Below are positions 1 to 64,000 of a stretch of 64,000 nucleotides of DNA, in pieces. Every line of letters begins with the position of its first letter. The stretch's first letter is position 1. The DNA lies in the NCBI GenBank assembly GCA_038060895.1, contig JBBTCT010000005.1, positions 5,713 to 69,712 of the forward strand. The letters run 5' to 3'. The position numbers and the translations under genes are program-made. The notes beneath the pieces were generated by a model. The model searched no databases and was not told where the DNA came from. It was given only the letters and a program-made list of their open reading frames with translations. The stretch comes from Planctomycetota bacterium. Lineage in GTDB: Bacteria; Planctomycetota; MHYJ01; WSZJ01.

Positions 1-159
1 GCCTTCGAGGTCGGTGATGGTGACGTGGGTGTTGTTGAAGGAAGCGTAGACGTGCGCGATCGCCTTCTGGACGACGCGCTTGACCTTGCGGCGCTTGGGC
101 GCCGCGGCCGGCTTCTCGTCCTTCTTCTCTTCCTTCTTTTCCTTCTTTTCGTCGGCCAT
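1..159 (-). CDS. rpsK: 30S ribosomal protein S11 (N-terminal part; runs off the window start)
   Basis: Manual translation gives [53 protein letters not shown], with the uS11 motif [10 protein letters not shown]. It follows rpsM. Confidence 0.95.
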
Positions 160-207
160 TCTGTTTCCCGTTCCTCTGTGAAGCCCGGCTCGCGCCGGGC
201 AGTGTCC

Positions 208-591
208 TTAACCCAGCCCCTTCACGGACTTCTTGCCCGCGACCGTCTTCCTCGGCCCCTTGCGGGTCCGCGCGTTTGACCGCGTCCTCTGGCCCCGCAC
301 GGGCAGGCCGCGGCGGTGCCGGAGCCCGCGGTAGCAGTTGATGTCCTTCAGCCGCTGGATGTTCTGGGCGATCTGCCTGCGAAGGGCCCCCTCGACGGCG
401 TAGTTCTTGTCGATGATCGCGTTCAGCCGCGCGAGCTGCTCTTCGGACAGGTTCTTCGTGCGGATCCCCGGGTCGATCCCGACATCCTTCAGGATTTTCA
501 TCGCGAGGGTGTCGCCGATCCCGTAGATGTACCCCAGGCCGATCGAAATCGGCTTGTCCATCGGCACGTCAACGCCGGCAATACGGGGCAT
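208..591 (-). CDS. rpsM: 30S ribosomal protein S13
   Basis: [10 protein letters not shown]...[26 protein letters not shown]. Confidence 0.98.
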
Positions 592-603
592 CGCGTTCTC
601 CTG

Positions 604-720
604 TTATCCCTGCTTCTGTTTGTGCTTGGCGTCCCGGGAGCAGATCACACGCACGATTCCCCGGCGCTTGATGATCTGGCAACCTTCGCAAATCCGCTTC
701 ACGCTCGCTCTGACCTTCAT
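604..720 (-). CDS. rpmJ: 50S ribosomal protein L36 (zinc-ribbon type), too short for the ORF track
   Basis: Manual translation gives [38 protein letters not shown]. It sits in the canonical infA-rpmJ-rpsM position. Confidence 0.97.
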
Positions 721-722
721 GG

Positions 723-944
723 CTAGTGCTCCCTGTACACGATCCGCCCCTTCGACAGGTCGTAAGGACTCATCTCCACCGTGACCTTGTCCCCAGGCAG
801 GATCTTGATGTAGTTCATGCGCATCTTCCCGCTGATGTGGGCCAGAACCTCGTGGTTCGTGCCCTTCAGCATGATCCGGAACATCGCGTTTGGAAGCGCT
901 TCCTTGACGGTTGCTTCCACACGGATGGGTTCTTCCTTCGCCAT
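723..944 (-). CDS. infA: Translation initiation factor IF-1
   Basis: [22 protein letters not shown]...[36 protein letters not shown]. Confidence 0.98.
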
Positions 945-972
945 TAGTACCTTTCTCTCCGTCGTTCCTTGT

Positions 973-1731
973 CTACGCCACGGTCAGGATGTCGGGCCCG
1001 TTCGCCGTCACGGCGATGGTGTGCTCGAAGTGGGCGGACAGCTCGCCGTCCTTCGTCACCACGGTCCAGTTGTCTTTCAGGGTCGTCACGTCGTAATGGC
1101 CGACGTTCAGCATCGGCTCGATCGCGATCACCAGGCCTTCCTTCATGAGCGGGTCGTTCCCCCGCGTCAGCGCGTCCACGTAGTTCGGGACCTGCGGTTC
1201 CTCGTGCAGGTCCCTTCCCAGCCCGTGCCCCGCAAACTTCCGGACCACGGTATAACCGTTCGATTCCGCGTAGTTCTGCACGGCGCGCGAAACCTCCGAC
1301 AGGCGGCGGCCGGCGCGGACCTGTTCGATGGCGAGGAAGAGAGCGTCCTTCGTCGCCTTGAGCAGCCGCTGGGCCTTGGTCGAGATCCGTCCGACGGGCC
1401 ACGTCCACGCGGTATCGCCGATATATCCGTCGAGGGTGACGCCGACATCGACGGTCACGATGTCCCCCTCCTTCAGCGCCCGCGGGCCGGGAATCCCGTG
1501 AACTACCTCCTCGTTGACGGAAATGCACGCCGACGCGGGGAAATTCCTGTACCCCTTGAACGTCGGAACGCCTCCGAACGATCGGATGTATTTCTCGATC
1601 TCCGCGTCCAGCTCTCCAGTTGTCACTCCAGGCTTGATCAAGCTCGCCGCAAGTGCGAGCGTTCCGGCCGCGACCTTGCCCGCCGCGCGCATCTTTTCGA
1701 TCTCACGCGGACTCTTGAGGATGATGCTCAC
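973..1731 (-). CDS. map: Methionine aminopeptidase type I
   Basis: Motifs [14 protein letters not shown]...GDTA, GHGLG..LHEEP, IAIEPM, SAHFEHT. The GTG start overlaps the adk stop (GTGA). Confidence 0.96.
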
Positions 1732-2378
1732 AACAGTCTCTTTGCCCTGCCGAGCACGTCCGCGGAAATCGCCTCGATCGGCCGGTTCGCGTCGATCGCC
1801 GCGTACGTCCCTGTTTTTCTGTAGTGTTCGCCCACGCCTGCCGTGTCTTTCCTGTAGACCTCGAGTCTCGCTTTCACCGTCTCCGGCTTGTCGTCGGAAC
1901 GCTGAACGAGCGTCCCGCCGCACTTCTCACACAACTCGCCCTTCCCCGACGGCCGGAACTTCACGTGATACGCCGCCTGGCACTTCCCGCACGTCCGACG
2001 CCCGCTGATCCTCTCCACCAGGACGGCGTCCGGCGCCTGGAAATCGAACACCAGCGCGATCCGCCGGCCCAGCACCTTCATCGTGCCGTCCAGCGAGACC
2101 GCCTGGACTCCCGTCCGCGGGTAGCCGTCGAACAGCACGCCAGCCTCCGCGTCTTTCCTCTCCAGCCTCTCGCGGACCAGCCGGTTCACCACCTCGTCCG
2201 GAACCAGGTTGCCCGCGTCCATGTAAGTCTTCGCTTCCAGCCCCGTCTTCGTCCCTTCCTTCACCGCAGCCCTCAGGATGTCCCCCGTCGCCACGTGCGC
2301 GAGGGTCATCTCGCGCGCGACTTGCGCCGCCTGCGTCCCCTTGCCGACGCCGGGCGGTCCGAGGAACACCAGGTTCAT
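1728..2378 (-). CDS. adk: Adenylate kinase with zinc-binding LID
   Basis: P-loop GPPGVGKGTQA, DGYPRT, LID CGKC...CEKC, RSDD. Confidence 0.97.
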   Translation of the reverse strand: MNLVFLGPPGVGKGTQAAQVAREMTLAHVATGDILRAAVKEGTKTGLEAKTYMDAGNLVPDEVVNRLVRERLERKDAEAGVLFDGYPRTGVQAVSLDGTMKVLGRRIALVFDFQAPDAVLVERISGRRTCGKCQAAYHVKFRPSGKGELCEKCGGTLVQRSDDKPETVKARLEVYRKDTAGVGEHYRKTGTYAAIDANRPIEAISADVLGRAKRLL

Positions 2379-3721
2379 CACCGCCTCCCGCGAATGCGGC
2401 CTTTCTTCATGAAGCCTTCGTACTGCCGCATCAAGAGGTAGCTTTCGATTTTCTGCATCATGTCCATCCCGACGCCGACCACGATCAGGATGCCGGTGCC
2501 GCCCAGGAACGAAGTGATGATCCGGTCGACGTTAAGGAGCTGGGCGGCGAGGTCGGGAAGCAGGGCGATGAGGCAGAGGAACGTGGCGCCGACCAGCGTG
2601 ACGCGCGTCATGACGTGCTCCAGGTGCTCGGCCGTTTTGCGTCCCGGCCGGATCCCCGGCACGAACGACCCGTATTCCTTCAGGTTGTTCGCCATCTCGG
2701 TCGGCTGGAAGAAAAGCGCCGTCCAGAAGAACGTGAAGAAGAACACGAGGGTGACGTACATCGTCGAATAGATGAAGCCGTACCGGCTGAAGATGTCCTT
2801 CCCTGTCTGCCAGCCGACCGCAGTGCAAAGCATGTTGGGGAGCACCATGATCGACGAGGCGAAGATCACGGGCATGACGCCCGCCTGGTTCACCTTGAGC
2901 GGCAGGTAATGCTTCTGGCCGCCGTACATCCGGCGACCCTTCATGTGCTTCGCATGCTGCACCGGGATACGCCGCTGCGCCTGCGTGGTGAAAACGATCG
3001 CGACGACGACCAGCGTGTAGAGCAGCGCCAGGATGATCGGGGTCTCGATGCCCATCCCGCCCGTCTTGATCTGCGCCTGGATCTCCATGTACGCCTGCGG
3101 CATGCGGCCGACGATGCCGGTCATGATGAGGACTGAAGCGCCGTTCCCGATGCCGTGCTCGGTGATCTGGTCGCCGAGCCACATGACGATCATCGTGCCC
3201 GCCAGCAGGGCGAGGACGCCGGGGATGTAGAAGCTGAAGAACCCGGGGTCGGGGACGAGCACACCGCCGCCCATCTGGTTCCCCTGGGACGAGCCCAGGT
3301 ACTTCACGAGGAACACCGCCTGTACAAGACAGATCGGGATCGTCGACAGGCGCGTCCAGTTGGCGATTTTCCGCGTCCCGCTGGGCCCTTCTTTCGCGAT
3401 GGCCTCCAGCCTCGGCACGACTTTGGTCAGAAGCTGGAAAATGATGCTCGCGCTGATGTACGGCATGATGCCCAGCGACAGGATCGACATGTTGCTGAAG
3501 GCGCCGCCGGAAAACACGCTCAACCATCCCAGGAGTCGCCCCGCCGCGCTGGGGTCGTCGGAACCCTTCATCAGCGTCGCCAGGACCTTCAGGTCCACTC
3601 CGAGAAGCGGGACGTACGAGCCGAAGCGGAACGCGGCCAGGATTCCGAAGGTAAAGAGCACCCTTCTCCGGAGTTCCGGGATCGAAAAGATGTTCCTGAT
3701 GACTTCGAAGAATCGGCTCAC
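2378..3721 (-). CDS. secY: Preprotein translocase subunit SecY
   Basis: LGIMPYISASII, GIGNGASVLI, GVMPVIFAS, PGIRPG, GGTGILIVVGV; about 10 hydrophobic segments. Confidence 0.98.
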   Translation of the reverse strand: MSRFFEVIRNIFSIPELRRRVLFTFGILAAFRFGSYVPLLGVDLKVLATLMKGSDDPSAAGRLLGWLSVFSGGAFSNMSILSLGIMPYISASIIFQLLTKVVPRLEAIAKEGPSGTRKIANWTRLSTIPICLVQAVFLVKYLGSSQGNQMGGGVLVPDPGFFSFYIPGVLALLAGTMIVMWLGDQITEHGIGNGASVLIMTGIVGRMPQAYMEIQAQIKTGGMGIETPIILALLYTLVVVAIVFTTQAQRRIPVQHAKHMKGRRMYGGQKHYLPLKVNQAGVMPVIFASSIMVLPNMLCTAVGWQTGKDIFSRYGFIYSTMYVTLVFFFTFFWTALFFQPTEMANNLKEYGSFVPGIRPGRKTAEHLEHVMTRVTLVGATFLCLIALLPDLAAQLLNVDRIITSFLGGTGILIVVGVGMDMMQKIESYLLMRQYEGFMKKGRIRGRR

Positions 3722-3733
3722 GGGTTACCTCGG

Positions 3734-4393
3734 CTACTCCTTCTTTCCGCCCGGGGGCTTGCCGCCCTCGGGTTTATGGCCTTCCGCCTTCTTCTCCTTC
3801 GGCGGGAATCCTCCCGGCTTGCCGGCTTGCGGCGCCCCTGCGGGCTTCGCGACCTTCTCCTTCTTCTCCGGTTTCCCGGAGGCTCTCTTCGGCTTCTCGT
3901 GCTTCGGTCCGGCCGGCTTGACGTACTTCTTCTCCGGGCCGGGCTGCGCGTCAATCCATTCGAACTTCCCGCCCGCCTTCGTGATCTTCTCCATCGCCGA
4001 CTTCGAGAAGCGGTGCGCCTTGATCGTCACGGGCCCCTTCAGCTCGCCTTCGCCCAGGATCTTGATTCCGTCCTGGATCGAGTTCACAAGTCCTTCCGCC
4101 AGCAACCGGGCCGGGTCGAACGGTTTCGCCGTGTCGTGCCCCACGAGATCGCGCAGGTTCAGCGTCGCGTAGACCTTGCGGAACGTGAAATTCGAGAAGC
4201 CGCGCTTCGGCAGCTTGCGGACGAGGGGCATCTGGCCGCCCTCGAAGTAGTACTTGGAGTGCCAGCCGGAGCGGGCGCTCTGGCCCTTGCCGCCGCGGCC
4301 GCAGGTCTTGCCCTTGCCGGAGCCGAGGCCGCGTCCGACCCGCTTGTCCTTCTTCCGGTCGACGTGGATGGTGTGAGCCTGGGTCAGGTTCAT
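3734..4393 (-). CDS. rplO: 50S ribosomal protein L15 with a long Lys/Pro/Gly/Glu-rich C-terminal tail
   Basis: RVGRGLGSGKGKTCGRGGKGQSAR, FEGGQMPLVRKLPKRGF, KILGEGEL. The ATG at 4393 overlaps the rpsE TGA. Confidence 0.96.
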   Translation of the reverse strand: MNLTQAHTIHVDRKKDKRVGRGLGSGKGKTCGRGGKGQSARSGWHSKYYFEGGQMPLVRKLPKRGFSNFTFRKVYATLNLRDLVGHDTAKPFDPARLLAEGLVNSIQDGIKILGEGELKGPVTIKAHRFSKSAMEKITKAGGKFEWIDAQPGPEKKYVKPAGPKHEKPKRASGKPEKKEKVAKPAGAPQAGKPGGFPPKEKKAEGHKPEGGKPPGGKKE

Positions 4394-4890
4394 ACGACGG
4401 CGACTCCTCTCTCGGCCTCGACGCCCTTCTTGGAACGGAGCAGCCGAAGCCCCTCGAACACGGCCTTGACCACGTTCGTCGGGTTGGTGGACCCGAATAC
4501 TTTCGTCAGGATGTCCTTCACGCCGGCCAGCTCCATGACCGCACGGACGGGCGCGCCCGCGATGATTCCGGTTCCGGGACACGCCGGGCGGAGCATGACG
4601 ATCGAAGCGCACGACTTCGCCTTGATCGTGTGCGGGATCGTGGTCCTCACGACCGGCACGTTGATCATGTTCTTGCGCGCATCCTTGATCGCCTTCTCCA
4701 CGGCAAACGGGACTTCCTTCGCCTTGCCATGGCCGAAGCCCACGTTGCCCTTGCGGTCCCCGACCACGACGAGCGCCGCGAACGAGAAGCGCTTGCCGCC
4801 CTTCATCACCTTGGCGCAGCGCTTCACTTTCACGACGATCTCGTTGGATTCGGCTTTTTCGGCGTTTCTGTCGCGGTTCGGGCGTGCCAT
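4390..4890 (-). CDS. rpsE: 30S ribosomal protein S5
   Basis: KVMKGGKRFSFAALVVVGD, GTGIIAGAPVRAVMELAG, GSTNPTN. Confidence 0.97.
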   Translation of the reverse strand: MARPNRDRNAEKAESNEIVVKVKRCAKVMKGGKRFSFAALVVVGDRKGNVGFGHGKAKEVPFAVEKAIKDARKNMINVPVVRTTIPHTIKAKSCASIVMLRPACPGTGIIAGAPVRAVMELAGVKDILTKVFGSTNPTNVVKAVFEGLRLLRSKKGVEAERGVAVV

Positions 4891-4916
4891 GCGTGACCTG
4901 GTTTCCTTGGTACGGG

Positions 4917-5285
4917 TTAGAACTGCAGTCCGGCTTTACGGGCGGCGTCCGCCACGGCCTTCACGCGGCCGTGATACTGGAAGCCTCCCCGGTCGAACAC
5001 GACCTTCACGACACCCTTCGACTTCGCGCGCTCGGCGATCAGCTGTCCGATCGCGTCGGCGGCCTTGCGGTTGCCGCCGTAACCGGTCTTCGTACGGAAG
5101 TCTTTCTCCGTCGTCGAGGCCGCCGCCAACGTCTTCCCGGCCAGGTCGTCGATCACCTGCACGTAGAGATGCGCCAGCGTCCGGTGCACCGAAAGCCTCG
5201 GCCGTTCCGGAGTTCCGTTCACTTTCTTGCGGACCCGGCGCGCGCGCCGATCCGCCCTGAACTTGACCTTCTGGTGATGCAACAT
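4917..5285 (-). CDS. rplR: 50S ribosomal protein L18
   Basis: [44 protein letters not shown]. Confidence 0.97.
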
Positions 5286-5327
5286 GTCGGTTTCCTTTTT
5301 GCAGGCCGCCCCGTCAGGCGCTTACGA

Positions 5328-5873
5328 CTAGCCGCCAGAGACGAAGGTCTTGCCCTGCTTCTTCTTAACGATTTCGTCGGAGTACTTGATTCCCTTCAGG
5401 TTGTACGGCTCCACGGGCCGCACAAACCGGACGTTTGCCGCGAACTGCCCGACCATGTGCTTGTCCGCGCCCAGGACGTTGATGCGCGTCGCGGACGGGC
5501 ACGTCACCGTCAACCCGTCCGGGATCGGCAGTTTCACCAGGTGGCTGAACCCCACCGAAAGGTGAAGCTCCTTCGCCACCAGCTTCACGTTGTAGCCGAC
5601 GCCCGAAATGTCGAGCGTCTTCTCGAAAGGCTTCACGACGCCCGCGACCATGTTGTTGATCGTGGCCCGCGTGAGGCCATGAAGCGCCTTGTCAAACTTG
5701 GAATCCCCCGCACGGCCGCAGACGACCTTCGCGCCGTCCACCTTGACGGTGACGTTCGGGTGCATCTTCCACTCGAGCTTTCCCTTCGGACCCTCGACGC
5801 GGATCGCGGCACCATTCACCGCGACCTTCACGCCGGCCGGGATCTCGACGGGTTTCCTGCCGATTCTGGACAT
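5328..5873 (-). CDS. rplF: 50S ribosomal protein L6
   Basis: MSRIGRKPV, GPKGKL, GFSH, RPVEPYNLKGIKY. Confidence 0.97.
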   Translation of the reverse strand: MSRIGRKPVEIPAGVKVAVNGAAIRVEGPKGKLEWKMHPNVTVKVDGAKVVCGRAGDSKFDKALHGLTRATINNMVAGVVKPFEKTLDISGVGYNVKLVAKELHLSVGFSHLVKLPIPDGLTVTCPSATRINVLGADKHMVGQFAANVRFVRPVEPYNLKGIKYSDEIVKKKQGKTFVSGG

Positions 5874-5902
5874 GGTTTTCTCCCTGCCTACCGGTTCGAC
5901 AC

Positions 5903-5951
5903 GCTTGATTCGGCGGGTCGCGCCCTTCGGACGCGACCCACCGAATCAAGC
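5903..5951. repeat. Long intergenic inverted repeat (REP-like hairpin) between rpsH and rplF
   Basis: GCTTGATTCGGCGGGTCGCG-CCCTTCGGA-CGCGACCCACCGAATCAAGC forms a near-perfect stem of about 20 bp. Confidence 0.75.
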
Positions 5952-5962
5952 TGTCTCACCAT

Positions 5963-6358
5963 TTACCAGACCCTAGCCAGGACTTCTCCGCCCATGTTCG
6001 CCTTCTTTGCTTCCTTGTCCGACTTCACGCCCTTCGGCGTCGAGATGATCTGGATGCCCAGGCCGTCGAGCACCTTGCCGAAATCGTTCACTCCCCTGTA
6101 AATCCGGCAGCCCGGCTTGGAGATGCGCTCGATGTGCTTGAGCGCCTTCTCGCCGCCGAAGCTGTACTTCAGCTTGATCCGCAGGACCCCCTGCGGACCC
6201 GTCTTGAGCTTCGAAAAGTCCTCGATGTAGCCTTCGCGCTTCAGCACCTCGAGCACCGCCACCTTCAGCTTCGAGGCCGGCACGTCGCAGCTCGCGTGCT
6301 TCGCGAGGTTGGCGTTGCGGATGCGCGTCAGGAGGTCGGCAACAGGATCGGTCGTCAT
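5963..6358 (-). CDS. rpsH: 30S ribosomal protein S8
   Basis: MTTDPVADLLTRIRNA, ISKPGCRIY, GLGIQIISTPKGV, GGEVLARVW. Confidence 0.97.
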   Translation of the reverse strand: MTTDPVADLLTRIRNANLAKHASCDVPASKLKVAVLEVLKREGYIEDFSKLKTGPQGVLRIKLKYSFGGEKALKHIERISKPGCRIYRGVNDFGKVLDGLGIQIISTPKGVKSDKEAKKANMGGEVLARVW

Positions 6359-6368
6359 GGTTGTTCCT

Positions 6369-6554
6369 TTACCAGCTGGCTTTCTTGACACCGGGAATCT
6401 CGCCTTTCGAGGCAAGCTCCCGGAAGCAGATACGGCAGATCTGGAACTTGCGGTAGAACCCGCGCCGGCGGCCGCAGATCATGCAGCGGTTGTAGGCGCG
6501 CACCTTGAACTTCTGCGGTTTCTGCTGCTTCAGTCGCCAGGTCAACGGAGGCAT
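6369..6554 (-). CDS. rpsN: 30S ribosomal protein S14, short zinc-binding (type Z) form
   Basis: 61 aa; YNRCMICGR...[10 protein letters not shown]...[11 protein letters not shown]. Confidence 0.96.
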
Positions 6555-6564
6555 CGGTGTTCCT

Positions 6565-7110
6565 CTATTTCTGCTGCCGGAAGGGAAAGCCGAAGTGCGT
6601 CAGGAGCTCGGCGGAGGCGGCGTCGTCGTTGCCTGTGATCGTCAGCGTGACGTCCATCCCTTGCGTGAACTCCACGTTCTCGAGGTTCACCTCGGGAAAC
6701 GTGATCTGCTCGTGAATGCCGAAGGAATAGTTCCCGCGCCCGTCGAACGATTTCTTCGGCAGGCCTCGGAAGTCCTTGATGCGGGGAAGCACGACCGCGA
6801 TCAGGCGGTCGAGGAACTCGTACATCCGCTTGCCGCGAAGCGTCACCTTGACGCCGATGGCAAGGTCCTCGCGCAGCTTGAAGCCGGCGACCGCTTTCTT
6901 CGAACGCGTCACGATCGGCTTCTGGCCCGCGATGACTTCCATGTCGCGCACCGCGTGCTCGATCCGGTTCTTGTTCTCGATCGCCGAACCCACGCCCATG
7001 TTCAGCGTGATCTTCGCGACCCTCGGGATCGCCAGCACGTTGTCCACGCCGAGCTTTTCCTTCAGCTTCGGCACGATTTCCTTCTGGTACTTCTCCAGGA
7101 GTCTCGCCAT
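6565..7110 (-). CDS. rplE: 50S ribosomal protein L5
   Basis: [42 protein letters not shown]. Confidence 0.97.
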
Positions 7111-7112
7111 GG

Positions 7113-7436
7113 CTACTTGCCCTCGCCCAGCGGTTTCTTGCACTTCGCGCAAATGCGCGTCTTCGCTTTTTCCGTCACCAGGTACTTCACGCGCGTCGGC
7201 TTCGAACAGGCGGGACAGATCACCATAAGCTTCGACATCGGGATCGGCGCTTCCTTCTGCACCCGCGCCCCGTGCGGATAGTCCTGCGACCGGCGCAGGT
7301 GCTTCCACACCATGTTCCGGCCCTGTACAAGGGCCATCCCCTTGCCGCCGATGATCTTCACCACGCGGGACGGCTCCTTGTCGGAGTCCACCCCCGCAAG
7401 CAACTTCACGCGATCGTTCTTCAGGATGTGGCTCAT
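7113..7436 (-). CDS. rplX: 50S ribosomal protein L24
   Basis: Lies between rplN and rplE; [10 protein letters not shown]...[21 protein letters not shown]. Confidence 0.93.
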
Positions 7437-7801
7437 TAGACGACCTCCGCCGCCAGCGAAATGATCTTCATGAACTTCGCACGCAACTCTCTCGGTACCG
7501 CGCCGAAAATGCGCGTCCCGCGGGGATTCAGTTCGGCATCCAGCAGCACGATTGCGTTCTTGTCGAAGCGGACATAGCTGCCGTCCGCGCGTCCGAGAGG
7601 GCGCACCGTCCGCACGACCACGCCCTTCACGATCTCGCCCTGCTTCACTCCGCCGCCCGGCGTCACCTTCTTCGCCGACCCGATCACGACGTCCGCAATG
7701 TGCGCGTACCGGCGCCTCGTCCCGCCCAGCACCTTGATGCACTGGACGATCTTCGCCCCCGTGTTGTCCGCGCAGTCCAGTTTCGTCTTCATCAAAATCA
7801 T
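7436..7801 (-). CDS. rplN: 50S ribosomal protein L14
   Basis: [46 protein letters not shown]. Confidence 0.98.
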
Positions 7802-7803
7802 GG

Positions 7804-8253
7804 CTACTTCTCCTTACCCTTGGCGGGCGCCTCAGCCTTCGCGGGAACCGCCGCGGCCGGCTTCTCGCCCTTCTTCTTCCCCTTCTGCCCGCCCTTCGCC
7901 TTGCTCACGTCCGCCGTGTCCATCGCGCCCGTCACCGTCGCCAGCTGCGACTTGCGCACCACGCGCACCAGCCGCCATCTCTTCGTCTTCGAAAGCGGCC
8001 GCGTCTCGACGATCTCCACGAGGTCCCCCAGCTTCACCTCGCTCTTCTCGTCGTGCGCCTTGTACACCGTCTGCCGCGTGAGCTGCTTCTCGTACTTCCC
8101 GTGCTTCACCACACGGTCCGCGGAGACCGCGATCGTCTTCATCATCTTTGTTGAAGTGACGATCCCGATCACCACTTTCCGCCGGCCGCGGTCAGAGTCC
8201 GCCGCCGTTCCGGCCGCCGCAGGGGCCGCCGCTTTCACCGCTTCGACTGCCAT
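7804..8253 (-). CDS. rpsQ: 30S ribosomal protein S17 with Ala/Lys/Pro-rich terminal extensions
   Basis: [48 protein letters not shown] Shine-Dalgarno precedes the ATG at 8253. Confidence 0.95.
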
Positions 8254-8411
8254 GTCCCGTTCCTCTTCCGTTTCTGAACCCGACCGTAAAACGACGAAAA
8301 GGGCGCCTCGCCTGAAGCCCTGCCTTCGGGTCTCAGGCGGCGCCACGTCCGTAGCTGCACGCCGTCATTCCGGCGGCCTTCCGGACGGGTCCCAAACTTT
8401 GGGGAGGGAGG

Positions 8412-8439
8412 AGTATAGGGAGAAGCGGATTCGGGTCAA
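8412..8439 (-). promoter_or_regulatory. Sigma70-type promoter of the rpsQ-spc-alpha operon
   Basis: Minus strand: TTGACC (8439-8434), 16 nt, TATACT (8417-8412). About 150 nt of structured leader follows before rpsQ. Confidence 0.75.
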
Positions 8440-8503
8440 GGGAAAAGGGGGAAATTGAGGGCGCGGGGCGCAGCGCGGCATTCAATTTGAGACAGGACCC
8501 CGA

Positions 8504-9721
8504 TTAGCGAAGGGCGGCCTGGGCCTGCCGGCGGCAGCGCGCTGCGGAAACCTTCGCCTGTTGGCTGCGCTCCTCAAGCTGCGGTTCGTACGGCATCCAC
8601 CGCAGCTGAATGGCTATCTCGTCGTGGAGGTAGGCCGCTGCCTCGAAATCCCCGCACCCTTCTGCGCGCCGGGCCATTCGATCAAGGCGAAGCACGCTGG
8701 AAACGGCGCGCTGAACCCGTGCATTCCATTCGTCGGACGCGCATAGCGGCTCCCAATCTTGAAGCGACCGAAGCGCGGATCGAAGACGAAGCGTCGCGGC
8801 TGCGTCAGGCTCGATCCACAGCGCCAGATCCAGATCGGACTCGGCCTCTCCACGCTCCATGGAAAATATGCGCGCACGGGCGACGGACCTGACGAGCTCG
8901 GCGACCCGATGCCTGGTGGCATGGCTCGCCGGCTCGAATGCGAAGCGCTGCGAGCGCGGGAAGCTCTTCCGCAAAGAGGTGGAGTGAGCCTGCCGGTCCT
9001 GGCTCGCCGACGCGGGATCGGGTCGGGGCTCGTCGCCCAGGAACCTGCACGACTCTGCCTGGAGACGCGTTACCTGCCTTGACAGTCGCCCCGCGGAATC
9101 AGTTTCGCCGGCCCAACCTTCGAACGCGAACTCGAAGGCGATTGAGGCCGCGTCAAAGTCGCCGTTGGACATCGCCCGAGTGCCGCGCTCTCGCCACTCG
9201 GTCATCACCCTGCCCTGGGTCGCTTCCGCTGCAAGCTGGGGAACTCGGGCCGCGCGCGCGGCGGCGAGCTCAAGCTTCTTCTCTGCTTCGGGCCATTCCC
9301 CCCGCTCCAGAAGTGTGGAGATCTCCTGCATCTGCTGGCTGAGTTCGACCCGGAGTTGCGCGAGTTGTACCTGGATCGAGGTTCCCCAGTCGTTGCGGAG
9401 CCCGCTCGCCCTTTGGCGGCTCTCGTTGAGCCTGAGGCGCATGATTTTCTCGTGTAGTTCCGGGATCTCCACAATTGAAGGATCGAGTCGGCGAGCCTCG
9501 TCGAGGAGTTCAAGGGCCAGCCCGAACCGCTTCGCTTCCATTGCCGTCTTCGCGAGATCGTAGCGCTCAAGCGCCGACTGACTGGAGGTCGGGGAACGAT
9601 TCGTACTGCGGCCCGAACCGGGATCTACGGCGGATGCGGCAATCGGTGCGTGCCGTTCCGCGGCGCGGCAGCCCGCGGCTGCCAGCGGAAGAAGCAGAGC
9701 CAACACCAGGGGCCTGGGCAT
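8504..9721 (-). CDS. Hypothetical lipoprotein with TPR-like helical repeats
   Basis: Lipobox-like LPLAAAGC; TPR-like segment ALERYDLAKTAMEAKRFGLALELLDEARRLDP; TAGAAT box 6 nt before the ATG. Confidence 0.6.
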   Translation of the reverse strand: MPRPLVLALLLPLAAAGCRAAERHAPIAASAVDPGSGRSTNRSPTSSQSALERYDLAKTAMEAKRFGLALELLDEARRLDPSIVEIPELHEKIMRLRLNESRQRASGLRNDWGTSIQVQLAQLRVELSQQMQEISTLLERGEWPEAEKKLELAAARAARVPQLAAEATQGRVMTEWRERGTRAMSNGDFDAASIAFEFAFEGWAGETDSAGRLSRQVTRLQAESCRFLGDEPRPDPASASQDRQAHSTSLRKSFPRSQRFAFEPASHATRHRVAELVRSVARARIFSMERGEAESDLDLALWIEPDAAATLRLRSALRSLQDWEPLCASDEWNARVQRAVSSVLRLDRMARRAEGCGDFEAAAYLHDEIAIQLRWMPYEPQLEERSQQAKVSAARCRRQAQAALR

Positions 9722-9816
9722 CCACAGATTCTACCCTTCGTCGTTCGGAACGGTATCGCAACTCCGGGCGTCCACCTAATGCGCTCAGAACCTCCGGCCC
9801 GTAACGATTGGTGCAT

Positions 9817-10395
9817 TCAACTCGCACTGTGATCCAGCTTGACTTCCTTCTGCCAGCAGAGTCCCAGGCACTTCCGGAACACGTGGTCGAATTCCGCGAC
9901 GAACCCCGCCTTCGCGGCCCCCCGGATCGACGGCTCGTTGTCGCGCAGGATTCCAAGCACCGCGCGAGTGCGGCCGAGCGGCAAGTGGCGCCTTGCGCTC
10001 ATCACGACGGCGGCGGGGTACAGGCCTCGGCCGCGCATGTCCGGGACGGTGACGCAGTCGTAGAAATAGACTTCGTCGGGGGCGAGGCGGCGCTCGTAGC
10101 GGACCTGCGGGATGAAGGCGCGCGTCGTCGAGGTCCAGGTCTGGTGCGCGAGGCGACCGCCGATGTACGCGACCCAGCAGAGGTCACCGAGGGCGAGGCG
10201 CTGGTCGAACGGAACGTGGGGGAAGGCGATGGCGATTTGAGAAGCGTCGGCGGCGGTGGCGGGGCGAATCTCGGCGTCGGCGACGCAGTCAGGCATGTCC
10301 GGTATTCGGGCCGCGTAGAAGCGGTGAACGGTCTCGGACCACAGGACGTCGCGCGTCCACCGGGAGAAAGTCGAGGATGGGGCGGCGGTGGCCAT
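9817..10395 (-). CDS. GNAT-family N-acetyltransferase
   Basis: Motif A YDCVTVPDMRGRGLY; motif B NEPSIRGAAKAGF. Confidence 0.8.
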   Translation of the reverse strand: MATAAPSSTFSRWTRDVLWSETVHRFYAARIPDMPDCVADAEIRPATAADASQIAIAFPHVPFDQRLALGDLCWVAYIGGRLAHQTWTSTTRAFIPQVRYERRLAPDEVYFYDCVTVPDMRGRGLYPAAVVMSARRHLPLGRTRAVLGILRDNEPSIRGAAKAGFVAEFDHVFRKCLGLCWQKEVKLDHSAS

Positions 10396-10405
10396 GGGGC
10401 CCGGG

Positions 10406-11602
10406 TTACATGTCCTGGATTTTCCAGGCGCCGTCCTCGAGAACCAGCCGCATCGTCTCCCTCACGGTCCTCCCTCGCTGCAGGAACTCGACTTCGACGT
10501 CGGCGAGACCGCTGTCTACGGAAGCGGCGCCGGGTTTGAGAGTCGCAAAGATCTCGAAGGCGCTGGCCCACGCTTCGTCGGGCGCGTCGCCCTTGAGGTA
10601 GGGGGCGAATTCCTTCGTGCAGGTCGAGGCCAGAAGCGCCCCCATCGCCGTGCGGTCCTTTTTTGAGGCCGCTTCCGCGAACGACCGGACCACGGCGATA
10701 GCCGCCGCGGCGCGACCGTCGGCGTCTTCCCTGCCCTGGACCAGAACCGCGCCGGGTGGTCCCTTGGCGACTCCGGGTTTTCCGCTGCCATGCGGGTTGC
10801 CTGCGATGACGAGCACGTTGCGGTAGCCGGGCTCGACGACCTCGATCGACATGCCGTGCGGGTCGCGCGGGCAGCCATTGCCGCCGGCGACGACGAGCAT
10901 GCGGTCCATCCCGAATCCCGAGTACGTGACGATCGCGAGCGGGCCGCGCGGCGCGGTTTTCTGGAGATCGAGGCCGATCTTCTGAAGCGCCTCGTCGGAG
11001 GACTTGCCCCACGAGATTTTCAATTCGCCGCGCTTTTTCTCCCAGGCCTGGACTTCCTTCCCCTGGTCTCCGGGCGACTGTCCCTCGGGTTCGCCGCCGG
11101 CGGCCGGCTGGCCCCTTCTCAATTCGAGAAGCCAGTCCTTCCCCTTCACGAGCGCCCGGTCGTCGGCGACATCCTTCGTTTTTTCGCCGGACATCTCCGT
11201 GGTCGAGTCCTTCCACGCCAGGCGAAGAACGTCCCCGGCGAATCCCCCGTCGGCTGCGTCGCCCGCGCGGATGCGGACGTTCTCGGCGAGCGACTCGGTC
11301 ATGAGCGCAATGAAGGCGCCGTCGGGGCGGCCGCGGCCGGCGGCGATGAACAGGGTCTTGCCGTCGGAAGCGCCAACGATGACGACGGTGTTTTCAGGGG
11401 CGAGCGTGCCGAGAAAGCGATAGGCGCGGGCAATGGCGGCGCGCGTGAGCCGGTCCACATCCGCGGGAGTTCCGCCGTGAAGGGCGTCAGCTTCGTCGCG
11501 GAGGATTTCGTCGGCCTCCTTGACGCGGGGATCGATGGCGTCTTCCGCGCGAGCGGCGGCGATAAGTGCGGCGGACGCGAGAAGCGCGCGGATGGTGTTC
11601 AT
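10406..11602 (-). CDS. Secreted hypothetical protein with a C-terminal NTF2-like domain
   Basis: Signal peptide ending ARA-E; C-terminal VRSFAEAASKKD...MRLVLEDGAWKI pattern. Confidence 0.6.
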   Translation of the reverse strand: MNTIRALLASAALIAAARAEDAIDPRVKEADEILRDEADALHGGTPADVDRLTRAAIARAYRFLGTLAPENTVVIVGASDGKTLFIAAGRGRPDGAFIALMTESLAENVRIRAGDAADGGFAGDVLRLAWKDSTTEMSGEKTKDVADDRALVKGKDWLLELRRGQPAAGGEPEGQSPGDQGKEVQAWEKKRGELKISWGKSSDEALQKIGLDLQKTAPRGPLAIVTYSGFGMDRMLVVAGGNGCPRDPHGMSIEVVEPGYRNVLVIAGNPHGSGKPGVAKGPPGAVLVQGREDADGRAAAAIAVVRSFAEAASKKDRTAMGALLASTCTKEFAPYLKGDAPDEAWASAFEIFATLKPGAASVDSGLADVEVEFLQRGRTVRETMRLVLEDGAWKIQDM

Positions 11603-11606
11603 GTTT

Positions 11607-11990
11607 TTATTTCGGCTGCTCGAAGAGCGCGCAGACGGCGCCGGCGGGATCGCGGATCACGGCCATTTTCCCTCCCATGTTCCGGGGGCCGTGGACGACC
11701 TTGCCGCCATTCTTCCTCGCGGTCGCAATCGCCTTCTTCAGGCTCGGGACATTGATGTAGAGCAGCCACTGGGCCGGGAGGCCACGGTTCCCGCCGCGCG
11801 CATGGCAGATCCCGGCGACGGTCTTGCCGGACTTCGGCATGTTCATGCAGAAGTCCTGGTAACCACCCATGTCGAGGCCGACGGACTTCCAGCCCGCGAC
11901 TTTGCGGTAGAAGTCGCGCAGGCGCGGGGCGTCCCTCACCGTGAGGTCAAACCAGGTGATGGAGCCGGGCTCGGGCTTCTTGGCGGCCAT
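11607..11990 (-). CDS. VOC/glyoxalase family protein
   Basis: GSITWFDLTV..RDFY...WLLYINV...GGKVV..P...AVIRDPAGAVCALFE. Confidence 0.9.
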   Translation of the reverse strand: MAAKKPEPGSITWFDLTVRDAPRLRDFYRKVAGWKSVGLDMGGYQDFCMNMPKSGKTVAGICHARGGNRGLPAQWLLYINVPSLKKAIATARKNGGKVVHGPRNMGGKMAVIRDPAGAVCALFEQPK

Positions 11991-12006
11991 CGAGTTCTCC
12001 AGTTCG

Positions 12007-13980
12007 CTAGGGTGCGTCGATCTCCACTCCGCCGTAAAAAACCACGTCCCGCCGGCCTGTCTTCCTGGCCTCGTCCAGCATCTTGCGGATGCTCACCTCC
12101 GGCACTCCCTTCCACTTCGACTTTCCGTTCGACTTCACGACGACTTCCTTCGTCAAATCCACCACGGCAGGATTCCACAGGACCCGGATCTTCGAGATGT
12201 TTTTCGTCTTCAACTCGATCGTCTGGCCCTTGACCTCGACGCTGAAGCGCGCCGGCTCGCTCATCACGGAACGCGATTCCACCGGCTGCTTTTCCTGGTC
12301 GAGAAACTGGACGTTGTCGCACTTCACGCCCGCGTCCAGCCGCGTAACCTCGACCCACGAGAAGCGCGCGGCATCGATGTAGTCGGCGGTCCAGGCGAAT
12401 TTCTTCGGGTAGGGCGTGCGGATCTTGTCGGTCGCCCATTCGAACGACTTGAGGATCTCGTCGTCGGGCGCGCCTTCGTGGCCGCTGTCGGCGAACTCGT
12501 GGTATTCGACGTTGAGTTTCTGGTCCTTCGCGATCTCTGCGAAGGCGCGCGGGGTCTTGATCGGGAATATCGGGTCGAGAGCGCCGTGGATGAAGTAGCT
12601 CGGCGACATCCGCAGGTTGTCGAGGTAGTCCTTCCAGTTCTTTCCGTAAGCCCCATACGGCGATCCCGCCTTCGGCAGGTACGCCGCGTACAGGTCCCCG
12701 TGCCGCATCGCCTGGTGCCACGTCCCGTGCGCGCCCATCGACTGCCCGGCGAGCCAGACCCGGTCGGGGTCGATCGGAAATTTCGCGCGGAGGTACTGAA
12801 GCGCCGCGGGACCCTGCTGTTCGCCGATCTTCATCGGGCCCCACCCGGATTTGCGCGCGCTGGCGGGCTGGGCGACGATGAAGCGCCCGCGGGCCCAGCG
12901 GCGAAGGTACGGCGCGTACTGGCGGCAGTAGTCGATGGTGGCGTTCGTGCCGTGGAGATTCATGAAGACCGGCCAGAGCCGGTCGGGCTTGTAGTCCTCG
13001 GGGACGCTGATGCAGATCTCGCGCTTTTCGCCGTCGGGGAGCTGGTACGTCTCGACGTAATCGCGCGGCGCAATCTCGTGGAATTTGCCGCCCCGCAGGA
13101 GGACCGCGCCGACGAGAGCGGGGGTCACCTCCTCCATTGCCTGCAGCTTCTGCGAGATCGCGTTGCGCTTGTCGGGGTCCTCGACACTCAGGAACTCTTC
13201 GACCAGAGGCTCGACCGCTTCCAGCGTCGCCGCTTCGACCTGGAGCAGGTCCGCCGCATCCATCGTCCCTGCATAACGCGCCAGCCGGCGCCAGAACTCC
13301 GCCCGCGCCTTGACTCCCGCCGACTCGCTTTCCGGCAGCCCTGTCGCCGCGGCATCCAGCGCGTCTGCCGCCTCCCGGAACTTCCCTTCTCCGGCCAGCT
13401 TCGCCGCTTCCGCCGCCTTCTTCCCGGCTTCCTCGCCGGCGCGCTGGTCTTCGATTTCCACGAGTTCGCGACTGGCTTCCTCGGCGATTTCTTCGGGCGC
13501 ACGCACCGCGAAAGACCCGAGGACGGTTCGCGCGGTCGCGGGTTCACGACGCGCGGCCGACACCGCTTCTTCGAGCGCCGCTCGCGCAAGCTTCGTGATT
13601 TCGCCGAGCACCACCGTCAGTTCAGCGATCCTGTCCGGCCTCCTTTCGAGAAGCGAGCGAGCGGCGGAGTCGGCCTCGCGAAAGGATCCGCCATCCAGGA
13701 GTGCACGGGCCGCCGCGACCTTCTCCTCGTACTCCTGTTCCTGCTGCAGACGAAGCTCTTCGGGATCAGCTCGCAGCGGATTGTCAAGACGCCCGGGCGT
13801 CTTCGGGGCCGGCGAGACCACTGGATCGCGGGGGGGAGGGTTGACAACCTGTCCCGCCGATTCGTCTGCTGAAAAGTTTTTCGTCGCCGGCGCGCGGAGA
13901 GACCAGACCAGCGCCAGCGCCGCGGCGGCGATGCCGAGGACGCACACGGCTGAGACGGCGGCGGTGCGGTCGCTGGTCAA
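12007..13980 (-). CDS. Membrane-anchored protein with TPR-like helices and a C-terminal alpha/beta serine hydrolase (esterase/peptidase)
   Basis: N-terminal TM; LHG, nucleophile GQSMG, HGALD, SGHE; TTG start after a purine-rich SD-like sequence. Confidence 0.8.
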   Translation of the reverse strand: MTSDRTAAVSAVCVLGIAAAALALVWSLRAPATKNFSADESAGQVVNPPPRDPVVSPAPKTPGRLDNPLRADPEELRLQQEQEYEEKVAAARALLDGGSFREADSAARSLLERRPDRIAELTVVLGEITKLARAALEEAVSAARREPATARTVLGSFAVRAPEEIAEEASRELVEIEDQRAGEEAGKKAAEAAKLAGEGKFREAADALDAAATGLPESESAGVKARAEFWRRLARYAGTMDAADLLQVEAATLEAVEPLVEEFLSVEDPDKRNAISQKLQAMEEVTPALVGAVLLRGGKFHEIAPRDYVETYQLPDGEKREICISVPEDYKPDRLWPVFMNLHGTNATIDYCRQYAPYLRRWARGRFIVAQPASARKSGWGPMKIGEQQGPAALQYLRAKFPIDPDRVWLAGQSMGAHGTWHQAMRHGDLYAAYLPKAGSPYGAYGKNWKDYLDNLRMSPSYFIHGALDPIFPIKTPRAFAEIAKDQKLNVEYHEFADSGHEGAPDDEILKSFEWATDKIRTPYPKKFAWTADYIDAARFSWVEVTRLDAGVKCDNVQFLDQEKQPVESRSVMSEPARFSVEVKGQTIELKTKNISKIRVLWNPAVVDLTKEVVVKSNGKSKWKGVPEVSIRKMLDEARKTGRRDVVFYGGVEIDAP

Positions 13981-14196
13981 GGTTCCTGCCTGGAAAGCCC
14001 TCTGGCGATCATATCAACTCCCGGATTTCACGGCTCGTGCGCCCCTCCAATCCTTTCCATTTGAGTCAACAATGAAGCGCGATTCCGCTTCCTTTCACCC
14101 CGGTGAGCTGCCCTACAATCTCCCCCCACGGAATGCGGGAATTTCCGATTCTCTTCCCGCGTATTCCTGACAACCCCATTCACGGAGACTCGACGC

Positions 14197-15054
14197 ATGC
14201 GGACATTGAGCTTGATCGCCGCCGCGTTCGCGCTCACCGCGCTTCCCGCCCTGGCGAAAGGCCCCGAGTGCAAGTGGGCCAGGACCTGGGAAGACGCGCT
14301 GGCGGAGGCGAAGGCACGGAACGTTCCGATTCACGTGACGTTTCACAAGGACAACTGAGGGGGCTGCACGAGCATGGACAGTTCTGTCTATGCGAATAAG
14401 GATTTCGTGGCGGCCTCGAAGCGGTGGGTGAACGTTTACTGCAGCAAGGATTCGATGCACGGCACGGAAAAGGTCGGCGACCAGGAGATGTGCAAGCTCC
14501 ATCCCGGGATCAAGTGCGAGGACCACATCGCCTGCAACCAGAGCGCGGGCGGGCTGTACTTCAAGGGATCCTTCGGCGCGCCGGCGACGGTCTGGTGCAT
14601 GCCGGACGGCAAGGAGATCGGCAAGCACCAGGGCGGCATGGCTTCGAAGCAGGTGATCGAGAAGATGGCCGAAGCAGAGAAGGCCTGCGGCCCGGGGCTG
14701 GACCAGGATGCGTATGACTTCCTGCTCGGGAAGACCGAAGCGGGCGACAAGGCGGCGAACGACGGAAAGCAGAAGGAAGCGGTCGAGGCGTATACGGCCA
14801 TCGTGAAGACCATGGGGAAGAATCCGGCTGCGAAGAGCTGGGTTGAGAAGGCGCAGGCGGGTCTGGACCGGCAGGTCGAGCTCGCGAAGGGACAGATCGA
14901 AGAAGCGGTGAAGTTGAAGGACAGCGGCGACTTCGCGAAGGCGAAGGAGATGCTGAAGGCGGTTCAGGTGAGTTTCAAAGGCCAGCCGGTCGCGAAGGAA
15001 GCGGACAAGGCGATGGCCGACGTCACGGCGGCGGAGAAGGCCGCGAAGAAGTAG
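14197..15054 (+). CDS. Probable selenoprotein: secreted thioredoxin-fold protein with a U-x-x-C motif and a C-terminal helical domain (285 aa with TGA read-through)
   Basis: GGAG SD and ATG at 14197, then signal peptide MRTLSLIAAAFALTALPALA and Trx-like WARTWEDALAEAKARNVPIHVTFHKDN-[TGA 14356-58]-GGCTSMDSSVY. This is in frame with ORF 14374-15054, and a SECIS-like hairpin follows. Confidence 0.8.
14372..14393 (+). promoter_or_regulatory. Candidate bacterial SECIS element
   Basis: GCATGGACA-GTTC-TGTCTATGC: 9-bp stem with one G.U pair. The apical loop starts with GU, 22 nt after the TGA. Confidence 0.65.
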
Positions 15055-15073
15055 CAAATCCGAAGTCAAGCTG

Positions 15074-15105
15074 AACGCCCCGCCTCACGGCGGGGCGTTT
15101 TTTTT
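15074..15105 (+). terminator. Rho-independent terminator
   Basis: AACGCCCCGCC-TCAC-GGCGGGGCGTT followed by a T run, downstream of the 14197-15054 gene. Confidence 0.9.
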
Positions 15106-15113
15106 GCAACGCA

Positions 15114-17099
15114 TCAGGGAATCGCGATTTCCAGCACGCCCCACACCACCCGGTCGCGCCTCCCGGTCCTCCGCACCTCTTCGATCATGAACCGCGCACC
15201 GCGATCTTCCGGCAACCCCTTCCACGCTTCTTTGCCATTCAGCACCACGGTCATGGCGGGCTGAACGTCCTTTGGCACGCCGTCCCAGTAGATGCGAAGG
15301 CTGGCGACGCGTTCGGTTCGAATTTCGATTCTCGTCCCGAGATCTTCGGCATCCACGTGGGCGCAGTCCTTTGAAATCCGCCGCCGCTCGACGGTCGTGC
15401 CGTAGTCATCGACAAAGTTCACGGTCAGCTCGCCGGCCTCCTTCGCGATCCCGGCGATTTCGATCCAGGAGCATCGCGCATTCGCCAGGTTGTCCGTCGT
15501 CCACGCGATCTTCTTCGGGTGAGGCGCGCGCTTCTGCTGAAGCGCCCACACGAGCGACAGGCGCTGGTCTTCCATGGAGGCGCCCTCGTGGGAACGCTCG
15601 GCGTATTCGATGACCTCGACGCGGCAGCTCTTGTCTTTCGCGATGTCCGCGAATCGACGCGCGTACGCGACCGGGAAGACGTCGTCTTTCGCGCCGACAA
15701 GTGCCCGGGCGGGGGCGTTGCGGAGGTTGGAGATCCAGTCGAGCCAGTGATTGCCGTACATCGGGGAGTACGGCGTTCCCGCGATCCCGACGAGCGCCGA
15801 GTAGCGGTCGCCGTAGCGCATCGCCTGGAACCAGACGCCGTGCGCGCCTGCCGAGATGCCGGCGAGGATCACGCGATCCGGATCGTAAAGGTGCCGCTTG
15901 CGCAAGTCCGCGAGGATCGCCGGCACATGGTCCTCGCCGCGTCGATTCGGGCCCCAGCCGGCGGCCTCGTCGGGAATCGCGACGGCGACGATCGGCTCGT
16001 CGCCGAGCGCCTGCCTCCAGCCGCGTGCGACGCCCCGGGCGAATTCGGGGGCGCTCACGCCGGGCTGAAGCAGCAGCACGAGCGGCCGCGAGCGCGTCGG
16101 CAGGCCGCCGTCCGGGACGGAAACGGCGTAGCGGCGCTTTCCCGCCCCCGCGACCTCGTGCTCGTACACGCGCTCGCCGGACGGCGCGTCCACGGGTGTT
16201 CCGCCGCGCAGGATCACAGCCGCGACCAGTTCCGCGTCGGCCTCCGGCGTGGACGCCAGCTTCAGCATCGCCTCTTCGAATGCCTTCGCGTCCGGCGCCG
16301 CAATGGCCGCTTCCACCGCGCGCTCGACGGCGTCGAGTTTTGTCAGCCCGATCGACGCAAGCCGCTCCGGCCGCACGACGCCGTCGTAGCGCGCGCGCTG
16401 CACGAGCCGCGCCGCGCGCACGAGCGCCCGGTCGCGGGCATCGCCCGCAAGGCCGCGGGCGGCTTCGAGAAGCGCGATTACGGCGTCCTCAAGCTTCCCT
16501 TCCTTCTCGAACACGTCGGCATCCGTCAGCCGCTTCATCGACATCTCGCGCGCCACCGTCAATTTCAGCTGGTCGCGAATCGCACCGAGCTTCGCCGCGG
16601 ACCCCGGGGGCACGCGCCCCGCGAGTTCGTCGAGCGCGTCCACTCCCTTGACCGGATCCTTCCGCGCCCGCGACTCCGCTTCCTGACACGCCGCTTCCAC
16701 CAGAGCTTCGATTTCCGTGCGAACGGGATCTATTTCGGAAGCGCGTCCCGGGAACCGGGCGGCGAGGAGGTTGAGGCCGTCGAGGGCGGCGGCGAACTCG
16801 CCCTGGTCCGCCAGTGTTTCTGCGGCCTTGCGGTCGTCCCTGAAAGCGTCGCCGGGCGTGCGCGCGGCAACCGGCAGCCTTGCGGGCACGGAACTGGCCT
16901 CGTCGCCGTTCCCGTAGTGGATCGGGGGCCGGTCGTGGATGACGATGTCTTTCGCCTTCTCGCGCGCCGCCTGGTTTTCCTGCTCGACGTGCCAGGCATA
17001 GGCGAGAGCGGCGCCGAGAACGACGATGCCGACGCCGACCGAGAGCCAGGCGGCAGAAGGGCCGGAGCGGGGGCGCGGCGGCGAAGCGGGAAAAGGCAC
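15114..17099 (-). CDS. Paralogue of 12007-13980: TM anchor, helical repeats and alpha/beta serine hydrolase
   Basis: GISAGAHG (versus GQSMGAHG), QAMRYGD, GAKDD, SHEG; shared KKIAWT...SWIE and RRTGRRD..G.EI C-terminus. Confidence 0.8.
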   Translation of the reverse strand: MPFPASPPRPRSGPSAAWLSVGVGIVVLGAALAYAWHVEQENQAAREKAKDIVIHDRPPIHYGNGDEASSVPARLPVAARTPGDAFRDDRKAAETLADQGEFAAALDGLNLLAARFPGRASEIDPVRTEIEALVEAACQEAESRARKDPVKGVDALDELAGRVPPGSAAKLGAIRDQLKLTVAREMSMKRLTDADVFEKEGKLEDAVIALLEAARGLAGDARDRALVRAARLVQRARYDGVVRPERLASIGLTKLDAVERAVEAAIAAPDAKAFEEAMLKLASTPEADAELVAAVILRGGTPVDAPSGERVYEHEVAGAGKRRYAVSVPDGGLPTRSRPLVLLLQPGVSAPEFARGVARGWRQALGDEPIVAVAIPDEAAGWGPNRRGEDHVPAILADLRKRHLYDPDRVILAGISAGAHGVWFQAMRYGDRYSALVGIAGTPYSPMYGNHWLDWISNLRNAPARALVGAKDDVFPVAYARRFADIAKDKSCRVEVIEYAERSHEGASMEDQRLSLVWALQQKRAPHPKKIAWTTDNLANARCSWIEIAGIAKEAGELTVNFVDDYGTTVERRRISKDCAHVDAEDLGTRIEIRTERVASLRIYWDGVPKDVQPAMTVVLNGKEAWKGLPEDRGARFMIEEVRRTGRRDRVVWGVLEIAIP

Positions 17100-17119
17100 G
17101 CGGGCATTCTAACGGCTGC

Positions 17120-18160
17120 TCAGGCGCCCGCAGCGTCGAACGCGTGGATAGCGTGTGCCTTCACCAGCATCCAGGCGCGCTTCCCTGCGACGAGTTCCAG
17201 CTTTTCGACGGCGCGCGCGGTCACCTTGGCGACCCAGCGCTCTTCGCCGGCCACGAGGCGGACGTACATGTGCTCGCCGAGCGTCTCGATGGCCGCGACC
17301 TCGGCGGGAATCACGTTCTGCGCGGAGACGAGGCCAGGCTCCGACGACATGAGCATGATGTCCTCGGCTCGCACCGCCACTCGCGAGGGCTCCGGAAAGC
17401 CGGCGACCGCCGCCATCTCGAGCTGGCTCCCCTTCGCGGTCCCCAGCGAGAGGACCCCACCCGCTCGCGCGAGGACTTTCACTTCGAAGAGGTTCTCCGC
17501 GCCGAGAGCCTCGAGAACACCGAGCGCCGCGGGGCTCGCGAGGATGTCGCGGGGGTGACCCTGGGCGGCGACGCGGCCACGGTCGAGGACGATGACGTGG
17601 GAAGCGAGGGCGTGGACCTCGTGAGGGTCGTGGGTGACGACGAGCATGGGTATGCCCAACTCGGCAGGAATCCTCGCGAGGTACGGGAGGATTCGGGCGC
17701 GCATCGGGCGATCCACGGCGGCGAGAGGTTCGTCGAGGAGCAGCAGCCGCGGTCCGGCCGCAAGCGCGCGCGCGACGGCAACGCGCTGACGTTCGCCGCC
17801 GGAGAGTTCGGTGGCGCGGCGGTCGAGAAGGGGCCGAAGCTCCAGCGCGTCAATGGCTGCCTCTGAGGCATTCGACCGCCCGGCGAACTCGATGTTTCCG
17901 CGGGTCGTGAGGTGCGGAAAAAGCGACGCATCCTGCGGAACCCAGCCGATTTCGCGGTCATGGACTTCCATCTCGTCCAGCCGGATTCCCCCGGCCTCAA
18001 ATCGCCCATTTACCTCGGGGCGCAATCCCGCAAGCGCTTCCAGAATCGTCGTCTTCCCGGATCCGCTCGCCCCGAACAGTGCGGTCGCCGGAGATGCCCA
18101 GGACGCTGCGGCCTCGAGCCGGAAGCCCGGGTACTCCGCGCGCAGGTCGAAGGTGATCAT
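17120..18160 (-). CDS. modC: Molybdate ABC transporter ATP-binding protein with C-terminal TOBE domain
   Basis: GASGSGKTT, QDASLFPHL, LSGGERQRVA, LLLDEP, TOBE-like SAQN..AEV...LVKA. Confidence 0.9.
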   Translation of the reverse strand: MITFDLRAEYPGFRLEAAASWASPATALFGASGSGKTTILEALAGLRPEVNGRFEAGGIRLDEMEVHDREIGWVPQDASLFPHLTTRGNIEFAGRSNASEAAIDALELRPLLDRRATELSGGERQRVAVARALAAGPRLLLLDEPLAAVDRPMRARILPYLARIPAELGIPMLVVTHDPHEVHALASHVIVLDRGRVAAQGHPRDILASPAALGVLEALGAENLFEVKVLARAGGVLSLGTAKGSQLEMAAVAGFPEPSRVAVRAEDIMLMSSEPGLVSAQNVIPAEVAAIETLGEHMYVRLVAGEERWVAKVTARAVEKLELVAGKRAWMLVKAHAIHAFDAAGA

Positions 18161-18828
18161 CGTTCGCCTCTTCGCAGGAAGATCTCGGCTGCCGCGGTCG
18201 GGGCGAGCGCGAGGAGAAGCGAGACGCCTGCGAGCATCCAGGCTTCTCCTTCGCGGAACATTTCGATGCGCCCGTAGATGGCGAGCGCGAGCGTTTCGGT
18301 TTCGCCCGGGATCCGCCCGGCGACCATCGAGGTTGCGCCGAATTCGCCGAGGGCGCGGGCAAAGCCGAAGAGCGTTCCGTAGAGGAGGCCGCGGGCGGCG
18401 AGCGGGAGGGAGATGCGGCGGAACACTCCGGGGCCGGAGCACCCCAGCGTCCGCGCCACATGTTCGAGGCGGAGGGGGACCGCGGCGAACGCCTGCTCCG
18501 CGGCGCGCGTGATGAGAGGAAATGCCACGACGGCGGAAGCGAGCGCGGCGGCCCACCAGGTGAGGAGCAGCGTCTGCCCGAAGAGCGCTTCGCACGCGCG
18601 CCCGAACGGCGAACGGCGCGACAGGCACTCGAGGAGCGCGAGCCCGATCGCGACCGGTGGAAGGACCATTGGAAGCGCGACGACCGTCTGGACGAGGGGT
18701 TTGCCGGGGAAACGGAATCGGGCGAGTGCGTAACCGAGCGCCAGCGCCGGCACCCCGGCGATGAGCGTCGCCGTGAGCGCGACGCGCAGGGTGAGAAGGG
18801 CGATGCCGGCGGTTTCGGGAAGGGTCAT
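18157..18828 (-). CDS. modB: Molybdate ABC transporter permease
   Basis: LPMVLPPVAIG, ARTLG, FARALGEFGAT...G.IPGETETL. Confidence 0.93.
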   Translation of the reverse strand: MTLPETAGIALLTLRVALTATLIAGVPALALGYALARFRFPGKPLVQTVVALPMVLPPVAIGLALLECLSRRSPFGRACEALFGQTLLLTWWAAALASAVVAFPLITRAAEQAFAAVPLRLEHVARTLGCSGPGVFRRISLPLAARGLLYGTLFGFARALGEFGATSMVAGRIPGETETLALAIYGRIEMFREGEAWMLAGVSLLLALAPTAAAEIFLRRGER

Positions 18829-19550
18829 TTCGGGGGGATCCCGAACCCGCGCTTCCGGGCGTCTTCCTGGAACCCGGCTGAGCCGAGCCACCCGACGAAG
18901 GTGCGCGCTTCCGCGGAGTCACGCCCTGCGACGACCGCGGCGACGTACTCCGTGACGGGACCGTCGGGCGGCGTCCAGGCCGCGTGCGCGCGCTTCGCGG
19001 CCTTTGCGTCCGTCGCGTACACGAGCGTGTAGTCGACGGCGCCCGACTCGAACAGCGCGAGAGCTGCTCTGACGGAATCGGCGATCACGAACCGGGCCTC
19101 GAGTCCCGCCAGCCGGCCCGAGCCTTCCAGGTATTTGCGCCACGCCTTTCCGGCAGGAACTTCCGGCCCCGCGATGGCGACCTTCGTTGTCGCAGGGATG
19201 CCGTCGAGCGCCAGGGTGCCTTGCGGCCCGAGGAGCGCCAGCCGGTTCGTCAGGAAGACGCGACGCGTGGTCTCCACGACCCGACTCCCGAGGCGGTCGA
19301 GGCTCTCCGCGTCCGCGCAGAGGACCACGTCGTACTCGGCGCCCGCCTCGACCTGGCGCGACAACGTCGACGACGCTTCGAAGGTCATGTTGACCGACAC
19401 CGGAATGTTTCGCGCATCGAACCCGGTGGCGGAGGGCATGAGCGCCTCGCGAAGCGAGCTGGCCGCGCCGACGCGGACGGCGCGCGGAAGCGGCCGCGAG
19501 CACGCCGCCAGGGCGACGAGGAGCACGACCGGCCGGAGGCGGGGATTCAT
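18825..19550 (-). CDS. modA: Molybdate ABC transporter substrate-binding lipoprotein
   Basis: Lipobox LAAC, AASSL, ASSTLSRQVEAGA, VPAG, VYATDA. Confidence 0.9.
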   Translation of the reverse strand: MNPRLRPVVLLVALAACSRPLPRAVRVGAASSLREALMPSATGFDARNIPVSVNMTFEASSTLSRQVEAGAEYDVVLCADAESLDRLGSRVVETTRRVFLTNRLALLGPQGTLALDGIPATTKVAIAGPEVPAGKAWRKYLEGSGRLAGLEARFVIADSVRAALALFESGAVDYTLVYATDAKAAKRAHAAWTPPDGPVTEYVAAVVAGRDSAEARTFVGWLGSAGFQEDARKRGFGIPPK

Positions 19551-20008
19551 GCGTCCACCCCCACGATCACTTCCGTCGCCTTGATGATCGCGACGGCCTT
19601 CTTCCCGACCTTCAGCCCGAGCCTCCGCGCCGAGTCGCTCGTGATGACCGAAGTGATCCGGACTTTCGGCGCGATCTCGAGCACGATCTTCGCCGACACA
19701 GGCCCGAGGGTCAGGCCGACGATCTTTCCTCGAAACTGGTTGGAAGCGCTGAGCTTCATGCCTTTGACCTCCGAGACGTCGATGTAAGCCTGGTTGAGCC
19801 AGGCGGCGAGTTCTTCAGCTTCGGGAGAAGCGGGGGCGCGGCCGCCGGCGGCGGCCTTGAGCGCGTTCAGGACGGCGCGCTGGGGCGGGTTGGGCTTGAG
19901 GACCCCGCGCTCCCACTTGCTGACCGTCATGGGGTGGACGCCCGTAAGCCGGGCAAGGTGCGGCTGGGTGAGGCCGAGGCTGGAGCGGAGGAGCGCGATG
20001 GGGTTCAT
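19547..20008 (-). CDS. XRE-type HTH fused to a TOBE/molbindin domain (ModE-like regulator)
   Basis: N-terminal LRSSLGLTQPHLARLTGVHPMTVSKWERG; C-terminal Mop signature MKLSASNQFRGKI...ITSVITSDSARRLGL..GKKAVAIIKATEV. Confidence 0.85.
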   Translation of the reverse strand: MNPIALLRSSLGLTQPHLARLTGVHPMTVSKWERGVLKPNPPQRAVLNALKAAAGGRAPASPEAEELAAWLNQAYIDVSEVKGMKLSASNQFRGKIVGLTLGPVSAKIVLEIAPKVRITSVITSDSARRLGLKVGKKAVAIIKATEVIVGVDA

Positions 20009-20046
20009 CTAAGCCGTAGCTTAGTTTGACCTGGCACGGCGGTCAA
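20009..20046 (-). promoter_or_regulatory. Promoter of the mod operon with overlapping palindromic operators
   Basis: Minus strand: TTGACC (20046-41), 17 nt, TAAGCT (20023-18). Palindromes CTAAGC-N4-GCTTAG (20009-24) and TTGACC-N9-GGTCAA (20026-46). Confidence 0.7.
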
Positions 20047-20061
20047 CCCTTCCCTTCCCCG

Positions 20062-21090
20062 TCAATCCCGCTTCAGCACATGCACCAGGCAGTGAAGCGT
20101 CCCGCCGTGCCCGTACGTCGCCGCGACATTCACTGCCTTCACCTCGAACCCGAGCGAACGGAACGCATCGATCCCGGCTGCGTCGAGCGCCGCTTCGCCA
20201 TAAACGGGGAGGTAAACGGTCTTGTCCGAGAAGACCCCATTCGTGAAGGTCATCCAGACGAAGTCGCGCTTCGTCACAACCACCGGCACGCGGACCACCT
20301 TGAACCCGGCCTTCTCGATGGCAGCAGCGACCGTGTCGAACTTCGCGGCCGTCTCTTCGGAGTCATCAACATCGAGCCCGGCCGGTGCGAGGGGCACGCC
20401 CTTCCTGACATCACCGACGGCAAACATGTTGTCGCCGACCGGGGCGAAGATCATGCCGACGTGGTGGTTCGGGGCGCCGGGCAGGTAGACGACCGGTTCG
20501 CCGAAGAGGCTCTCGGCCATCGCGAGCAACTGGTCGAGCGGAAGTTCGGGATTGCGGGCCGCCCAGGCGCTGGAGCAGAAGATTCTTCCGTAGGCACGGG
20601 TGAAATCGCCGCCGTCGAAGCGGAACGGTGCGACGCGGACGGGGACGCCGAGAACGCGGGCGAGTTCGTACGGAACGAGCCGGTCGTTGCTGCGCGCCGG
20701 GCCCGCCGAGTGAGTTTCCGGCGGGACGATGATCGCGCCTGCGGCGCCCGTGATGAAGCGATCGCGGGCCCACGTCGTGATCGGGCGGCCGGTCACGACG
20801 GGCGTCGCGGCGCGGCCTGTGAGCTTCGAGAACATCTCGAAGTGCTCGATCTTCTCAACGGCGACGTAGACCTTCACGCCGGCCGGGAGCTCGCGAAAGA
20901 ACTCGATCCAGGTCCGGCTGACGAACTCCGCGGTCGGCGCGAACTGCACCTCCACCGCGGCGATCCTCCCCGCGCGCTCGTCGAGCAGCGCTGCGGCCGG
21001 CGGGCGGCTGTCCCCGCGAAGAGCGAGGACAACCGCGTGCACGGCGGCCGCCGCGAGGGCGGCCTGGAGGATCGCGAGGAGGGGTTTCAT
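20062..21090 (-). CDS. Exported pentein-superfamily enzyme (agmatine/peptidyl-arginine deiminase-like)
   Basis: Hydrophobic N-terminus; WARD, DGGD, HHVG, FTNG, C-terminal catalytic GGTLHC. Confidence 0.75.
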   Translation of the reverse strand: MKPLLAILQAALAAAAVHAVVLALRGDSRPPAAALLDERAGRIAAVEVQFAPTAEFVSRTWIEFFRELPAGVKVYVAVEKIEHFEMFSKLTGRAATPVVTGRPITTWARDRFITGAAGAIIVPPETHSAGPARSNDRLVPYELARVLGVPVRVAPFRFDGGDFTRAYGRIFCSSAWAARNPELPLDQLLAMAESLFGEPVVYLPGAPNHHVGMIFAPVGDNMFAVGDVRKGVPLAPAGLDVDDSEETAAKFDTVAAAIEKAGFKVVRVPVVVTKRDFVWMTFTNGVFSDKTVYLPVYGEAALDAAGIDAFRSLGFEVKAVNVAATYGHGGTLHCLVHVLKRD

Positions 21091-21096
21091 GGCTGA

Positions 21097-21645
21097 CTAC
21101 TTCGTCACCGCTTCGGACGATTCGATCCGGACGGTGCCTTCTTCGACAACGTCTTCCGCGATGATGACCTCGCCCTTCGGCTTCAACGCCTCAATGTGAG
21201 CCAGGCGGACCGTGGCGAACGCGTCTTCGAGATCATTCCCGATTTTTCCAAGCGCGAGCGTGAAGGACGCCTTGGCCTCCGCTTCAGGCGCGATGCCGAG
21301 GTCGATCGTGCGGGAGACCGAGGTGTCGAACGACAGCGTCTTCGTCCAGACGAGTTTCGGCGAGGGCATCATCCGTGAGAAAGGCTCCCACGGCATCGAC
21401 GTGCAGGAGATCGTCATCTCGCCCTTGCCGTCGCCGCCAAGCGTCACGACCCAGTGCTTCTCGACCTTGTCGCCCACTGCGACGTCCTTCACTTCCGCCG
21501 TCACTTTCACACCGTTGACTTCGGCTTTCGGCATTGCGAACTCTTCGCCGTCGGCCACCAGGCTCGGCACCTGCCAGTCGGCCAGCGCCAGCGCTCCCAC
21601 GAATGCGGCAAACGACCACGCGCGGATCTTGTTCATCGTCGTCAT
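21097..21645 (-). CDS. Secreted hypothetical protein
   Basis: AAGGAG SD before the ATG at 21645; signal-like MTTMNKIRAWSFAAFVGALALA; ends 6 nt before the deiminase-like gene. Confidence 0.65.
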   Translation of the reverse strand: MTTMNKIRAWSFAAFVGALALADWQVPSLVADGEEFAMPKAEVNGVKVTAEVKDVAVGDKVEKHWVVTLGGDGKGEMTISCTSMPWEPFSRMMPSPKLVWTKTLSFDTSVSRTIDLGIAPEAEAKASFTLALGKIGNDLEDAFATVRLAHIEALKPKGEVIIAEDVVEEGTVRIESSEAVTK

Positions 21646-21692
21646 GGCTTGTCTCCTTGTTTTGGGTTCCCTGTAACGTCGGGAGTTACAAA

Positions 21693-21708
21693 CGCAAGGG
21701 GTATGCCA
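21693..21708 (-). promoter_or_regulatory. Sigma54 (-24/-12) promoter
   Basis: TGGCATACCCCTTGCG matches GG-N10-GC. Confidence 0.8.
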
Positions 21709-21792
21709 TGGACTGAAATATTCGCGGAAGGGCGTTTGGGGACGCCGGGCGTCAGAATTCATGACGGATTTCCACCCGGCCGGGGCGAGGGC

Positions 21793-21829
21793 GTATCTGC
21801 GCCGATACGTCCCGCAGCCCGGCAGATAC
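21793..21829. promoter_or_regulatory. Candidate tandem enhancer-binding-protein sites
   Basis: GTATC-N6-GATAC (21793-808) plus degenerate GCAGC-N6-GATAC (21814-29). Confidence 0.55.
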
Positions 21830-21836
21830 GGTGCGG

Positions 21837-23393
21837 CTACTTCGCTTCGGGATGCCGCGGCGCGGGTTTCTCTTTGAGCGCCTGCGCCTTCTGAAGCGCG
21901 TCTCGAGTTTCTTCGCGGACCCAGCCCTCGAGCACGAGCCACGGGTCGGCCTCGGCCAGGATGCGGTCCATCTCGCGCCGGGTCAGATTCGGGATCCCTG
22001 TGGACTTGACCCCGGCGAGGAGTCCGTCCTCGCCGAACGCGTAAACCAGATCCTCGGTGTATCCGCCCAGCACGCCGCTCCCGAACCACATCCGGTGCTC
22101 GTGCCAGATCACGTCGCGGCCCTTCACTTCGATCCTGGCCGAATCAACCTCTCGAAGCTTGCGACCGTCCCACGCCCGCCGCGGAAGCGCCGCGAGCGCA
22201 CCGATGCACGTCCGGGTGAATTCGCCGCCGTCGAATACCAGTCCGCACCGCTGGAGAATCTCGCGGCACTGCGCGGCCTCGCCGGTCCAGATCAGCTGGC
22301 TGCTGTCCTTTGCTCCGAGAACGAGGTCGTGCTTTGCCTGGGCGCCGGACTTCGAGCGGCACTCGGCGCGGTAAAGCCTGTAACCCGGAGCCAGCGGCTC
22401 CGCCGCGCCGGTCAGTTCGATCCGGTCGAATTTCTGGACGTCCCATGCGTCCTCCACGACCGGAAGCCGCGCCGCGTACGACTTCTTTGCCGCCTCGTCC
22501 GCATCCTCCGCCCACGAAGGCGCGAGCCAGCGCCGCAGACGGGAAATCCTCTCTTTCACGACGGGCGAGGCGCTCTCGAAGGCCTTTTCGAGAAGCGCCT
22601 CCGCCGCACCGCCGGAGTGCCAGAGCTGCCGCTCGGCCTCAATGGACTTCGATTCATCTTCTCCGGCGAACGCCTCGACCAGGTCGGCGACCCGCTTCTC
22701 CTGATCGTCCATCATCTTCACGAATTCGTCCCCGCCGTTCACCTCGTCCACGAACAACGTGTCCCCGGATTTGCGTCGCGCGCGGTACTCCTCGAAGGAC
22801 ATGTCCGCGACTCCCATGGTGGAGGATTCGAGGCCGCCCTTCTCATCGAATCGAAAGACATGATCTCCGTGCCACTCCCCTGCGAACCCGCACGAGAAGT
22901 ACCCGGTGGCGCGGTGCTCTCGGTAAGTCAAAGTCCGCCCGCTGACTTCGACTCGCCGATCCTCGTATCCCGGGCTGTCGGGGAGCGCCAGAAGCACGGC
23001 CGCGACGGCGCGCATGCCCTTCTCGTCGGAGCCTCTCAGGCCGCAGGCGTCGAGCACGGCGCGCAGGTCCTCCACGCTCCCGGTCCATTTCCACGCAGAG
23101 CCGTTGCGTTTCACCGCGATCCGGGAAGAGTGCCAGTCGCAGCGATTCTCCTGAGAGATCTTCGCCCGCGCGTCGAAGAACCTGAACTCTCCGAGCACGG
23201 CGGTCGCTCCCGGGCCGCGAAGCTCGATCGGCTGCATCAGGTCAATCTCGAGGTCGCTCTTCTTCACGTTCTCAAGTTCGACGGCGAACCACTTCTTTGC
23301 GACCGCAACAGGGTCGATGGTCCATTCGGGGTCGCCGGCAAGTGCGGGGAGAGCAAACACGGAAGCGGCGAGGGCGAGCGTGGCGCGGCGCAT
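21837..23393 (-). CDS. Secreted hypothetical protein with a tandem duplicated domain
   Basis: Signal peptide ending ALA-G; WTGSVEDLRAVLDACGL versus WTGEAAQCREILQRCGL; RVEVSGRTLTYREHR versus RIEVKGRDVIWHEHR. Confidence 0.7.
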   Translation of the reverse strand: MRRATLALAASVFALPALAGDPEWTIDPVAVAKKWFAVELENVKKSDLEIDLMQPIELRGPGATAVLGEFRFFDARAKISQENRCDWHSSRIAVKRNGSAWKWTGSVEDLRAVLDACGLRGSDEKGMRAVAAVLLALPDSPGYEDRRVEVSGRTLTYREHRATGYFSCGFAGEWHGDHVFRFDEKGGLESSTMGVADMSFEEYRARRKSGDTLFVDEVNGGDEFVKMMDDQEKRVADLVEAFAGEDESKSIEAERQLWHSGGAAEALLEKAFESASPVVKERISRLRRWLAPSWAEDADEAAKKSYAARLPVVEDAWDVQKFDRIELTGAAEPLAPGYRLYRAECRSKSGAQAKHDLVLGAKDSSQLIWTGEAAQCREILQRCGLVFDGGEFTRTCIGALAALPRRAWDGRKLREVDSARIEVKGRDVIWHEHRMWFGSGVLGGYTEDLVYAFGEDGLLAGVKSTGIPNLTRREMDRILAEADPWLVLEGWVREETRDALQKAQALKEKPAPRHPEAK

Positions 23394-23422
23394 GGGGGGC
23401 TCCGATGGAGATGGAGGACATT

Positions 23423-23438
23423 CGCAAGAGGCATGCCG
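23423..23438 (-). promoter_or_regulatory. Sigma54 (-24/-12) promoter
   Basis: CGGCATGCCTCTTGCG matches GG-N10-GC. Confidence 0.75.
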
Positions 23439-23469
23439 CAGGCAGACGGGGCCTGGGAGCGCGGGGTCG

Positions 23470-23505
23470 GTATCCGCCAGTCAACCGGTGTATCCACCCG
23501 GATAC
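23470..23505. promoter_or_regulatory. Candidate tandem enhancer-binding-protein sites
   Basis: GTATC-N6-GATAC (23490-505) plus degenerate GTATC-N6-TCAAC (23470-85). Confidence 0.55.
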
Positions 23506-23510
23506 GCGGA

Positions 23511-24836
<1,326 letters not shown>

Positions 24837-24848
24837 CGGGGGAAGAGG

Positions 24849-26687
24849 CTAACCCGGGGGAAGGCGGATGAGAAAGATTGCTCCCGGCCGTCCTTCACGG
24901 TTGGTTGCGCGAATTGTCCCCTGATGCAGCTCGACGATCTTTCGCGCGATCGACAAGCCCAGCCCCGCCCCGGGCGGCTTCGGCGCGCCGCCCGCAGGGA
25001 TCATCGCGAAGCGCTCGAAGATGCGGCTTGCCTTCTCGACCGGAATCCCGGGGCCTTCGTCGGTTATCTGGCACTCCACTCCGCCATCCCGCACCGCGAC
25101 GCGCACTCCGACCGCGCCGCCCTGAGGCGTGAATTTCACCGCGTTGTCCACGACATTCAGCACAACCTCGAGGATCTTCGCGCGGTCCGCCGCCAGCGGC
25201 GCCGGCGCCGTATCGACCGCAATCTTGACTCCCTTCGCATCCGCGAGCGGCCTGACGGTTTCCACCGCGCTCCTGGCAATTTCCGCGAGGTCGCACTGCA
25301 CTTTCGCCAGCTCGACCTTCCCCGCTTCCAGCCTCGCCTCATCCAGCAGCTCGTTCACCATCCGGATCAGGCGATCCAGGTCGTGGCGGCACCGGCCCAA
25401 CACGTCGAGCTGCTTCTCCCCCACCGGCCCCAGGATCCCGTCCTGCAGATTCGCCACCGACAGCTTCATCGACGTCAGCGGCGTCCGCAACTCGTGACTC
25501 ACGTGGCTCACGAAATCGCTCTTCATCTGGTCGAGCTTCTCGAGCGAAGCGGCCATTTCGTCGAACGCGCGCGCCAGCCGCCCCAGCTCGTCGTCACGCT
25601 TCACATTCGCCCGTGCCGTCAGGTCGCCGCGCGCCATGCGCTCGGCAGCGCCGGTGAGCGCGCGGACGGGCGGAAGGATACGCGCGGTGAAAAACGCGGC
25701 GATGAGAAGCGCGAAAAGCGCGGCGGCGCCGAACCACATCCACGCCCGGCGGCGCGTCGCTGTGAGGGTCGCGAAGGCCTCGCTCGGGGGCTGGCGCACG
25801 CTGATCGTCCAGCCCAGGGCGCTGATCGCCCCACGGGTGAGAAGAGCATCGGCGCCTGTCGCAGGTCCATCGCCGTAAATTTCGACGCCTGCCGCATCGG
25901 CAACTTCGATTTCCGCCTTGCCGCCCCCGACGCTCGTCAGCATTCCCTTCACCAGTTCCAGGCTCACGGAAGCCACCAGGACCCCCGCCGGGCGGCCTTC
26001 GCCGACGGGAACGGAAATCTGGATGAACGGAATCGGACCCGCAAGCTGAATCGAATTGGATACATGCCCCTTCCCGCCTTTGGGCTCGCGCACCAGCGGA
26101 TCGGTGAGCGGAATCGGCGGCGAATCGGCCGACGCCGGGACCGGGTTTCCGTAGTTGAGGCCCTTCTCGTTGTTCAGGTTCTGGTCGTTCCCATTCGCGC
26201 CCTGCACGTTGTTGCGCATGTTCTGCCCATAAGCTTCCTGCTGGGCCTGCGCACGCGCCTGCCAGTTCTCGTCCTTCTGGCCCGGGTCCTTCGAGGCAAC
26301 GCGGTTCTGCGGGTTCGAATAGCTGTAGTAAGCCAGCTCCAGAAAGGTATCGCTTGGCTCCAGCAAAGTGCTCAGCCTGCGAGCGAGATCCTCGCGATTT
26401 TTCGAGTCCGCCTTCGCGTCCTCACGCGGCACCGCGAAGTCCTCGCTCACGATGATTTTCGAAATCGTCGCCAGCTTCGACTGCGCTCCGCGGACGTGGC
26501 CTTCGACGAGAGAACGCGAAGCCGCGAGAAGTGTCTCCTGCGTCGCGCGCGCTTCCTTCTCCAGCGACTTTTCAAGCAGGTCCGAAACGAGAAACGCCGC
26601 GCCCGCGATCGGAGCAACCGACGCGACGAGCAGCGCCAGCGCGAGCTGGACCGTCAGGCGGCGGGCGAAGAAGAAGGGGCTGCTCAT
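24849..26687 (-). CDS. Sensor histidine kinase (2 TM, Cache-like sensor, HAMP)
   Basis: HAMP DELGRLARAF, SHELRTPL, NAVKF, DEGPGI, GAGLGLSI. Confidence 0.93.
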   Translation of the reverse strand: MSSPFFFARRLTVQLALALLVASVAPIAGAAFLVSDLLEKSLEKEARATQETLLAASRSLVEGHVRGAQSKLATISKIIVSEDFAVPREDAKADSKNREDLARRLSTLLEPSDTFLELAYYSYSNPQNRVASKDPGQKDENWQARAQAQQEAYGQNMRNNVQGANGNDQNLNNEKGLNYGNPVPASADSPPIPLTDPLVREPKGGKGHVSNSIQLAGPIPFIQISVPVGEGRPAGVLVASVSLELVKGMLTSVGGGKAEIEVADAAGVEIYGDGPATGADALLTRGAISALGWTISVRQPPSEAFATLTATRRRAWMWFGAAALFALLIAAFFTARILPPVRALTGAAERMARGDLTARANVKRDDELGRLARAFDEMAASLEKLDQMKSDFVSHVSHELRTPLTSMKLSVANLQDGILGPVGEKQLDVLGRCRHDLDRLIRMVNELLDEARLEAGKVELAKVQCDLAEIARSAVETVRPLADAKGVKIAVDTAPAPLAADRAKILEVVLNVVDNAVKFTPQGGAVGVRVAVRDGGVECQITDEGPGIPVEKASRIFERFAMIPAGGAPKPPGAGLGLSIARKIVELHQGTIRATNREGRPGAIFLIRLPPG

Positions 26688-26808
26688 GGGCTGGATTAAA
26701 GCAATCGGCGTGCCGGTTTGGCGTCGCAAGTCAGCAGGAGCGAAACTGAAGGTCAAACCATGGCGTGATTTGGGGATCGCAGGTGACGCCTGCACAGCCT
26801 CGTCCGTG

Positions 26809-28290
26809 CTATTTCTTCAGGATTATTTTGTAATCACCTGCAGTGGTGAGATCCAAGGCAGTGTCGAAGCTGCCTCCCAGGTCGAATGTCTTTCCCTCGA
26901 CTACGATGCTTGATTGCGCGAATTCGTAGACGGAGTCACTCGGCATCTCGAGCTTCCAACCCGTGCCAGCGCCGGGCGGCCGCCAGTTCTCAGGTGGCGG
27001 CATCACGTAAGCAAATTCGAATTCACCCTTCTCATTAGTCCTGGCCAGAGCGCCTCTCCCGTGATGAAAGAACGACCTCAGTTCGATTTCAATTCCTGGC
27101 ATCGGCTCACCGTTTTCCTGAGATATCAGGCGCCCACGCACCGGGCGATTATCCGCTGGGACCAGACGGACCTTTCCGGTCCTTGCCTGAAGCGAGAGAG
27201 TTCCCTTCGCATAGCCCGCCCCAAATTTCGGAGAGAAGCCTGCGATCCACCAGGGACTCCCCTCCAACCTCGATGGCGCGCTACTCTTGGCGGCGAGACG
27301 GATCTTCAAACTGCCATTCTGGTCCGTGAATCCGGACTCACCCGTGTGGAGATACTCTTTACCGTCCGTGGGTCCGCCCAGGTAGAAACTCACGTCAGCT
27401 CCGGGCACGGGGTTGTCACGGTCGTCCACCACCTGGACCTCAAAGACCGGCATCTCGATCCGGATCACACGGACGAAGTACTCTCCCTCAGGCTTCGCGT
27501 GAAAGTAACCTGGCAAATGATGTGGCATCAGGTTGGTCTCAACGCGTGAAATTGCCTTCGCCTGGATGCCCGGCAGAGAGAACCCAAAATAAAGGGTCAA
27601 CTGAGGAGAGACCCCGCAGATCTCGATTTCGCCCAGGTCGTCCGTCACGAATCCACATCGTCCGAATTCGCCACTGCTCATCGAGCAGAAGGCAACGTAC
27701 GCAGGATCGGTGTCGACCCCAGGCAGGAATGCATTCACGGTCACCGCCTCGCGCGCGAGAAACGAGCCGTCTGGCCCGACAAGCTGGATCTTAAGTCGGG
27801 ACAGCTCGGGAAACCGAAGTTCAATCTCTGAGTTCTGATCTTCAGGGAGCTTCTCCAGATCGAGCCTCGTGTCCAGCCACTTGGGAAAGTGATGGGCATC
27901 ACGCCACAAAACGACGACCCGCAAATCGCCTGCTCCATTCCCGGGAGATATCGGCAAGTCCGCAATTCCTTCCTCTGAGGCGGTGACAAAGGGAATTCGG
28001 CCACGAGGTTGATCCAGTTTCGCGATCGCCATTCGCGCACGCGCCGCGGGCATGCCGTTCTCGAGCAGAATCTTGAACCTGGCGTAAGTACGCTGAGCCG
28101 GGCTCCGTTTCGTGTCACTTTTGGAGGCTGCGGGCAAGACGTCCGTCAAAGAGGTGACCGTCGGCACATCAGGCTTCACCGGGGCAGGTGGAGCTTCGCG
28201 CGACATCCAGATGGCGAGTACGGTCGCCAGCAGGAGCGCTCCCACGCAGACTTTGTTGTGCATCTTTCTCATCACGATGAACTCCGACAT
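26809..28290 (-). CDS. Membrane-anchored protein with carboxypeptidase-regulatory-like beta-sandwich repeats
   Basis: N-terminal TM; repeats VVDDRDNPVPGADV..TDQNG and GRLISQENGEPMPG..TNEKGEF. Confidence 0.65.
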   Translation of the reverse strand: MSEFIVMRKMHNKVCVGALLLATVLAIWMSREAPPAPVKPDVPTVTSLTDVLPAASKSDTKRSPAQRTYARFKILLENGMPAARARMAIAKLDQPRGRIPFVTASEEGIADLPISPGNGAGDLRVVVLWRDAHHFPKWLDTRLDLEKLPEDQNSEIELRFPELSRLKIQLVGPDGSFLAREAVTVNAFLPGVDTDPAYVAFCSMSSGEFGRCGFVTDDLGEIEICGVSPQLTLYFGFSLPGIQAKAISRVETNLMPHHLPGYFHAKPEGEYFVRVIRIEMPVFEVQVVDDRDNPVPGADVSFYLGGPTDGKEYLHTGESGFTDQNGSLKIRLAAKSSAPSRLEGSPWWIAGFSPKFGAGYAKGTLSLQARTGKVRLVPADNRPVRGRLISQENGEPMPGIEIELRSFFHHGRGALARTNEKGEFEFAYVMPPPENWRPPGAGTGWKLEMPSDSVYEFAQSSIVVEGKTFDLGGSFDTALDLTTAGDYKIILKK

Positions 28291-28353
28291 CTGAATGATA
28301 GCTCGCCGTGCCCCCAGGGGGAACGGCGAGCCATCGAGAGAGGCGGCGCGACC

Positions 28354-28977
28354 CTAGCCGCCGTTTCGGATCACCACACTTTTGCCCTTGCCGTCCGGAC
28401 CGGACCCGTCCCCATCACCCGGGGCAACCGCAGGGGTTTCAGCAATTGCCGTGGCACTTCCGCCAGGACCGCCGAACCCGGGAGTCGCATGGCCACCGGT
28501 CGCGGTGGCGCAACCGTTGTCGCCAACGGCGATCGCCACCGCCGAATTCCCCTTTTCGGTCCCTCCACTAGCGTACGAGCTGGAGTTGGATCCGTTCGAC
28601 GCTGCGACGGCGGGTGCTCCCCCGCCGACGTTCGTTGCGATGACAATCTGGCAGTCTCCTTCACCAAGAGCGGTCTGCTTTCTCCAGACAACCGGTATGC
28701 CGTTCAGTGTGGCCATTGCTTCCTCGCACTCCTCGGCAGCCGCCATCATGTCTGCGAGGCAGCGCAGCGAGTCCGACGAGGGCGGACCGCCGCCGCCCGC
28801 AGCGGCGAGAGCGCACTTTCCGCCATCGTTTACGGCAGTGAGTTGACACTGCTGAAGCGCTGCCGCGAGAATCGCATCGCAGTCCGGTGCTTGGGCTTGC
28901 AAAGTGCTCGCATATCCGAGGAACAGAACGCACATGGGAGCGCACAGCAAGCACGAACCGACTTTTCGAGTAAACAC
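28354..28977 (-). CDS. Secreted Cys/Gly/Ala-rich hypothetical protein
   Basis: GAAGGGAG SD before GTG; signal-like sequence ending LQA-Q; helical Cys-containing half and Gly/Ala/Ser-rich half. Confidence 0.6.
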   Translation of the reverse strand: MFTRKVGSCLLCAPMCVLFLGYASTLQAQAPDCDAILAAALQQCQLTAVNDGGKCALAAAGGGGPPSSDSLRCLADMMAAAEECEEAMATLNGIPVVWRKQTALGEGDCQIVIATNVGGGAPAVAASNGSNSSSYASGGTEKGNSAVAIAVGDNGCATATGGHATPGFGGPGGSATAIAETPAVAPGDGDGSGPDGKGKSVVIRNGG

Positions 28978-29102
28978 TATCAGACTCCCTTCTTTACCTG
29001 TCCATTCCCCCCCGTTCCATCCTTGAGTTCTCTCGATCAGACGGTACAGGATTTGTGGGGGGGGGCTGTCAAGGCCATTGTGGACGAGCTCATTTCGCCC
29101 TA

Positions 29103-31418
29103 TCAGATTGGCAGCAGCCCCCTCCCCCAGGCAGCCTTGGCGGCCTCGACGCAGTCGGTTGGCACGCTTTGGAGCAGCTGCGCCCTCACCAACTCCGCGG
29201 CGGCGCGTTCCGGCGTTCCTCCACTCAGATCAGCCACGAGTCGCGCCGCGCGGGCTCGACGAAGGGGCGCCCCGATGCGATCCGCGAGGGCCTGCGCGGC
29301 GCGGGCCTCGGCGACGTCGTTCGTGAGCCGGGCGAGCAGCAGGCGAGCGTCCGCTTCTGCAGGTGCGAGCCCGATGGCGGCAGCCCGCTCGGCGAGCGTC
29401 CGCAGAATCTCGACGGCCTTGTCCACTTTGCCCGCTTCGGCGAGAGATTCGCAGACCACGCCCATCGCCTCCAGCTCGAGCACGGGAGATTTCAGCCGCG
29501 CGAAGCGCTCCTGGATTTCGTCGAACGCGGGCGCCCCGCATTGCTCGGCGAGCGCCTTCGCCCGCGCGGCCCGTTCCCCGGCCTTGATGAGTAAGCCTTC
29601 CTTTCGATCCACGGCAGCGAGTCCCAGGAGGCACTCGATGACCTCCGGTGTCGCCCCGATCGCCGCCGCGTGATCGAGCGCCGCCACGCACTCCCGCCGC
29701 GCATCCGCCAGCTCGTTGCGCGTCAGCCGGATCTGCCCGAGCGCCAACCGATTGACCGAGATCATGCGCCGGTCCTCGGTCTGCTCCGCCAGGCTCGTTC
29801 CGCAGATCGCCATCTCCAGCGCCCGCTGCGGGTCCCCCCACTCCAGGTGCAGCCACGCCAGTTTGTTATGCGTGCCGGCCAGCCCCCAGCGGTCTCCGAG
29901 CGCAGCCTTCGCGAGAAGCGCCTCTTCGAATCCCGCGAGCGCCCGCCGCGAATCGCCGGCGTGCCCGTACGCGTCTGCCACATTGAAGAGCGCCGTGGAT
30001 TCCTCGACGCGGTCGCCGCATTTCCGGCTGAGCGCGAGCCCCGCTTCGAACGCGTGCGCTGCCTTGAGCGGCTGTCCCTGACCGAGCAGCACATTTCCCT
30101 CGGTCCGCGAAAGCATCGCTTCCGCGCCCGCGCGGTCCGACTCCGATCCCGCCGCGGACTCCTCCAGCCGCTGCCGGCCGCACCGGGCACGCAGGGCGGC
30201 GTCGGCGAAGCGGCCGTCGTAGCAGCAGGCGAGGCCGGCCACTCCGTCGAGCCAGGCCGCACCCGCCGGGTCGGCCGTTCCAGCTTTCGCAATCCCTTCG
30301 TCGCACCTCCGGATCGCCACTTCGATGCGCCCCAGCCGCGCAGAAACAGTGGCGAGATTCCGCAGCTGCCGCGCTTCCGTCGCAGGCGAACTCGCGCCCT
30401 GCCGCTCCGCCGCGTCGCGCACCGCTTCGAAGGCCTCTTCGGCGCCGATGTAATCGCCCTTGAGCAGAAGCGACTGCCCCAGCGACTCCCACAGGTCGCG
30501 CACGTTGCGAGTCCGCGACCGTTCCGGGCCCGCCTGGGTCCCGGAGTCCGACTCGATTTTCTCACCCCCGAGCCAGCGCTTCAGGTCATTGGCCAGGTCC
30601 CGCGCGGTCGCGTATCGCCGCGCGTGGGATTTCTGAAGCGCCTTGCGCACGATGATTTCGAGGTCGGGGTGAACCGAGGGATTGACCTGAGTCAGGGGCG
30701 TCGGGTCGTCTTCCTGCACCGCGGCCAGCGTCCCCAGGACGTTGTCCTTCCGGAACGGCAGGGTTCCCGTGGCGGCCTCATACAGGATCACGCCGAGAGA
30801 CCAGACGTCGGTCCAGGGCCCCAGGTCCCTCGTCCGCCCCGTGGCCTGCTCGGGCGACATGTAGTCCGGCGTGCCGATCATCACGCCGCTGAGCGTGAGC
30901 TGGGTCGCGTTGTCCATCGGACGGGCCAGGCCGAAATCAGTCAGGTAAGGCGTCCCCGCGGCGTCGATCAGGATGTTGGATGGCTTGAGGTCACGATGAA
31001 GCACGCCTTCTTCGTGCGCGTAATGCACGGCCCGGGCAATCCGTTCCAGCATCGAGACGACGATGTTCAAGTCGAATCCGCCGGACGCGAGGTCGTCCTG
31101 AAGCGTCCGGCCGCGGACAAGCTCCATGCACAGGTAGGGAACCTGGTTTCCGTAGAGCTCGGCCGTGCCCACTTCGTGCACGGTGATGATGTGCGGATGG
31201 CGCAGGCGTGCCGCCAGCCGCGACTCGCGAAGAAACCGGCTGACATGCTCTTCCAGAAACTGGCCTGCATTCATGAACTTGAGCGCGACGTGGCGTCCGA
31301 GGTCGGGATCTTCCGCCTCGAACACGACGCCCATGCCTCCCTGCCCAAGCTGGGACAGGAGTCGATAGCGCCCCACCTGCCGCGGCGGCTCCCGCGGGGT
31401 CGTCCCGAAACCGGACAT
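29103..31418 (-). CDS. Hanks-type Ser/Thr protein kinase with C-terminal TPRs
   Basis: GQGGMG, VALK, HRDLKPSN, DFG, GTPDYMSPE; MalT-like TPRs; start codon uncertain. Confidence 0.9.
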   Translation of the reverse strand: MSGFGTTPREPPRQVGRYRLLSQLGQGGMGVVFEAEDPDLGRHVALKFMNAGQFLEEHVSRFLRESRLAARLRHPHIITVHEVGTAELYGNQVPYLCMELVRGRTLQDDLASGGFDLNIVVSMLERIARAVHYAHEEGVLHRDLKPSNILIDAAGTPYLTDFGLARPMDNATQLTLSGVMIGTPDYMSPEQATGRTRDLGPWTDVWSLGVILYEAATGTLPFRKDNVLGTLAAVQEDDPTPLTQVNPSVHPDLEIIVRKALQKSHARRYATARDLANDLKRWLGGEKIESDSGTQAGPERSRTRNVRDLWESLGQSLLLKGDYIGAEEAFEAVRDAAERQGASSPATEARQLRNLATVSARLGRIEVAIRRCDEGIAKAGTADPAGAAWLDGVAGLACCYDGRFADAALRARCGRQRLEESAAGSESDRAGAEAMLSRTEGNVLLGQGQPLKAAHAFEAGLALSRKCGDRVEESTALFNVADAYGHAGDSRRALAGFEEALLAKAALGDRWGLAGTHNKLAWLHLEWGDPQRALEMAICGTSLAEQTEDRRMISVNRLALGQIRLTRNELADARRECVAALDHAAAIGATPEVIECLLGLAAVDRKEGLLIKAGERAARAKALAEQCGAPAFDEIQERFARLKSPVLELEAMGVVCESLAEAGKVDKAVEILRTLAERAAAIGLAPAEADARLLLARLTNDVAEARAAQALADRIGAPLRRARAARLVADLSGGTPERAAAELVRAQLLQSVPTDCVEAAKAAWGRGLLPI

Positions 31419-31639
31419 GGGTGATTTCTGCATGAGCGGTGCGAACGCGAGGCCGGTTTGCTGATCTGCAGGGAGGCTACCGGTGTGCATACATAGAGTC
31501 AACGCGGCCCGGGCTGCATTGGATCTCTACGCGATTCTGAAATCCTCACGCGGACACGTGACGTACTTTCACCGGATTCGAATGCGTCGACGCTCAATCC
31601 ATTCGCGCGCGCCGTGTCCCCACTGAGCGAATTCTCGCC

Positions 31640-32260
31640 TCAGGCCGAGGGCGAAGCAGGTTCCCCCGAAGCGCCCTTCGCAGGCCCGTCGAGAATCGCT
31701 TTGTCGGGAGACCTCCCGGCCGACCAAACCAGGTTTGCGAGCAAGTAGAACGCGGGGCCGATTGCTGTCCCAATGGCGACCGGGTGACGCGACAACGCCG
31801 CCCCGAGGGCCAGCGGGAACGCGCACGCAAGCGCCCGATAGCGGGCGTTCGCCAGCTCGAAGGAGTGCTTCATGGTGATCGACCCGGTCACGTCGCCCGG
31901 CCTCATCGCAAGCCTTCGGAAGACCAGCAGGTTGCTGGCATGCTGGCCGAGGATCATCGCGTACATGCTAAGGATGCCCGCGTTCAAGACGGCGAAGGAG
32001 ATCGCAAGGTTTCCACGAGACGATTGCTCAACGTAAAACAGCACGATGGGAAGTGCCAGGGCAAGGACGTGATGGCGCGGATTGAACCAACGCTTCGTCT
32101 TGATCGCGGCCTGCCAGACTGGATTCAGCTCGTAGTGTTCTGAACGGAAGTGGCTTGCATACTCTCGCCCGGCCATGCGGGCGCCCAGGATGGTCAGCGC
32201 GTAGTCCACGAGCATGATCGGCGCGAGCAGGAGAACTTCCCAGTGGTCCCAGTTCATCAA
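31640..32260 (-). CDS. Membrane hypothetical protein
   Basis: 4-5 hydrophobic segments; DY.LT..G...YELNP motif. Confidence 0.6.
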   Translation of the reverse strand: MMNWDHWEVLLLAPIMLVDYALTILGARMAGREYASHFRSEHYELNPVWQAAIKTKRWFNPRHHVLALALPIVLFYVEQSSRGNLAISFAVLNAGILSMYAMILGQHASNLLVFRRLAMRPGDVTGSITMKHSFELANARYRALACAFPLALGAALSRHPVAIGTAIGPAFYLLANLVWSAGRSPDKAILDGPAKGASGEPASPSA

Positions 32261-32339
32261 GCCCTTCTTCCGCGTGTGTGGGTGATCGCTGCATTCTCCT
32301 CCTCAATAATGGCCAACGTCCATCCGAAGCTCCTCGTCG

Positions 32340-33470
32340 TCAGAGCCACCTGTTTAGTTCTGCCAGGCACTCCGCAACCGGAACAACGTCCACTCCCCGG
32401 TCGTGCCACCTCCGGCTCCCGAGATGCACCAGGCACGCTTTCGCGCCTGGATAGTCCTCCATAAACTTGCGCAAGCCCCGGAAATCCTCTGACCGGACCC
32501 GCTCCGAGGCCTTCACCTCGAACGCGCGCAGGCCGCGCTCGCCGTAGAGCACGAAGTCCACTTCTTCTCCTGCCGCGGTACGCCAGTAATGAAGGCCGTA
32601 ACCGAGGTTGCCGTAATCGTTGCCGGCGCGGAGATGATGAAGGAACAGCGTCTCAAGCGCGGGCCCACGAATTTCTTCCGGAGAGTCGAGCGGTCCTCGC
32701 GGCCGGATCGCCTGAAAGACACCGGCGTCGAAGAAGTAGAACTTGGGGTGAAGCGCGACGCGCCGCTTGGCGCGACGCGTGAAGGCCGGCAGCCTGAAAC
32801 CGATGAGGAGGTCTTCGAGGATGCTGAAGTAGTTTTCGACAACCATGCTGGAAATCGAGCAGTCCCGTGCGACCGAAGCATTGTTGAGTACGGCGCCCTG
32901 GGAGAAGCTCGCCGCCTCGAGGAAGCGGCTGAACGCTTCGAGACTTCGCGCGAACCCCTCCTGCTGTACTTCCTCGCGCAGGTAGGAAACCACGTAGCTC
33001 TTCAGGTAGTCCATCGGGTCATCGCCCGTGAACGCCATCGGAAGCCCGCCGAACCGCAGCAGGCGCTTCAGGTCGAAGTCCTTCCCGAGTTCCGGAGCGA
33101 TCAGCGGATGCATGCGGCGGGTCACGGCGCGCCCGGCCAGGAGGTTGACGCCCCGCCGGCGCAGCTTCCGGGCGCTCGAGCCGGTCAAGGCGAATTTAAT
33201 CCGGCGGGATTCGATGAGGCGGTGGACTTCGTTCAGCAACTCGGGGACCCGCTGGACTTCGTCCACGACGACCCACTCCCGGTGGCCCGCGGGAATCCGC
33301 TCACCAAGCCGCTGGGGCGCTCCGAGGAGGTCCGAGTATGAAGCGGGGTCCAGGAGGTCGAAGACGAGCGCCCCGGGCAGCCTCTCCCGGAGCCAGGCGG
33401 TTTTTCCGACGCCGCGGGGCCCGAAAAGGAAGAAGCTCTTCGAGGGGACCTGTAACAATCTTGTATACAT
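32340..33470 (-). CDS. AAA+ ATPase (AAA_14) with DUF4143/PD-(D/E)xK-like C-terminus
   Basis: GPRGVGKT, DEVQ, TGSS, LAGR, GGLP, PKFYFFDAG, EVDFV, FEVK. Confidence 0.9.
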   Translation of the reverse strand: MYTRLLQVPSKSFFLFGPRGVGKTAWLRERLPGALVFDLLDPASYSDLLGAPQRLGERIPAGHREWVVVDEVQRVPELLNEVHRLIESRRIKFALTGSSARKLRRRGVNLLAGRAVTRRMHPLIAPELGKDFDLKRLLRFGGLPMAFTGDDPMDYLKSYVVSYLREEVQQEGFARSLEAFSRFLEAASFSQGAVLNNASVARDCSISSMVVENYFSILEDLLIGFRLPAFTRRAKRRVALHPKFYFFDAGVFQAIRPRGPLDSPEEIRGPALETLFLHHLRAGNDYGNLGYGLHYWRTAAGEEVDFVLYGERGLRAFEVKASERVRSEDFRGLRKFMEDYPGAKACLVHLGSRRWHDRGVDVVPVAECLAELNRWL

Positions 33471-33579
33471 GGTTTAAGAATATCATACAAAAATCAAGTT
33501 GATATACAGTTTTGTAATGGGACTCCCTGCCCGGGACAGTTTGCCTCCCGCGGAAATAGAATCTGCTAATCTTCCCCCA

Positions 33580-35814
33580 ATGGCGCTGTTCGCGATCTCC
33601 CTCTTCATCAGTTCCACGCTCCTGTTCCTCATCCAGCCGATGGAGGCGAAGCGCCTGCTTCCGCTGCTCGGCGGGACTCCGGCGGTGTGGAACACGTGCA
33701 TGCTGTTCTTCCAGGCCCTGCTCCTCGCGGGCTACGCGTACTCGCATTTCCTCACGGAGAAAGGGACTCCGCGGCGGCAGGTGATGATTCACGCTGTCGT
33801 GCTGCTGCTTCCGTTTCTCAGCCTGGCGATGGGGCTGCCGGACTGGACTCCGCCTGTCGATGCGAACCCGGTTCCGTGGCTTCTGGCGATCCTCGCGGTC
33901 TCGGTGGGGCTGCCATTCTTCGCGGTCTCAACGACCGCGCCGCTGCTGCAGCGATGGTTTTCCGGAACGGCGCACGCCGCAGCGAAGGATCCCTACTTTC
34001 TCTTCGCGGCCAGCAACCTCGGGAGCATGGTCGCGCTTCTGGCCTACCCGGTCCTCGTCGAGCCGTGGCTGCGCCTGAACCAGCAGCGCTGGAGCTGGAT
34101 CGCCGGCTACGCGATCTTCGTCGCCCTGATGTTCGCCTGCATGACGAAGATCCGTCCTGCGAAAGAGGAAGCGCTGCCGGAGGAAGCGTCCCCGGGCTGG
34201 CCTCGCCGGCTGCGGTGGATCGCGCTCGCGTTCGTGCCCTCGAGCCTCATGCTCGGCATGACGACGTACGCGACGACCAACATCACGCCGTTCCCGCTGC
34301 TCTGGGTGATTCCGCTGGCGGCCTACCTGCTGTCGTTCATCGTCGTCTTCGCCCGGAAGCCGGTTCTCCGGCACACGTGGATGCTGGCGATCCAGCCCGT
34401 TGCGCTTATCCCGCTTGCCGCGCTCTTTCACTGGAAGCAGGGCGAGTTCAATTACGCGGTCATGTTTCCGCTTCATCTCGTCGCCTTCTTCCTCACCGCG
34501 ATGGTCTGCCACGGCGAGATGGCGGCGCTTCGGCCCGGGCCGCGGCGCCTCACGGAGTTCTACCTGTGCATGTCGCTCGGCGGCGTGCTCGGCGGGGCCT
34601 TCAACTCGATCATCGCCCCGCTGGCCTTCAAGACGCTCGCCGAGTATCCGCTGATACTCGTCGCGTCGTGTCTGCTGCGCCCTGGCGTTCCCGTGAAGCG
34701 GCCGGAGATCGCCGCGCTCATCGACCTTGGATGGCTGATGGGGTTGTGGTTCGTCGCCCTGGCGATCCTGGCGGCGTTCCTTCCCTCCAACCCGCTCCTT
34801 GTTCTCGTCCCGGCGGGCGTTGTCTGTTTCTTCATGACGCGCCGGCCTATCCGGTACGCGATGGGAATCATTTCGCTGCTGGCGGTGGGCGCGATGGCTC
34901 CCGGGCTCGAAGCGATGTTTCGCGGGCTACGGCATCCTGAGGACGCGGGGAGCTGGCAGGCTTCCTCTTCCGGCGCCGCGGCGGACGAGTCCAAAGTTGG
35001 TGTTCTCCGCTGGGAGCGCAACTTCTTCGGCGCCCTCCGCGTCGAAGCCAAGCCGGACGGCAGCCATTCCGAGATTCACGGCAGCGTCCTGCACGGCGTC
35101 CAGGACATGCGCAATCCCCGCGAGCCGCTGACGTACTTCCATCGCGGCAGCGCGATCGGGCTAGTCTTCGCGGCGTACGACGCGAAACTCGCCGGCGCGG
35201 ACATCTCGGTCGTCGGCCTGGGCATCGGCACAATGGCCGCGTACGGCAAGGCGGGCCAGACCTGGACCTTCTGGGAGATCAATCCCATCGTGAATGAGAT
35301 CGCCCGCGACCCCGCGTGCTTCACTTACCTCCGGGATTGCCTCGCCCACGTCGACGTCGTGCTCGGCGACGGCCGTCTCACTTTGCAGAACGCGCCCGAC
35401 GGCCGCTTCACTCTCATGGCCTTCGACGCCTTCACGTCCGAGTCCATCCCCATTCACCTCGTCACCCGCGAGGCAATTCAAACCTACCTGAAGAAGCTCG
35501 CGCCGGGCGGCCTGATGGCCTTCCACATCTCGGCGCGCTTCATCGACCTCCGGCCCGTCCTGCGCGAACTCGCGCGGGACGCCGGCCTCGCGTGTCGCGT
35601 CCGGAACGAAGCGGAGCTTCCGCCCGCGGAGCAACAGGCCCACAAGATCAACTCGACGTGGTTCCTGATGGCGCGGAGCGAGCAGGACTTCGAGCCGTTG
35701 AAAGGCATTCCCGATTTCAGGACGCCCGACTCGCTGCCGGCGGCGTCGGTGTGGACGGACGATTTCTCCAACATCCTTCAAGTCCTGCGCTTGGGCGGTT
35801 TGAGACGGCCGTAG
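33580..35814 (+). CDS. Fused membrane / spermidine-synthase-like SAM-dependent protein
   Basis: LLPLLGGTPAVWNTCMLFFQ, many TMs, VGLGIG, EINP, GDGR, DAFTSESIPIHL. Confidence 0.88.
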   Translation: MALFAISLFISSTLLFLIQPMEAKRLLPLLGGTPAVWNTCMLFFQALLLAGYAYSHFLTEKGTPRRQVMIHAVVLLLPFLSLAMGLPDWTPPVDANPVPWLLAILAVSVGLPFFAVSTTAPLLQRWFSGTAHAAAKDPYFLFAASNLGSMVALLAYPVLVEPWLRLNQQRWSWIAGYAIFVALMFACMTKIRPAKEEALPEEASPGWPRRLRWIALAFVPSSLMLGMTTYATTNITPFPLLWVIPLAAYLLSFIVVFARKPVLRHTWMLAIQPVALIPLAALFHWKQGEFNYAVMFPLHLVAFFLTAMVCHGEMAALRPGPRRLTEFYLCMSLGGVLGGAFNSIIAPLAFKTLAEYPLILVASCLLRPGVPVKRPEIAALIDLGWLMGLWFVALAILAAFLPSNPLLVLVPAGVVCFFMTRRPIRYAMGIISLLAVGAMAPGLEAMFRGLRHPEDAGSWQASSSGAAADESKVGVLRWERNFFGALRVEAKPDGSHSEIHGSVLHGVQDMRNPREPLTYFHRGSAIGLVFAAYDAKLAGADISVVGLGIGTMAAYGKAGQTWTFWEINPIVNEIARDPACFTYLRDCLAHVDVVLGDGRLTLQNAPDGRFTLMAFDAFTSESIPIHLVTREAIQTYLKKLAPGGLMAFHISARFIDLRPVLRELARDAGLACRVRNEAELPPAEQQAHKINSTWFLMARSEQDFEPLKGIPDFRTPDSLPAASVWTDDFSNILQVLRLGGLRRP

Positions 35815-35837
35815 CGTGGCCCCGCGTGCGTTGATCC

Positions 35838-36188
35838 CTACTTACCGGCGATCACGCTGAATCCGCCGTACAAGAGCCGCTTGCAGTCGAAGGGCGGCTC
35901 GCCGCAAGGCGTGTTTCCCATGGCCTTCATGACCTTCGCGTTCACGGCGTTCCTGTGCGCCTTCGAGCGGAAGACGATCCAGGCGAGCACCACCGTTTCG
36001 CCCGAGCGGACGCGCAGCCCCCTGGGAAACGGGATGCCGAACGCGGGCTTCCTCTCCTCGACGACGCACTCCTGGTAGTCGAGCGCGCCGTGCTTGAGCC
36101 AGAGGCGCTTCCCCATCCGCGCCATTTTCGTGTAGGCCTTCACATTTTTCGTCGGGATCGGGATCAGGAAGCCGTCGGCGTAGCGCAT
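35838..36188 (-). CDS. DUF1428 (YbaA-like) protein
   Basis: YADGFLIP...HGALDY.EC...ETVVLAWI.F.SKAHR...PFDCKR..YGGF. Confidence 0.85.
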   Translation of the reverse strand: MRYADGFLIPIPTKNVKAYTKMARMGKRLWLKHGALDYQECVVEERKPAFGIPFPRGLRVRSGETVVLAWIVFRSKAHRNAVNAKVMKAMGNTPCGEPPFDCKRLLYGGFSVIAGK

Positions 36189-36316
36189 GGGATCTCCTGA
36201 AGGGTTCGGGGCACGGGCGCTTGCGGGAGCCTACATCCGCGATGGATATTGTCCATGCAACGAAACCGGGTGTGACCCGATGCCTGCTGCGTTTTCGGGA
36301 ATGTTATGATCCGCTC

Positions 36317-36673
36317 ATGGTTCAGACGCTTCCCGCTCCGAAAGACGCCCGCGGTCACGTGATCGCACTGGAACCGATCTCGGGGCTGCTCGACCTCATC
36401 CAGTCGTCGCTTCACCCCACGGCCGTGTGGCTCTTCGGGAGCCGCGCCCGGGGCGAAGCGAAGCCGACGAGCGACTGGGATCTCCTTGTCGTCGTGCCTG
36501 ACGACGCTCCCGCGGCGAGCGATCCCATGGCAGGCTGGAACATTCATAAGAAGGTCAAAGTTCCTGCCGACGTGATCGTCTGCCCGGCGACCGAGTTTGC
36601 CGAAGGGCGGGAGACGGTGTGCACGCTGGCGTACGAAGCGGCACATTTCGGCGTGCCCATCTATGGGTGTTGA
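36317..36673 (+). CDS. Minimal nucleotidyltransferase (MNT antitoxin-like)
   Basis: LFGSRARG...SDWDLLVV; TATGAT box 6 nt before the ATG at 36317. Confidence 0.85.
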   Translation: MVQTLPAPKDARGHVIALEPISGLLDLIQSSLHPTAVWLFGSRARGEAKPTSDWDLLVVVPDDAPAASDPMAGWNIHKKVKVPADVIVCPATEFAEGRETVCTLAYEAAHFGVPIYGC

Positions 36674-37100
36674 TAAGGTCATCGCGAATCTCCTGCGGGT
36701 CGCCAAGGGAGACCTGGACGACGCCCGTCGCCTCGCCGAAGTCCCCAGCCGAAACGCCATCTACCTTTGCGAGCAGGCGGCTGAGAAGGTCATCCTTGCG
36801 GTCGTTGCGTCAGAAGGAAAACACGGGAACATCCAGCACATGCTGGACAAGTTGGTCGATCTCGTTCCGGACGAGAACCCGCTCAAGTCGCAGCTGAGAA
36901 AGCTCCAGGACCTGGGCTTCTTCGCAACGTCGTACCGCTATCCGTCGTCGAGCGGCAACGTGAAGCCGCAGCCGGATCGGGCGGAATTCGATCGGCACGC
37001 TGCGAACGTCCAATTTGCATTGAACGCTGCCGTCGCTGGATTCAAAGTAGACCTGTCTAGACCGAGTTCGCCCGCGGGCAGCGCGGCGCCGCTACGTTAA
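36663..37100 (+). CDS. HEPN-domain protein (MNT-HEPN toxin-antitoxin-type pair)
   Basis: A..DL..A...EQAAEK...H.L..L...YRYP; overlaps the MNT gene. Confidence 0.82.
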   Translation: MGVDKVIANLLRVAKGDLDDARRLAEVPSRNAIYLCEQAAEKVILAVVASEGKHGNIQHMLDKLVDLVPDENPLKSQLRKLQDLGFFATSYRYPSSSGNVKPQPDRAEFDRHAANVQFALNAAVAGFKVDLSRPSSPAGSAAPLR

Positions 37101-37173
37101 CGAACCAATCGCCGGAATTGCTCTGCCCCGCGCCCTTCCGGATTTAGCCCCGACTCAATCTCACCGGATCGAT

Positions 37174-38103
37174 ATGGAAAAGGACGTAAAGATTCAGCAG
37201 ACCGCGCGGGGCGAGTTCCTTTGCGACTGCGGGTGCGGTCGGCGGTGGCCAGCGATTCTTGGCTCGCTGGCACACAGCGGTGTTACGACCCGCTTCGTCG
37301 CGCTTCCGATGATGCACAACGGTATCGCGCACTCCTGGATGGCGCTCGATCCGAGCGCGTGGCCCGAGCCGAGACTTCCGGGATGGATTCTCTTGAGAAG
37401 CTGGGTGGACCAGAAAAATCTGATCGGAAGCGTGACGAGTCCCCCCGACTCGCCGATCCGACTTCTCCAACCCTTCACATCCGGGGCGTACGGCCCCCTT
37501 CTGACGCGCGACCAAGTCCAGAGCCAACCGCAGGCCAAGACCTTGATATTTGGAATCCACGATGCCATCGCCGCCCAGCAGCGGGACCTGCGCGTGCTTT
37601 GGACGCTGGACAGATCAAGCAGACCGAATCCTCCCGCTTCTGGAAAGGGACTCGACTTCACCTTTGGGATGCCGGATTGTGTGTTCGCACTTCCCGTCGA
37701 GCAAAGATCGAGGCAGAACCTACAGAATTTCGCGGAGTGCGAGGATCGTCGGTTCGTGCGTGCCTTGCTCCCCATTCGTATAGAAGACGGCGGAGAATTG
37801 CGCATCGGCATCTGGGTTGAGATTTCCCGGGATGACTTCCGCAGGCTCTACGAAGTCTTCTGGGACGATGAGAAGGCGTATGTCGCGATGTCCGTCTCGG
37901 GCCGCATCGAGAACACTTTTCGGATCATCGGAGAGAATCTGAACGGGATTCTCGTCCGAATGGCAGCGAGAACACCCGACGAATGCCTGTTTGTGCTTGA
38001 CTCTGAGAGTGCCTGGCTGGCTTCGCTCCTGGCCCGACCCATCCCGACGGAGTCGCTGCCTGACCTGAAGTTTGAGATATTCGCCAGCGCTAGACAGGGT
38101 TAG
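37174..38103 (+). CDS. DUF2199-like domain protein
   Basis: C-terminal F..PD...RRFVRALLPI......GIWVEISRDDF pattern; N-terminal CDCGC. Confidence 0.6.
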   Translation: MEKDVKIQQTARGEFLCDCGCGRRWPAILGSLAHSGVTTRFVALPMMHNGIAHSWMALDPSAWPEPRLPGWILLRSWVDQKNLIGSVTSPPDSPIRLLQPFTSGAYGPLLTRDQVQSQPQAKTLIFGIHDAIAAQQRDLRVLWTLDRSSRPNPPASGKGLDFTFGMPDCVFALPVEQRSRQNLQNFAECEDRRFVRALLPIRIEDGGELRIGIWVEISRDDFRRLYEVFWDDEKAYVAMSVSGRIENTFRIIGENLNGILVRMAARTPDECLFVLDSESAWLASLLARPIPTESLPDLKFEIFASARQG

Positions 38104-38158
38104 CCGGCGCCCCGGCATTCCGTCCCAACCGTTCCCCAGAGTTCGCAGGAGGGCTCCC

Positions 38159-39175
38159 TCACCCCCTCAAGCCCGACACAATCTCATACGACCTCAGCCG
38201 CGCGGCGTGGTCGAAAACCTGGCACGAGATCATCAACTCGTCCGCCGACGTCCTTTCGACAAACCTCTTCAGCCAGTCGCGCACGGTCACGGGCGAGCCG
38301 ACGGCCGAGCAGCCGAGCATGCTGTCGATGATGAGTCGGTCCTGCGGGGTCAGGGATTCGTCGAAGCCTTCCTCCGGCGCGGCGAGGCGGCGCGGACGGC
38401 CGGTGTGCAAGTCGAGGATGACCTTGGCGAGCGAGGACCATAGCCGGCGCCCTTCGCTGTCGGCGTCGCCCGCCTTCGCTCCTTCGGAGCTTCGGCGGGG
38501 TTCCGCGGCGAAGACGTTGATGCCGGGCATCACGTAGGGTTTTGCGAGTCGCTCCGACGGGCGGAACTCCCTTCGGTACACGTCCAGCGCGGGGAGAAGC
38601 TGGGCGGGCGCGAAGTGCGAAGCGAACGCGTACGGGAGGCCGAGGTGGGCGGCGAGGCGGGCGCCGAAGAGGCTGGAGCCGAGGATCCAGACGGGGACGT
38701 CCTGGCCAGCGCAGGGAACGGCCTTGATGTGCTGGCCGGGGTGCGGAGGCTTGAAATAGTCCATCAACTCCACGACGTCCTCGGGGAAAGTGTCGGCTGC
38801 GGAAGGGTCGCGCCGTAGCGCGCGCGCCGTCTTCTGGTCACTGCCGGGAGCTCTTCCGACCCCGAGGTCGATGCGGCCCGGGAAGAGCGCCGCGAGGGTG
38901 CCGAACTGCTCGGCGATGACGAGCGGGGCGTGGTTGGGGAGCATGATGCCGCCGGCGCCGACGCGGATCGTCTTCGTGCCGGCCGCCACGTGCCCGATCA
39001 GGACCGATGTCGCGGCGCTCGCGATCCCGGGCATGCCGTGGTGCTCGGCCATCCAGAAACGCCGGTAGCCCCACTTCTCCGCGTGCTGCGCGAGGTCAAG
39101 CGTCCGGCGGAAGGCTTCGGACGCGTTGCTCCCCTGGACGATGGGGGCGAGGTCCAGGATGGAGATGGGGGTCAT
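38159..39175 (-). CDS. Luciferase-like (LLM class) flavin-dependent oxidoreductase
   Basis: [45 protein letters not shown]. The ATG overlaps the upstream TGA. Confidence 0.92.
38469..38499. repeat. Palindromic REP-like element inside the LLM coding sequence
   Basis: CCCGCC-TTC-GCTCC-TTC-GGAGC-TTC-GGCGGG, which coincides with the peptide [11 protein letters not shown]. Confidence 0.7.
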
Positions 39176-42100
39176 GTCCGGGACAGCCGCCTCTCCCACC
39201 CGGCCGCGCCCGCCGCACGCGCCTGCTCCATCGCTTCGGCCCGCAGGCGATCGGCTTCGACTGTTTCGCCGAGAGCCCGAAGAGCGCGGATCTGCGATTC
39301 GCGGATGGTGCAGGTCCAGCGAAGCGAAATGCTGCCGGCGGGCCGGCGGCGTGAAACGGCGAGCGCTTCGCCCGCGGCTTCGGCTCGCCCGGCGCGGGCC
39401 TCGGCCGCCGCCAGCGCGGCCGCGGCGACGCCCTCGCTGTAGGCGTCCCCCGCCGTGCGGGCGTAGGCCAGCGCCGTGGCGGCGTGCGTGGCGGCATCGG
39501 CAGCCGGGCGGCGGGAAAGCATTATCTGCGCATCCCAGGCGTCGACGGAATTCCCGGCTTCGAGCAACTCCTTCAACAGCTCCCCCGCCTGCGCCGCGAC
39601 AGCCGCGTCGTCGCCCTCGTATTCCGACACCTCCGCAAGCCCAAGCCTCGCTTCCGTCGCCGGCGGACGCGCGTTGATCTTGCGCGAGTACAGAAGCGCC
39701 TCCTCGAACGCCGCGCGCGCCTTCGCCCAGTCGCCCGTGTCCATGTAGAGGTTTCCGCGCGCGAGCCCCGACTCGATCATCCCCGCGGGATGCCCGAGCT
39801 TCCGGATAATCCCTTCAGCCCGCTCGAGGTGCGCCCGGGCTTCCTCCAGCCGCCCCTGCACGTGCGCAATCGTCGCCGAGCGATGCGTTGCCATGACCGT
39901 CAGGTCGGGCGCGCCGATTCCCTCGAGCTGCTCCAGCGCCTCCTTCTGCGAAGCGGCCGCGCCGTCGAAGTCGCGCAGGTGCATGAGCGACGTGCCGATC
40001 ATGATGAGCGCTTTTGCCGTGGCCGGCCGGTCGCCCGTCTCCCGGCCGATCGCCAGCGACTTCCGGTAGAGCTCGAGGGCCGCGGGGAAGCGCTGGCGGT
40101 TGGCGTGGGTGACGGCCATGTTGTGGTACGTCGTCGCGATACCAGCGCGGTCGCCGATCTTCTGCAGGATTGCGAGGCACTCGTGCCACCCTGCGAACGC
40201 TTCATCGTCGTGGCCCCGCATCCCGTCGATGATCGCAAGGTTGCTGAGCGCCGAGGCGATTGTAGGAAGGGTCCCGAGCTCGCGGAACAGGTCGAGGACT
40301 TCGCGGAGAAGGACGCGCGCGCCGTCGAGGTCACCCTGGACGCGGGCCAGGCTCGACAGTCCCTGGAGCGCGTTGGCGCGGCCGTGGCGGTTCCCGATCG
40401 TCGCGAAGAGCGCAGCCGCTTCGCGGGTCCGCCCGCGCGCGTCTTCCATGCGGGCGAGCTCGCGCAGGAGATTCCCCTGCTCGAGGAGGGACGTCGCGAG
40501 GTCGCCGGGGCGGTTCGCGGCGCGGAGGAGATCGCCCTGCTTTTCGTGCGCAGCGAGCGATCCGGCGAAATCTCCGCGCGCGCGGCGGAGCTGTCCGAGG
40601 AGCCGCTGGCGCGACGCCTCGAGCACAGTTCCTTCGGCCGGAGCAAGTGCCGCGATCCGGGCGCCGGCGTCCTCGACGACGGCCAGCGCCTCGTCGTAGC
40701 GCGCGACTTCCACGAGTCGCTCCGCGAGGCAGAGCCGCGTGCCGACTCCGCCGCTCCCCTCGGCGTCCGCGGCGACCGCGGCCGCGAGCGATTCCTCCTG
40801 CCTCCCCAGCATCGCCAGAGCGCGCGACGCGACGAGGCGCGCTTCCGCGGACCCCGAGTCCGCCGCTTCCGCAGCCGCGGGCGCGAATTGTCCGAGCATG
40901 AGATGCGAGCGCGCCGCGAGAAGCGCCGCTTCCGCCCCGCCGCCGGCGCGGCGAGCCTCCGTGGCCCAGCCCAGCGCTTCGCCCGGCACGCCGGCATCAA
41001 GCGCCTGCCGCCCGACGTCGAGCCAGAGGCGGGCTGCGTCGAGGGGCTGGCCCGCAAGCTCGAGGTGCGTCGCCGCCAGGGCCGCGACGGACCGGCCGCC
41101 GCCGTGCGCGCGAAGGCTCGCGGCGACGCGGGCGTGGAGGGCGCCGCGCTCTTTTTTCGGGAGAAGCGCGTACGCCGCGTCGCGCAGCAGCGCCTGCCGG
41201 AAGGAGAGCTCTTCGTCCCCCGCCAGGGCGCCGGGGTCGCGACACTCGACAACGCCGGAGGCCAGCGACGTCTCGAGGCCCGGCCCGGGGTCGCGCCCCC
41301 ACGCCTCGCCGAGGAGCCGCCGCCAGAAGGAGCGGCCGATCACGCTGGCGGCCTTCAGCGACTCACGGGCGCCCTCGCCCAGCGCATCCAGCCGCGCGGT
41401 CAGGATTCCCGCGAGCCCCTCCGGAATGCGCTCCGCCGAGCCAACGATCCGGTACGGCGGGCCTTCGATCAGCTTTTCGGCGACAAGGAAGCGCCCCATT
41501 TCCTCGATGAACCCCGGATGCCCGGCGCATTTTGCGCGAACGAACTCCGCGAGCCGTTCGTCTGCCTTGCCGCCGATCGAAGTTTCCAGCAGCAGGCGCG
41601 CGTCGTCCGCTTCCAGCGCGCCCAGCGCGAGCCGCTCGAATCCCGCGGGAGGGTTTCCGCGCGTGCGTGTCGTCAACAGGATCGCGACGCCGCGGCCCGC
41701 GAGCCGCTCCGCGAGCGTTCCGAGCAGCTGCACCGATTCGTCGCCCGCCCAGTGAATGTCCTCGAGCGCAATCGCCGCCGGCCCCAGCGACGACAGCCAC
41801 CGCCCCCACGCCACGCGCGTTTCAGTCGCGCGGCGAAGCGGCTCAATCGCAGCGACGCGAGTGTTTTCCAGCGCGAACCCCAGCGACATCGCCACGAGGT
41901 GCGCCCCGTTCTCCGCCGCCGTCGCATCGTCGCCGAGCTGCGCGAGGTCGGCCGCCACGCGGGCGACGACCGCGCCAACGTCGGAAGATCCCGCCCTTGC
42001 CCGCGCAACATCCCCCAGCGCCGAGTACGGAAGTCGCGCGGATTCCGGGAACCGTCCCGTCGCTGTCCACGTCCCGGGCGGCAGCGCCGCCAGGCACTCC

Positions 42101-42783
42101 TCGACCAGCCGCGTCTTCCCTGTCCCCGCTTCCCCGACAACCTCGACGAGGCCGCCGGCCGCGGCCGCCTTCGCGAGCCGCCCGAGTTCTGTCGCGCGAC
42201 CGACGAGCGGCCTCCGCGCACCCTCCTCGCCCGCCAGCGCCGTCGCCTCCCACGCCTCCACCGGCTCGGCGCGCCCCTTCACCGCAATCGCCCCGCGCGC
42301 CGTGAACGACACGCGCCCGCGCGACAGGCGGCGTACGGAAGCGCCGGCCAGCACCGTCCCCGGCACCGCGGACGCTTCGAGCCTCTGGGCGACGTTGACG
42401 GCATCGCCCATCGCCGTCGGCCGGTCGCCGCCGACGCTTCCCCACAGGACTTCCCCCGCGTTCACGCCGACGCGCAACCGCAGCTCAAGCCCGCGCTCGC
42501 GGTTGAACTTCTTCAGCTCCTCCTGCATCCCCAGCCCCGCGCATACCGCGCGGTACGCCTCGTCCCCCCGCGCCACCGGCGCCCCGAACACCGCCATCAC
42601 CGCGTCGCCGATGAACTTGTCCACCGCGCCGCCCTGCTCTTCAATCCGGACGCGGAATACGCAAAACAGCGCGTCGACGATGTCGCGCACGTCCTCGGGG
42701 TCGAGAGTCTCGGAGAGCGAAGTGAAGCCCTTGAGGTCCGAGAAAAGGACGGTGACGAAACGGCGTTCTCCCGCGCTGCCCAT
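39172..42783 (-). CDS. Class III adenylate/guanylate cyclase - STAND ATPase - TPR protein
   Basis: [30 protein letters not shown]; Walker [15 protein letters not shown]; long TPR array. The real start is probably the ATG at 42783. Confidence 0.9.
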
Positions 42784-42796
42784 CGGCGCATTGTAG

Positions 42797-43000
42797 GGGC
42801 GACCCCGCGATGGGCACCATGGCACGCTGAAGCGCAATAACGAGGTCAGCGAAGTCGAGCGCGGCACGCCTCTCGGCTTGATCCGCATGGGTTCGCAGGT
42901 GGACGTGTGGACGGTCCCCGGCGAGTTCAAGCCGCTCCGCTCGCCGGGCGAAAGGGTGCGCGCGGGAGACATGGTCCTGGGAACGCGCAGGACGAGCTGA
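42797..43000 (+). pseudogene. C-terminal remnant of a phosphatidylserine decarboxylase (psd-like)
   Basis: The frame reads ...VERGTPLGLIRMGSQVDVWTVPGEFKPLRSPGERVRAGDMVLG..*, matching the Psd G|S self-cleavage region. It is bounded upstream by an in-frame TAG at 42794 with no start codon. Confidence 0.65.
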
Positions 43001-43007
43001 CCCCCGT

Positions 43008-44129
43008 TCACGGGCTGCGGCGTTCGAACCTCGAAGGCGCGAACGGATACGCCGTGTGCACGAAGTAGTTCTCGGGGATCGGGTTCCCTGCGATCCCGTA
43101 GACGGAGGGCCACTCGTCGCCTTTCGGAAGCAGCAGCGTGCCGAAGACCCGGTCGAGAAGCGGCAGGTGCACGGCGAAATTCCTGTCGATGGCGCGTTCT
43201 TCGGCGGCGTGGTGCCAATGGTGAAAGCGCGGCGTGGCGATGACGTGATCGAGCCAGCCGAAGCGGAAGCGGACGTTGGCGTGGATGAAGACCGCATGGA
43301 AGGAGACGAAGAACAGGTAGGCGAAGACGGGCTTTTCGCCGAAACCGAGGACGTAGAGCGGCACGAACGTGAAGGCGCGCACGAGGACGATGTCCACGAG
43401 GTGCAGGCGGGACCCTGCGATCCAATCCATGCTTTCGCAGGAATGGTGGATGGCGTGAAAGCGCCAGAGGAACGGAAGCCGATGCTCGAAGCGATGGATC
43501 CAGTACTCGCAGAAATCGGCGACGAACAGGATCTCGATGAACTGGAGCCAGCCGGGCTGGGACGCGACGGCGTGCTGGAGGCCGGCGTTGACGGCCCACG
43601 CGAAGAAGACGCGCGCCGGGGCGAGGGTGAGAAAAACGCTCACCTGCACGAGCATGTGACTCACGAAGAAGTGGGCGAGATCTGTCCGCCAGCCCTTCCG
43701 GAACACGCCCTGCTCGCGGATCCGCGCGAAGAAGCGCTCCATCGGGACGAAAATGAAGGCCAGGAAGAAGAGGTTGAGGAGAAACCAGTCGAGCCCGAAG
43801 TAGGCGGTCTGCTGCACCGGGCGTTCGGGGATGGTCGATCCGCCCATCAGGACGGCGGCCGTGGCGAGCCCGATTCCAAGGCCGCCCAGGATTTTCCGTT
43901 TGCGCAGGACGATGCTGACGAGGCCGAAAACCAGCGCCCCCACGAGAACGAAGTGCAGCAGCGCTCTCAAAAAGTGAAGCGGAACCGCGTTCCGGACCTC
44001 CGGCGTCGTCAGCGCTTCGGGAAAGAGGAAGCACAGGACGCCTCCCATTCCCATCGCTCCGAGCACCGCGGACAGGACGCCGCTGATCCAGCCGGAGCCG
44101 AGGTGTTTCGGCGCCTCGGGCGCGATCAC
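43008..44129 (-). CDS. Sterol desaturase / fatty-acid hydroxylase superfamily membrane protein
   Basis: His boxes YWIHRFEH, FHAIHH, FIHAN, HHWHH. The GTG start overlaps the upstream TGA. Confidence 0.88.
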   Translation of the reverse strand: MIAPEAPKHLGSGWISGVLSAVLGAMGMGGVLCFLFPEALTTPEVRNAVPLHFLRALLHFVLVGALVFGLVSIVLRKRKILGGLGIGLATAAVLMGGSTIPERPVQQTAYFGLDWFLLNLFFLAFIFVPMERFFARIREQGVFRKGWRTDLAHFFVSHMLVQVSVFLTLAPARVFFAWAVNAGLQHAVASQPGWLQFIEILFVADFCEYWIHRFEHRLPFLWRFHAIHHSCESMDWIAGSRLHLVDIVLVRAFTFVPLYVLGFGEKPVFAYLFFVSFHAVFIHANVRFRFGWLDHVIATPRFHHWHHAAEERAIDRNFAVHLPLLDRVFGTLLLPKGDEWPSVYGIAGNPIPENYFVHTAYPFAPSRFERRSP

Positions 44130-44836
44130 GCTGCGAAGTCCGGCGAGGCCGCGGGCGCTTCTCCCTCGGCCGACTTCGGAACGCCGGCCGCGACGAGAAC
44201 TCGCTCGGCCGCTTCCCAGAACCGGATCTTCTCCATCAGCACGTTCGCCCAGCCGTTCGTGACGCAGTAGTGGCGCGCGTACGGCGGCGCATGGTGGACG
44301 GCGTGATGCGACGGCGTGAGAACGAGGCGGCACTTCTGGAGGAAGCGCGCCAGGGCGTTCGGCGACGGCTCGTGGGCCCAGCGGTGGAACTGGTTGGTGG
44401 CGACGGTGCCGAGGCACAAACTGACGAGGGTTGCGTAGACGAAGAGCCACGCATCGGACGCCGCAGGATCGATCGCGAGGAGAGAAGCGCCCACGGGGGC
44501 GACGGCGACGCAGTTGCTCCCGTTGAGCTCGAGGAAGTGGTGGCGCGTGATGCTGAGCGGGTCGCGGTGGTGTTCGCGGAACGACCGGATCAGAAGCGGG
44601 CCGAGGACCGGCGTGTCCTCCTCGAAGAACGTATCGCAGAACCAGTGGGCGAATCCCGTTGCGAAATCCGAGAGCACGTAGCCGAGAGGCACGGCAAGTG
44701 TGATCAGCGCCGTGCGCGACGCGGATGTGAACTCGTGGCCGAGGCGCTCGATCGCAACCGCGATGAAGAACGTCCAGGCCGCGACGCCGAATGCGTCGAG
44801 GAGCCATGCGTAGCGCGGAGGCGGGGCGGCGGACAT
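44126..44836 (-). CDS. CarF/TMEM189 (PEDS1)-family lipid desaturase
   Basis: DFATGFAHWFCDT, FREHHRDP..ITRHHFLELNGSNC, NQFHRWAH, HHAVHH..PYARHYCVTNGWAN. Confidence 0.85.
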   Translation of the reverse strand: MSAAPPPRYAWLLDAFGVAAWTFFIAVAIERLGHEFTSASRTALITLAVPLGYVLSDFATGFAHWFCDTFFEEDTPVLGPLLIRSFREHHRDPLSITRHHFLELNGSNCVAVAPVGASLLAIDPAASDAWLFVYATLVSLCLGTVATNQFHRWAHEPSPNALARFLQKCRLVLTPSHHAVHHAPPYARHYCVTNGWANVLMEKIRFWEAAERVLVAAGVPKSAEGEAPAASPDFAA

Positions 44837-44892
44837 GCCGGAATTCTAAACGCGGTCTTCCGGGCGAATCGCGCTAAACCGCGCGCCGCCGG

Positions 44893-45861
44893 TCAGGGGG
44901 CTTTCGAGAGAATCAGCTTCCCGTCTTTCATGGAACACCGGATACCTGCCTGGAATGAGAGCAGGTCCAGGATTCTGTCTGCCGTCAGGTCCTTTACGGG
45001 CAGCGACACCTTTGGATTCGGGCAGTCCTTCTCTTTCACGAATTCCACGAGCAGGAACTGAGCCAGGAAGCCCGTCGCCTCCTCGACAGAAATCGCCTCG
45101 AAGTCGAGCTTCGCCCAGGCGGAGTCGGCCGGAGCCCCTTCAGCACTCATGTCGACACGCGTTGTCCCGAATTTGTAGAACGCGAACACATCCGCTTCCG
45201 GTGCGCCCGCCGGAACCCGCATCACCGGGAACGCACGGAGGGCCTTTGCTCTTTCCGGCGTCACGAGCACCACGACGCCATACCGGTAGAACAGGCTCCC
45301 TCCAGCCGCCTCTCTGATCTTTTCGAGGGCGTCTTTCGAGGTCATTTCGCCGGTCAGCGACACGGGCCGACCCCCGAGCTCCGCGGATTGGATGTCGAGC
45401 ACCACGGGCTGCTTCGTCTCCCTGCGAAGCGCGGCGAGCGCCTTCGACACGGTGGAATCGTGGAGGTCCATTCGAACCATCTCCCTTTCCACCAGCCGGC
45501 GCGAATTTGAAGATTGCGAGCTTTCTTCCCCGCCGCTCAGATCCTCGATCTTCATGTAGATCTTGCCGACGACCGCAGGTTCCTCACGGTACTCCAGGAT
45601 CGCCTGCAGTAGTTCGATGGCCTCCTCTGCCTTACCGCTCTCCGCCACTCGCACCGCCAGCTCGTACTTCGCCTCCAGGACCAGCGCCCTGTCGCGTCTG
45701 CACCGGTCATGCAACTCCTCCAGGACCTTCTGAGAACCGGCCACGTCGCCCGAATCGGACATCTTGCGTGACCGCGCCATCGCTTCGGAGAACGGCTCCT
45801 CGGTACGCACGGAGGCGCCCGTCAGAGCCACGATGACGACCGCCTCGATGAATCTCTTCAT
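44893..45861 (-). CDS. Exported protein with TPR and STN/secretin-N-like domains
   Basis: Signal-like N-terminus; two repeats of the pattern D....V..AL..L.........VSL......AL..I. Confidence 0.5.
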   Translation of the reverse strand: MKRFIEAVVIVALTGASVRTEEPFSEAMARSRKMSDSGDVAGSQKVLEELHDRCRRDRALVLEAKYELAVRVAESGKAEEAIELLQAILEYREEPAVVGKIYMKIEDLSGGEESSQSSNSRRLVEREMVRMDLHDSTVSKALAALRRETKQPVVLDIQSAELGGRPVSLTGEMTSKDALEKIREAAGGSLFYRYGVVVLVTPERAKALRAFPVMRVPAGAPEADVFAFYKFGTTRVDMSAEGAPADSAWAKLDFEAISVEEATGFLAQFLLVEFVKEKDCPNPKVSLPVKDLTADRILDLLSFQAGIRCSMKDGKLILSKAP

Positions 45862-45981
45862 CCTGGTCTCCCGTGAAATGAGCGTGGCTTCAGGAATCCT
45901 CGCTGTTGACCCGTCGCCCCTCGCCGGCGGCTTCGACTCGGCATTCGACAGCGCCCGGCCTCGCCCGTAGCATTCGATCCG

Positions 45982-46647
45982 GTGATCCGCTTCGACGACG
46001 TCCGCAAAGTCTACACGCAGGGCGCCCGCGAAGTCCGCGCTCTCGACGGGCTCACGCTGCACGTTCCACGCGGCGAGTTCCTGGCGGTGATGGGACCGTC
46101 GGGAAGCGGCAAGTCGACCTTCCTGCACCTGTCCGGCGGACTGGATCTCCCTTCCTCGGGAACCGTGACTCTCGACGGGCAGAATACCGCGACGCTCGGG
46201 GACGACGGGCTCACGATGCTCCGACGGCGGAAAATCGGGTTCGTCTTCCAGTTTTTTAACCTGATGCCGACGCTGCGCGTAGTCGAAAACGTGGCGCTCC
46301 CCCTGCTGCTGGACGGCAAGGGCACCGCGTCGGCCATGCCGAAGGCCGCGGCGCTCCTGGAACGCGTCGGGCTGACGTCCCGAATCGACCACTTTCCGGA
46401 CGAGCTCTCCGGCGGCGAAATGCAGCGGGTCGCGATCGCGCGCGCGCTGGTCATCGACCCGGCGCTGGTGCTGGCGGACGAGCCGACCGGGAACCTGGAC
46501 AGCGCGACCGGACGCGGGATCCTGGAATTGCTCAAGGAAGTCGCCGAGAAGGAAGGCCGCACGATCGTCATGGTGACGCACGACGAAGCGGCCGCAAAGT
46601 TCGCGCAGCGCACGGCGCGTCTCCGGGACGGGAAGCTGGACGCGTGA
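45982..46647 (+). CDS. ABC transporter ATP-binding protein (LolD/MacB type)
   Basis: GPSGSGKST, IGFVFQFFNL, LSGGEMQRVAIARAL, ADEPTGNLD, VTHD. Confidence 0.95.
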   Translation: MIRFDDVRKVYTQGAREVRALDGLTLHVPRGEFLAVMGPSGSGKSTFLHLSGGLDLPSSGTVTLDGQNTATLGDDGLTMLRRRKIGFVFQFFNLMPTLRVVENVALPLLLDGKGTASAMPKAAALLERVGLTSRIDHFPDELSGGEMQRVAIARALVIDPALVLADEPTGNLDSATGRGILELLKEVAEKEGRTIVMVTHDEAAAKFAQRTARLRDGKLDA

Positions 46648-49217
46648 AGACTCTCCTTCGTTTCTTCTCGGCGCGTCACATCGCGAAGCACCCGATCCGG
46701 GCGCTCCTTGGCGCCGCTTCGGTCGCGCTGGGCGTCGCTCTGTATGTCTCGATCGACACTGCGAACACTTCCATCGCAGCCGCCTTCGAGAAATCGGTGA
46801 ACGACCTCGCCGGGAAGGCGGAGCTCCAGGTGACGACGGCGGAGGGCATCGGCGTCGATGACGGGGCCCTCGCAAAGATCAAATCGGTGCCCGGGACGAT
46901 CGCGGCGCCGGTCATCCACCGGGCCGTGACGTTTCCCGGGCTCGCGGATCCACAGATCCTGGCCATCGGCGTCGATTTCCAGTCGGACGCGCTTCTGCGC
47001 ATGTATTCCTTCGAAGGCGCGGCCTCGGACCCGAAGGAGTTCGTCGCGGCGGCCTTCGTGCCCAACGCGATCGTGCTGACGAAGCGGTACGCGGAGCGCA
47101 ACGGGATCGCGAAGAAGGCGAAGCTGAAGGCCTCCACCCCGCTCGGGCTCCGCACCCTCGTGGTGACGGGGCTGATGGAGGACGAGGGCCCGGCGAAGGC
47201 GATGGGCGGGAACGTCGGCGTGATGTCGATTGCGGCGGCGCAGGAGTTGTTCGGCATGAAGGGCCGCTTCGACCGGATCGAGGTGGCTCCGGACGGGATC
47301 GGCGTCGACGAGTTGACGCAGCGCGTCAAGAGCGCGCTCGGGCCCGGGTACGACGTCCGCCGCCTGTCGCGCAAGAGCACGGCCGTCGAGATCGCGCTCG
47401 CGCGCCTGCGCTCGATGATCGTCATCTCCGCCATCGCGCTCGTCGTCGGGCTCTTCATCATCTACAACTCCGTCTCCATCTCCGTCGTCGAGCGCGTCCG
47501 CGAGATCGGGATCCTGCGGTCGCTGGGGGCGAAGCGCGGCCAGATCCTTTCGACGGTGATCCTCGAGTGGGCGCTGATCGGAGCGCTGGGGAGCTGCGCC
47601 GGGCTGGCGGGTGGATTCCTGATGTCGAAGATCCTCGTTCCGCGCGCCTCGGGCGCCGTGAACATGTTTGCGTTCGCCGTCCGCGTCGAGGACATCGTCT
47701 TTTCCTGGAGCGGCGCCGCCGTGGCGGTGCTCGCAGGCACGCTGACCGCGGCGGCCGCGGCCTTCTTCCCCGGGATCGCCGCGATGTCCGTCACGCCGAT
47801 CGGGCTCCTGCGCCAGGGCACCTACCAGTACCGCCAGACCCCGAGATTCCGGGCCGCGTTCTTCGCCGGGATCCTCCTCCTGGCGGCCGGGGTCATCACG
47901 CTGGTCGCAGGGAACGACCGCCTCCACCCGTACGTCCTGCTCGCCATCACCACGATCGCCTTTTTCGCCATCGCGCTCTGCGGCCCCCAGTGCACCACCT
48001 GGCTTGCGCGCGCAACACGGCCGCTTCTCTGGCGCATCTTCCGCATCGAAGGCTCCCTCGCCGCCGACGACCTCGCCAAATTCCCGCAGCGCACGGGCCT
48101 CACCGTCGCCGCATTCGGCGGAGCGATCTCGATCCTCGTCGCGTCCGCTTCCCTCGTCGAGTCGTTCCGTGCTTCGACGGAGCGCTGGATGGAAGTTTCG
48201 TTCCCGTTCGACCTCTCGCTGAATTCCTCGGACCTCTCGACGTCGTTCTACAGCACGAGCGCGTTCGGGGAAGAGGTCCTGGAGGCGTCGCGGAAGGTCG
48301 AGGGCGTCGAGGCTGCCTACGGCGTCCGCTCGACCACGATCCCATGGGGCGACCTCGAGATCATGCTGATCGCCATCGACATGGACGAGTTCTTCACGAT
48401 GCACCGCGCCCACGGCACGAAGGGCGGCCCTCTCGACCTCGACCGCCCGGAGATCAGGAGAGCGCTCGCTTCAGGCGAAGGCATCCTCATCTCCGAGAAC
48501 CTGGCGGCGCTGGACCGTCTCGCGCCTGGGGACACACTCGAGCTCGCGACGCCGGCCGGGGGAAGGAGCTTCAAGGTCCTCGCGAGCATCGAGGACTACT
48601 CCTGGCCGCTCGGCACAGTCTGCGTGGACCGGGAGGCGTACAAGCGAATCTGGGGCGACGCGACGCTGAGCTACGTCGACGTCCGCCTCGCACCGGGCGC
48701 CGATCCGCAGAAAACCCGCGCTCGACTTGCCGATTCCGTGAAGAACCTCTCGACCATCTTCGTTTACTCCGTCCCCGAGCTCCAGGCGGTCGGAAGCGGT
48801 TTCTTCGACCAGGTGCTCGCCCTCACGCGCGTGCAGGTCTTCCTCGCGCTCATCATCGGCTTCCTCGGCATCGTGAACACCCTGCTCATCTCCGTCCTCC
48901 TCCGAACCCGCGAGATCGGCCTCCTCCGCGCCGTCGGCGCCACCCGCGCGCAGATCCGCCGGAGCGTTGTCGTCGAATCCGTCATGATCGCCCTCGCGGG
49001 AAGCGCGCTCGGCGTCGCCGCGGGTCTCGCCGGCGCCGCCTGGCCGATCCGCCTCTTCATTCTCCGCATGGCCGGCTTCTGGTTCCCGCTCGAAATCCCC
49101 TGGGGGGACATCGGCCTGGCGCTGCTTGCGGGAGCGGTCCTCGGCGTCGTCGCGAGCCTGGTGCCAGCGCGAAGGGCTTCGCGGATGAACGTGCTGGATG
49201 CGATCAGCTATGAGTGA
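46644..49217 (+). CDS. FtsX-like/MacB-type ABC permease (two modules)
   Basis: Two FtsX motifs, ERVREIGILRSLGA and RTREIGLLRAVGA; C-terminal PARRASRMNVLDAISYE. Confidence 0.92.
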   Translation: MKTLLRFFSARHIAKHPIRALLGAASVALGVALYVSIDTANTSIAAAFEKSVNDLAGKAELQVTTAEGIGVDDGALAKIKSVPGTIAAPVIHRAVTFPGLADPQILAIGVDFQSDALLRMYSFEGAASDPKEFVAAAFVPNAIVLTKRYAERNGIAKKAKLKASTPLGLRTLVVTGLMEDEGPAKAMGGNVGVMSIAAAQELFGMKGRFDRIEVAPDGIGVDELTQRVKSALGPGYDVRRLSRKSTAVEIALARLRSMIVISAIALVVGLFIIYNSVSISVVERVREIGILRSLGAKRGQILSTVILEWALIGALGSCAGLAGGFLMSKILVPRASGAVNMFAFAVRVEDIVFSWSGAAVAVLAGTLTAAAAAFFPGIAAMSVTPIGLLRQGTYQYRQTPRFRAAFFAGILLLAAGVITLVAGNDRLHPYVLLAITTIAFFAIALCGPQCTTWLARATRPLLWRIFRIEGSLAADDLAKFPQRTGLTVAAFGGAISILVASASLVESFRASTERWMEVSFPFDLSLNSSDLSTSFYSTSAFGEEVLEASRKVEGVEAAYGVRSTTIPWGDLEIMLIAIDMDEFFTMHRAHGTKGGPLDLDRPEIRRALASGEGILISENLAALDRLAPGDTLELATPAGGRSFKVLASIEDYSWPLGTVCVDREAYKRIWGDATLSYVDVRLAPGADPQKTRARLADSVKNLSTIFVYSVPELQAVGSGFFDQVLALTRVQVFLALIIGFLGIVNTLLISVLLRTREIGLLRAVGATRAQIRRSVVVESVMIALAGSALGVAAGLAGAAWPIRLFILRMAGFWFPLEIPWGDIGLALLAGAVLGVVASLVPARRASRMNVLDAISYE

Positions 49218-49253
49218 AGAAGAAGCCAGATCCAATCCCCCAGGAAGGAATTC

Positions 49254-50186
49254 ATGAGGAATTACGGATCCGCTTTTCGCTTCGCTTTTGTTCTGCCGGT
49301 GCTTGCGGCCTGCGCCGTCGCACAGGAGAGCGGAGGACCGGAGACTCCCCCACCGACCTCCGGGGCGGGTTTCGCGACACCCCTCGCCGCCTTCAATGCT
49401 GCCGCGGAAGGCGAGCGCGCAAAGGACTGGGGCGCGGTCTTCGACAGCTATCTCCCCGATGACCGCTGCCTGGTTCTCGCCAGCGCAATGTTCCTGTGCC
49501 GGGTGTCCGCGCAAACGAGTGGCCGCAGCGACACCCAGCTCGCAGAGCTCAACGAATTGCTGAATGACGCCGGGGCAAAGCACGAGTCTCAAGGCACAAC
49601 CGCACTCGATGACGCCGCACTTGCCGCGGAGGCCTACTCCTCCGTCAACGATGCCCGAGCCCTATGGGTTTCGCTTCGAATCTGGTTTGAGAAAAACGAA
49701 GCGCTTCACGAACCCTCCCGATTTCTCGGAAAGATCGGTGAAATCAGCGAGGAGGACGGCGCTGCACACGGAGTCGTGTCCCTGGTCGGCGGTGGAGTGG
49801 CGGGGATCTGGTTCCAGAAATCCGGTGGGCGCTGGTTCATCAGCAAGAGCGCCAAGCTGGAAAGTGAAAGGCGAACTCGCGCTCGAAAAGACATTCATGA
49901 CATCTCCCTGCAGGTGAAACTATTCCGGCTTGAGCAAGCCCGGTGGCCTCAAAGTCTCGAGGAACTGGTGAAACGCCCCGCGGATCTGAAGGATTGGCCC
50001 GCGGATGGATATCTGCAGGATGTCCCCAGTGACCCATGGGGCGGGGCATATGTCCTCAAACTGCCAGGCAGGGACGGCAGGGATTTCGAAGTGATCGCCT
50101 ACGGCATGGACAAGAAGCCCGGAGGAGAAGGCCGGGACAAGGACCTGTCTGGCACCTACGAGCGAGAAGCTCCCGAAAAGAAATGA
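49254..50186 (+). CDS. Exported protein: NTF2-like domain fused to a C-terminal GspG pseudopilin-like domain
   Basis: C-terminal WPQSLEELV.RP....W...YL..VPSDPWGGAY...PG....FEVIAYGMDKKPGGEG.DKD; no N-terminal prepilin GFTLIE motif. Confidence 0.7.
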   Translation: MRNYGSAFRFAFVLPVLAACAVAQESGGPETPPPTSGAGFATPLAAFNAAAEGERAKDWGAVFDSYLPDDRCLVLASAMFLCRVSAQTSGRSDTQLAELNELLNDAGAKHESQGTTALDDAALAAEAYSSVNDARALWVSLRIWFEKNEALHEPSRFLGKIGEISEEDGAAHGVVSLVGGGVAGIWFQKSGGRWFISKSAKLESERRTRARKDIHDISLQVKLFRLEQARWPQSLEELVKRPADLKDWPADGYLQDVPSDPWGGAYVLKLPGRDGRDFEVIAYGMDKKPGGEGRDKDLSGTYEREAPEKK

Positions 50187-50247
50187 CCCTATCCGGAAAA
50201 TCGTCATACTTCCGGCTCGCCAAAACCCCTCTCAGGAGACCTCCGCG

Positions 50248-50895
50248 ATGAAGCACCTCCTCCTCGTCCTGTTGTCCATCGTCGTCCTCGCATCGTGCGG
50301 CAAGGGCGACTCTTCCAGCGGCGCCCCGGCCCCTTCCGGCGGCAAATCCAGCACCGGGACAGAAGGCAGCGGTTCGTCAGCATCGTCCGCAGGCGCAGCG
50401 ACTCCGCAGGAGGCCTTCGACAAGGCGAAAGCCGCGGGCGAGAAGAAGGACTACGGCGGGCTCTACGACATCGTCTGCCCGGATGAGACCGACATGCTCG
50501 TGTTCGCCGCGATGATGATCGGCGCGTTCTCGACCATGGGGGACGAGGCGAAGGCCAAGGAATTCGAAGCGATTTCGAAGAAGTACAACCTCCCGGATGC
50601 GAAGGACGGCCCGAAGGTCGACATGAACGACAAGGCGGCGATGAAGAGGGGGCTTGCCGAGATCTTCAAGGACGTAAAGGACAAGCGCGGGTTTTTCGTC
50701 GAAGTTTTCACCTGGGAAGCGAAGACCGCGAAACCCGGGAGCGAAGCGAAGTTGAACATCACCGGCACGCTCAAGGACATGAAGGAAACCGGCGACGCGG
50801 CGACGGCGACGATGGTCGAGGCGGACCAGAAGGAAAAGCCGATGGCGTTCAAGAAGTACCAGGGGCGCTGGTACATGAGCATGCCCGGACAGTAG
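50248..50895 (+). CDS. Hypothetical lipoprotein, paralogue of the N-terminal domain of 49254-50186
   Basis: AGGAG SD, lipobox VLASC, Ser/Gly linker, ATPQEAF...KKDY...GRWYM. Confidence 0.7.
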   Translation: MKHLLLVLLSIVVLASCGKGDSSSGAPAPSGGKSSTGTEGSGSSASSAGAATPQEAFDKAKAAGEKKDYGGLYDIVCPDETDMLVFAAMMIGAFSTMGDEAKAKEFEAISKKYNLPDAKDGPKVDMNDKAAMKRGLAEIFKDVKDKRGFFVEVFTWEAKTAKPGSEAKLNITGTLKDMKETGDAATATMVEADQKEKPMAFKKYQGRWYMSMPGQ

Positions 50896-50897
50896 GA

Positions 50898-51719
50898 CTA
50901 ACGGTCGGCGTTGTTCATCAATTCGCCGACGCCGCCGGCGCCCGGGACGATGTACTGCTTTCCGTTCAGCCCGCGCTCCCGGGCACCTTTTGAACCCGGG
51001 ACGCTCTTCAGCACGTCCGGCGCGGACATTCCCCTGTCGAGTCGCACTGCGTAAATCTCGACGGGGAGCCGGCTGGCCTTCACCGCCCGGATCGCTTCCG
51101 GCGTCACGATCAGGTGCATCGCGATGATCTTCGCCGGTTTTCCTTTCCGCAGGAGTTCGCGGACCGTTGCGAGCATCGAAGCGCCCGTGGCTCCCATCGG
51201 GTCGGGTATCAGGAAGATCGCTCCTTCGATCGGCCCCCCGATTTTCGAGCCGGAGAAATTAACTCCGACGACGCGCCCCTTCGCGTCGGTCTTCCGTTCC
51301 ATGAAGACGTGGTCCTGCCGGACGCAGGAAGGGTCCATCAGGAAATTGAGCGTCTCGTAGCAGACTTGCGAAGGCAGCGTGCCGGCCCGGGCAATGTTGA
51401 CGCACACGACGCGCGCCGCGGGGTCAACGGCTTCCCCGAGGAGGCGTGCTTCGGCGGGATGAAGCGCGGCCATGCGGGTCGGCTGATCGAGGGTGCGAAG
51501 CGGAAATTCGGCGGAGACGACGTGGGCGAGAAGGTCCTGGTAGAGGCGGCTGACGAGTTCGCCGAGAACAGGCTGGCCGGTTCCCGGGGAGCAGAGCCGG
51601 GCCAGGAGGGTCATCGCATACGGCGTGGAGACGATGTGAACGTGGGGTCCGTAGCGGTGGCGGAGTTCGGGGAGGGAGCGGGGGAGATTGCGGTGCGAGC
51701 GGTCAAAAGTGGGGGGCAT
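50898..51719 (-). CDS. upp: Uracil phosphoribosyltransferase (divergent type)
   Basis: IARAG, PRPP loop IPDPMGATGAS, LNGKQYIVPGAG.VG. Confidence 0.78.
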   Translation of the reverse strand: MPPTFDRSHRNLPRSLPELRHRYGPHVHIVSTPYAMTLLARLCSPGTGQPVLGELVSRLYQDLLAHVVSAEFPLRTLDQPTRMAALHPAEARLLGEAVDPAARVVCVNIARAGTLPSQVCYETLNFLMDPSCVRQDHVFMERKTDAKGRVVGVNFSGSKIGGPIEGAIFLIPDPMGATGASMLATVRELLRKGKPAKIIAMHLIVTPEAIRAVKASRLPVEIYAVRLDRGMSAPDVLKSVPGSKGARERGLNGKQYIVPGAGGVGELMNNADR

Positions 51720-51736
51720 GGCGGAAGTCTAAGGGC

Positions 51737-51844
51737 AAATCCCAACTCCAACCCCAACTCCAACTCCAAATAACCGCTCTTCCATCCACTGGTCGTCGTA
51801 TCCGCTCGATCAGGACTTGTCCTTTGGGGTTGGAGTTGGGATTT
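51737..51844. repeat. 108-bp intergenic element with 21-bp perfect inverted ends built from CCAACT/CCAACC hexamers
   Basis: AAATCCCAACTCCAACCCCAA (51737-57) is the reverse complement of TTGGGGTTGGAGTTGGGATTT (51824-44). Confidence 0.75.
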
Positions 51845-51862
51845 ATCTTTCCCCTTCCTTCC

Positions 51863-54800
51863 CTAATACCCCCCCGCCTCCACCGGTCCCAGCCTCGTCC
51901 CCGCGGCCGGAAAAACCAGAATCATGGTCGTCCCCTTCCCCTCCACACTTTCAAACGTGATCCTCCCGTTCATATCCTCGATCACCCTGCGCACAATCCC
52001 CAGCCCGAGCCCGGTTCCTTCCGTCTTCGTCGAGAAATACGGCTCGAACATCCGGCCCTTCATGTCCTCGGGGATCCCGACCCCCGTGTCGCGGATCCGC
52101 AAGTGCACCTTGAGCCCTTCTGCGCGTGAGGTGACCGTCAGCATCCCGCCCCCCGGCATGGCCTGAAGAGCGTTCTTCACGAGATTCGTGAATGCGCGCG
52201 CGACCTCGTCGCGGTCCCCCCGGACGGGGGCCAGGGGGCTCTCGAGGTCTTCGACGAAAGTGACCTTCGGCGCGGTCGGCTTGAAGAGCCCGACGACATC
52301 CCGCAGAATTTCGTTCAGGTCGAGTTCGACGATGGCACGCGACGGCTTCCCCGCAAACTGTGAGAAGTTTGTCGCGATCCGGGCGAGCAGGTCGATCTGC
52401 CCGATCGTCATGTCCACGGATTCCTCGAGCTGCTTCGCGAAATCCGCGTCCTGCGCTTCCCAGGCGGCGCGGAGATTCTGAAGCGACAGCTTGAGCGGCG
52501 TGAGCGGGTTTTTTATTTCGTGAGCGACCTGTCGCGCCATTTCGCGCCACGCGCGCTCGCGCTCCTCGCGCGCGAGCGCCTCGCGCCCGCGCACGAGCCC
52601 CTCCGTCATCCGGTTGAACGCGGCGACCAGGTCCGCTACTTCCCCTTCGGCGCGGACGCGCACGCGCACGGTAAGATCGCCCGACTCGATCTTCCCTGCC
52701 GCCGCGGTCAGCGCGGCCACGGGACCCGAGATGCGCCGCGCGATGAAGGCGGAGAGCGGCCAGAGGAGAAGCGCGATGAGCGTCGCGCCGCCCAGGGCGA
52801 GCGTCGTCGCCCTTCCTGCGTCGCCGGCCCCCGTCTCGGGGTCCGCCGCCACGCCGATGATGGCCTTACGCGACCTCTCCGCCGCCGTCCAGGTCGTCCC
52901 TGCCGGCATGACGCCGGCGCCGGGGCGGCCGTGGCGGAAGCGGCCGCCCTGGAGCGCAATTTCGATCCACGTGTTGGCCGGCGTGTACCCGGGCGCAACT
53001 TCCAGCGTGCGCAGGGAGGGCTGACCGACGGCCTTCAGCTTACCGTTGTAGTAATAGTAGACGTCGCGTCCGACGAGGTCCTCCACGTCCGTCAGAATTG
53101 CGTCCGACACGGCGCTGTACTGCCCTCCCGACGCCTCCGCTGCGCGTTTCATTGCAATGGTCGCGGCTTCTTCTTCGCGCTTCTCTCCCGCCTGCTCGAG
53201 GGGGAGATTGCCGAGGGACTGCGCCAGGTATCCGAGACCGCCGACGGGCAGGATGCTGACAGTGAGAAGTGCGAGCGTGAGCCGGACTTCCAGGCGTCCC
53301 GACAGGTCGGGGGACAACGTGCGGGCCGCGCGTGCCGAGAGAAGGAGCAGCACTCCGAACGGCGCGCCGCAGAGGGCAAAGAGGAAAACGGTGCGCAACG
53401 CACGAATCACGGTCTCCACGAACGTCGCACGAGGGCGGCCGAACGCCCAGACCCGGCGGGCGCTGCCGTCCCCCTCCGTGACGCGAAAAAGGGCCTCGTA
53501 CGGCACCCCGGAGAGGTCGATGTTCTGCCAGCGAGGCTCGCCGGCCGGAACCTGGGGCAGCACGGCGGAGAGTCGCGGATCGGTCCAGACGCCTTCCTCC
53601 AGCACGGCGAGAATCCCGCGTGGAACCGGGGCCGAGACGAGCAGAAGAGGCGCACCGGGAAGATTCTCGTCCACGGGCCCCCGGACGGTGGCAAGCACGC
53701 GCCGGGGCCGGTCTTTGTCCGGAGCGATCACGACGGTGTAATCGAACAGGAGGGTCCCGCTGGACGATCGCGGCTGAAGATCACCGGCCTTGTCTTCCGC
53801 TTCGGACGGGATCCAGCCGGGAAGACCGACACTGAAGGATCGCCAGTCGTGTCCGTCGTACGACGCGACGCCGAGCGCGAAACCACGGGCGCTCGAGGCT
53901 TCTGAGTCCGCCCAGATGTCGAGGAGTTCGCGTTCCGTGGGAGGCCGGTTTGAGGGAAGCTCCACGAGCCTGGAGGCCGCCCTCCGGGCGAGGTAACGGA
54001 AGCTGGCATCGACGCCCCCCGCCACCTTTTCGGAGAGACCGGCGAGATCCGACCGCGACTTCGCTTCGGCATCGCTCGTCAGGGCCGCGCCGGAGAGGTA
54101 AGCGGCCGCGAGGGCCCCGCCGACGGCGACGATCGGGATTGCGGGACGGCGGAGCAACAGGAGCAGAAGCCACGGCAGGAACACGAGGGCCGGCGCGTCG
54201 TGAAATCCAGCCAGGGCCATGGCGGCCGTGAGCGCAACCGCCGCCGCTTTCGCCCATTTTCCACGGGATTCCCCGGCCCAGCCCTCGAACGCTTCTCCGG
54301 CCGCCCGGGCGGCCAGCCGCGCTCCCAGGAAACATGCGATTGACCCTGCTGCGATGGAAATCCAGAGCGCGGCGGAGGCGCCCGCGGGCACAACGCTCTC
54401 CGGATCGAGGAGATCGACCCGCGAGTCGCGGACGATCGACGCGAGGTGCTCTCGATAGATCCAGGCGACGCCCGCGAAAACTGCGGGAAGTGCCGTCGCG
54501 AGCCATTTCGGCAGCCCGGGTAGCCCCCGGGCGGAGATGAACGCGATGTGAATGGCGCCGAAGACCGAGGTGAGAGCGAGGTCGCCGGCGGTGCGGGCGA
54601 GGTGGAAGAAGCGGAGAGTGCCGTACTGCGACGTGTCGAACGCGGGCCCCTCGAAAAGGGCGCCCGGGACATCGAGGGCCAGGAGGACGAAGCGTGCGCC
54701 CCAGATCGCCGCGGCGAGGGCGCCGTGTCGCAGCACGGGATGCGATGTCGAGCGAAGAAAGAACAAGGTCGCGGCCAGGATGAGCAAGACCGCGGCAGCG

Positions 54801-55435
54801 CCCGAGATACCGCGAGCCGCGTCGGCCCTGCGTTGCGGCTCTGCCGGCGCTTCGAGGAAGGGCGAGATTCCCTCGCCCACGGCGACGGCTGCGCCGGTTC
54901 CCTCCCAGGCGATCGTGACTCCCGAGCGAAGGGCGATCTCGTCGGCCGGGAACGCGTTCCGCATGAGCAGTTTCGGCAGCGTGACGCGGGGCCGCAGGGT
55001 GCGCGTCGTGACGATGCGCCCGCCCGCCGCCTCGACCTGGCACCATAGATACCACCACGCGGAGTTTTCCCAGACGCCCTTCTCACCGTCGAGCGCCCAG
55101 CCTTCGATGCCGGCCGGTGGCACGCCGGCCCAGACTTCCACACGGCCTTCCTTGACGAAGACCACCGACCAGCTGCGGCGGTCGATCGCGGCGAGCCGGC
55201 TGAAGACTTCCACCGGTTCGCCGCCTTGCTGCACGGCCTGGGCGGCTCGTTTTGCAACGTCGGCGCCCGCGGCGCGTTCGGCCTCCAGGGCCGCGGTGAG
55301 TGCAGCTTTCGCTTCCGCAACACGCGCCGCCGGATCGGCGGGCTTGCCCGCCAGGGCCACGCCCCATGCGACGGCGGCGGCGAGGCCCGCGACGATCGCG
55401 GCGGCGGCGAAGAGGCGGTCGGCTTTCACCGGCAC
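51863..55435 (-). CDS. Large multi-TM NtrY-like sensor histidine kinase with HAMP
   Basis: AWREMARQVAHEIKNPLTP, NLVKNA, DTGVGI, FSTKTEGTGLGL. Confidence 0.9.
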   Translation of the reverse strand: MPVKADRLFAAAAIVAGLAAAVAWGVALAGKPADPAARVAEAKAALTAALEAERAAGADVAKRAAQAVQQGGEPVEVFSRLAAIDRRSWSVVFVKEGRVEVWAGVPPAGIEGWALDGEKGVWENSAWWYLWCQVEAAGGRIVTTRTLRPRVTLPKLLMRNAFPADEIALRSGVTIAWEGTGAAVAVGEGISPFLEAPAEPQRRADAARGISGAAAVLLILAATLFFLRSTSHPVLRHGALAAAIWGARFVLLALDVPGALFEGPAFDTSQYGTLRFFHLARTAGDLALTSVFGAIHIAFISARGLPGLPKWLATALPAVFAGVAWIYREHLASIVRDSRVDLLDPESVVPAGASAALWISIAAGSIACFLGARLAARAAGEAFEGWAGESRGKWAKAAAVALTAAMALAGFHDAPALVFLPWLLLLLLRRPAIPIVAVGGALAAAYLSGAALTSDAEAKSRSDLAGLSEKVAGGVDASFRYLARRAASRLVELPSNRPPTERELLDIWADSEASSARGFALGVASYDGHDWRSFSVGLPGWIPSEAEDKAGDLQPRSSSGTLLFDYTVVIAPDKDRPRRVLATVRGPVDENLPGAPLLLVSAPVPRGILAVLEEGVWTDPRLSAVLPQVPAGEPRWQNIDLSGVPYEALFRVTEGDGSARRVWAFGRPRATFVETVIRALRTVFLFALCGAPFGVLLLLSARAARTLSPDLSGRLEVRLTLALLTVSILPVGGLGYLAQSLGNLPLEQAGEKREEEAATIAMKRAAEASGGQYSAVSDAILTDVEDLVGRDVYYYYNGKLKAVGQPSLRTLEVAPGYTPANTWIEIALQGGRFRHGRPGAGVMPAGTTWTAAERSRKAIIGVAADPETGAGDAGRATTLALGGATLIALLLWPLSAFIARRISGPVAALTAAAGKIESGDLTVRVRVRAEGEVADLVAAFNRMTEGLVRGREALAREERERAWREMARQVAHEIKNPLTPLKLSLQNLRAAWEAQDADFAKQLEESVDMTIGQIDLLARIATNFSQFAGKPSRAIVELDLNEILRDVVGLFKPTAPKVTFVEDLESPLAPVRGDRDEVARAFTNLVKNALQAMPGGGMLTVTSRAEGLKVHLRIRDTGVGIPEDMKGRMFEPYFSTKTEGTGLGLGIVRRVIEDMNGRITFESVEGKGTTMILVFPAAGTRLGPVEAGGY

Positions 55436-55501
55436 ATCTTATGATGAAAGCGCGCGGAAGCGGGCCCGGAGCCCGACCTGCAGGGCTTTCGCGCAGGCTC
55501 G

Positions 55502-55912
55502 TCAGCTGACCTTCTGCCCGGGCGCACTCGCCTTGCGCGGATCAGGCGTCAGCACCGCGACCGAGTCCGCCGTCGTCGCGGCCAGCATCATCCCCTGGCT
55601 TTCGACTCCCCGCAGCATGGCGGGCGCGAGGTTTGCCACGATGACCACGTTCTGTCCGGTCAGCTCCTCCGGCTTGTAGAACGCCTTGACCCCGGCAACG
55701 ATCTGGCGCTTCTCGGTCCCGAGATCGACCTCCAGCACATAAAGCCGATCCGCCTTCGGGTGATCCTTAACCGAAAGAACCTTTCCCACGCGCAGCTCGA
55801 GCTTCCTGAAATCGTCGATCGTCACTTTCACCGGCGCAGCGGGCGCGGCGGTGACGGCGGGAACCGCGGCGGGCTGCGGCGGCGGAACGGGCTGCGGGAC
55901 CGGGTCGGCCAT
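55502..55912 (-). CDS. Stand-alone tRNA-binding OB-fold protein (MetRS C-terminal/Trbp111/CsaA family)
   Basis: DDFRKLELRVGKV...HPKADRL...DLG..RQIVAG...NLAP...GVESQGM. Confidence 0.9.
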   Translation of the reverse strand: MADPVPQPVPPPQPAAVPAVTAAPAAPVKVTIDDFRKLELRVGKVLSVKDHPKADRLYVLEVDLGTEKRQIVAGVKAFYKPEELTGQNVVIVANLAPAMLRGVESQGMMLAATTADSVAVLTPDPRKASAPGQKVS

Positions 55913-55960
55913 GGAAGATCTCCTCAGTGCTGTTGGTGTAACGACGTGTTGTACCTCACT

Positions 55961-57685
55961 CTACTTCGCGCCCCTTTTCTCCCACGGAGCGCCCATCCAC
56001 GACGAGTAAATCGCCCGCTGGGCCGCGTTCGCCGCCGGAAGCTTCTCGATCGAGCATCCGCCCACTCTCCGCGATCCCACCACCACGCGGCACCGGCGAA
56101 GGCGGCTTCCACGGAAAAACGTCAACTCCACCCGTTCCCCCGCACGCCGCTCCTCAAGCCGCTTCTCCCACGACTCGTGATCCACCTTGTGCCCTCCCAG
56201 CGCGAGCAGCTCGTCGCCGGCATGAAGCCCCGCGCGCTGCGCAGGCGAGCCCGCCAGCATCCCGAGGACCAGCGTACGCCCCTCCTTCTTCTCCGTGCGG
56301 AAACCGAGCCAGGACTTCAGCGCCGGCTCGCCTTCCTTCCTCGCCTTCGGCACCAGCCGCAATCCGGCGGCGGCCAGGTACCGGTTGTAATTCAACTCCT
56401 CGGTCCCGCGGATGTACTTCTCGAAAAACCCGTGAAGGCTCGCGCCCGCCACCTCCGAGCACGCTTCCTCGTACCGCCCCTCGGGAAACCCGATCCCTTT
56501 CGCCGCGTACTCGCGCCAGAGCAGCCGCAGCACCGTGTCGAGCGACCGCCGCCCCTTCGTCCGCCGCCGGATCTCCAGGTCCAGCAGCAGAGCGACCAGC
56601 GAGCCTTTCTCGTAATAGCTCACCGTCGCGTTCGGCGTGTGCTCCCCCGGGTTGTAGAACTTGATCCACGCGTCAAACGACGAATCCGACAGCGACTGCT
56701 TCGCCCTCCCCGGCGTCTCCTGCACCCGGTCCACCGTCTCCGCAATCATCTTGAGGTACTTCGACGGCAGGATCAGCCCCGCCCGCCGCAAAAACAGGTC
56801 GTCGTAATACGCCGTCACCCCTTCCATCGCCCACAACAGCCGCGTGTAGTTCTCGCGCTCGTAGTCGAACGGCCCCAGCACCTGCGGCCGGAGACGCTTC
56901 ACGTTCCACAGGTGGAAAAACTCGTGCGAGACCAGCCCAAGGAAGCGCTCGTGTTTGTCGTCCGGGCGGAATCCCCAGCGCGAGAACGCCAGCGACGTCG
57001 AGTTCAGGTGTTCGAGGCCGCCGCCTTTGCCGTCGTCGGTGAAGTGCAGGATGAAGAGGTACCGCTCGTACGGCACGGCGCGCATCATGTCGATCTCGGC
57101 CTGGACGATCCTGGGGAGTTCCTTCTGGAAGCGCTTGATGTCGAGGTTGGAATCGCCGCGCCAGATGAAGCGGTGAGGTTTTCCACCGGCTTTGAAGGTG
57201 AACTCCTGGAAGTCGCCGCATTCGACCGGTGCGTCGACGAGGACGTCGTAGTTCGGCGCGGTGAACGCACCTGGTCCGGCCGTGTCGAGCGCGCAGGCGA
57301 TTTTCCAGCCGCGCGGGGCGCGGACTTCGAGGCGGCAGGGCTCGTCCTTGCGCCCGTCCAGGTACATGAGCATGTTGGACGTGACGAGGGCCGCGTGCTC
57401 GTCATCGACGTGCGATGTGCGCACTGTCAGCTCGTGGCAGTACGCCTGCCAGGTCGCGTGGAGTTTCCCGGCCCCCGCGTGGACGCGCCACGTGTTCTTG
57501 TCGATTTTCTCGAAGCGGTGCGTCGAGCGGAACCCGTGGATGTGCTGCGCGAAGTCGCGGATCTTGTACGAGCCCGGCGTCCAGGCCGGGAGCACGAGAT
57601 CCACTGCGCCGTCGACGTCGGCTTCAAGCGTGACGTCGACGAGGTGCGTGTGCGGGTCGGAGATGACGATGCGGTAATGGATCAT
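55961..57685 (-). CDS. M61-family metallopeptidase with PDZ domain
   Basis: PAWTPGSY, GGLEH, HEFFHLWN, EGVTAYY, SYYEKG; PDZ GSPAQRAGLHAGD. Confidence 0.93.
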   Translation of the reverse strand: MIHYRIVISDPHTHLVDVTLEADVDGAVDLVLPAWTPGSYKIRDFAQHIHGFRSTHRFEKIDKNTWRVHAGAGKLHATWQAYCHELTVRTSHVDDEHAALVTSNMLMYLDGRKDEPCRLEVRAPRGWKIACALDTAGPGAFTAPNYDVLVDAPVECGDFQEFTFKAGGKPHRFIWRGDSNLDIKRFQKELPRIVQAEIDMMRAVPYERYLFILHFTDDGKGGGLEHLNSTSLAFSRWGFRPDDKHERFLGLVSHEFFHLWNVKRLRPQVLGPFDYERENYTRLLWAMEGVTAYYDDLFLRRAGLILPSKYLKMIAETVDRVQETPGRAKQSLSDSSFDAWIKFYNPGEHTPNATVSYYEKGSLVALLLDLEIRRRTKGRRSLDTVLRLLWREYAAKGIGFPEGRYEEACSEVAGASLHGFFEKYIRGTEELNYNRYLAAAGLRLVPKARKEGEPALKSWLGFRTEKKEGRTLVLGMLAGSPAQRAGLHAGDELLALGGHKVDHESWEKRLEERRAGERVELTFFRGSRLRRCRVVVGSRRVGGCSIEKLPAANAAQRAIYSSWMGAPWEKRGAK

Positions 57686-57689
57686 CTGG

Positions 57690-57757
57690 TTTGGAGTTGG
57701 GAGTGCTGAGTACTGAGTAGTGAGCAGGGGGTAGTGGGTAGGAGGCAGGAAGGGCGG
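57690..57757. repeat. Degenerate heptamer tandem repeat in the lgt-M61 spacer
   Basis: AGTGCTG AGTACTG AGTAGTG AGCAGGG GGTAGTG GGTAGGA GGCAGGA, preceded by TTGGAGTTGGGA. Confidence 0.6.
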
Positions 57758-57784
57758 GGATTCTGGAGGGGTGCTGCTGATGCG

Positions 57785-58627
57785 TCACGCTTTCTCCGCT
57801 GCGACGGCGGGAACCGGATCCGCGGACGAACCTAGGGCCCCCAATTTCCGCTGCACCAGGTATCCGACGACGCCGGCGGGGAATAGAAGGAGCGCGATCC
57901 ACTGCGATGTCATCAGGGGCCCGTACTCGCCGCGCGGGTCGTCTCGCCAGAACTCGACCGTGAAGCGGGCGACCGCGTAGAGGGCGACGTACGACCACCA
58001 GACCTGGCCCCGGAACTTGCGTCTCGGCAGCAGCCACAGGAGAAAGGCGCCTATGAGAAGCGCGGAGGCGACCTCGTAGAGTTGCGTCGGATGACGCGGA
58101 ATCGGTGGAAACTCGTGCCGCTCCGGAATCGCAATCCCCCACGCGACCTCGTGCCCGTAACAGCAGCCGTTCATGAAACAGCCCAAACGCCCGATCGCGT
58201 AGCCGAACGAAATCGCGGGCGCGATGAAATCGCCGAGCTGCCACGGGTGAATTCGGCGCCGCCAGACCATCCAGAAGCAGACGAGGAAGGCGCCGATGAA
58301 ACCGCCGTACCAGACGAGGCCTCCTTCCCACACCTTGAGGAACTTCAGCGGGTCCGCCAGAAATTCGCGCCAGACGTTTTCAAACAGAACGTGGAAAACG
58401 CGCGCCCCGACCACGGCCCCGATCATCGCGCCGAACCCAAGGTCGTAGATCCATTCCAGGAACGCCTTCTTCTCTTCGTCGGTCGCGCCCGGCTTGAACG
58501 GCGGGTCACGCCGGTCGACCGCGATCAGCTTTCTCGTAAGCCAGAACGCCTGCATGAACGCGAGGCAGATGGCCAGGCCGAACGCGTAGATCGGAAGAGG
58601 GCCAATATGGAAGAGGACGCTTCGCAT
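57785..58627 (-). CDS. lgt: Prolipoprotein diacylglyceryl transferase
   Basis: GARVFHV, WEGGLVWYGG, GRLGCFMNGCCYG, HPTQLYE, RFTVEFWR. Confidence 0.95.
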   Translation of the reverse strand: MRSVLFHIGPLPIYAFGLAICLAFMQAFWLTRKLIAVDRRDPPFKPGATDEEKKAFLEWIYDLGFGAMIGAVVGARVFHVLFENVWREFLADPLKFLKVWEGGLVWYGGFIGAFLVCFWMVWRRRIHPWQLGDFIAPAISFGYAIGRLGCFMNGCCYGHEVAWGIAIPERHEFPPIPRHPTQLYEVASALLIGAFLLWLLPRRKFRGQVWWSYVALYAVARFTVEFWRDDPRGEYGPLMTSQWIALLLFPAGVVGYLVQRKLGALGSSADPVPAVAAEKA

Positions 58628-58810
58628 CGGGGCCGAATTGTAGGGAGGCGGCGGCGATCCGACGATGAAGACTTTAGAATCAGGGGCGTCGGCGCGATTT
58701 TCCTTCTCCCGCCGCTGCATTTCCCTATCCTCCTCCGCCCATCCCGGCGCGGGGCAGCCCGGACCGTGCTAAGCTTCCCCCCGCTCCGCGATCAACGAAA
58801 GGCCCGCGCC

Positions 58811-61800
58811 ATGTCCGCCCAGCCCATCCGCTCCGTGCTGTTTGGCAAGCTCGCTGTCAGCACGCGCTTCATCACCGAAGAGCAGCTCCAGGAGTGCCTT
58901 GCGTACCAGCGCGAGCTGGAGTCGCAGGGAGAAGCGCCGCCACGCCTGGGCGAGGTCCTGGAGCGGAAGGGCTATCTCACCAAGAACCAGGTCCAGATCG
59001 TGCTCGACTCGATGGCGAAGACGCAGAAGCGGCGCTTCGGCGAAATCGCGATGTCGTTCCAGTTCGTGTCGGAACGGCAGGTGGCCGAGGGGCTCGAGCT
59101 GCAGGCGCTTCTCGAAAAGGCGCCGCCCCCGGAGGAGATCACACTTACGGCTCAGGCGCTGGTCGCTTACCGGAGGTTCTTCGCGCAGAAGAAGTCGCAC
59201 GCGGATCGTCCGAAGCTCGGGGAGGCGCTGACGGCGCTGGGGCACCTGCGGACGCACCAGGTGGACGCGGTGGTCGAAGAGCAGTCGAAGGTCATCGTGA
59301 GCTGCGGCGAATGCCAGGCGAGCCTGAACATCACGAATTTTGAACCGGGGCAGAAGCTGCGCTGCGCGCAGTGCGGCTCGGTGCTGACTGTGGAGAAGAA
59401 CGAGAACGGCGCGATGTTCCTGCAGCTGCCGCCGCGGACCGGGATGTTTACGTCGCCGGTCGCTCCGGCGGTGCCGACGCCGATGCCGGCGGAGGGCCAG
59501 CCGTCGGCGAGCCTCGAAGCGCCGCTTCGCGCGAGGGCGCAGGCCCCCGAAGAAGATCTGCCGGCATGGACGGGACTGCCCGTCGCGGACAGCGAAGTGA
59601 ATGCCCCGGGCGCGCGGGCGCCGGCCGCACCTGCGGCCCCGCCTGCGGCGGCGGCCGCGGCTTCGGCCACCGATGCGCTCAAGAAGCAGGCGTCCGGCGC
59701 CGATTCGCAGGGTCCCCTTCCCTCCCGCCTCGGAGACTTCAAGCTCCTGCAGCGCCTCGGCGAGGATTCGAGCAGCCGCGTCGCGAAAGCGCTCCAGGTG
59801 TCCCGCGATCGCGTCGTGGCGCTTCGGGTGATGCGGCGCAGCGTGATGCTGGACGACGCGTTCCGCGAGAAGTTCCTCGAAGACGCGCGCAAGGCGGCGA
59901 ACCTCGACCACCCGAACATCCGGAAAATCTTCAGCGTCACGAAGATCGACGAGCGGTACTGCGTCGCGATGGAGTTCCTGGAGGGCGAGAGCGTCTATTC
60001 CATCCTTCAGAAAGAGCCGGCGATCCCCTGGCGGGACGCGGTCCAGATCATGCGTCCGATCCTGCAGGCTCTTTCGGTGGCGCATAAGGCCGGCGTCGTT
60101 CACGGCGACGTGCGGCCGTCGAACATCATGATCACTGCCGACGGGACGGTGAAGCTGGCGAACCTCGGGGTTTCGGCGAAGGCGGACGACAGCGTTCTCA
60201 AGGTCAGCGAGAGCGGTCGGGTCGCGCCGTTCTACATCGCGCCCGAATGCGTCACCGGGGACCGCCCCACGGACCAGCGCATCGACATCTACTCGGTCGG
60301 CGCAACCCTCTTCCACATGATCAGCGGGAAGCCGCCCTTCCAGGGCAAGAGCCCCTTCGAAGTGCTGGTCAAGGTGTCCACCGAGACCATCCCGCCGCTC
60401 AAGTTCTTCGATCCCGGGGTGCCCGACTCGCTGAACTCCATCGTGCATCGCATGCTCGATCCCGAACCGGACACCCGCTACGGGACCTGCGCGCAGGTTC
60501 TCGAGGATCTCGAAGCCGCCGTGAGTTCGCGGCCGATTCCGTCGGCCCCCGCAACGGCGACTCCGCCGCCGCCGAAGGGCCCCCTCGTTCCCGTCCTCGT
60601 CGTCGTGGGCATCCTCATCGCCGCCGGCATCGGCTGGCGCTTCTACCAGGCCACCGAACGCTCCGCCGCCTTCGAGGCCGCCCGCGCCCGCGCGACCAGC
60701 GCCCGCCAGTCCCGCGTCGAATTCAACACTGCCCGGGCGGAACTGAAGCGCTTCACGGACGCCTGGCCCGGCACATCCGAGGCCGAGGAGGCCGAGCGTC
60801 TCGTGTCCGAACTGCGGAGCCGGGAAGACGCGCTCGCGAGCAAGGAACTCGACGACGCCAGGACGGACGTCGCGTCCCTGATTTCGGCGGGCAAGTTCGG
60901 AACTGCTGCCACGCGCGTCAACACTCTCGTGTTCTGGACGGATCCCTCGCCGAAACTCGATGAACTCCGGAAGCAGATCGAAACGGAAGCGTCGAAGGCC
61001 TGGGAAACCGTGGTGGCGGACGCGCTCAAACTGGCTGAGGACGGCAAGGTCGCCGAAGCCGACGCCATTGTGTCTGCGGCCATCTCGTTGCGCGCGCTTC
61101 AGTCCGATGAACGCCGCGCCGCGGAACTGAACAAGCAGCTGGGCGCCATCAAGGCGAAGATCGAGGAGCAGGCGAAGGCGGACAAGGCCGAGCGCGAGCG
61201 CAAGGAAGCGGCCGAGCGGCTGCTGCGAGAGACGGAGGCGGCGCGGAAGCGATGGGACCGGCTCTCGGGCGACTTCGACCGGGCGCTGGCGAAATGGGAC
61301 CTGGCGATCGCGGCGAAAGTTGTCGAGACGCCGGAGGCCCAGCAGGCCGGGACGCAGGCCGATCGCGACCGGCTTGTGCGAATTTCGAAGTGGCTCCACG
61401 AGACGAAGCAGGCGGCGATGACGTCGCTGATCACGACTCACGCATCGTGGGACGGAAAGCCCGAGAACGACCGCCGTCTTCGCGCCCGGATCAACGGCGT
61501 GGAGTGCCGGGCGACGAGCGCCGACGAAATGGCCGTCACGTTCATGCCGGCCGGGGGAATTGGCCAGGCGGTTCTCTGGATCAACATCGAGCCCGCCGTT
61601 GTCGCCGAGGCGCTTCGCCGCGGCGCGGAAGCGACCAAGAAGCCGGAGCACGAGCTCGCGGCCGCGGCCTGGTGTGCGGCTCGCGCCCCGGGCACGGAAC
61701 CGGAAGTCGAGCGGGGACTCCTTGAGTCCGCGGAACGCCATCTCGCAAGAACCGCGGAGATCAAGGACGACGCGACTCCGCTCGGCTTCCGCCTGGCGCT

Positions 61801-62485
61801 CTGGGCGGAACGCCTGCAGAGTGAAGGGCTCGAGCGCCTCCGCGACCTCGTCGCGCAATCGAAGTTCGCTGAGGCCGCGCAGCACGATCGCGCCTTCCGG
61901 AACGGGTTCGGCCGGCGCCCCTGGTCGCTCGAGCACGCGGCCGACCTCGACGGGCTCCAGAAGTCGGCGCTCCTCGCCGGCTCGCCTGCAGAGAGAAGCG
62001 ATTGGTCCGATTTCAATTCCGGCCCGGACCCCTTCAAGGTTTCCGAGGGGTGGAAAGCTGCGAATGGCGTCCTTGCCGGCAACGGCAAGGAGGAGACCCT
62101 CACGTTCAACGCTTCCGGGATCGAGGAAATCGCGTTTCTGTTCCGCTTCCCCAAGCCCGATTTCCGTCTCGTGCTCACGGCTGGAGACGCCGACCTGCGG
62201 CTCGAGCCGTCCCGCCCGCGCTTTGACCTGCTCGTGAAGCGCGAGGGCTCCACGCCTCTTCAGAAGGCCCTGAAGGAAAAGGGAGACGAGTTGCGCGCGC
62301 GCGATTGGCACCTGCTCCGCGCGCGGTTCGACGGCACCAACGTCACGGTCTGGCTGGATGGCGAAGAGTCGGGCTCGATGGCGATGGCATCGCGCCCGGA
62401 CGGATTCACGCTGACGCTGGCGGGGGTGAGCCAGACGCAGACGGGGGTGGCTGATCTGGACTGCGTGCTCGTGAAGCGGAAGTAA
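58811..62485 (+). CDS. Transmembrane Ser/Thr pseudokinase with N-terminal MshEN-like repeats and zinc ribbon, and an extracytoplasmic helical plus ConA-like region
   Basis: RLGEVLERKGYLT and KLGEALTALGHL repeats, CGEC...CAQC, kinase fold with GEDSSS/VALR/HGDVRPSN/NLG, TM LVPVLVVVGILIAAGIGW. Confidence 0.82.
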   Translation: MSAQPIRSVLFGKLAVSTRFITEEQLQECLAYQRELESQGEAPPRLGEVLERKGYLTKNQVQIVLDSMAKTQKRRFGEIAMSFQFVSERQVAEGLELQALLEKAPPPEEITLTAQALVAYRRFFAQKKSHADRPKLGEALTALGHLRTHQVDAVVEEQSKVIVSCGECQASLNITNFEPGQKLRCAQCGSVLTVEKNENGAMFLQLPPRTGMFTSPVAPAVPTPMPAEGQPSASLEAPLRARAQAPEEDLPAWTGLPVADSEVNAPGARAPAAPAAPPAAAAAASATDALKKQASGADSQGPLPSRLGDFKLLQRLGEDSSSRVAKALQVSRDRVVALRVMRRSVMLDDAFREKFLEDARKAANLDHPNIRKIFSVTKIDERYCVAMEFLEGESVYSILQKEPAIPWRDAVQIMRPILQALSVAHKAGVVHGDVRPSNIMITADGTVKLANLGVSAKADDSVLKVSESGRVAPFYIAPECVTGDRPTDQRIDIYSVGATLFHMISGKPPFQGKSPFEVLVKVSTETIPPLKFFDPGVPDSLNSIVHRMLDPEPDTRYGTCAQVLEDLEAAVSSRPIPSAPATATPPPPKGPLVPVLVVVGILIAAGIGWRFYQATERSAAFEAARARATSARQSRVEFNTARAELKRFTDAWPGTSEAEEAERLVSELRSREDALASKELDDARTDVASLISAGKFGTAATRVNTLVFWTDPSPKLDELRKQIETEASKAWETVVADALKLAEDGKVAEADAIVSAAISLRALQSDERRAAELNKQLGAIKAKIEEQAKADKAERERKEAAERLLRETEAARKRWDRLSGDFDRALAKWDLAIAAKVVETPEAQQAGTQADRDRLVRISKWLHETKQAAMTSLITTHASWDGKPENDRRLRARINGVECRATSADEMAVTFMPAGGIGQAVLWINIEPAVVAEALRRGAEATKKPEHELAAAAWCAARAPGTEPEVERGLLESAERHLARTAEIKDDATPLGFRLALWAERLQSEGLERLRDLVAQSKFAEAAQHDRAFRNGFGRRPWSLEHAADLDGLQKSALLAGSPAERSDWSDFNSGPDPFKVSEGWKAANGVLAGNGKEETLTFNASGIEEIAFLFRFPKPDFRLVLTAGDADLRLEPSRPRFDLLVKREGSTPLQKALKEKGDELRARDWHLLRARFDGTNVTVWLDGEESGSMAMASRPDGFTLTLAGVSQTQTGVADLDCVLVKRK

Positions 62486-62545
62486 GGCGCGGGCAGCCGC
62501 TTCCGGTCTGGTGGTCCGGCGGTTCGGGGACTAAACTGGTCCCAA

Positions 62546-64000
62546 ATGCGCGTCTACCTCGTGGAATCCGCCGGTTTCTGCTGGGGCGTGAAGGAAGCCC
62601 TGGATCGCGCGCTCGAGATCGCCAAGAGCGACGGGCCGGTCTATTCATACGGGCCGCTGGTGCACAACAAGCAGGTGATGGCGGAGATGGAGAAAGAGCG
62701 CGTGTTCGGCGTCGAGGCCGATGACGCGGGAATCGGGGCGGCCGGAACGGCGACGATCGTGGTGCGCGCGCACGGCGTGCGCCCGGAAGTGATCCAGTCG
62801 CTCGAGCAGCGCGCGAGGGACACGGGCGCGAAATTTCACGACCTCACCTGCCCTCTCGTCCGCATGGTGCACAACGTCATCGGCGGGAACGCGAAGCGCG
62901 GCTGGGACACGGTCATCGTCGGCGACGCGGACCACGCGGAAGTGATCGGGCTCGTGGGGTACGGCACGCCGGGGCGGACGCACGTCGTGGCGAACGCGAA
63001 GGAGGCCGAGAAGCTGCCCGCATTTGAGCGCGTCTGCGTCGTGAGCCAGACGACGCAGGACCGCGAGAATTTCGAGACGACTGCGGAAGAAGTGAAGAAA
63101 AAGGCGCGCACCTACCGCCAGGTCAACACCATCTGCCGCCCGACGCAGGAACGCCAGGAGGAAACGGAAAAGCTCGCGCACGAGGTCAAGCTCGTCGTCG
63201 TCGTGGGCGGCAAGCACAGCGCGAACACCGTGCGCCTCGTGGACCTGCTCAAGCAGTGGGGCTGCGCGGCGCTTCACGTCGAGACGGAGACGGAACTTCG
63301 CGAAGAGGATTTCAAGGGCCACGACACGGTCGGGGTTACGGCAGGTCTTTCCACGCCGCAGTGGATGATCGACCGCGTCGTCGAGCGCCTCGAGAACATC
63401 GGCGGCCGCGCCCGCACGACGCTCGGCGACGTCGCTCGCGGCGCCGGATCCTTCCTCGTAAACACAAACCTCTACGTCGCGGCAGGAGCCGCCGGCCTCG
63501 CCGCCGCGGCGTGCACGCTGCAGAACATCCCCATCCAGTGGCCCTTCCTCGCCGTCCCGGCGCTGTTCGTGCAGTCCATGCACACGCTCAACCGCTTCAT
63601 CGACCGCACCCGCCTCGATTTCTCCGACCGCGTCGCCACGATCCTCTACAAGCGCCGCCCAGTCCCTCTCCTCGTCCTCGGCGCCGCCGCAGGCCTCGCT
63701 TCCGTCGGCATCGCCGCCCTCGCCGGCTGGCTGCCGTTCGCCCTGGCCTGCCTCGGCCTCGTCTGCGGCGGCGTGTACGGGTTCCGGGTTCTTCCGGAAG
63801 CGATCACGTTCCGCCTCGGGATCCGGCGCCTGAAGGACATCCCGGCATCCCGCGACCTTTCGACCGCGATCGGGTGGACGATGATGACGACCGTGTTCCC
63901 CTTCCTCTCCCTCGGGAAACTCCCCGGCGCGACGAACTTCCTCGTCTTCCTCGCAGTGTTCTGCATGGTTTTCCTCCGCACCACCGCTCTCGGCATTCGC
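62546..64000 (+). CDS. ispH: IspH (LytB) fused to a C-terminal UbiA-like prenyltransferase membrane domain; runs off the window end
   Basis: Manual translation gives AGFCWGV, GPLVHN, AHG, DLTCPLV, HAEV, NTICRPTQERQ, VGGKHSANT, TAGLSTP. It continues with no stop into TM helices with HTLNRFID and RLKDIP. Confidence 0.88.
   Translation, partial: MRVYLVESAGFCWGVKEALDRALEIAKSDGPVYSYGPLVHNKQVMAEMEKERVFGVEADDAGIGAAGTATIVVRAHGVRPEVIQSLEQRARDTGAKFHDLTCPLVRMVHNVIGGNAKRGWDTVIVGDADHAEVIGLVGYGTPGRTHVVANAKEAEKLPAFERVCVVSQTTQDRENFETTAEEVKKKARTYRQVNTICRPTQERQEETEKLAHEVKLVVVVGGKHSANTVRLVDLLKQWGCAALHVETETELREEDFKGHDTVGVTAGLSTPQWMIDRVVERLENIGGRARTTLGDVARGAGSFLVNTNLYVAAGAAGLAAAACTLQNIPIQWPFLAVPALFVQSMHTLNRFIDRTRLDFSDRVATILYKRRPVPLLVLGAAAGLASVGIAALAGWLPFALACLGLVCGGVYGFRVLPEAITFRLGIRRLKDIPASRDLSTAIGWTMMTTVFPFLSLGKLPGATNFLVFLAVFCMVFLRTTALGIR

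Follow-up and report, generated by a model that had tools for sequence, protein, structure and literature searches.

The locus described here lies within the window, the whole stretch of 64,000 nucleotides of planctomycete DNA that was analysed, and occupies positions 14197 to 15054 of the forward strand. From an ATG at 14197 to a TAG at 15052–15054 the frame stays open for 285 codons with a sole interruption, a TGA at 14356–14358 that forms codon 54 in the context HVTFHKDN-U-GGC-TSMDSS (U, selenocysteine, Sec); written across the active site, the residues are TFHKDN-U-GGCTSMDSSVYANK. Under the standard code the same interval breaks up into two open reading frames, 14197–14358 (53 aa) and 14374–15054 (226 aa). 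The initial annotation, made from the sequence alone, had proposed a secreted selenoprotein at this place, and its reading of the start and of the in-frame TGA holds, with a Shine-Dalgarno-like GGAG (14184–14187, forward strand) 9 nt upstream of the ATG. It had also counted 226 more in-frame residues; the frame is indeed open, but 231 residues follow codon 54, and since the second standard-code frame is 226 aa long, the earlier figure is the length of that frame. The hexamer TACAAT (14114–14119, forward strand), a possible -10 box, is present, but a consensus promoter scan of 13800–15300 returned no sigma-70-like site and no two-hexamer promoter, so that the promoter of the gene stays putative. 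Downstream, the terminator scan recovered the clean terminator that had been noted, an intrinsic signal (15073–15106, forward strand) made of a 12-bp GC-rich stem (15073–15100) and a T-run. The neighbors of the gene, which stands by itself, are two minus-strand genes (12007–13980 and 15114–17099). They are paralogues of each other (35–39% identity) with weak matches to alpha/beta-hydrolases, and in five loci of the genus they likewise border the orthologue.

Several domains can be recognized in the translated product. Residues M1–A20 (14197–14256), with A-L-A before K21, read by eye as a Sec-type signal peptide, and the same kind of N-terminus is found in the frames of the first set of relatives (see below) wherever a start could be placed; the protein is thus predicted to be exported. 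It is followed by a thioredoxin-fold domain of the Thioredoxin_7 type (about residues 25–165; 14269–14691), which carries U54-G-G-C57 and P129. The Pfam model PF13899 (Thioredoxin_7) scores 30.7 bits against a cut-off of 27 over residues 27–80 and matches all 32 aligned family members (E<=0.01), and a PDB search with the family profile gives TXNDC12/ERp18 as the closest solved structure (E 1.3e-9), followed by AGR2 and the C-terminal domain of DsbD. These matches bear out the thioredoxin fold that had been proposed. In the alignment C57 and P129 are invariant, P129 being presumably the cis-proline of the fold, and H88, C99, C107 and H110 are nearly invariant. The latter four residues, together with C113, belong to an insertion in the thioredoxin fold (14458–14535) that contains the Cys/His-bearing segment already singled out in the initial annotation (CKLHPGIKCEDHIAC, residues 99–113); judged from the alignments it may bind a metal, or else contain a disulfide with histidines on either side. 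The Lys/Ala-rich helical C-terminal domain that had been described is also present (about residues 170–285; 14704–15051), and is probably a TPR-like, BamD-like repeat domain, since the family profile matches BamD/YfiO (3qky) with E 5e-6 over residues 195–273; Pfam TPR models recognize only 1–2 of 32 members at E<=0.01.

An assembly error at codon 54 is disfavored by independent contigs. Two contigs from a different study (14100–14883 and 14290–14877) cover the TGA with no differences, and a 229-nt contig from a metatranscriptome library (14221–14449) spans both the TGA and the hairpin discussed below, again with no differences; this last contig documents presence in an RNA library and is not proof of transcription. 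One further contig (X8) and the small-share runs do not extend over the TGA. The gene is present in runs labeled as groundwater or aquifer.

The residue at codon 54 was followed through the family in two sets of homologues. Matches were found in 35 of 61 related genomes searched, and most full-length matches contained exactly one TGA. From these relatives 30 loci were fetched as the first set, which gave 34 aligned copies covering codon 54. TGA stands at this codon in 26/34 copies, in the motif H-K-D-x-U-x-x-C, and the other eight comprise five with C-x-x-C, one with Cys and no second Cys, and two with Asn or Ser. A second, held-out set was made up of 60 further loci, taken from the phylum-wide profile search described below and chosen by their stop label (33 with "1 TGA", 27 with "none"), and yielded 62 copies, 33 of which have TGA at the same column; the others are three C-x-x-C forms, one Cys-only form and 25 copies with neither redox residue, in which the motif is typically Q-D-G-E-E-A-N-E. 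Two of the TGA-labeled loci of this set are Cys forms whose TGA is the terminator. Most of the distant copies belong to a second subfamily with Sec, which is characterized by H-G-F-Y-U-G-P-C-W-G-M-H. Taken across the phylum, TGA occurs at exactly this column in 59 copies, a count that overstates the number of independent observations because homologous copies share descent. The expectation that homologues would have Cys or TGA at codon 54 is thus borne out, C-x-x-C forms aligning with the TGA forms. Compensation of the Cys by a basic residue at x2 of the motif (CPKC, CPRC, CPHC) was considered as a general rule and rejected, as it applies to one subfamily only and is contradicted by UGRC and CGPC elsewhere in the family.

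Homologues in the protein databases are Planctomycetes/Planctomycetota metagenome-assembled genomes by their source names, and show how the family is annotated at present. Twelve of the 19 are fragments of 223–233 aa, and the seven full-length ones carry C-P-K/R-C (four), Ser (two) or Val (one) at the Sec position. Likewise, 29 of the best 150 representatives begin at the Met just past the TGA (profile position 65). Standard annotation therefore splits the gene, as had been predicted. These public gene calls are what one would see if the TGA were a true stop, in which case the locus would be a decaying pseudogene or else a pair of genes, one encoding a secreted peptide of 53 residues and the other a protein of 226 residues whose start is ATG 14374. 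A G-rich stretch (GAGGGGG) 9–15 nt upstream of ATG 14374 could moreover serve as a ribosome-binding site for the second protein. This stretch is not conserved, however, as relatives read TGA-CCC/CCG-GGC at the same position, and a stop at codon 54 would sever the thioredoxin fold within its active site. A true stop also sits poorly with a TGA that is kept at the exact codon throughout the phylum, and with contiguous Cys forms that align across it. Substitution rates speak against it as well: in five within-genus pairs dN/dS is 0.11–0.20 for codons 22–53, before the TGA, compared to 0.20–0.37 downstream, so that the N-terminal piece is translated in frame and is under a constraint at least as strong as that on the rest. 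Purifying selection acts on one continuous frame on both sides of the UGA, in agreement with the earlier remark that the gene does not look decayed. A genuine stop is accordingly very improbable, and the hairpin described next counts against it as well.

In bacteria a SECIS element is a stem-loop located shortly 3' of the UGA whose apical loop contains a G. The 9-bp hairpin with a GU-starting loop that had been pointed out 22 nt downstream of the TGA was recovered at 14372–14393 (forward strand), where GCATGGACA pairs with TGTCTATGC around the loop GTTC; its first base lies 13 nt and its loop 22 nt past the TGA. For this gene alone the evidence is marginal, with 5.6% of 500 synonymous shuffles reaching 9 bp, and the folding energy of the sequence after the TGA is not distinctive (z -0.89). 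The mean z of whole-segment folding energy was -0.80 for 25 TGA copies vs. +0.22 for seven others, with p<=0.05 reached individually in only 3/25 TGA copies; as such energies discriminate poorly in a genome of 66% GC, they were replaced by a geometric criterion, i.e., a stem of 7 bp or more without interruptions and a loop of 3–6 nt starting 14–28 nt past the codon, with synonymous shuffles that leave each protein unchanged as control. In the first set 23/26 TGA copies have such a stem vs. 0/8 non-TGA copies, in which the longest stem is 4 bp (shuffles, 15%). The proportions in the held-out set are 14/33 TGA copies vs. 2/29 non-TGA copies (shuffles, 13%), and 26/33 of its TGA copies have a stem of at least 6 bp. 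The hairpins of the TGA copies are situated 18–26 nt downstream of the TGA, so that the distance from the UGA is about constant, and a G occupies position 1 or 2 of nearly every loop. The stems themselves vary in sequence, with at least eight and 10 types, respectively, in the first and held-out sets, and their register differs among subgroups; a formal covariation count on them would be circular, each stem having been picked as the best pairing. An Rfam search of 14250–14500 returned no family, the only match being a chance lncRNA hit (E 0.32). It is the contrast between TGA and non-TGA copies that forms the main argument for a SECIS-like element: TGA forms retain the hairpin, built from many unlike stem sequences, whereas non-TGA forms lack it.

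The host genome (5.4 Mb, 86.5% complete) contains all four components of the Sec-decoding machinery for which a search had been suggested. For the tRNA-Sec, whose anticodon is TCA, the score is 71.7 bits (cut-off 47), and selA (541 bits), selB (310.7 bits; 344 bits including a C-terminal piece) and selD (364 bits) are all above their curated cut-offs. The selD gene itself has one in-frame TGA at the usual position (SCAG-U-ASK), and is followed after its Sec codon by a hairpin whose stem measures 6–7 bp and whose loop, GGC, lies 17 nt past the UGA. The geometry of this selD hairpin is that of the hairpin at 14372–14393. A crude genome-wide scan for U-x-x-C gave 120 candidates, most of them Arg-rich frames in the wrong register; about a dozen look real by eye, being thioredoxin-like U-x-x-C proteins with the hairpin geometry seen at 14372–14393.

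Readthrough by other means would likewise keep the frame open and conserved, if the UGA specified one of the standard amino acids Trp, Cys, or Gly through an altered code or near-cognate suppression. TGA is, however, the commonest terminator of long frames in this genome (1871/3644 ORFs of at least 300 codons, a rough count, some of these ORFs being spurious), which argues that it is not a reassigned sense codon, and several members of the family terminate in TGA themselves. In redox-active forms the position aligns only with Cys, the genome has a complete and dedicated Sec machinery, and suppression would have no need of a structure at a fixed distance from the UGA. Such a decoding is barely credible, still less so than a true stop. 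Selenocysteine, on the other hand, accommodates the machinery, the alignment of Sec with Cys and the hairpin together, and codon 54 almost certainly encodes it.

The reading that we favor, with a probability of roughly 85%, is that 14197–15054 is one complete gene, recognized from homologues and dN/dS, encoding a thiol-disulfide oxidoreductase of 285 residues that has a thioredoxin fold, is exported to the periplasm and carries Sec at UGA54. The UGA at codon 54 would be decoded by SelB and tRNA-Sec under the direction of the hairpin that begins 13 nt downstream, and the active site would consequently be U-G-G-C, with Sec in the place of the attacking N-terminal Cys of a CxxC motif. After removal of the signal peptide the thioredoxin domain may act on substrate proteins by selenenylsulfide and disulfide exchange; a partner or a substrate is probably bound by the TPR-like tail, and the His-Cys-Cys-His insertion would have a separate, structural or metal-binding role. 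The proposal of an extracytoplasmic Sec redox protein is in this way supported as regards Sec; export, oxidoreductase chemistry, redox direction, substrate and the roles of tail and insertion we infer from sequence. A membrane protein of the DsbD/CcdA type (DsbD_TM, 113 bits; contig C14, 123686–124321) was found in the host genome and neither DsbB nor VKOR was found in this 86.5% complete assembly, which, as the sole basis for the direction, favors a reducing or isomerizing role in which the DsbD/CcdA-type protein would supply the electrons.

The insertion opens another possibility, namely that the protein is an exported selenoprotein with no part in disulfide exchange, which would instead act on metals or metalloids (Cu, Zn, or Hg, for example) or as a reductase of peroxides or sulfenic acids. 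Four ligand-type residues like the nearly invariant H88, C99, C107 and H110 are typical of metal sites. The cluster is present in 10/10 HKD-type Sec copies of the held-out set and also in 22/25 copies that lack both redox residues, so that it works on its own, and none of the 26 HGFY-type copies has it; its role is therefore independent of the active site. The two halves of this distribution pull in different directions, since retention in the redox-less paralogues speaks for a metal-related function, whereas the HGFYUGPCWGMH Sec subfamily keeps U-x-x-C with no cluster at all. Several of the catalogued Sec families are metal-related according to a review table, but the nearest solved relatives of this one, ERp18, AGR2 and DsbD-gamma, are disulfide oxidoreductases or their kin. 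Further, C99 and C107 could form a plain structural disulfide in an oxidizing compartment, and the flanking genes, with their weak alpha/beta-hydrolase matches, give no metal context. A selenoprotein devoted to metals or peroxides is unlikely on balance, and disulfide exchange by the thioredoxin domain is the reading retained here.

How this protein relates to known families was judged from model libraries and from published tables. When the protein, its Cys orthologue and six further members drawn from both Sec subfamilies were compared with NCBIfam release 20.0, no model reached its cut-off; the highest scores, 19–27 bits, are to other thioredoxin-type selenoprotein models with cut-offs of 190–805. 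Among these, NF041199 (Trx7/PDZ (seleno)protein) gives 18.8 bits against a cut-off of 300, NF041382 (VPGUxxT thioredoxin-like) 22.5 bits against 350 and only with one Cys homologue (P0004), and TsoB (NF045694) 22–27 bits against 805, with the match confined to the thioredoxin core. In the family tables of two reviews, the only PF13899 family is the GOS family "PDZ/Trx7" with the motif CxxU, and those tables hold no family that matches the UxxC Trx7-TPR protein (PMC9312934, 2022; PMC13188914, 2026). Selenoprotein candidates of planctomycetes are listed in supplementary table S9 of a genome paper (PMC4807772), and a relative may be among them. As far as NCBIfam 20.0 and the two review tables go, the family appears to be missing from current catalogues, so that the suggestion of an undescribed family stands in this sense; as a kind of protein it does not, for it belongs to the well-known UxxC thioredoxin class.

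With the catalogued thioredoxin-fold UxxC selenoproteins the family shares the fold, Sec as first residue of the CxxC motif, an intragenic SECIS just past the UGA and the existence of Cys homologues, and 27/32 family members also score on PF13098. It differs from them, in a comparison made by description only, in its His-Cys-Cys-His insertion and TPR-like C-terminus, and in that its best Pfam match is Thioredoxin_7 rather than Thioredoxin_2. NF041199 also combines a Thioredoxin_7-type domain with Sec, but has CxxU and a PDZ domain, whereas the present protein has UxxC and no PDZ match in Pfam. The resemblance to TXNDC12/ERp18 and AGR2 (PDB 2k8v, 1sen, 2lns) extends to the active site, where H-K-x-x-C-x-x-C, which is H-K-S-W-C-G-A-C in ERp18, aligns to H-K-D-x-U-x-x-C. 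These are proteins of the secretory compartment as well, and in their group as in the planctomycete family there are both active and redox-degenerate members; in contrast to the planctomycete protein they are eukaryotic, use Cys only, consist of a single domain and lack the His/Cys insertion and the TPR tail. The DsbD gamma domain and DsbH-type reductases have the same periplasmic Thioredoxin_7/DsbH-type fold, but the matches to them are weak (E 5e-4, 19–22 bits), and the protein described here is predicted to be soluble and stand-alone, with Sec.

The family is widespread in its phylum. A search with the family profile found it in 76/301 genomes at E<=1e-20, and in 49/190 of the high-quality genomes, and 143 representative clusters were recovered at E<=1e-30. 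The ESM Atlas neighbors of one stored homologue (P0018) are family-level only, consisting of Planctomycetota Trx7/TPR clusters and including similar clusters in Verrucomicrobiota and Acidobacteriota. Both major clades of a maximum-likelihood tree built from 32 members contain Sec forms, among which those with Cys, Ser or Val are nested; 4–6 state changes are required on this tree, whose root is unplaced. The genome studied here itself has a paralogue free of in-frame stops, on another contig, that is redox-dead, with Glu and Leu replacing Sec and Cys. A more far-reaching scenario, which we regard as rather doubtful, would see in this an uncatalogued, phylum-wide exported Trx7-TPR family in which Sec is ancestral and on repeated occasions gave way to Cys or disappeared along with its partner Cys, and in which the His-Cys-Cys-His residues, retained in the redox-dead paralogues too, form a metal centre. 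If that were true, the family would be more than a further disulfide isomerase, as selenium redox chemistry would be coupled to metal handling in the periplasm.

What is well supported by the sequence comparisons is a large planctomycete family, apparently new within the well-known class of thioredoxin-fold UxxC selenoproteins and conventional in its decoding, and the principles of Sec decoding are left unchanged by it. Public pipelines cut the members of this family at the UGA and no NCBIfam model rescues them. A family model flagged for Sec would correct hundreds of gene calls in Planctomycetota, as estimated from the 143 clusters and the matches in 76 of the 301 sampled genomes. The family is also a further example of the extensive use that Planctomycetota make of exported thioredoxin-fold proteins containing Sec, and its Sec, Cys and redox-dead paralogues, which are sometimes adjacent, form a natural series in which the advantage of Sec over Cys may be tested.

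The hairpin that follows the UGA of the selenoprotein gene lies within a larger predicted structure. In the minimum-energy fold of window 14360-14417 (-29.9 kcal/mol, z -4.05), it is lengthened by a lower helix in which GGGGGCUGCACGA is paired with UCGUGGCGGCCUC. This helix, which may belong to the SECIS or may simply reflect how similar the sequences are, is also predicted in the closest relatives. The gene is flanked on both sides by minus-strand genes of approximately 660 amino acids each (12007-13980, with a hydrophobic anchor at the N-terminus of its product, and 15114-17099), which are paralogues of each other with 35-39% identity and give only weak alpha/beta-hydrolase matches (Peptidase_S9, 24.6 bits). 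Both genes bracket the selenoprotein orthologue in five loci of the same genus. The window also encodes, at 17120-18922 on the minus strand, the ATPase of an ABC transporter that carries a TOBE domain at its C-terminus (ABC_tran 97 bits, TOBE 41.5 bits), for which no link to the selenoprotein gene is evident.

The source organism looks rich in selenoproteins. A crude genome-wide scan for U-x-x-C yielded at least 10 further thioredoxin-like candidates (0-based coordinates on the strand given), located on contigs C1 (199133(+), 335065(-), and 513452(-)), C2 (202127(-)), C5 (109562(+)), C12 (23543(-)), C22 (369081(+)), C35 (20578(+) and 77074(-)), and C42 (31181(+)). Several of them have a near-identical hairpin in common, TGGATGCG/CGTATCCA, with a 4-nt loop that starts with G and lies 24 nt after the UGA. 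Most of the remaining matches among the 120 returned by the scan were noise from wrong frames.

Tandem arrays are frequent among members of the planctomycete family. At locus L093 (G245:C4:214028-216388) a Cys copy (CGPC) directly adjoins a Sec copy (UGPC), and the search for relatives revealed further arrays at G040:C201, G046:C191, G055:C133, G028:C49, and G006:C162. Many stop-free paralogues no longer carry either of the two redox residues (Q-D-G-E-E-A-N-E type; loci L078-L092, L095, and L111-L117, and in the source genome G000:C21:27338-28165). Since the His-Cys-Cys-His cluster is retained in 22 of 25 of these paralogues and the conserved proline in all 25, the family seems to include a redox-independent branch, to which the AGR-type proteins among the relatives of the eukaryotic ER protein ERp18 form a close parallel.

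Follow-up and report, generated by a model that had tools for sequence, protein, structure and literature searches.

A PEDS1/CarF-like desaturase gene overlapping a hydroxylase-superfamily gene in a planctomycete, a pairing that recurs under several phylum labels

The window (the whole stretch of DNA analysed here, 64,000 nucleotides long) carries two minus-strand genes predicted to encode membrane enzymes, a lipid desaturase and an oxygenase (hereafter the hydroxylase), which overlap at their junction (Table 1). The desaturase frame (44836..44126) opens with ATG and ends in a TGA at 44128..44126, the hydroxylase frame opens with a GTG at 44129..44127, has its stop at 43008 and shares four bases with the desaturase, and both reading frames are intact. 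The original prediction had described both genes and the stop/GTG overlap, which we confirmed as GTGA, and this stop/start overlap suggests that the two genes are translationally coupled. The source organism of the window is a groundwater planctomycete, bearing out the predicted probable host; in the desaturase tree described below, named Planctomycetota MAG loci are identical to sequences marked as belonging to its phylum or class.

Table 1 Features at the desaturase-hydroxylase locus, numbered from the first letter of the window
Feature	Position	Strand	Basis
PEDS1/CarF-like membrane lipid desaturase gene, 236 aa, PF10520	44126..44836	minus	ORF + Pfam
FA_hydroxylase-superfamily membrane oxygenase gene, 373 aa, PF04116	43008..44129	minus	ORF + Pfam
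GTGA overlap of desaturase TGA and hydroxylase GTG	44126..44129	minus	sequence
56-bp spacer from upstream-gene stop to desaturase ATG	44837..44892	minus	ORF list
Upstream 322-aa gene, without Pfam match	44893-45861	minus	ORF list

The choice of GTG as the hydroxylase start is supported by the reading frame and the alignment: it is the sole in-frame start codon within 45 codons upstream of a conserved G-x-G-W-x-S-G motif at the N-terminus, and 27 aligned homologues all share residues G11, G13, S16 and G17, which precede the next ATG codons. The GC content at third codon positions (GC3) is 0.86 in both genes and likewise in the neighbouring gene, in keeping with a pair native to its genome. A consensus scan found no sigma-70-like promoter in the spacer before the desaturase, and across 42500-45300 the scans returned no promoter-like sites at all, and 3 terminator-like ones where 2.2 were expected.

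The desaturase matches PF10520 (Lipid_desat) with 169.3 bits over residues 53-216 (cut-off 26.4, E 1.1e-49) and is the only PF10520 gene in its genome. Neither PF10520 nor PF04116 had a match in a control E. coli genome. All the histidine boxes of the family are in place, as had been predicted, with nine histidines (H64, H89, H90, H99, H151, H155, H178, H181 and H182) which, like D68 and F86, do not vary among 20 aligned homologues. In a wider comparison of 113 homologues, the eight histidines common to PEDS1 and FAD4 (all but H99) were kept in 112-113 rows, D68 in all 113, F86 in 106 and H99 in 99. Mouse PEDS1 residues H96, D100, F118, H121 and H131, as given in PMC8960569, differ in numbering from their desaturase counterparts by a constant 32; H99 is the counterpart of mouse H131 and of CarF H113, D68 of mouse D100 and F86 of mouse F118, and none of the residues on which PEDS1 activity is known to depend is missing from the desaturase. 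H99 is also the extra histidine that the original prediction had used to separate PEDS1-type from FAD4-type proteins, the latter having no histidine at this position. The segment on which that argument was built, FREHHRDPLSITRHHFLELNGSNC, is present in the desaturase, and the animal TMEM189 motif given for comparison agrees with the sea-urchin TMEM189 in Dataset S1 of PMC13012113.

By sequence, the desaturase is no clear CarF equivalent. Against the NCBIfam CarF equivalog (NF045946) it scored 189.6 bits, below the cut-off of 500, a shortfall of little weight, since this narrow model gives even two Myxococcaceae MAG proteins only 328-337 bits; a Bradyrhizobium-like alphaproteobacterial type scored lower, at 106 bits. 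The desaturase is ~37% identical to Myxococcaceae homologues. In a tree that left out Leptospira, animal and plant sequences, it fell with its nearest relative (L021) into a 29-row group (SH-aLRT 87), apart from a 68-row group with Myxococcota, and its branch-mate was a Planctomycetota MAG protein. Forcing the window protein together with an 18-row Myxococcaceae-containing clade, a group defined post hoc from the tree, cost 67 log-likelihood units (AU test, p = 0.007). On this tree the desaturase does not group with the myxobacterial CarF clade. The eukaryotic PEDS1, FAD4, Leptospira and Bradyrhizobium references in Dataset S1 of PMC13012113 were compared by eye only.

The hydroxylase matches PF04116 (FA_hydroxylase) with 102.7 bits over residues 200-331 (cut-off 31, E 2.7e-29), and the prediction of a His-box hydroxylase as the coupled partner held. 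Its boxes, H212-x3-H216, H225-x2-H228-H229 and H303-H304-x-H306-H307, do not vary across 27 sequences. Ahead of the catalytic domain lies an extension of ~190 residues, in which the hydropathy profile has about five hydrophobic segments, the opening ~115 of these residues being peculiar to the subfamily. Homologues elsewhere are 56-93% identical and are named sterol desaturase or lathosterol oxidase in their sources, never AGMO, and a protein atlas returned "sterol desaturase family" clusters only. The best NCBIfam match was OlsE (NF052566), whose cut-off is 475; residues 148-364 scored 114.7 bits. An AlphaFold2 model of the hydroxylase (mean pLDDT 78.4) gave 0 Foldseek matches in the PDB at E <= 0.001, whilst a wide fold search with VIA-align returned generic helical bundles only (Z < 8), with no clue to the substrate. 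A sequence search for relatives of solved structure found none for either protein. Complex prediction for the two together (score 0.05, mark 0.32) gives no verdict on binding either way.

The pairing of the two genes is real and conserved. When 2848 open reading frames from 81 loci were clustered all-against-all, the hydroxylase was the sole neighbour common across phyla. It adjoins the desaturase in 13 of the 80 named loci, eight times co-directionally and five times convergently, the adjacency surviving inversion. The paired records carry the labels Rokubacteria/Methylomirabilota, Acidobacteriota (Solibacteraceae), Alphaproteobacteria and Cyanobacteriota, making five phylum-level labels with the Planctomycetota of the window. 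Ten of eleven co-directional pairs (window included) possess a short stop/start overlap reading ATGA, GTGA or GTGACTGA, and in the eleventh (L102) the overlap is 14 or 20 bases. Pairwise identities of desaturase and hydroxylase correlate across 16 pairs (r = 0.83), with the hydroxylase the more conserved partner in 87% of 120 comparisons. On the desaturase tree the paired sequences cluster, with 7 label changes against a shuffled mean of 15.2 (0 of 500 shuffles were as low). Two of the paired desaturases are without the PEDS1-type histidine, L102 having R and L125 having Q. The pairing is also facultative: it is absent from 67 of the 80 named loci, and no hydroxylase match at E <= 1e-20 turned up in the nearest relative's genome (L021, G706). 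The full-length hydroxylase type was found in none of five Myxococcota CarF-clade genomes examined. Of other conserved neighbours, there is only a short-chain dehydrogenase, close by in four of the hydroxylase-bearing loci, its cluster spanning eight loci altogether, and the hydroxylase flanks in Planctomycetota genomes without the desaturase had no genes in common.

A similar picture emerged among 401 sampled Planctomycetota genomes, in which PF10520 was present in 37 and the two genes were adjacent in four (G000, G229, G024 and G118), several of these genomes, such as G118, being near-complete. The full-length hydroxylase type occurs in 18 genomes (in one of them the gene is a fragment at a contig end), of which 11 have PF10520, as do 26 of the other 383, figures which overstate the case because the sampled relatives share kinship and are not independent; the remaining seven of the 18 are without PF10520. 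Within the genus of the window, two genomes possess both genes and two possess neither. The family as a whole is more widespread than the original prediction had assumed in calling CarF sparse and mainly myxobacterial: 262 species genomes match two peptide patterns, 37 of the sampled Planctomycetota genomes have PF10520, and a published PEDS1-homologue dataset contains the word "Planctomycetota" 68 times.

Aerobic plasmalogen synthesis or turnover, the function originally proposed, found no support in the genome of the window, which is 86.5% complete. We found no AGPS (the one PF02913 protein resembles GlcD, its best match at 444 bits), no stand-alone FAR, no YhhN lysoplasmalogenase and no GNPAT-like architecture, three of the five PF01553 acyltransferase matches having been domain-scanned. 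The suggested search for ether-lipid genes was thus negative for AGPS, whilst ElbD-like domains are present in split pieces, as ligase-carrier-reductase on contig C34 and carrier-ligase-acyltransferase on contig C21. The C34 protein is a 1140-aa fatty-acyl-AMP ligase-carrier-thioester reductase, and proteins of its type occur in both pair-bearing genomes of the genus and in neither pair-less genome. As a candidate co-occurring precursor enzyme it was rejected: full-length relatives occur in five of the 401 genomes, with partial or split matches in three more, and there is no general association with the pair, since only one relative-bearing genome, of the same genus, has it. A BCR/HAD-type cluster on contig C22, considered as a possible PlsA/PlsR-like anaerobic route, has four separate subunit genes beside a MarR gene and looks like a benzoyl-CoA-reductase or 2-hydroxyacyl-CoA-dehydratase system instead. 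The genome has three COX1 matches, from which it can respire oxygen.

The best explanation, in which we place middling confidence, is a co-translated two-gene operon for two O2-dependent di-iron membrane enzymes that would jointly edit one membrane lipid. The first, the PEDS1/CarF-like desaturase, would act near the head group on the same lipid chain as the second, an oxygenase from a highly conserved FA-hydroxylase subfamily that has an additional membrane domain at its N-terminus. The hydroxylase would provide the core activity, being the more conserved partner and also found alone, with the desaturase as an accessory. The substrate would be something other than a plasmanyl lipid from the canonical AGPS/FAR/GNPAT route; in PMC13012113, both the nearest named relative and a paired Rokubacteriales MAG are in the PEDS1 dataset only and not in the GNPAT, FAR or AGPS datasets. 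The gene anatomy, the families, the catalytic residues, the conserved adjacency with its overlap and the co-occurrence across genomes are established here; that both enzymes act on one lipid, in which order and on what kind of substrate, we infer. As the desaturase has all the PEDS1 residues, and every H131-type homologue tested so far (animals, Myxococcus, Leptospira) makes plasmalogens according to a review, a plasmanyl substrate keeps some probability. Plasmalogen synthesis by the pair is possible but unsupported, and we think it improbable.

Among the alternatives, the one that survives best is that the desaturase works as a genuine plasmanylethanolamine desaturase, forming vinyl-ether lipids aerobically, beside an ether-lipid hydroxylase, for example an AGMO counterpart; the operon would then both make and break ether lipids, with alkyl precursors made by an unrecognised route or obtained externally. 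We consider this unlikely, although H99, D68 and F86 are present with spacing identical to mouse PEDS1, the NF045946 score lies above that of the Bradyrhizobium-like type, and Dataset S1 of PMC13012113 places the nearest named relative (JADLHC010000059.1_15) in PTHR48177, "transmembrane protein 189". The C34 ligase-carrier-reductase, which tracks the pair within the genus, could supply a fatty aldehyde or alcohol, and Leptospira, whose homologue complements, is also without FAR according to the review. Against this stand the failure to find AGPS, YhhN or, among the acyltransferases scanned, GNPAT-like architecture in the genome, incomplete as it is, the AU rejection of a grouping (picked post hoc) with the Myxococcaceae-containing clade, the paired desaturases L102 and L125 with R and Q for the PEDS1 histidine, and the absence of the full-length hydroxylase from all five Myxococcota genomes examined. 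The partner also differs from AGMO in architecture, its catalytic domain lying in the C-terminal half behind the N-terminal extension, whereas the histidines of human AGMO fall at 132-225 of a longer protein with a C-terminal extension (PMC7911779), and homologues of the partner bear sterol desaturase or lathosterol oxidase names.

It is less likely still that the two enzymes act on different lipids, such as phospholipid acyl chains on the one hand and ornithine lipids or hopanoid-/sterol-like lipids on the other, and are expressed jointly as O2-dependent membrane-adaptation genes. Each gene is found without the other in many genomes, no further common pathway gene lies beside the pair, and among curated models the hydroxylase scores best against OlsE, though far below the cut-off. 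However, the stop/start overlap is kept across phyla, the adjacency survives inversion, the two proteins diverge together and the pair has been gained and lost together in the genus of the window. More speculatively, the pair could be an AGPS-independent, O2-dependent ether-lipid module of Planctomycetota, Methylomirabilota, Acidobacteriota and others, in which the PEDS1-like enzyme would form the vinyl ether and the N-terminally extended hydroxylase, as a bacterial functional counterpart of AGMO, would attack that 1'-carbon too, a proposal we regard as doubtful. Chance adjacency or decaying, functionless genes would be very hard to reconcile with intact frames, fully conserved catalytic residues, hydroxylase homologues at 56-93% identity and an adjacency that recurs under several phylum labels.

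CarF homologues of Planctomycetota have already been tabulated in a 2026 PNAS dataset. The pairing with a hydroxylase was in no paper that we found in the literature on CarF, PF10520, plasmalogens or vinyl ethers and bacterial AGMO, and the words "hydroxylase" and "Planctomycet" are absent from the main text of PMC13012113. That survey of the GTDB places aerobic bacterial plasmalogen synthesis mostly in Myxococcota, since few other genomes possess all four pathway genes, which leaves many PEDS1-type homologues in genomes without the other genes of the pathway. For these orphans, a recurrent, overlapping partner enzyme gives a concrete handle on function. The pair could reveal a new bacterial membrane-lipid modification or a non-canonical vinyl-ether route, and if neither holds the locus is an ordinary lipid-tailoring gene pair. 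Were the AGPS-independent module true, many aerobic bacteria thought to be plasmalogen-free would make or turn over plasmalogens by a route that surveys have missed.

Enzymes of the PF10520 family take two hydrogens from an intact glycerolipid, at carbons near its glycerol linkage, PEDS1/CarF at delta-1' of the sn-1 alkyl chain, which completes plasmalogen synthesis, and FAD4 at delta-3-trans of the sn-2 acyl chain. CarF/PEDS1 has a topology of four helices; the hydropathy profile of the window desaturase has two clear hydrophobic segments. With CarF of Myxococcus xanthus and animal PEDS1, also known as TMEM189, the window protein shares the Pfam family, a similar size and identical spacing of the nine histidines, Asp and Phe, but reads HWFCDTFFEE where the CarF and TMEM189 sequences consulted have HW(M/A)(G/A)DTWGS. 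The window desaturase lies on another branch of the tree and is coupled to a hydroxylase, with no AGPS/FAR/GNPAT or elb-like context found. FAD4 (the plant chloroplast 16:1 delta-3-trans PG desaturase) and the Bradyrhizobium type belong to the same Pfam family and share eight histidines with the window protein. At the PEDS1-specific position plant FAD4 usually has arginine, according to the review, and the Bradyrhizobium homologue in Dataset S1 of PMC13012113 has tyrosine, with no Phe before REHH, where the window protein has H99 and F86.

On the hydroxylase side, AGMO (TMEM195) belongs to the same PF04116 superfamily, its first two histidine boxes have the spacing of the window hydroxylase (H, +4, +13, +16, +17) and both proteins have a D-x-N-[FY] motif eight residues past the last box, although this spacing and motif are general to the superfamily. 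No specific link of the hydroxylase to AGMO emerged, and the two differ in architecture, the window hydroxylase having an N-terminal extension and its domain at 200-331 of 373 residues, whilst AGMO has nine helices and a C-terminal extension, the human protein being longer (PMC7911779). OlsE, the ornithine-lipid hydroxylase of Rhizobium tropici, is the best curated bacterial model; it has no counterpart of the N-terminal ~115 residues, and the window hydroxylase scores far below its equivalog cut-off.

The desaturase and hydroxylase genes, recognised by Pfam profile search (PF10520 Lipid_desat, 169.3 bits; PF04116 FA_hydroxylase, 102.7 bits, residues 200-331), overlap, the desaturase TGA lying at 44128..44126 and the hydroxylase GTG at 44129..44127, so the four bases GTGA are common to both and the coupling of stop and start seen in the original prediction is borne out. 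This GTG is the sole start codon within 45 codons 5' of the conserved N-terminal motif of the hydroxylase, and the residues preceding the next ATG are invariant in an alignment of 27 homologues. GC3 is 0.86 in both genes, the same as in the neighbouring gene. The remaining window genes are chromosomal (SecY, Lgt, IspH/LytB, kinases, two-component systems), with no further lipid-ether gene, tRNA or Rfam match in the rest of the 64-kb window. The adjacency of the cyclase gene is not kept in other paired loci.

Features of the paired locus, with the reductase encoded elsewhere in the same genome
Feature	Position	Strand	Remark
Desaturase ORF, 236 aa	44836..44126	minus	ATG start
Hydroxylase ORF, 373 aa	44129..43008	minus	GTG start; directly after desaturase
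322-aa gene	56 bp upstream of desaturase		no Pfam match
Adenylate/guanylate cyclase-AAA_16-TPR signalling protein, 1203 aa	39172-42783	minus	~220 bp downstream of hydroxylase stop
Fatty-acyl-AMP ligase-carrier-thioester reductase, 1140 aa	L011:7661-11083		contig C34 of the window's genome

The pairing of the two genes is the real finding, and no description of a conserved desaturase-hydroxylase coupling was found in the literature searched. Tables of CarF/PEDS1 homologues already exist for Planctomycetota and other phyla (PMC13012113; its Dataset S1 has the word Planctomycetota 68 times), and the desaturase alone is therefore a further member of a known family. Named genomes, one per species, were scanned with two peptide patterns, giving 262 relative-encoding loci, of which the best 80 were kept. 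In 13 of these best 80 a close hydroxylase homologue (41-68% identical) directly adjoins the desaturase, co-directionally in eight (loci L036, L038, L041, L045, L054, L087, L088, L092) and convergently in five (L022, L023, L032, L040, L062). L095 was dropped as a paired locus, as it shared a long ORF cluster only and the hydroxylase gave no tblastn match. Among co-directional pairs, the window, L036, L038, L087, L092 and L125 have ATGA or GTGA as the junction sequence, L041, L045, L054 and L088 have GTGACTGA, and L102 has an overlap of 14 or 20 bases. Paired records are labelled Rokubacteria/Methylomirabilota, Solibacteraceae, Alphaproteobacteria and Cyanobacteriota, with one Nitrosocosmicus (L040). 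When 2848 ORFs from 81 loci were clustered all against all, no neighbour other than the hydroxylase was common to these groups. The pair is facultative: 67 of the best 80 loci have none within 5 kb, and of five genomes whose desaturase belongs to the window's branch but is unpaired, two carry the hydroxylase elsewhere and three, including that of the nearest named relative (L021), carry none. The full-length hydroxylase type was found in none of five Myxococcota CarF-clade genomes, which hold only shorter FA_hydroxylases matching residues ~117-366.

Several of these loci show further features. In L041, L045, L054 and L087 the hydroxylase is followed within ~3 kb by a short-chain dehydrogenase gene (adh_short_C2), which is absent from the window. 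L040, titled as the archaeon Nitrosocosmicus, is syntenic with Rokubacteria loci L023, L032 and L062, and the desaturase of L075, titled a Klebsiella pneumoniae MAG, groups with Myxococcota; these titles, and those of L061 and L035, look at odds with content, and mis-binned contigs are the likely cause.

Across 401 sampled Planctomycetota genomes, PF10520 was present in 37 and a full-length hydroxylase homologue (at least 40% identity, N-terminal extension covered) in 17, to which G229, of the window's genus, adds a contig-end fragment. PF10520 occurred in 11 of the 18 hydroxylase-bearing genomes versus 26 of 383 others, a contrast that is indicative only, since the sampled genomes are mutually related. 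The genes are adjacent in the window's genome, G229, G024 and G118; in G384 they are separated by 7 kb. Within the genus, the window's genome and G229 carry both genes and G197 (94% complete) and G290 (85%) neither. Pairwise desaturase identities correlate with those of the hydroxylase (r = 0.83, 16 pairs), which is the better conserved protein in 87% of 120 comparisons, and the top metagenomic homologues are 93% and 79% identical for the hydroxylase and 72% and 56% for the desaturase.

At roughly even chances, we read the operon as two oxygen-dependent di-iron membrane enzymes that would be produced together. The hydroxylase would be the core activity, because it is more conserved and also found alone, and the PEDS1-like desaturase would act on the same lipid chain near the glycerol linkage, with a substrate that most likely does not come from the canonical ether-lipid route.

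By its residues the predicted desaturase is PEDS1-like. H64, D68, F86, H89, H90, H99, H151, H155, H178, H181 and H182 are invariant across 20 aligned homologues, and H64, D68, F86, H89 and H99 correspond to H96, D100, F118, H121 and H131 of mouse PEDS1 at a constant offset of 32 (PMC8960569). The CarF/TMEM189-type assignment, with its extra histidine after ITR, thus stands at the level of residues, H99 aligning with mouse H131. H131 equals CarF H113 and is kept in PEDS1 but not in FAD4; according to PMC9131029, homologues bearing it (animals, Myxococcus, Leptospira) rescued a carF mutant, whereas those lacking it (Arabidopsis, Bradyrhizobium) did not complement. M. xanthus CarF and sea-urchin TMEM189 share the FREHH...ITRH motif with the window protein, Bradyrhizobium diazoefficiens lacks it, and L021 (JADLHC010000059.1_15), the nearest named relative among the best 80 of 262 loci (58% identical), is classed there as PTHR48177 'transmembrane protein 189', p__Planctomycetota;c__MHYJ01 (PMC13012113 Dataset S1). 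The PEDS1 histidine is kept in 14 of 16 paired desaturase rows, with R in L102 and Q in L125. The complete residue set keeps in play the original suggestion of genuine plasmalogen synthesis or turnover.

A second histidine, H100, directly follows H99 (ITRHH; window 44537-44542), a position holding H in 2 of 113 homologues and mostly D or G. The short PF10520 proteins (171-229 aa) of L126-L129 and L176, from Planctomycetota and an alphaproteobacterial genome, form a divergent branch that has N in place of F86 and lacks H99.

In a quick IQ-TREE phylogeny (LG+C20) of 113 homologues (109 different), the desaturase grouped with L021 (SH-aLRT 99) within a 29-row group of Rokubacteria/Methylomirabilota, Acidobacteriota, Binatia and others whose support, 87, is not strong; Myxococcota and most other Planctomycetota homologues formed a 68-row group (support 83). 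Forcing the two into the 18-row Myxococcaceae-containing clade, picked after the tree was seen, was 67 log-likelihood units worse (AU p = 0.007), a placement that counts against both the predicted CarF identity and plasmalogen synthesis. Scores to the CarF equivalog NF045946 fell stepwise from Myxococcaceae MAGs (328-337 bits) through Fluviispira (266), other Myxococcota (222-251), the window desaturase (190; 189.6), L021 (163) and paired Rokubacteria/Acidobacteria proteins (139-153) to a Bradyrhizobium-like alphaproteobacterial protein (106); no tested group reached the 500-bit cut-off, which is therefore too narrow to decide CarF identity.

The window's genome (5.4 Mb, 47 contigs, 86.5% complete) has three COX1 matches, so the organism can use oxygen. 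The suggestion of a probable planctomycete holds, as desaturase-tree loci from Planctomycetota/Planctomycetales records are sequence-identical to loci of same-phylum/same-class genomes. Contig C22 (~68.3-73.1 kb; L162:6315-11104) carries a MarR-type regulator, then genes for two HGD-D family proteins (449, 431 aa) and two ATPases of BcrAD_BadFG type, a cluster of benzoyl-CoA-reductase / 2-hydroxyacyl-CoA-dehydratase type. This family also includes PlsA/PlsR of anaerobic plasmalogen synthesis.

Our search of this genome for ether-lipid genes did not uphold aerobic plasmalogen synthesis. Its single PF02913/PF01565 protein was rejected as AGPS because GlcD is the best match (444 bits), and its one strong NAD_binding_4 match was rejected as a stand-alone FAR, being the ligase-carrier-reductase. 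Three of five PF01553 proteins were domain-scanned (carrier-ligase-acyltransferase, MFS-acyltransferase-ligase, plain acyltransferase), none with GNPAT-like architecture, and YhhN lysoplasmalogenase was not found. G229 has an 82% identical copy of the ligase-carrier-reductase and genus members without the pair have partial matches only, and this tracking of the pair is a point for plasmalogen production; no source of plasmanyl precursors was found, however, and we consider such a role unlikely. Less probable still is joint expression of two enzymes with separate substrates. In PMC13012113, the full pathway is given for 73 bacterial genomes (61 Myxococcota), and the L021 genome and a paired Rokubacteriales MAG (L092) appear only in the PEDS1 dataset, absent from those for GNPAT, FAR and AGPS. 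Given its tree branch, the stepwise NF045946 scores and the failure to find a plasmanyl precursor source in the 86.5%-complete genome, we do not file the putative desaturase as CarF.

The hydroxylase, the core activity in our preferred reading of two enzymes on one lipid chain, has ~7 hydrophobic segments, a subfamily-specific N-terminus of ~115 residues and the three superfamily histidine boxes. Neither a structure prediction nor either of two fold searches was informative, and homologues are named sterol desaturase or lathosterol oxidase in sources. Its best NCBIfam match, the ornithine-lipid hydroxylase OlsE, lies far under the equivalog cut-off (114.7 versus 475 bits). Histidine-box spacing is general to the whole FA_hydroxylase superfamily. 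Human alkylglycerol monooxygenase (AGMO) shares this spacing (legend, PMC7911779), but its boxes lie in the N-terminal half, whereas the PF04116 match here occupies residues 200-331 of 373.
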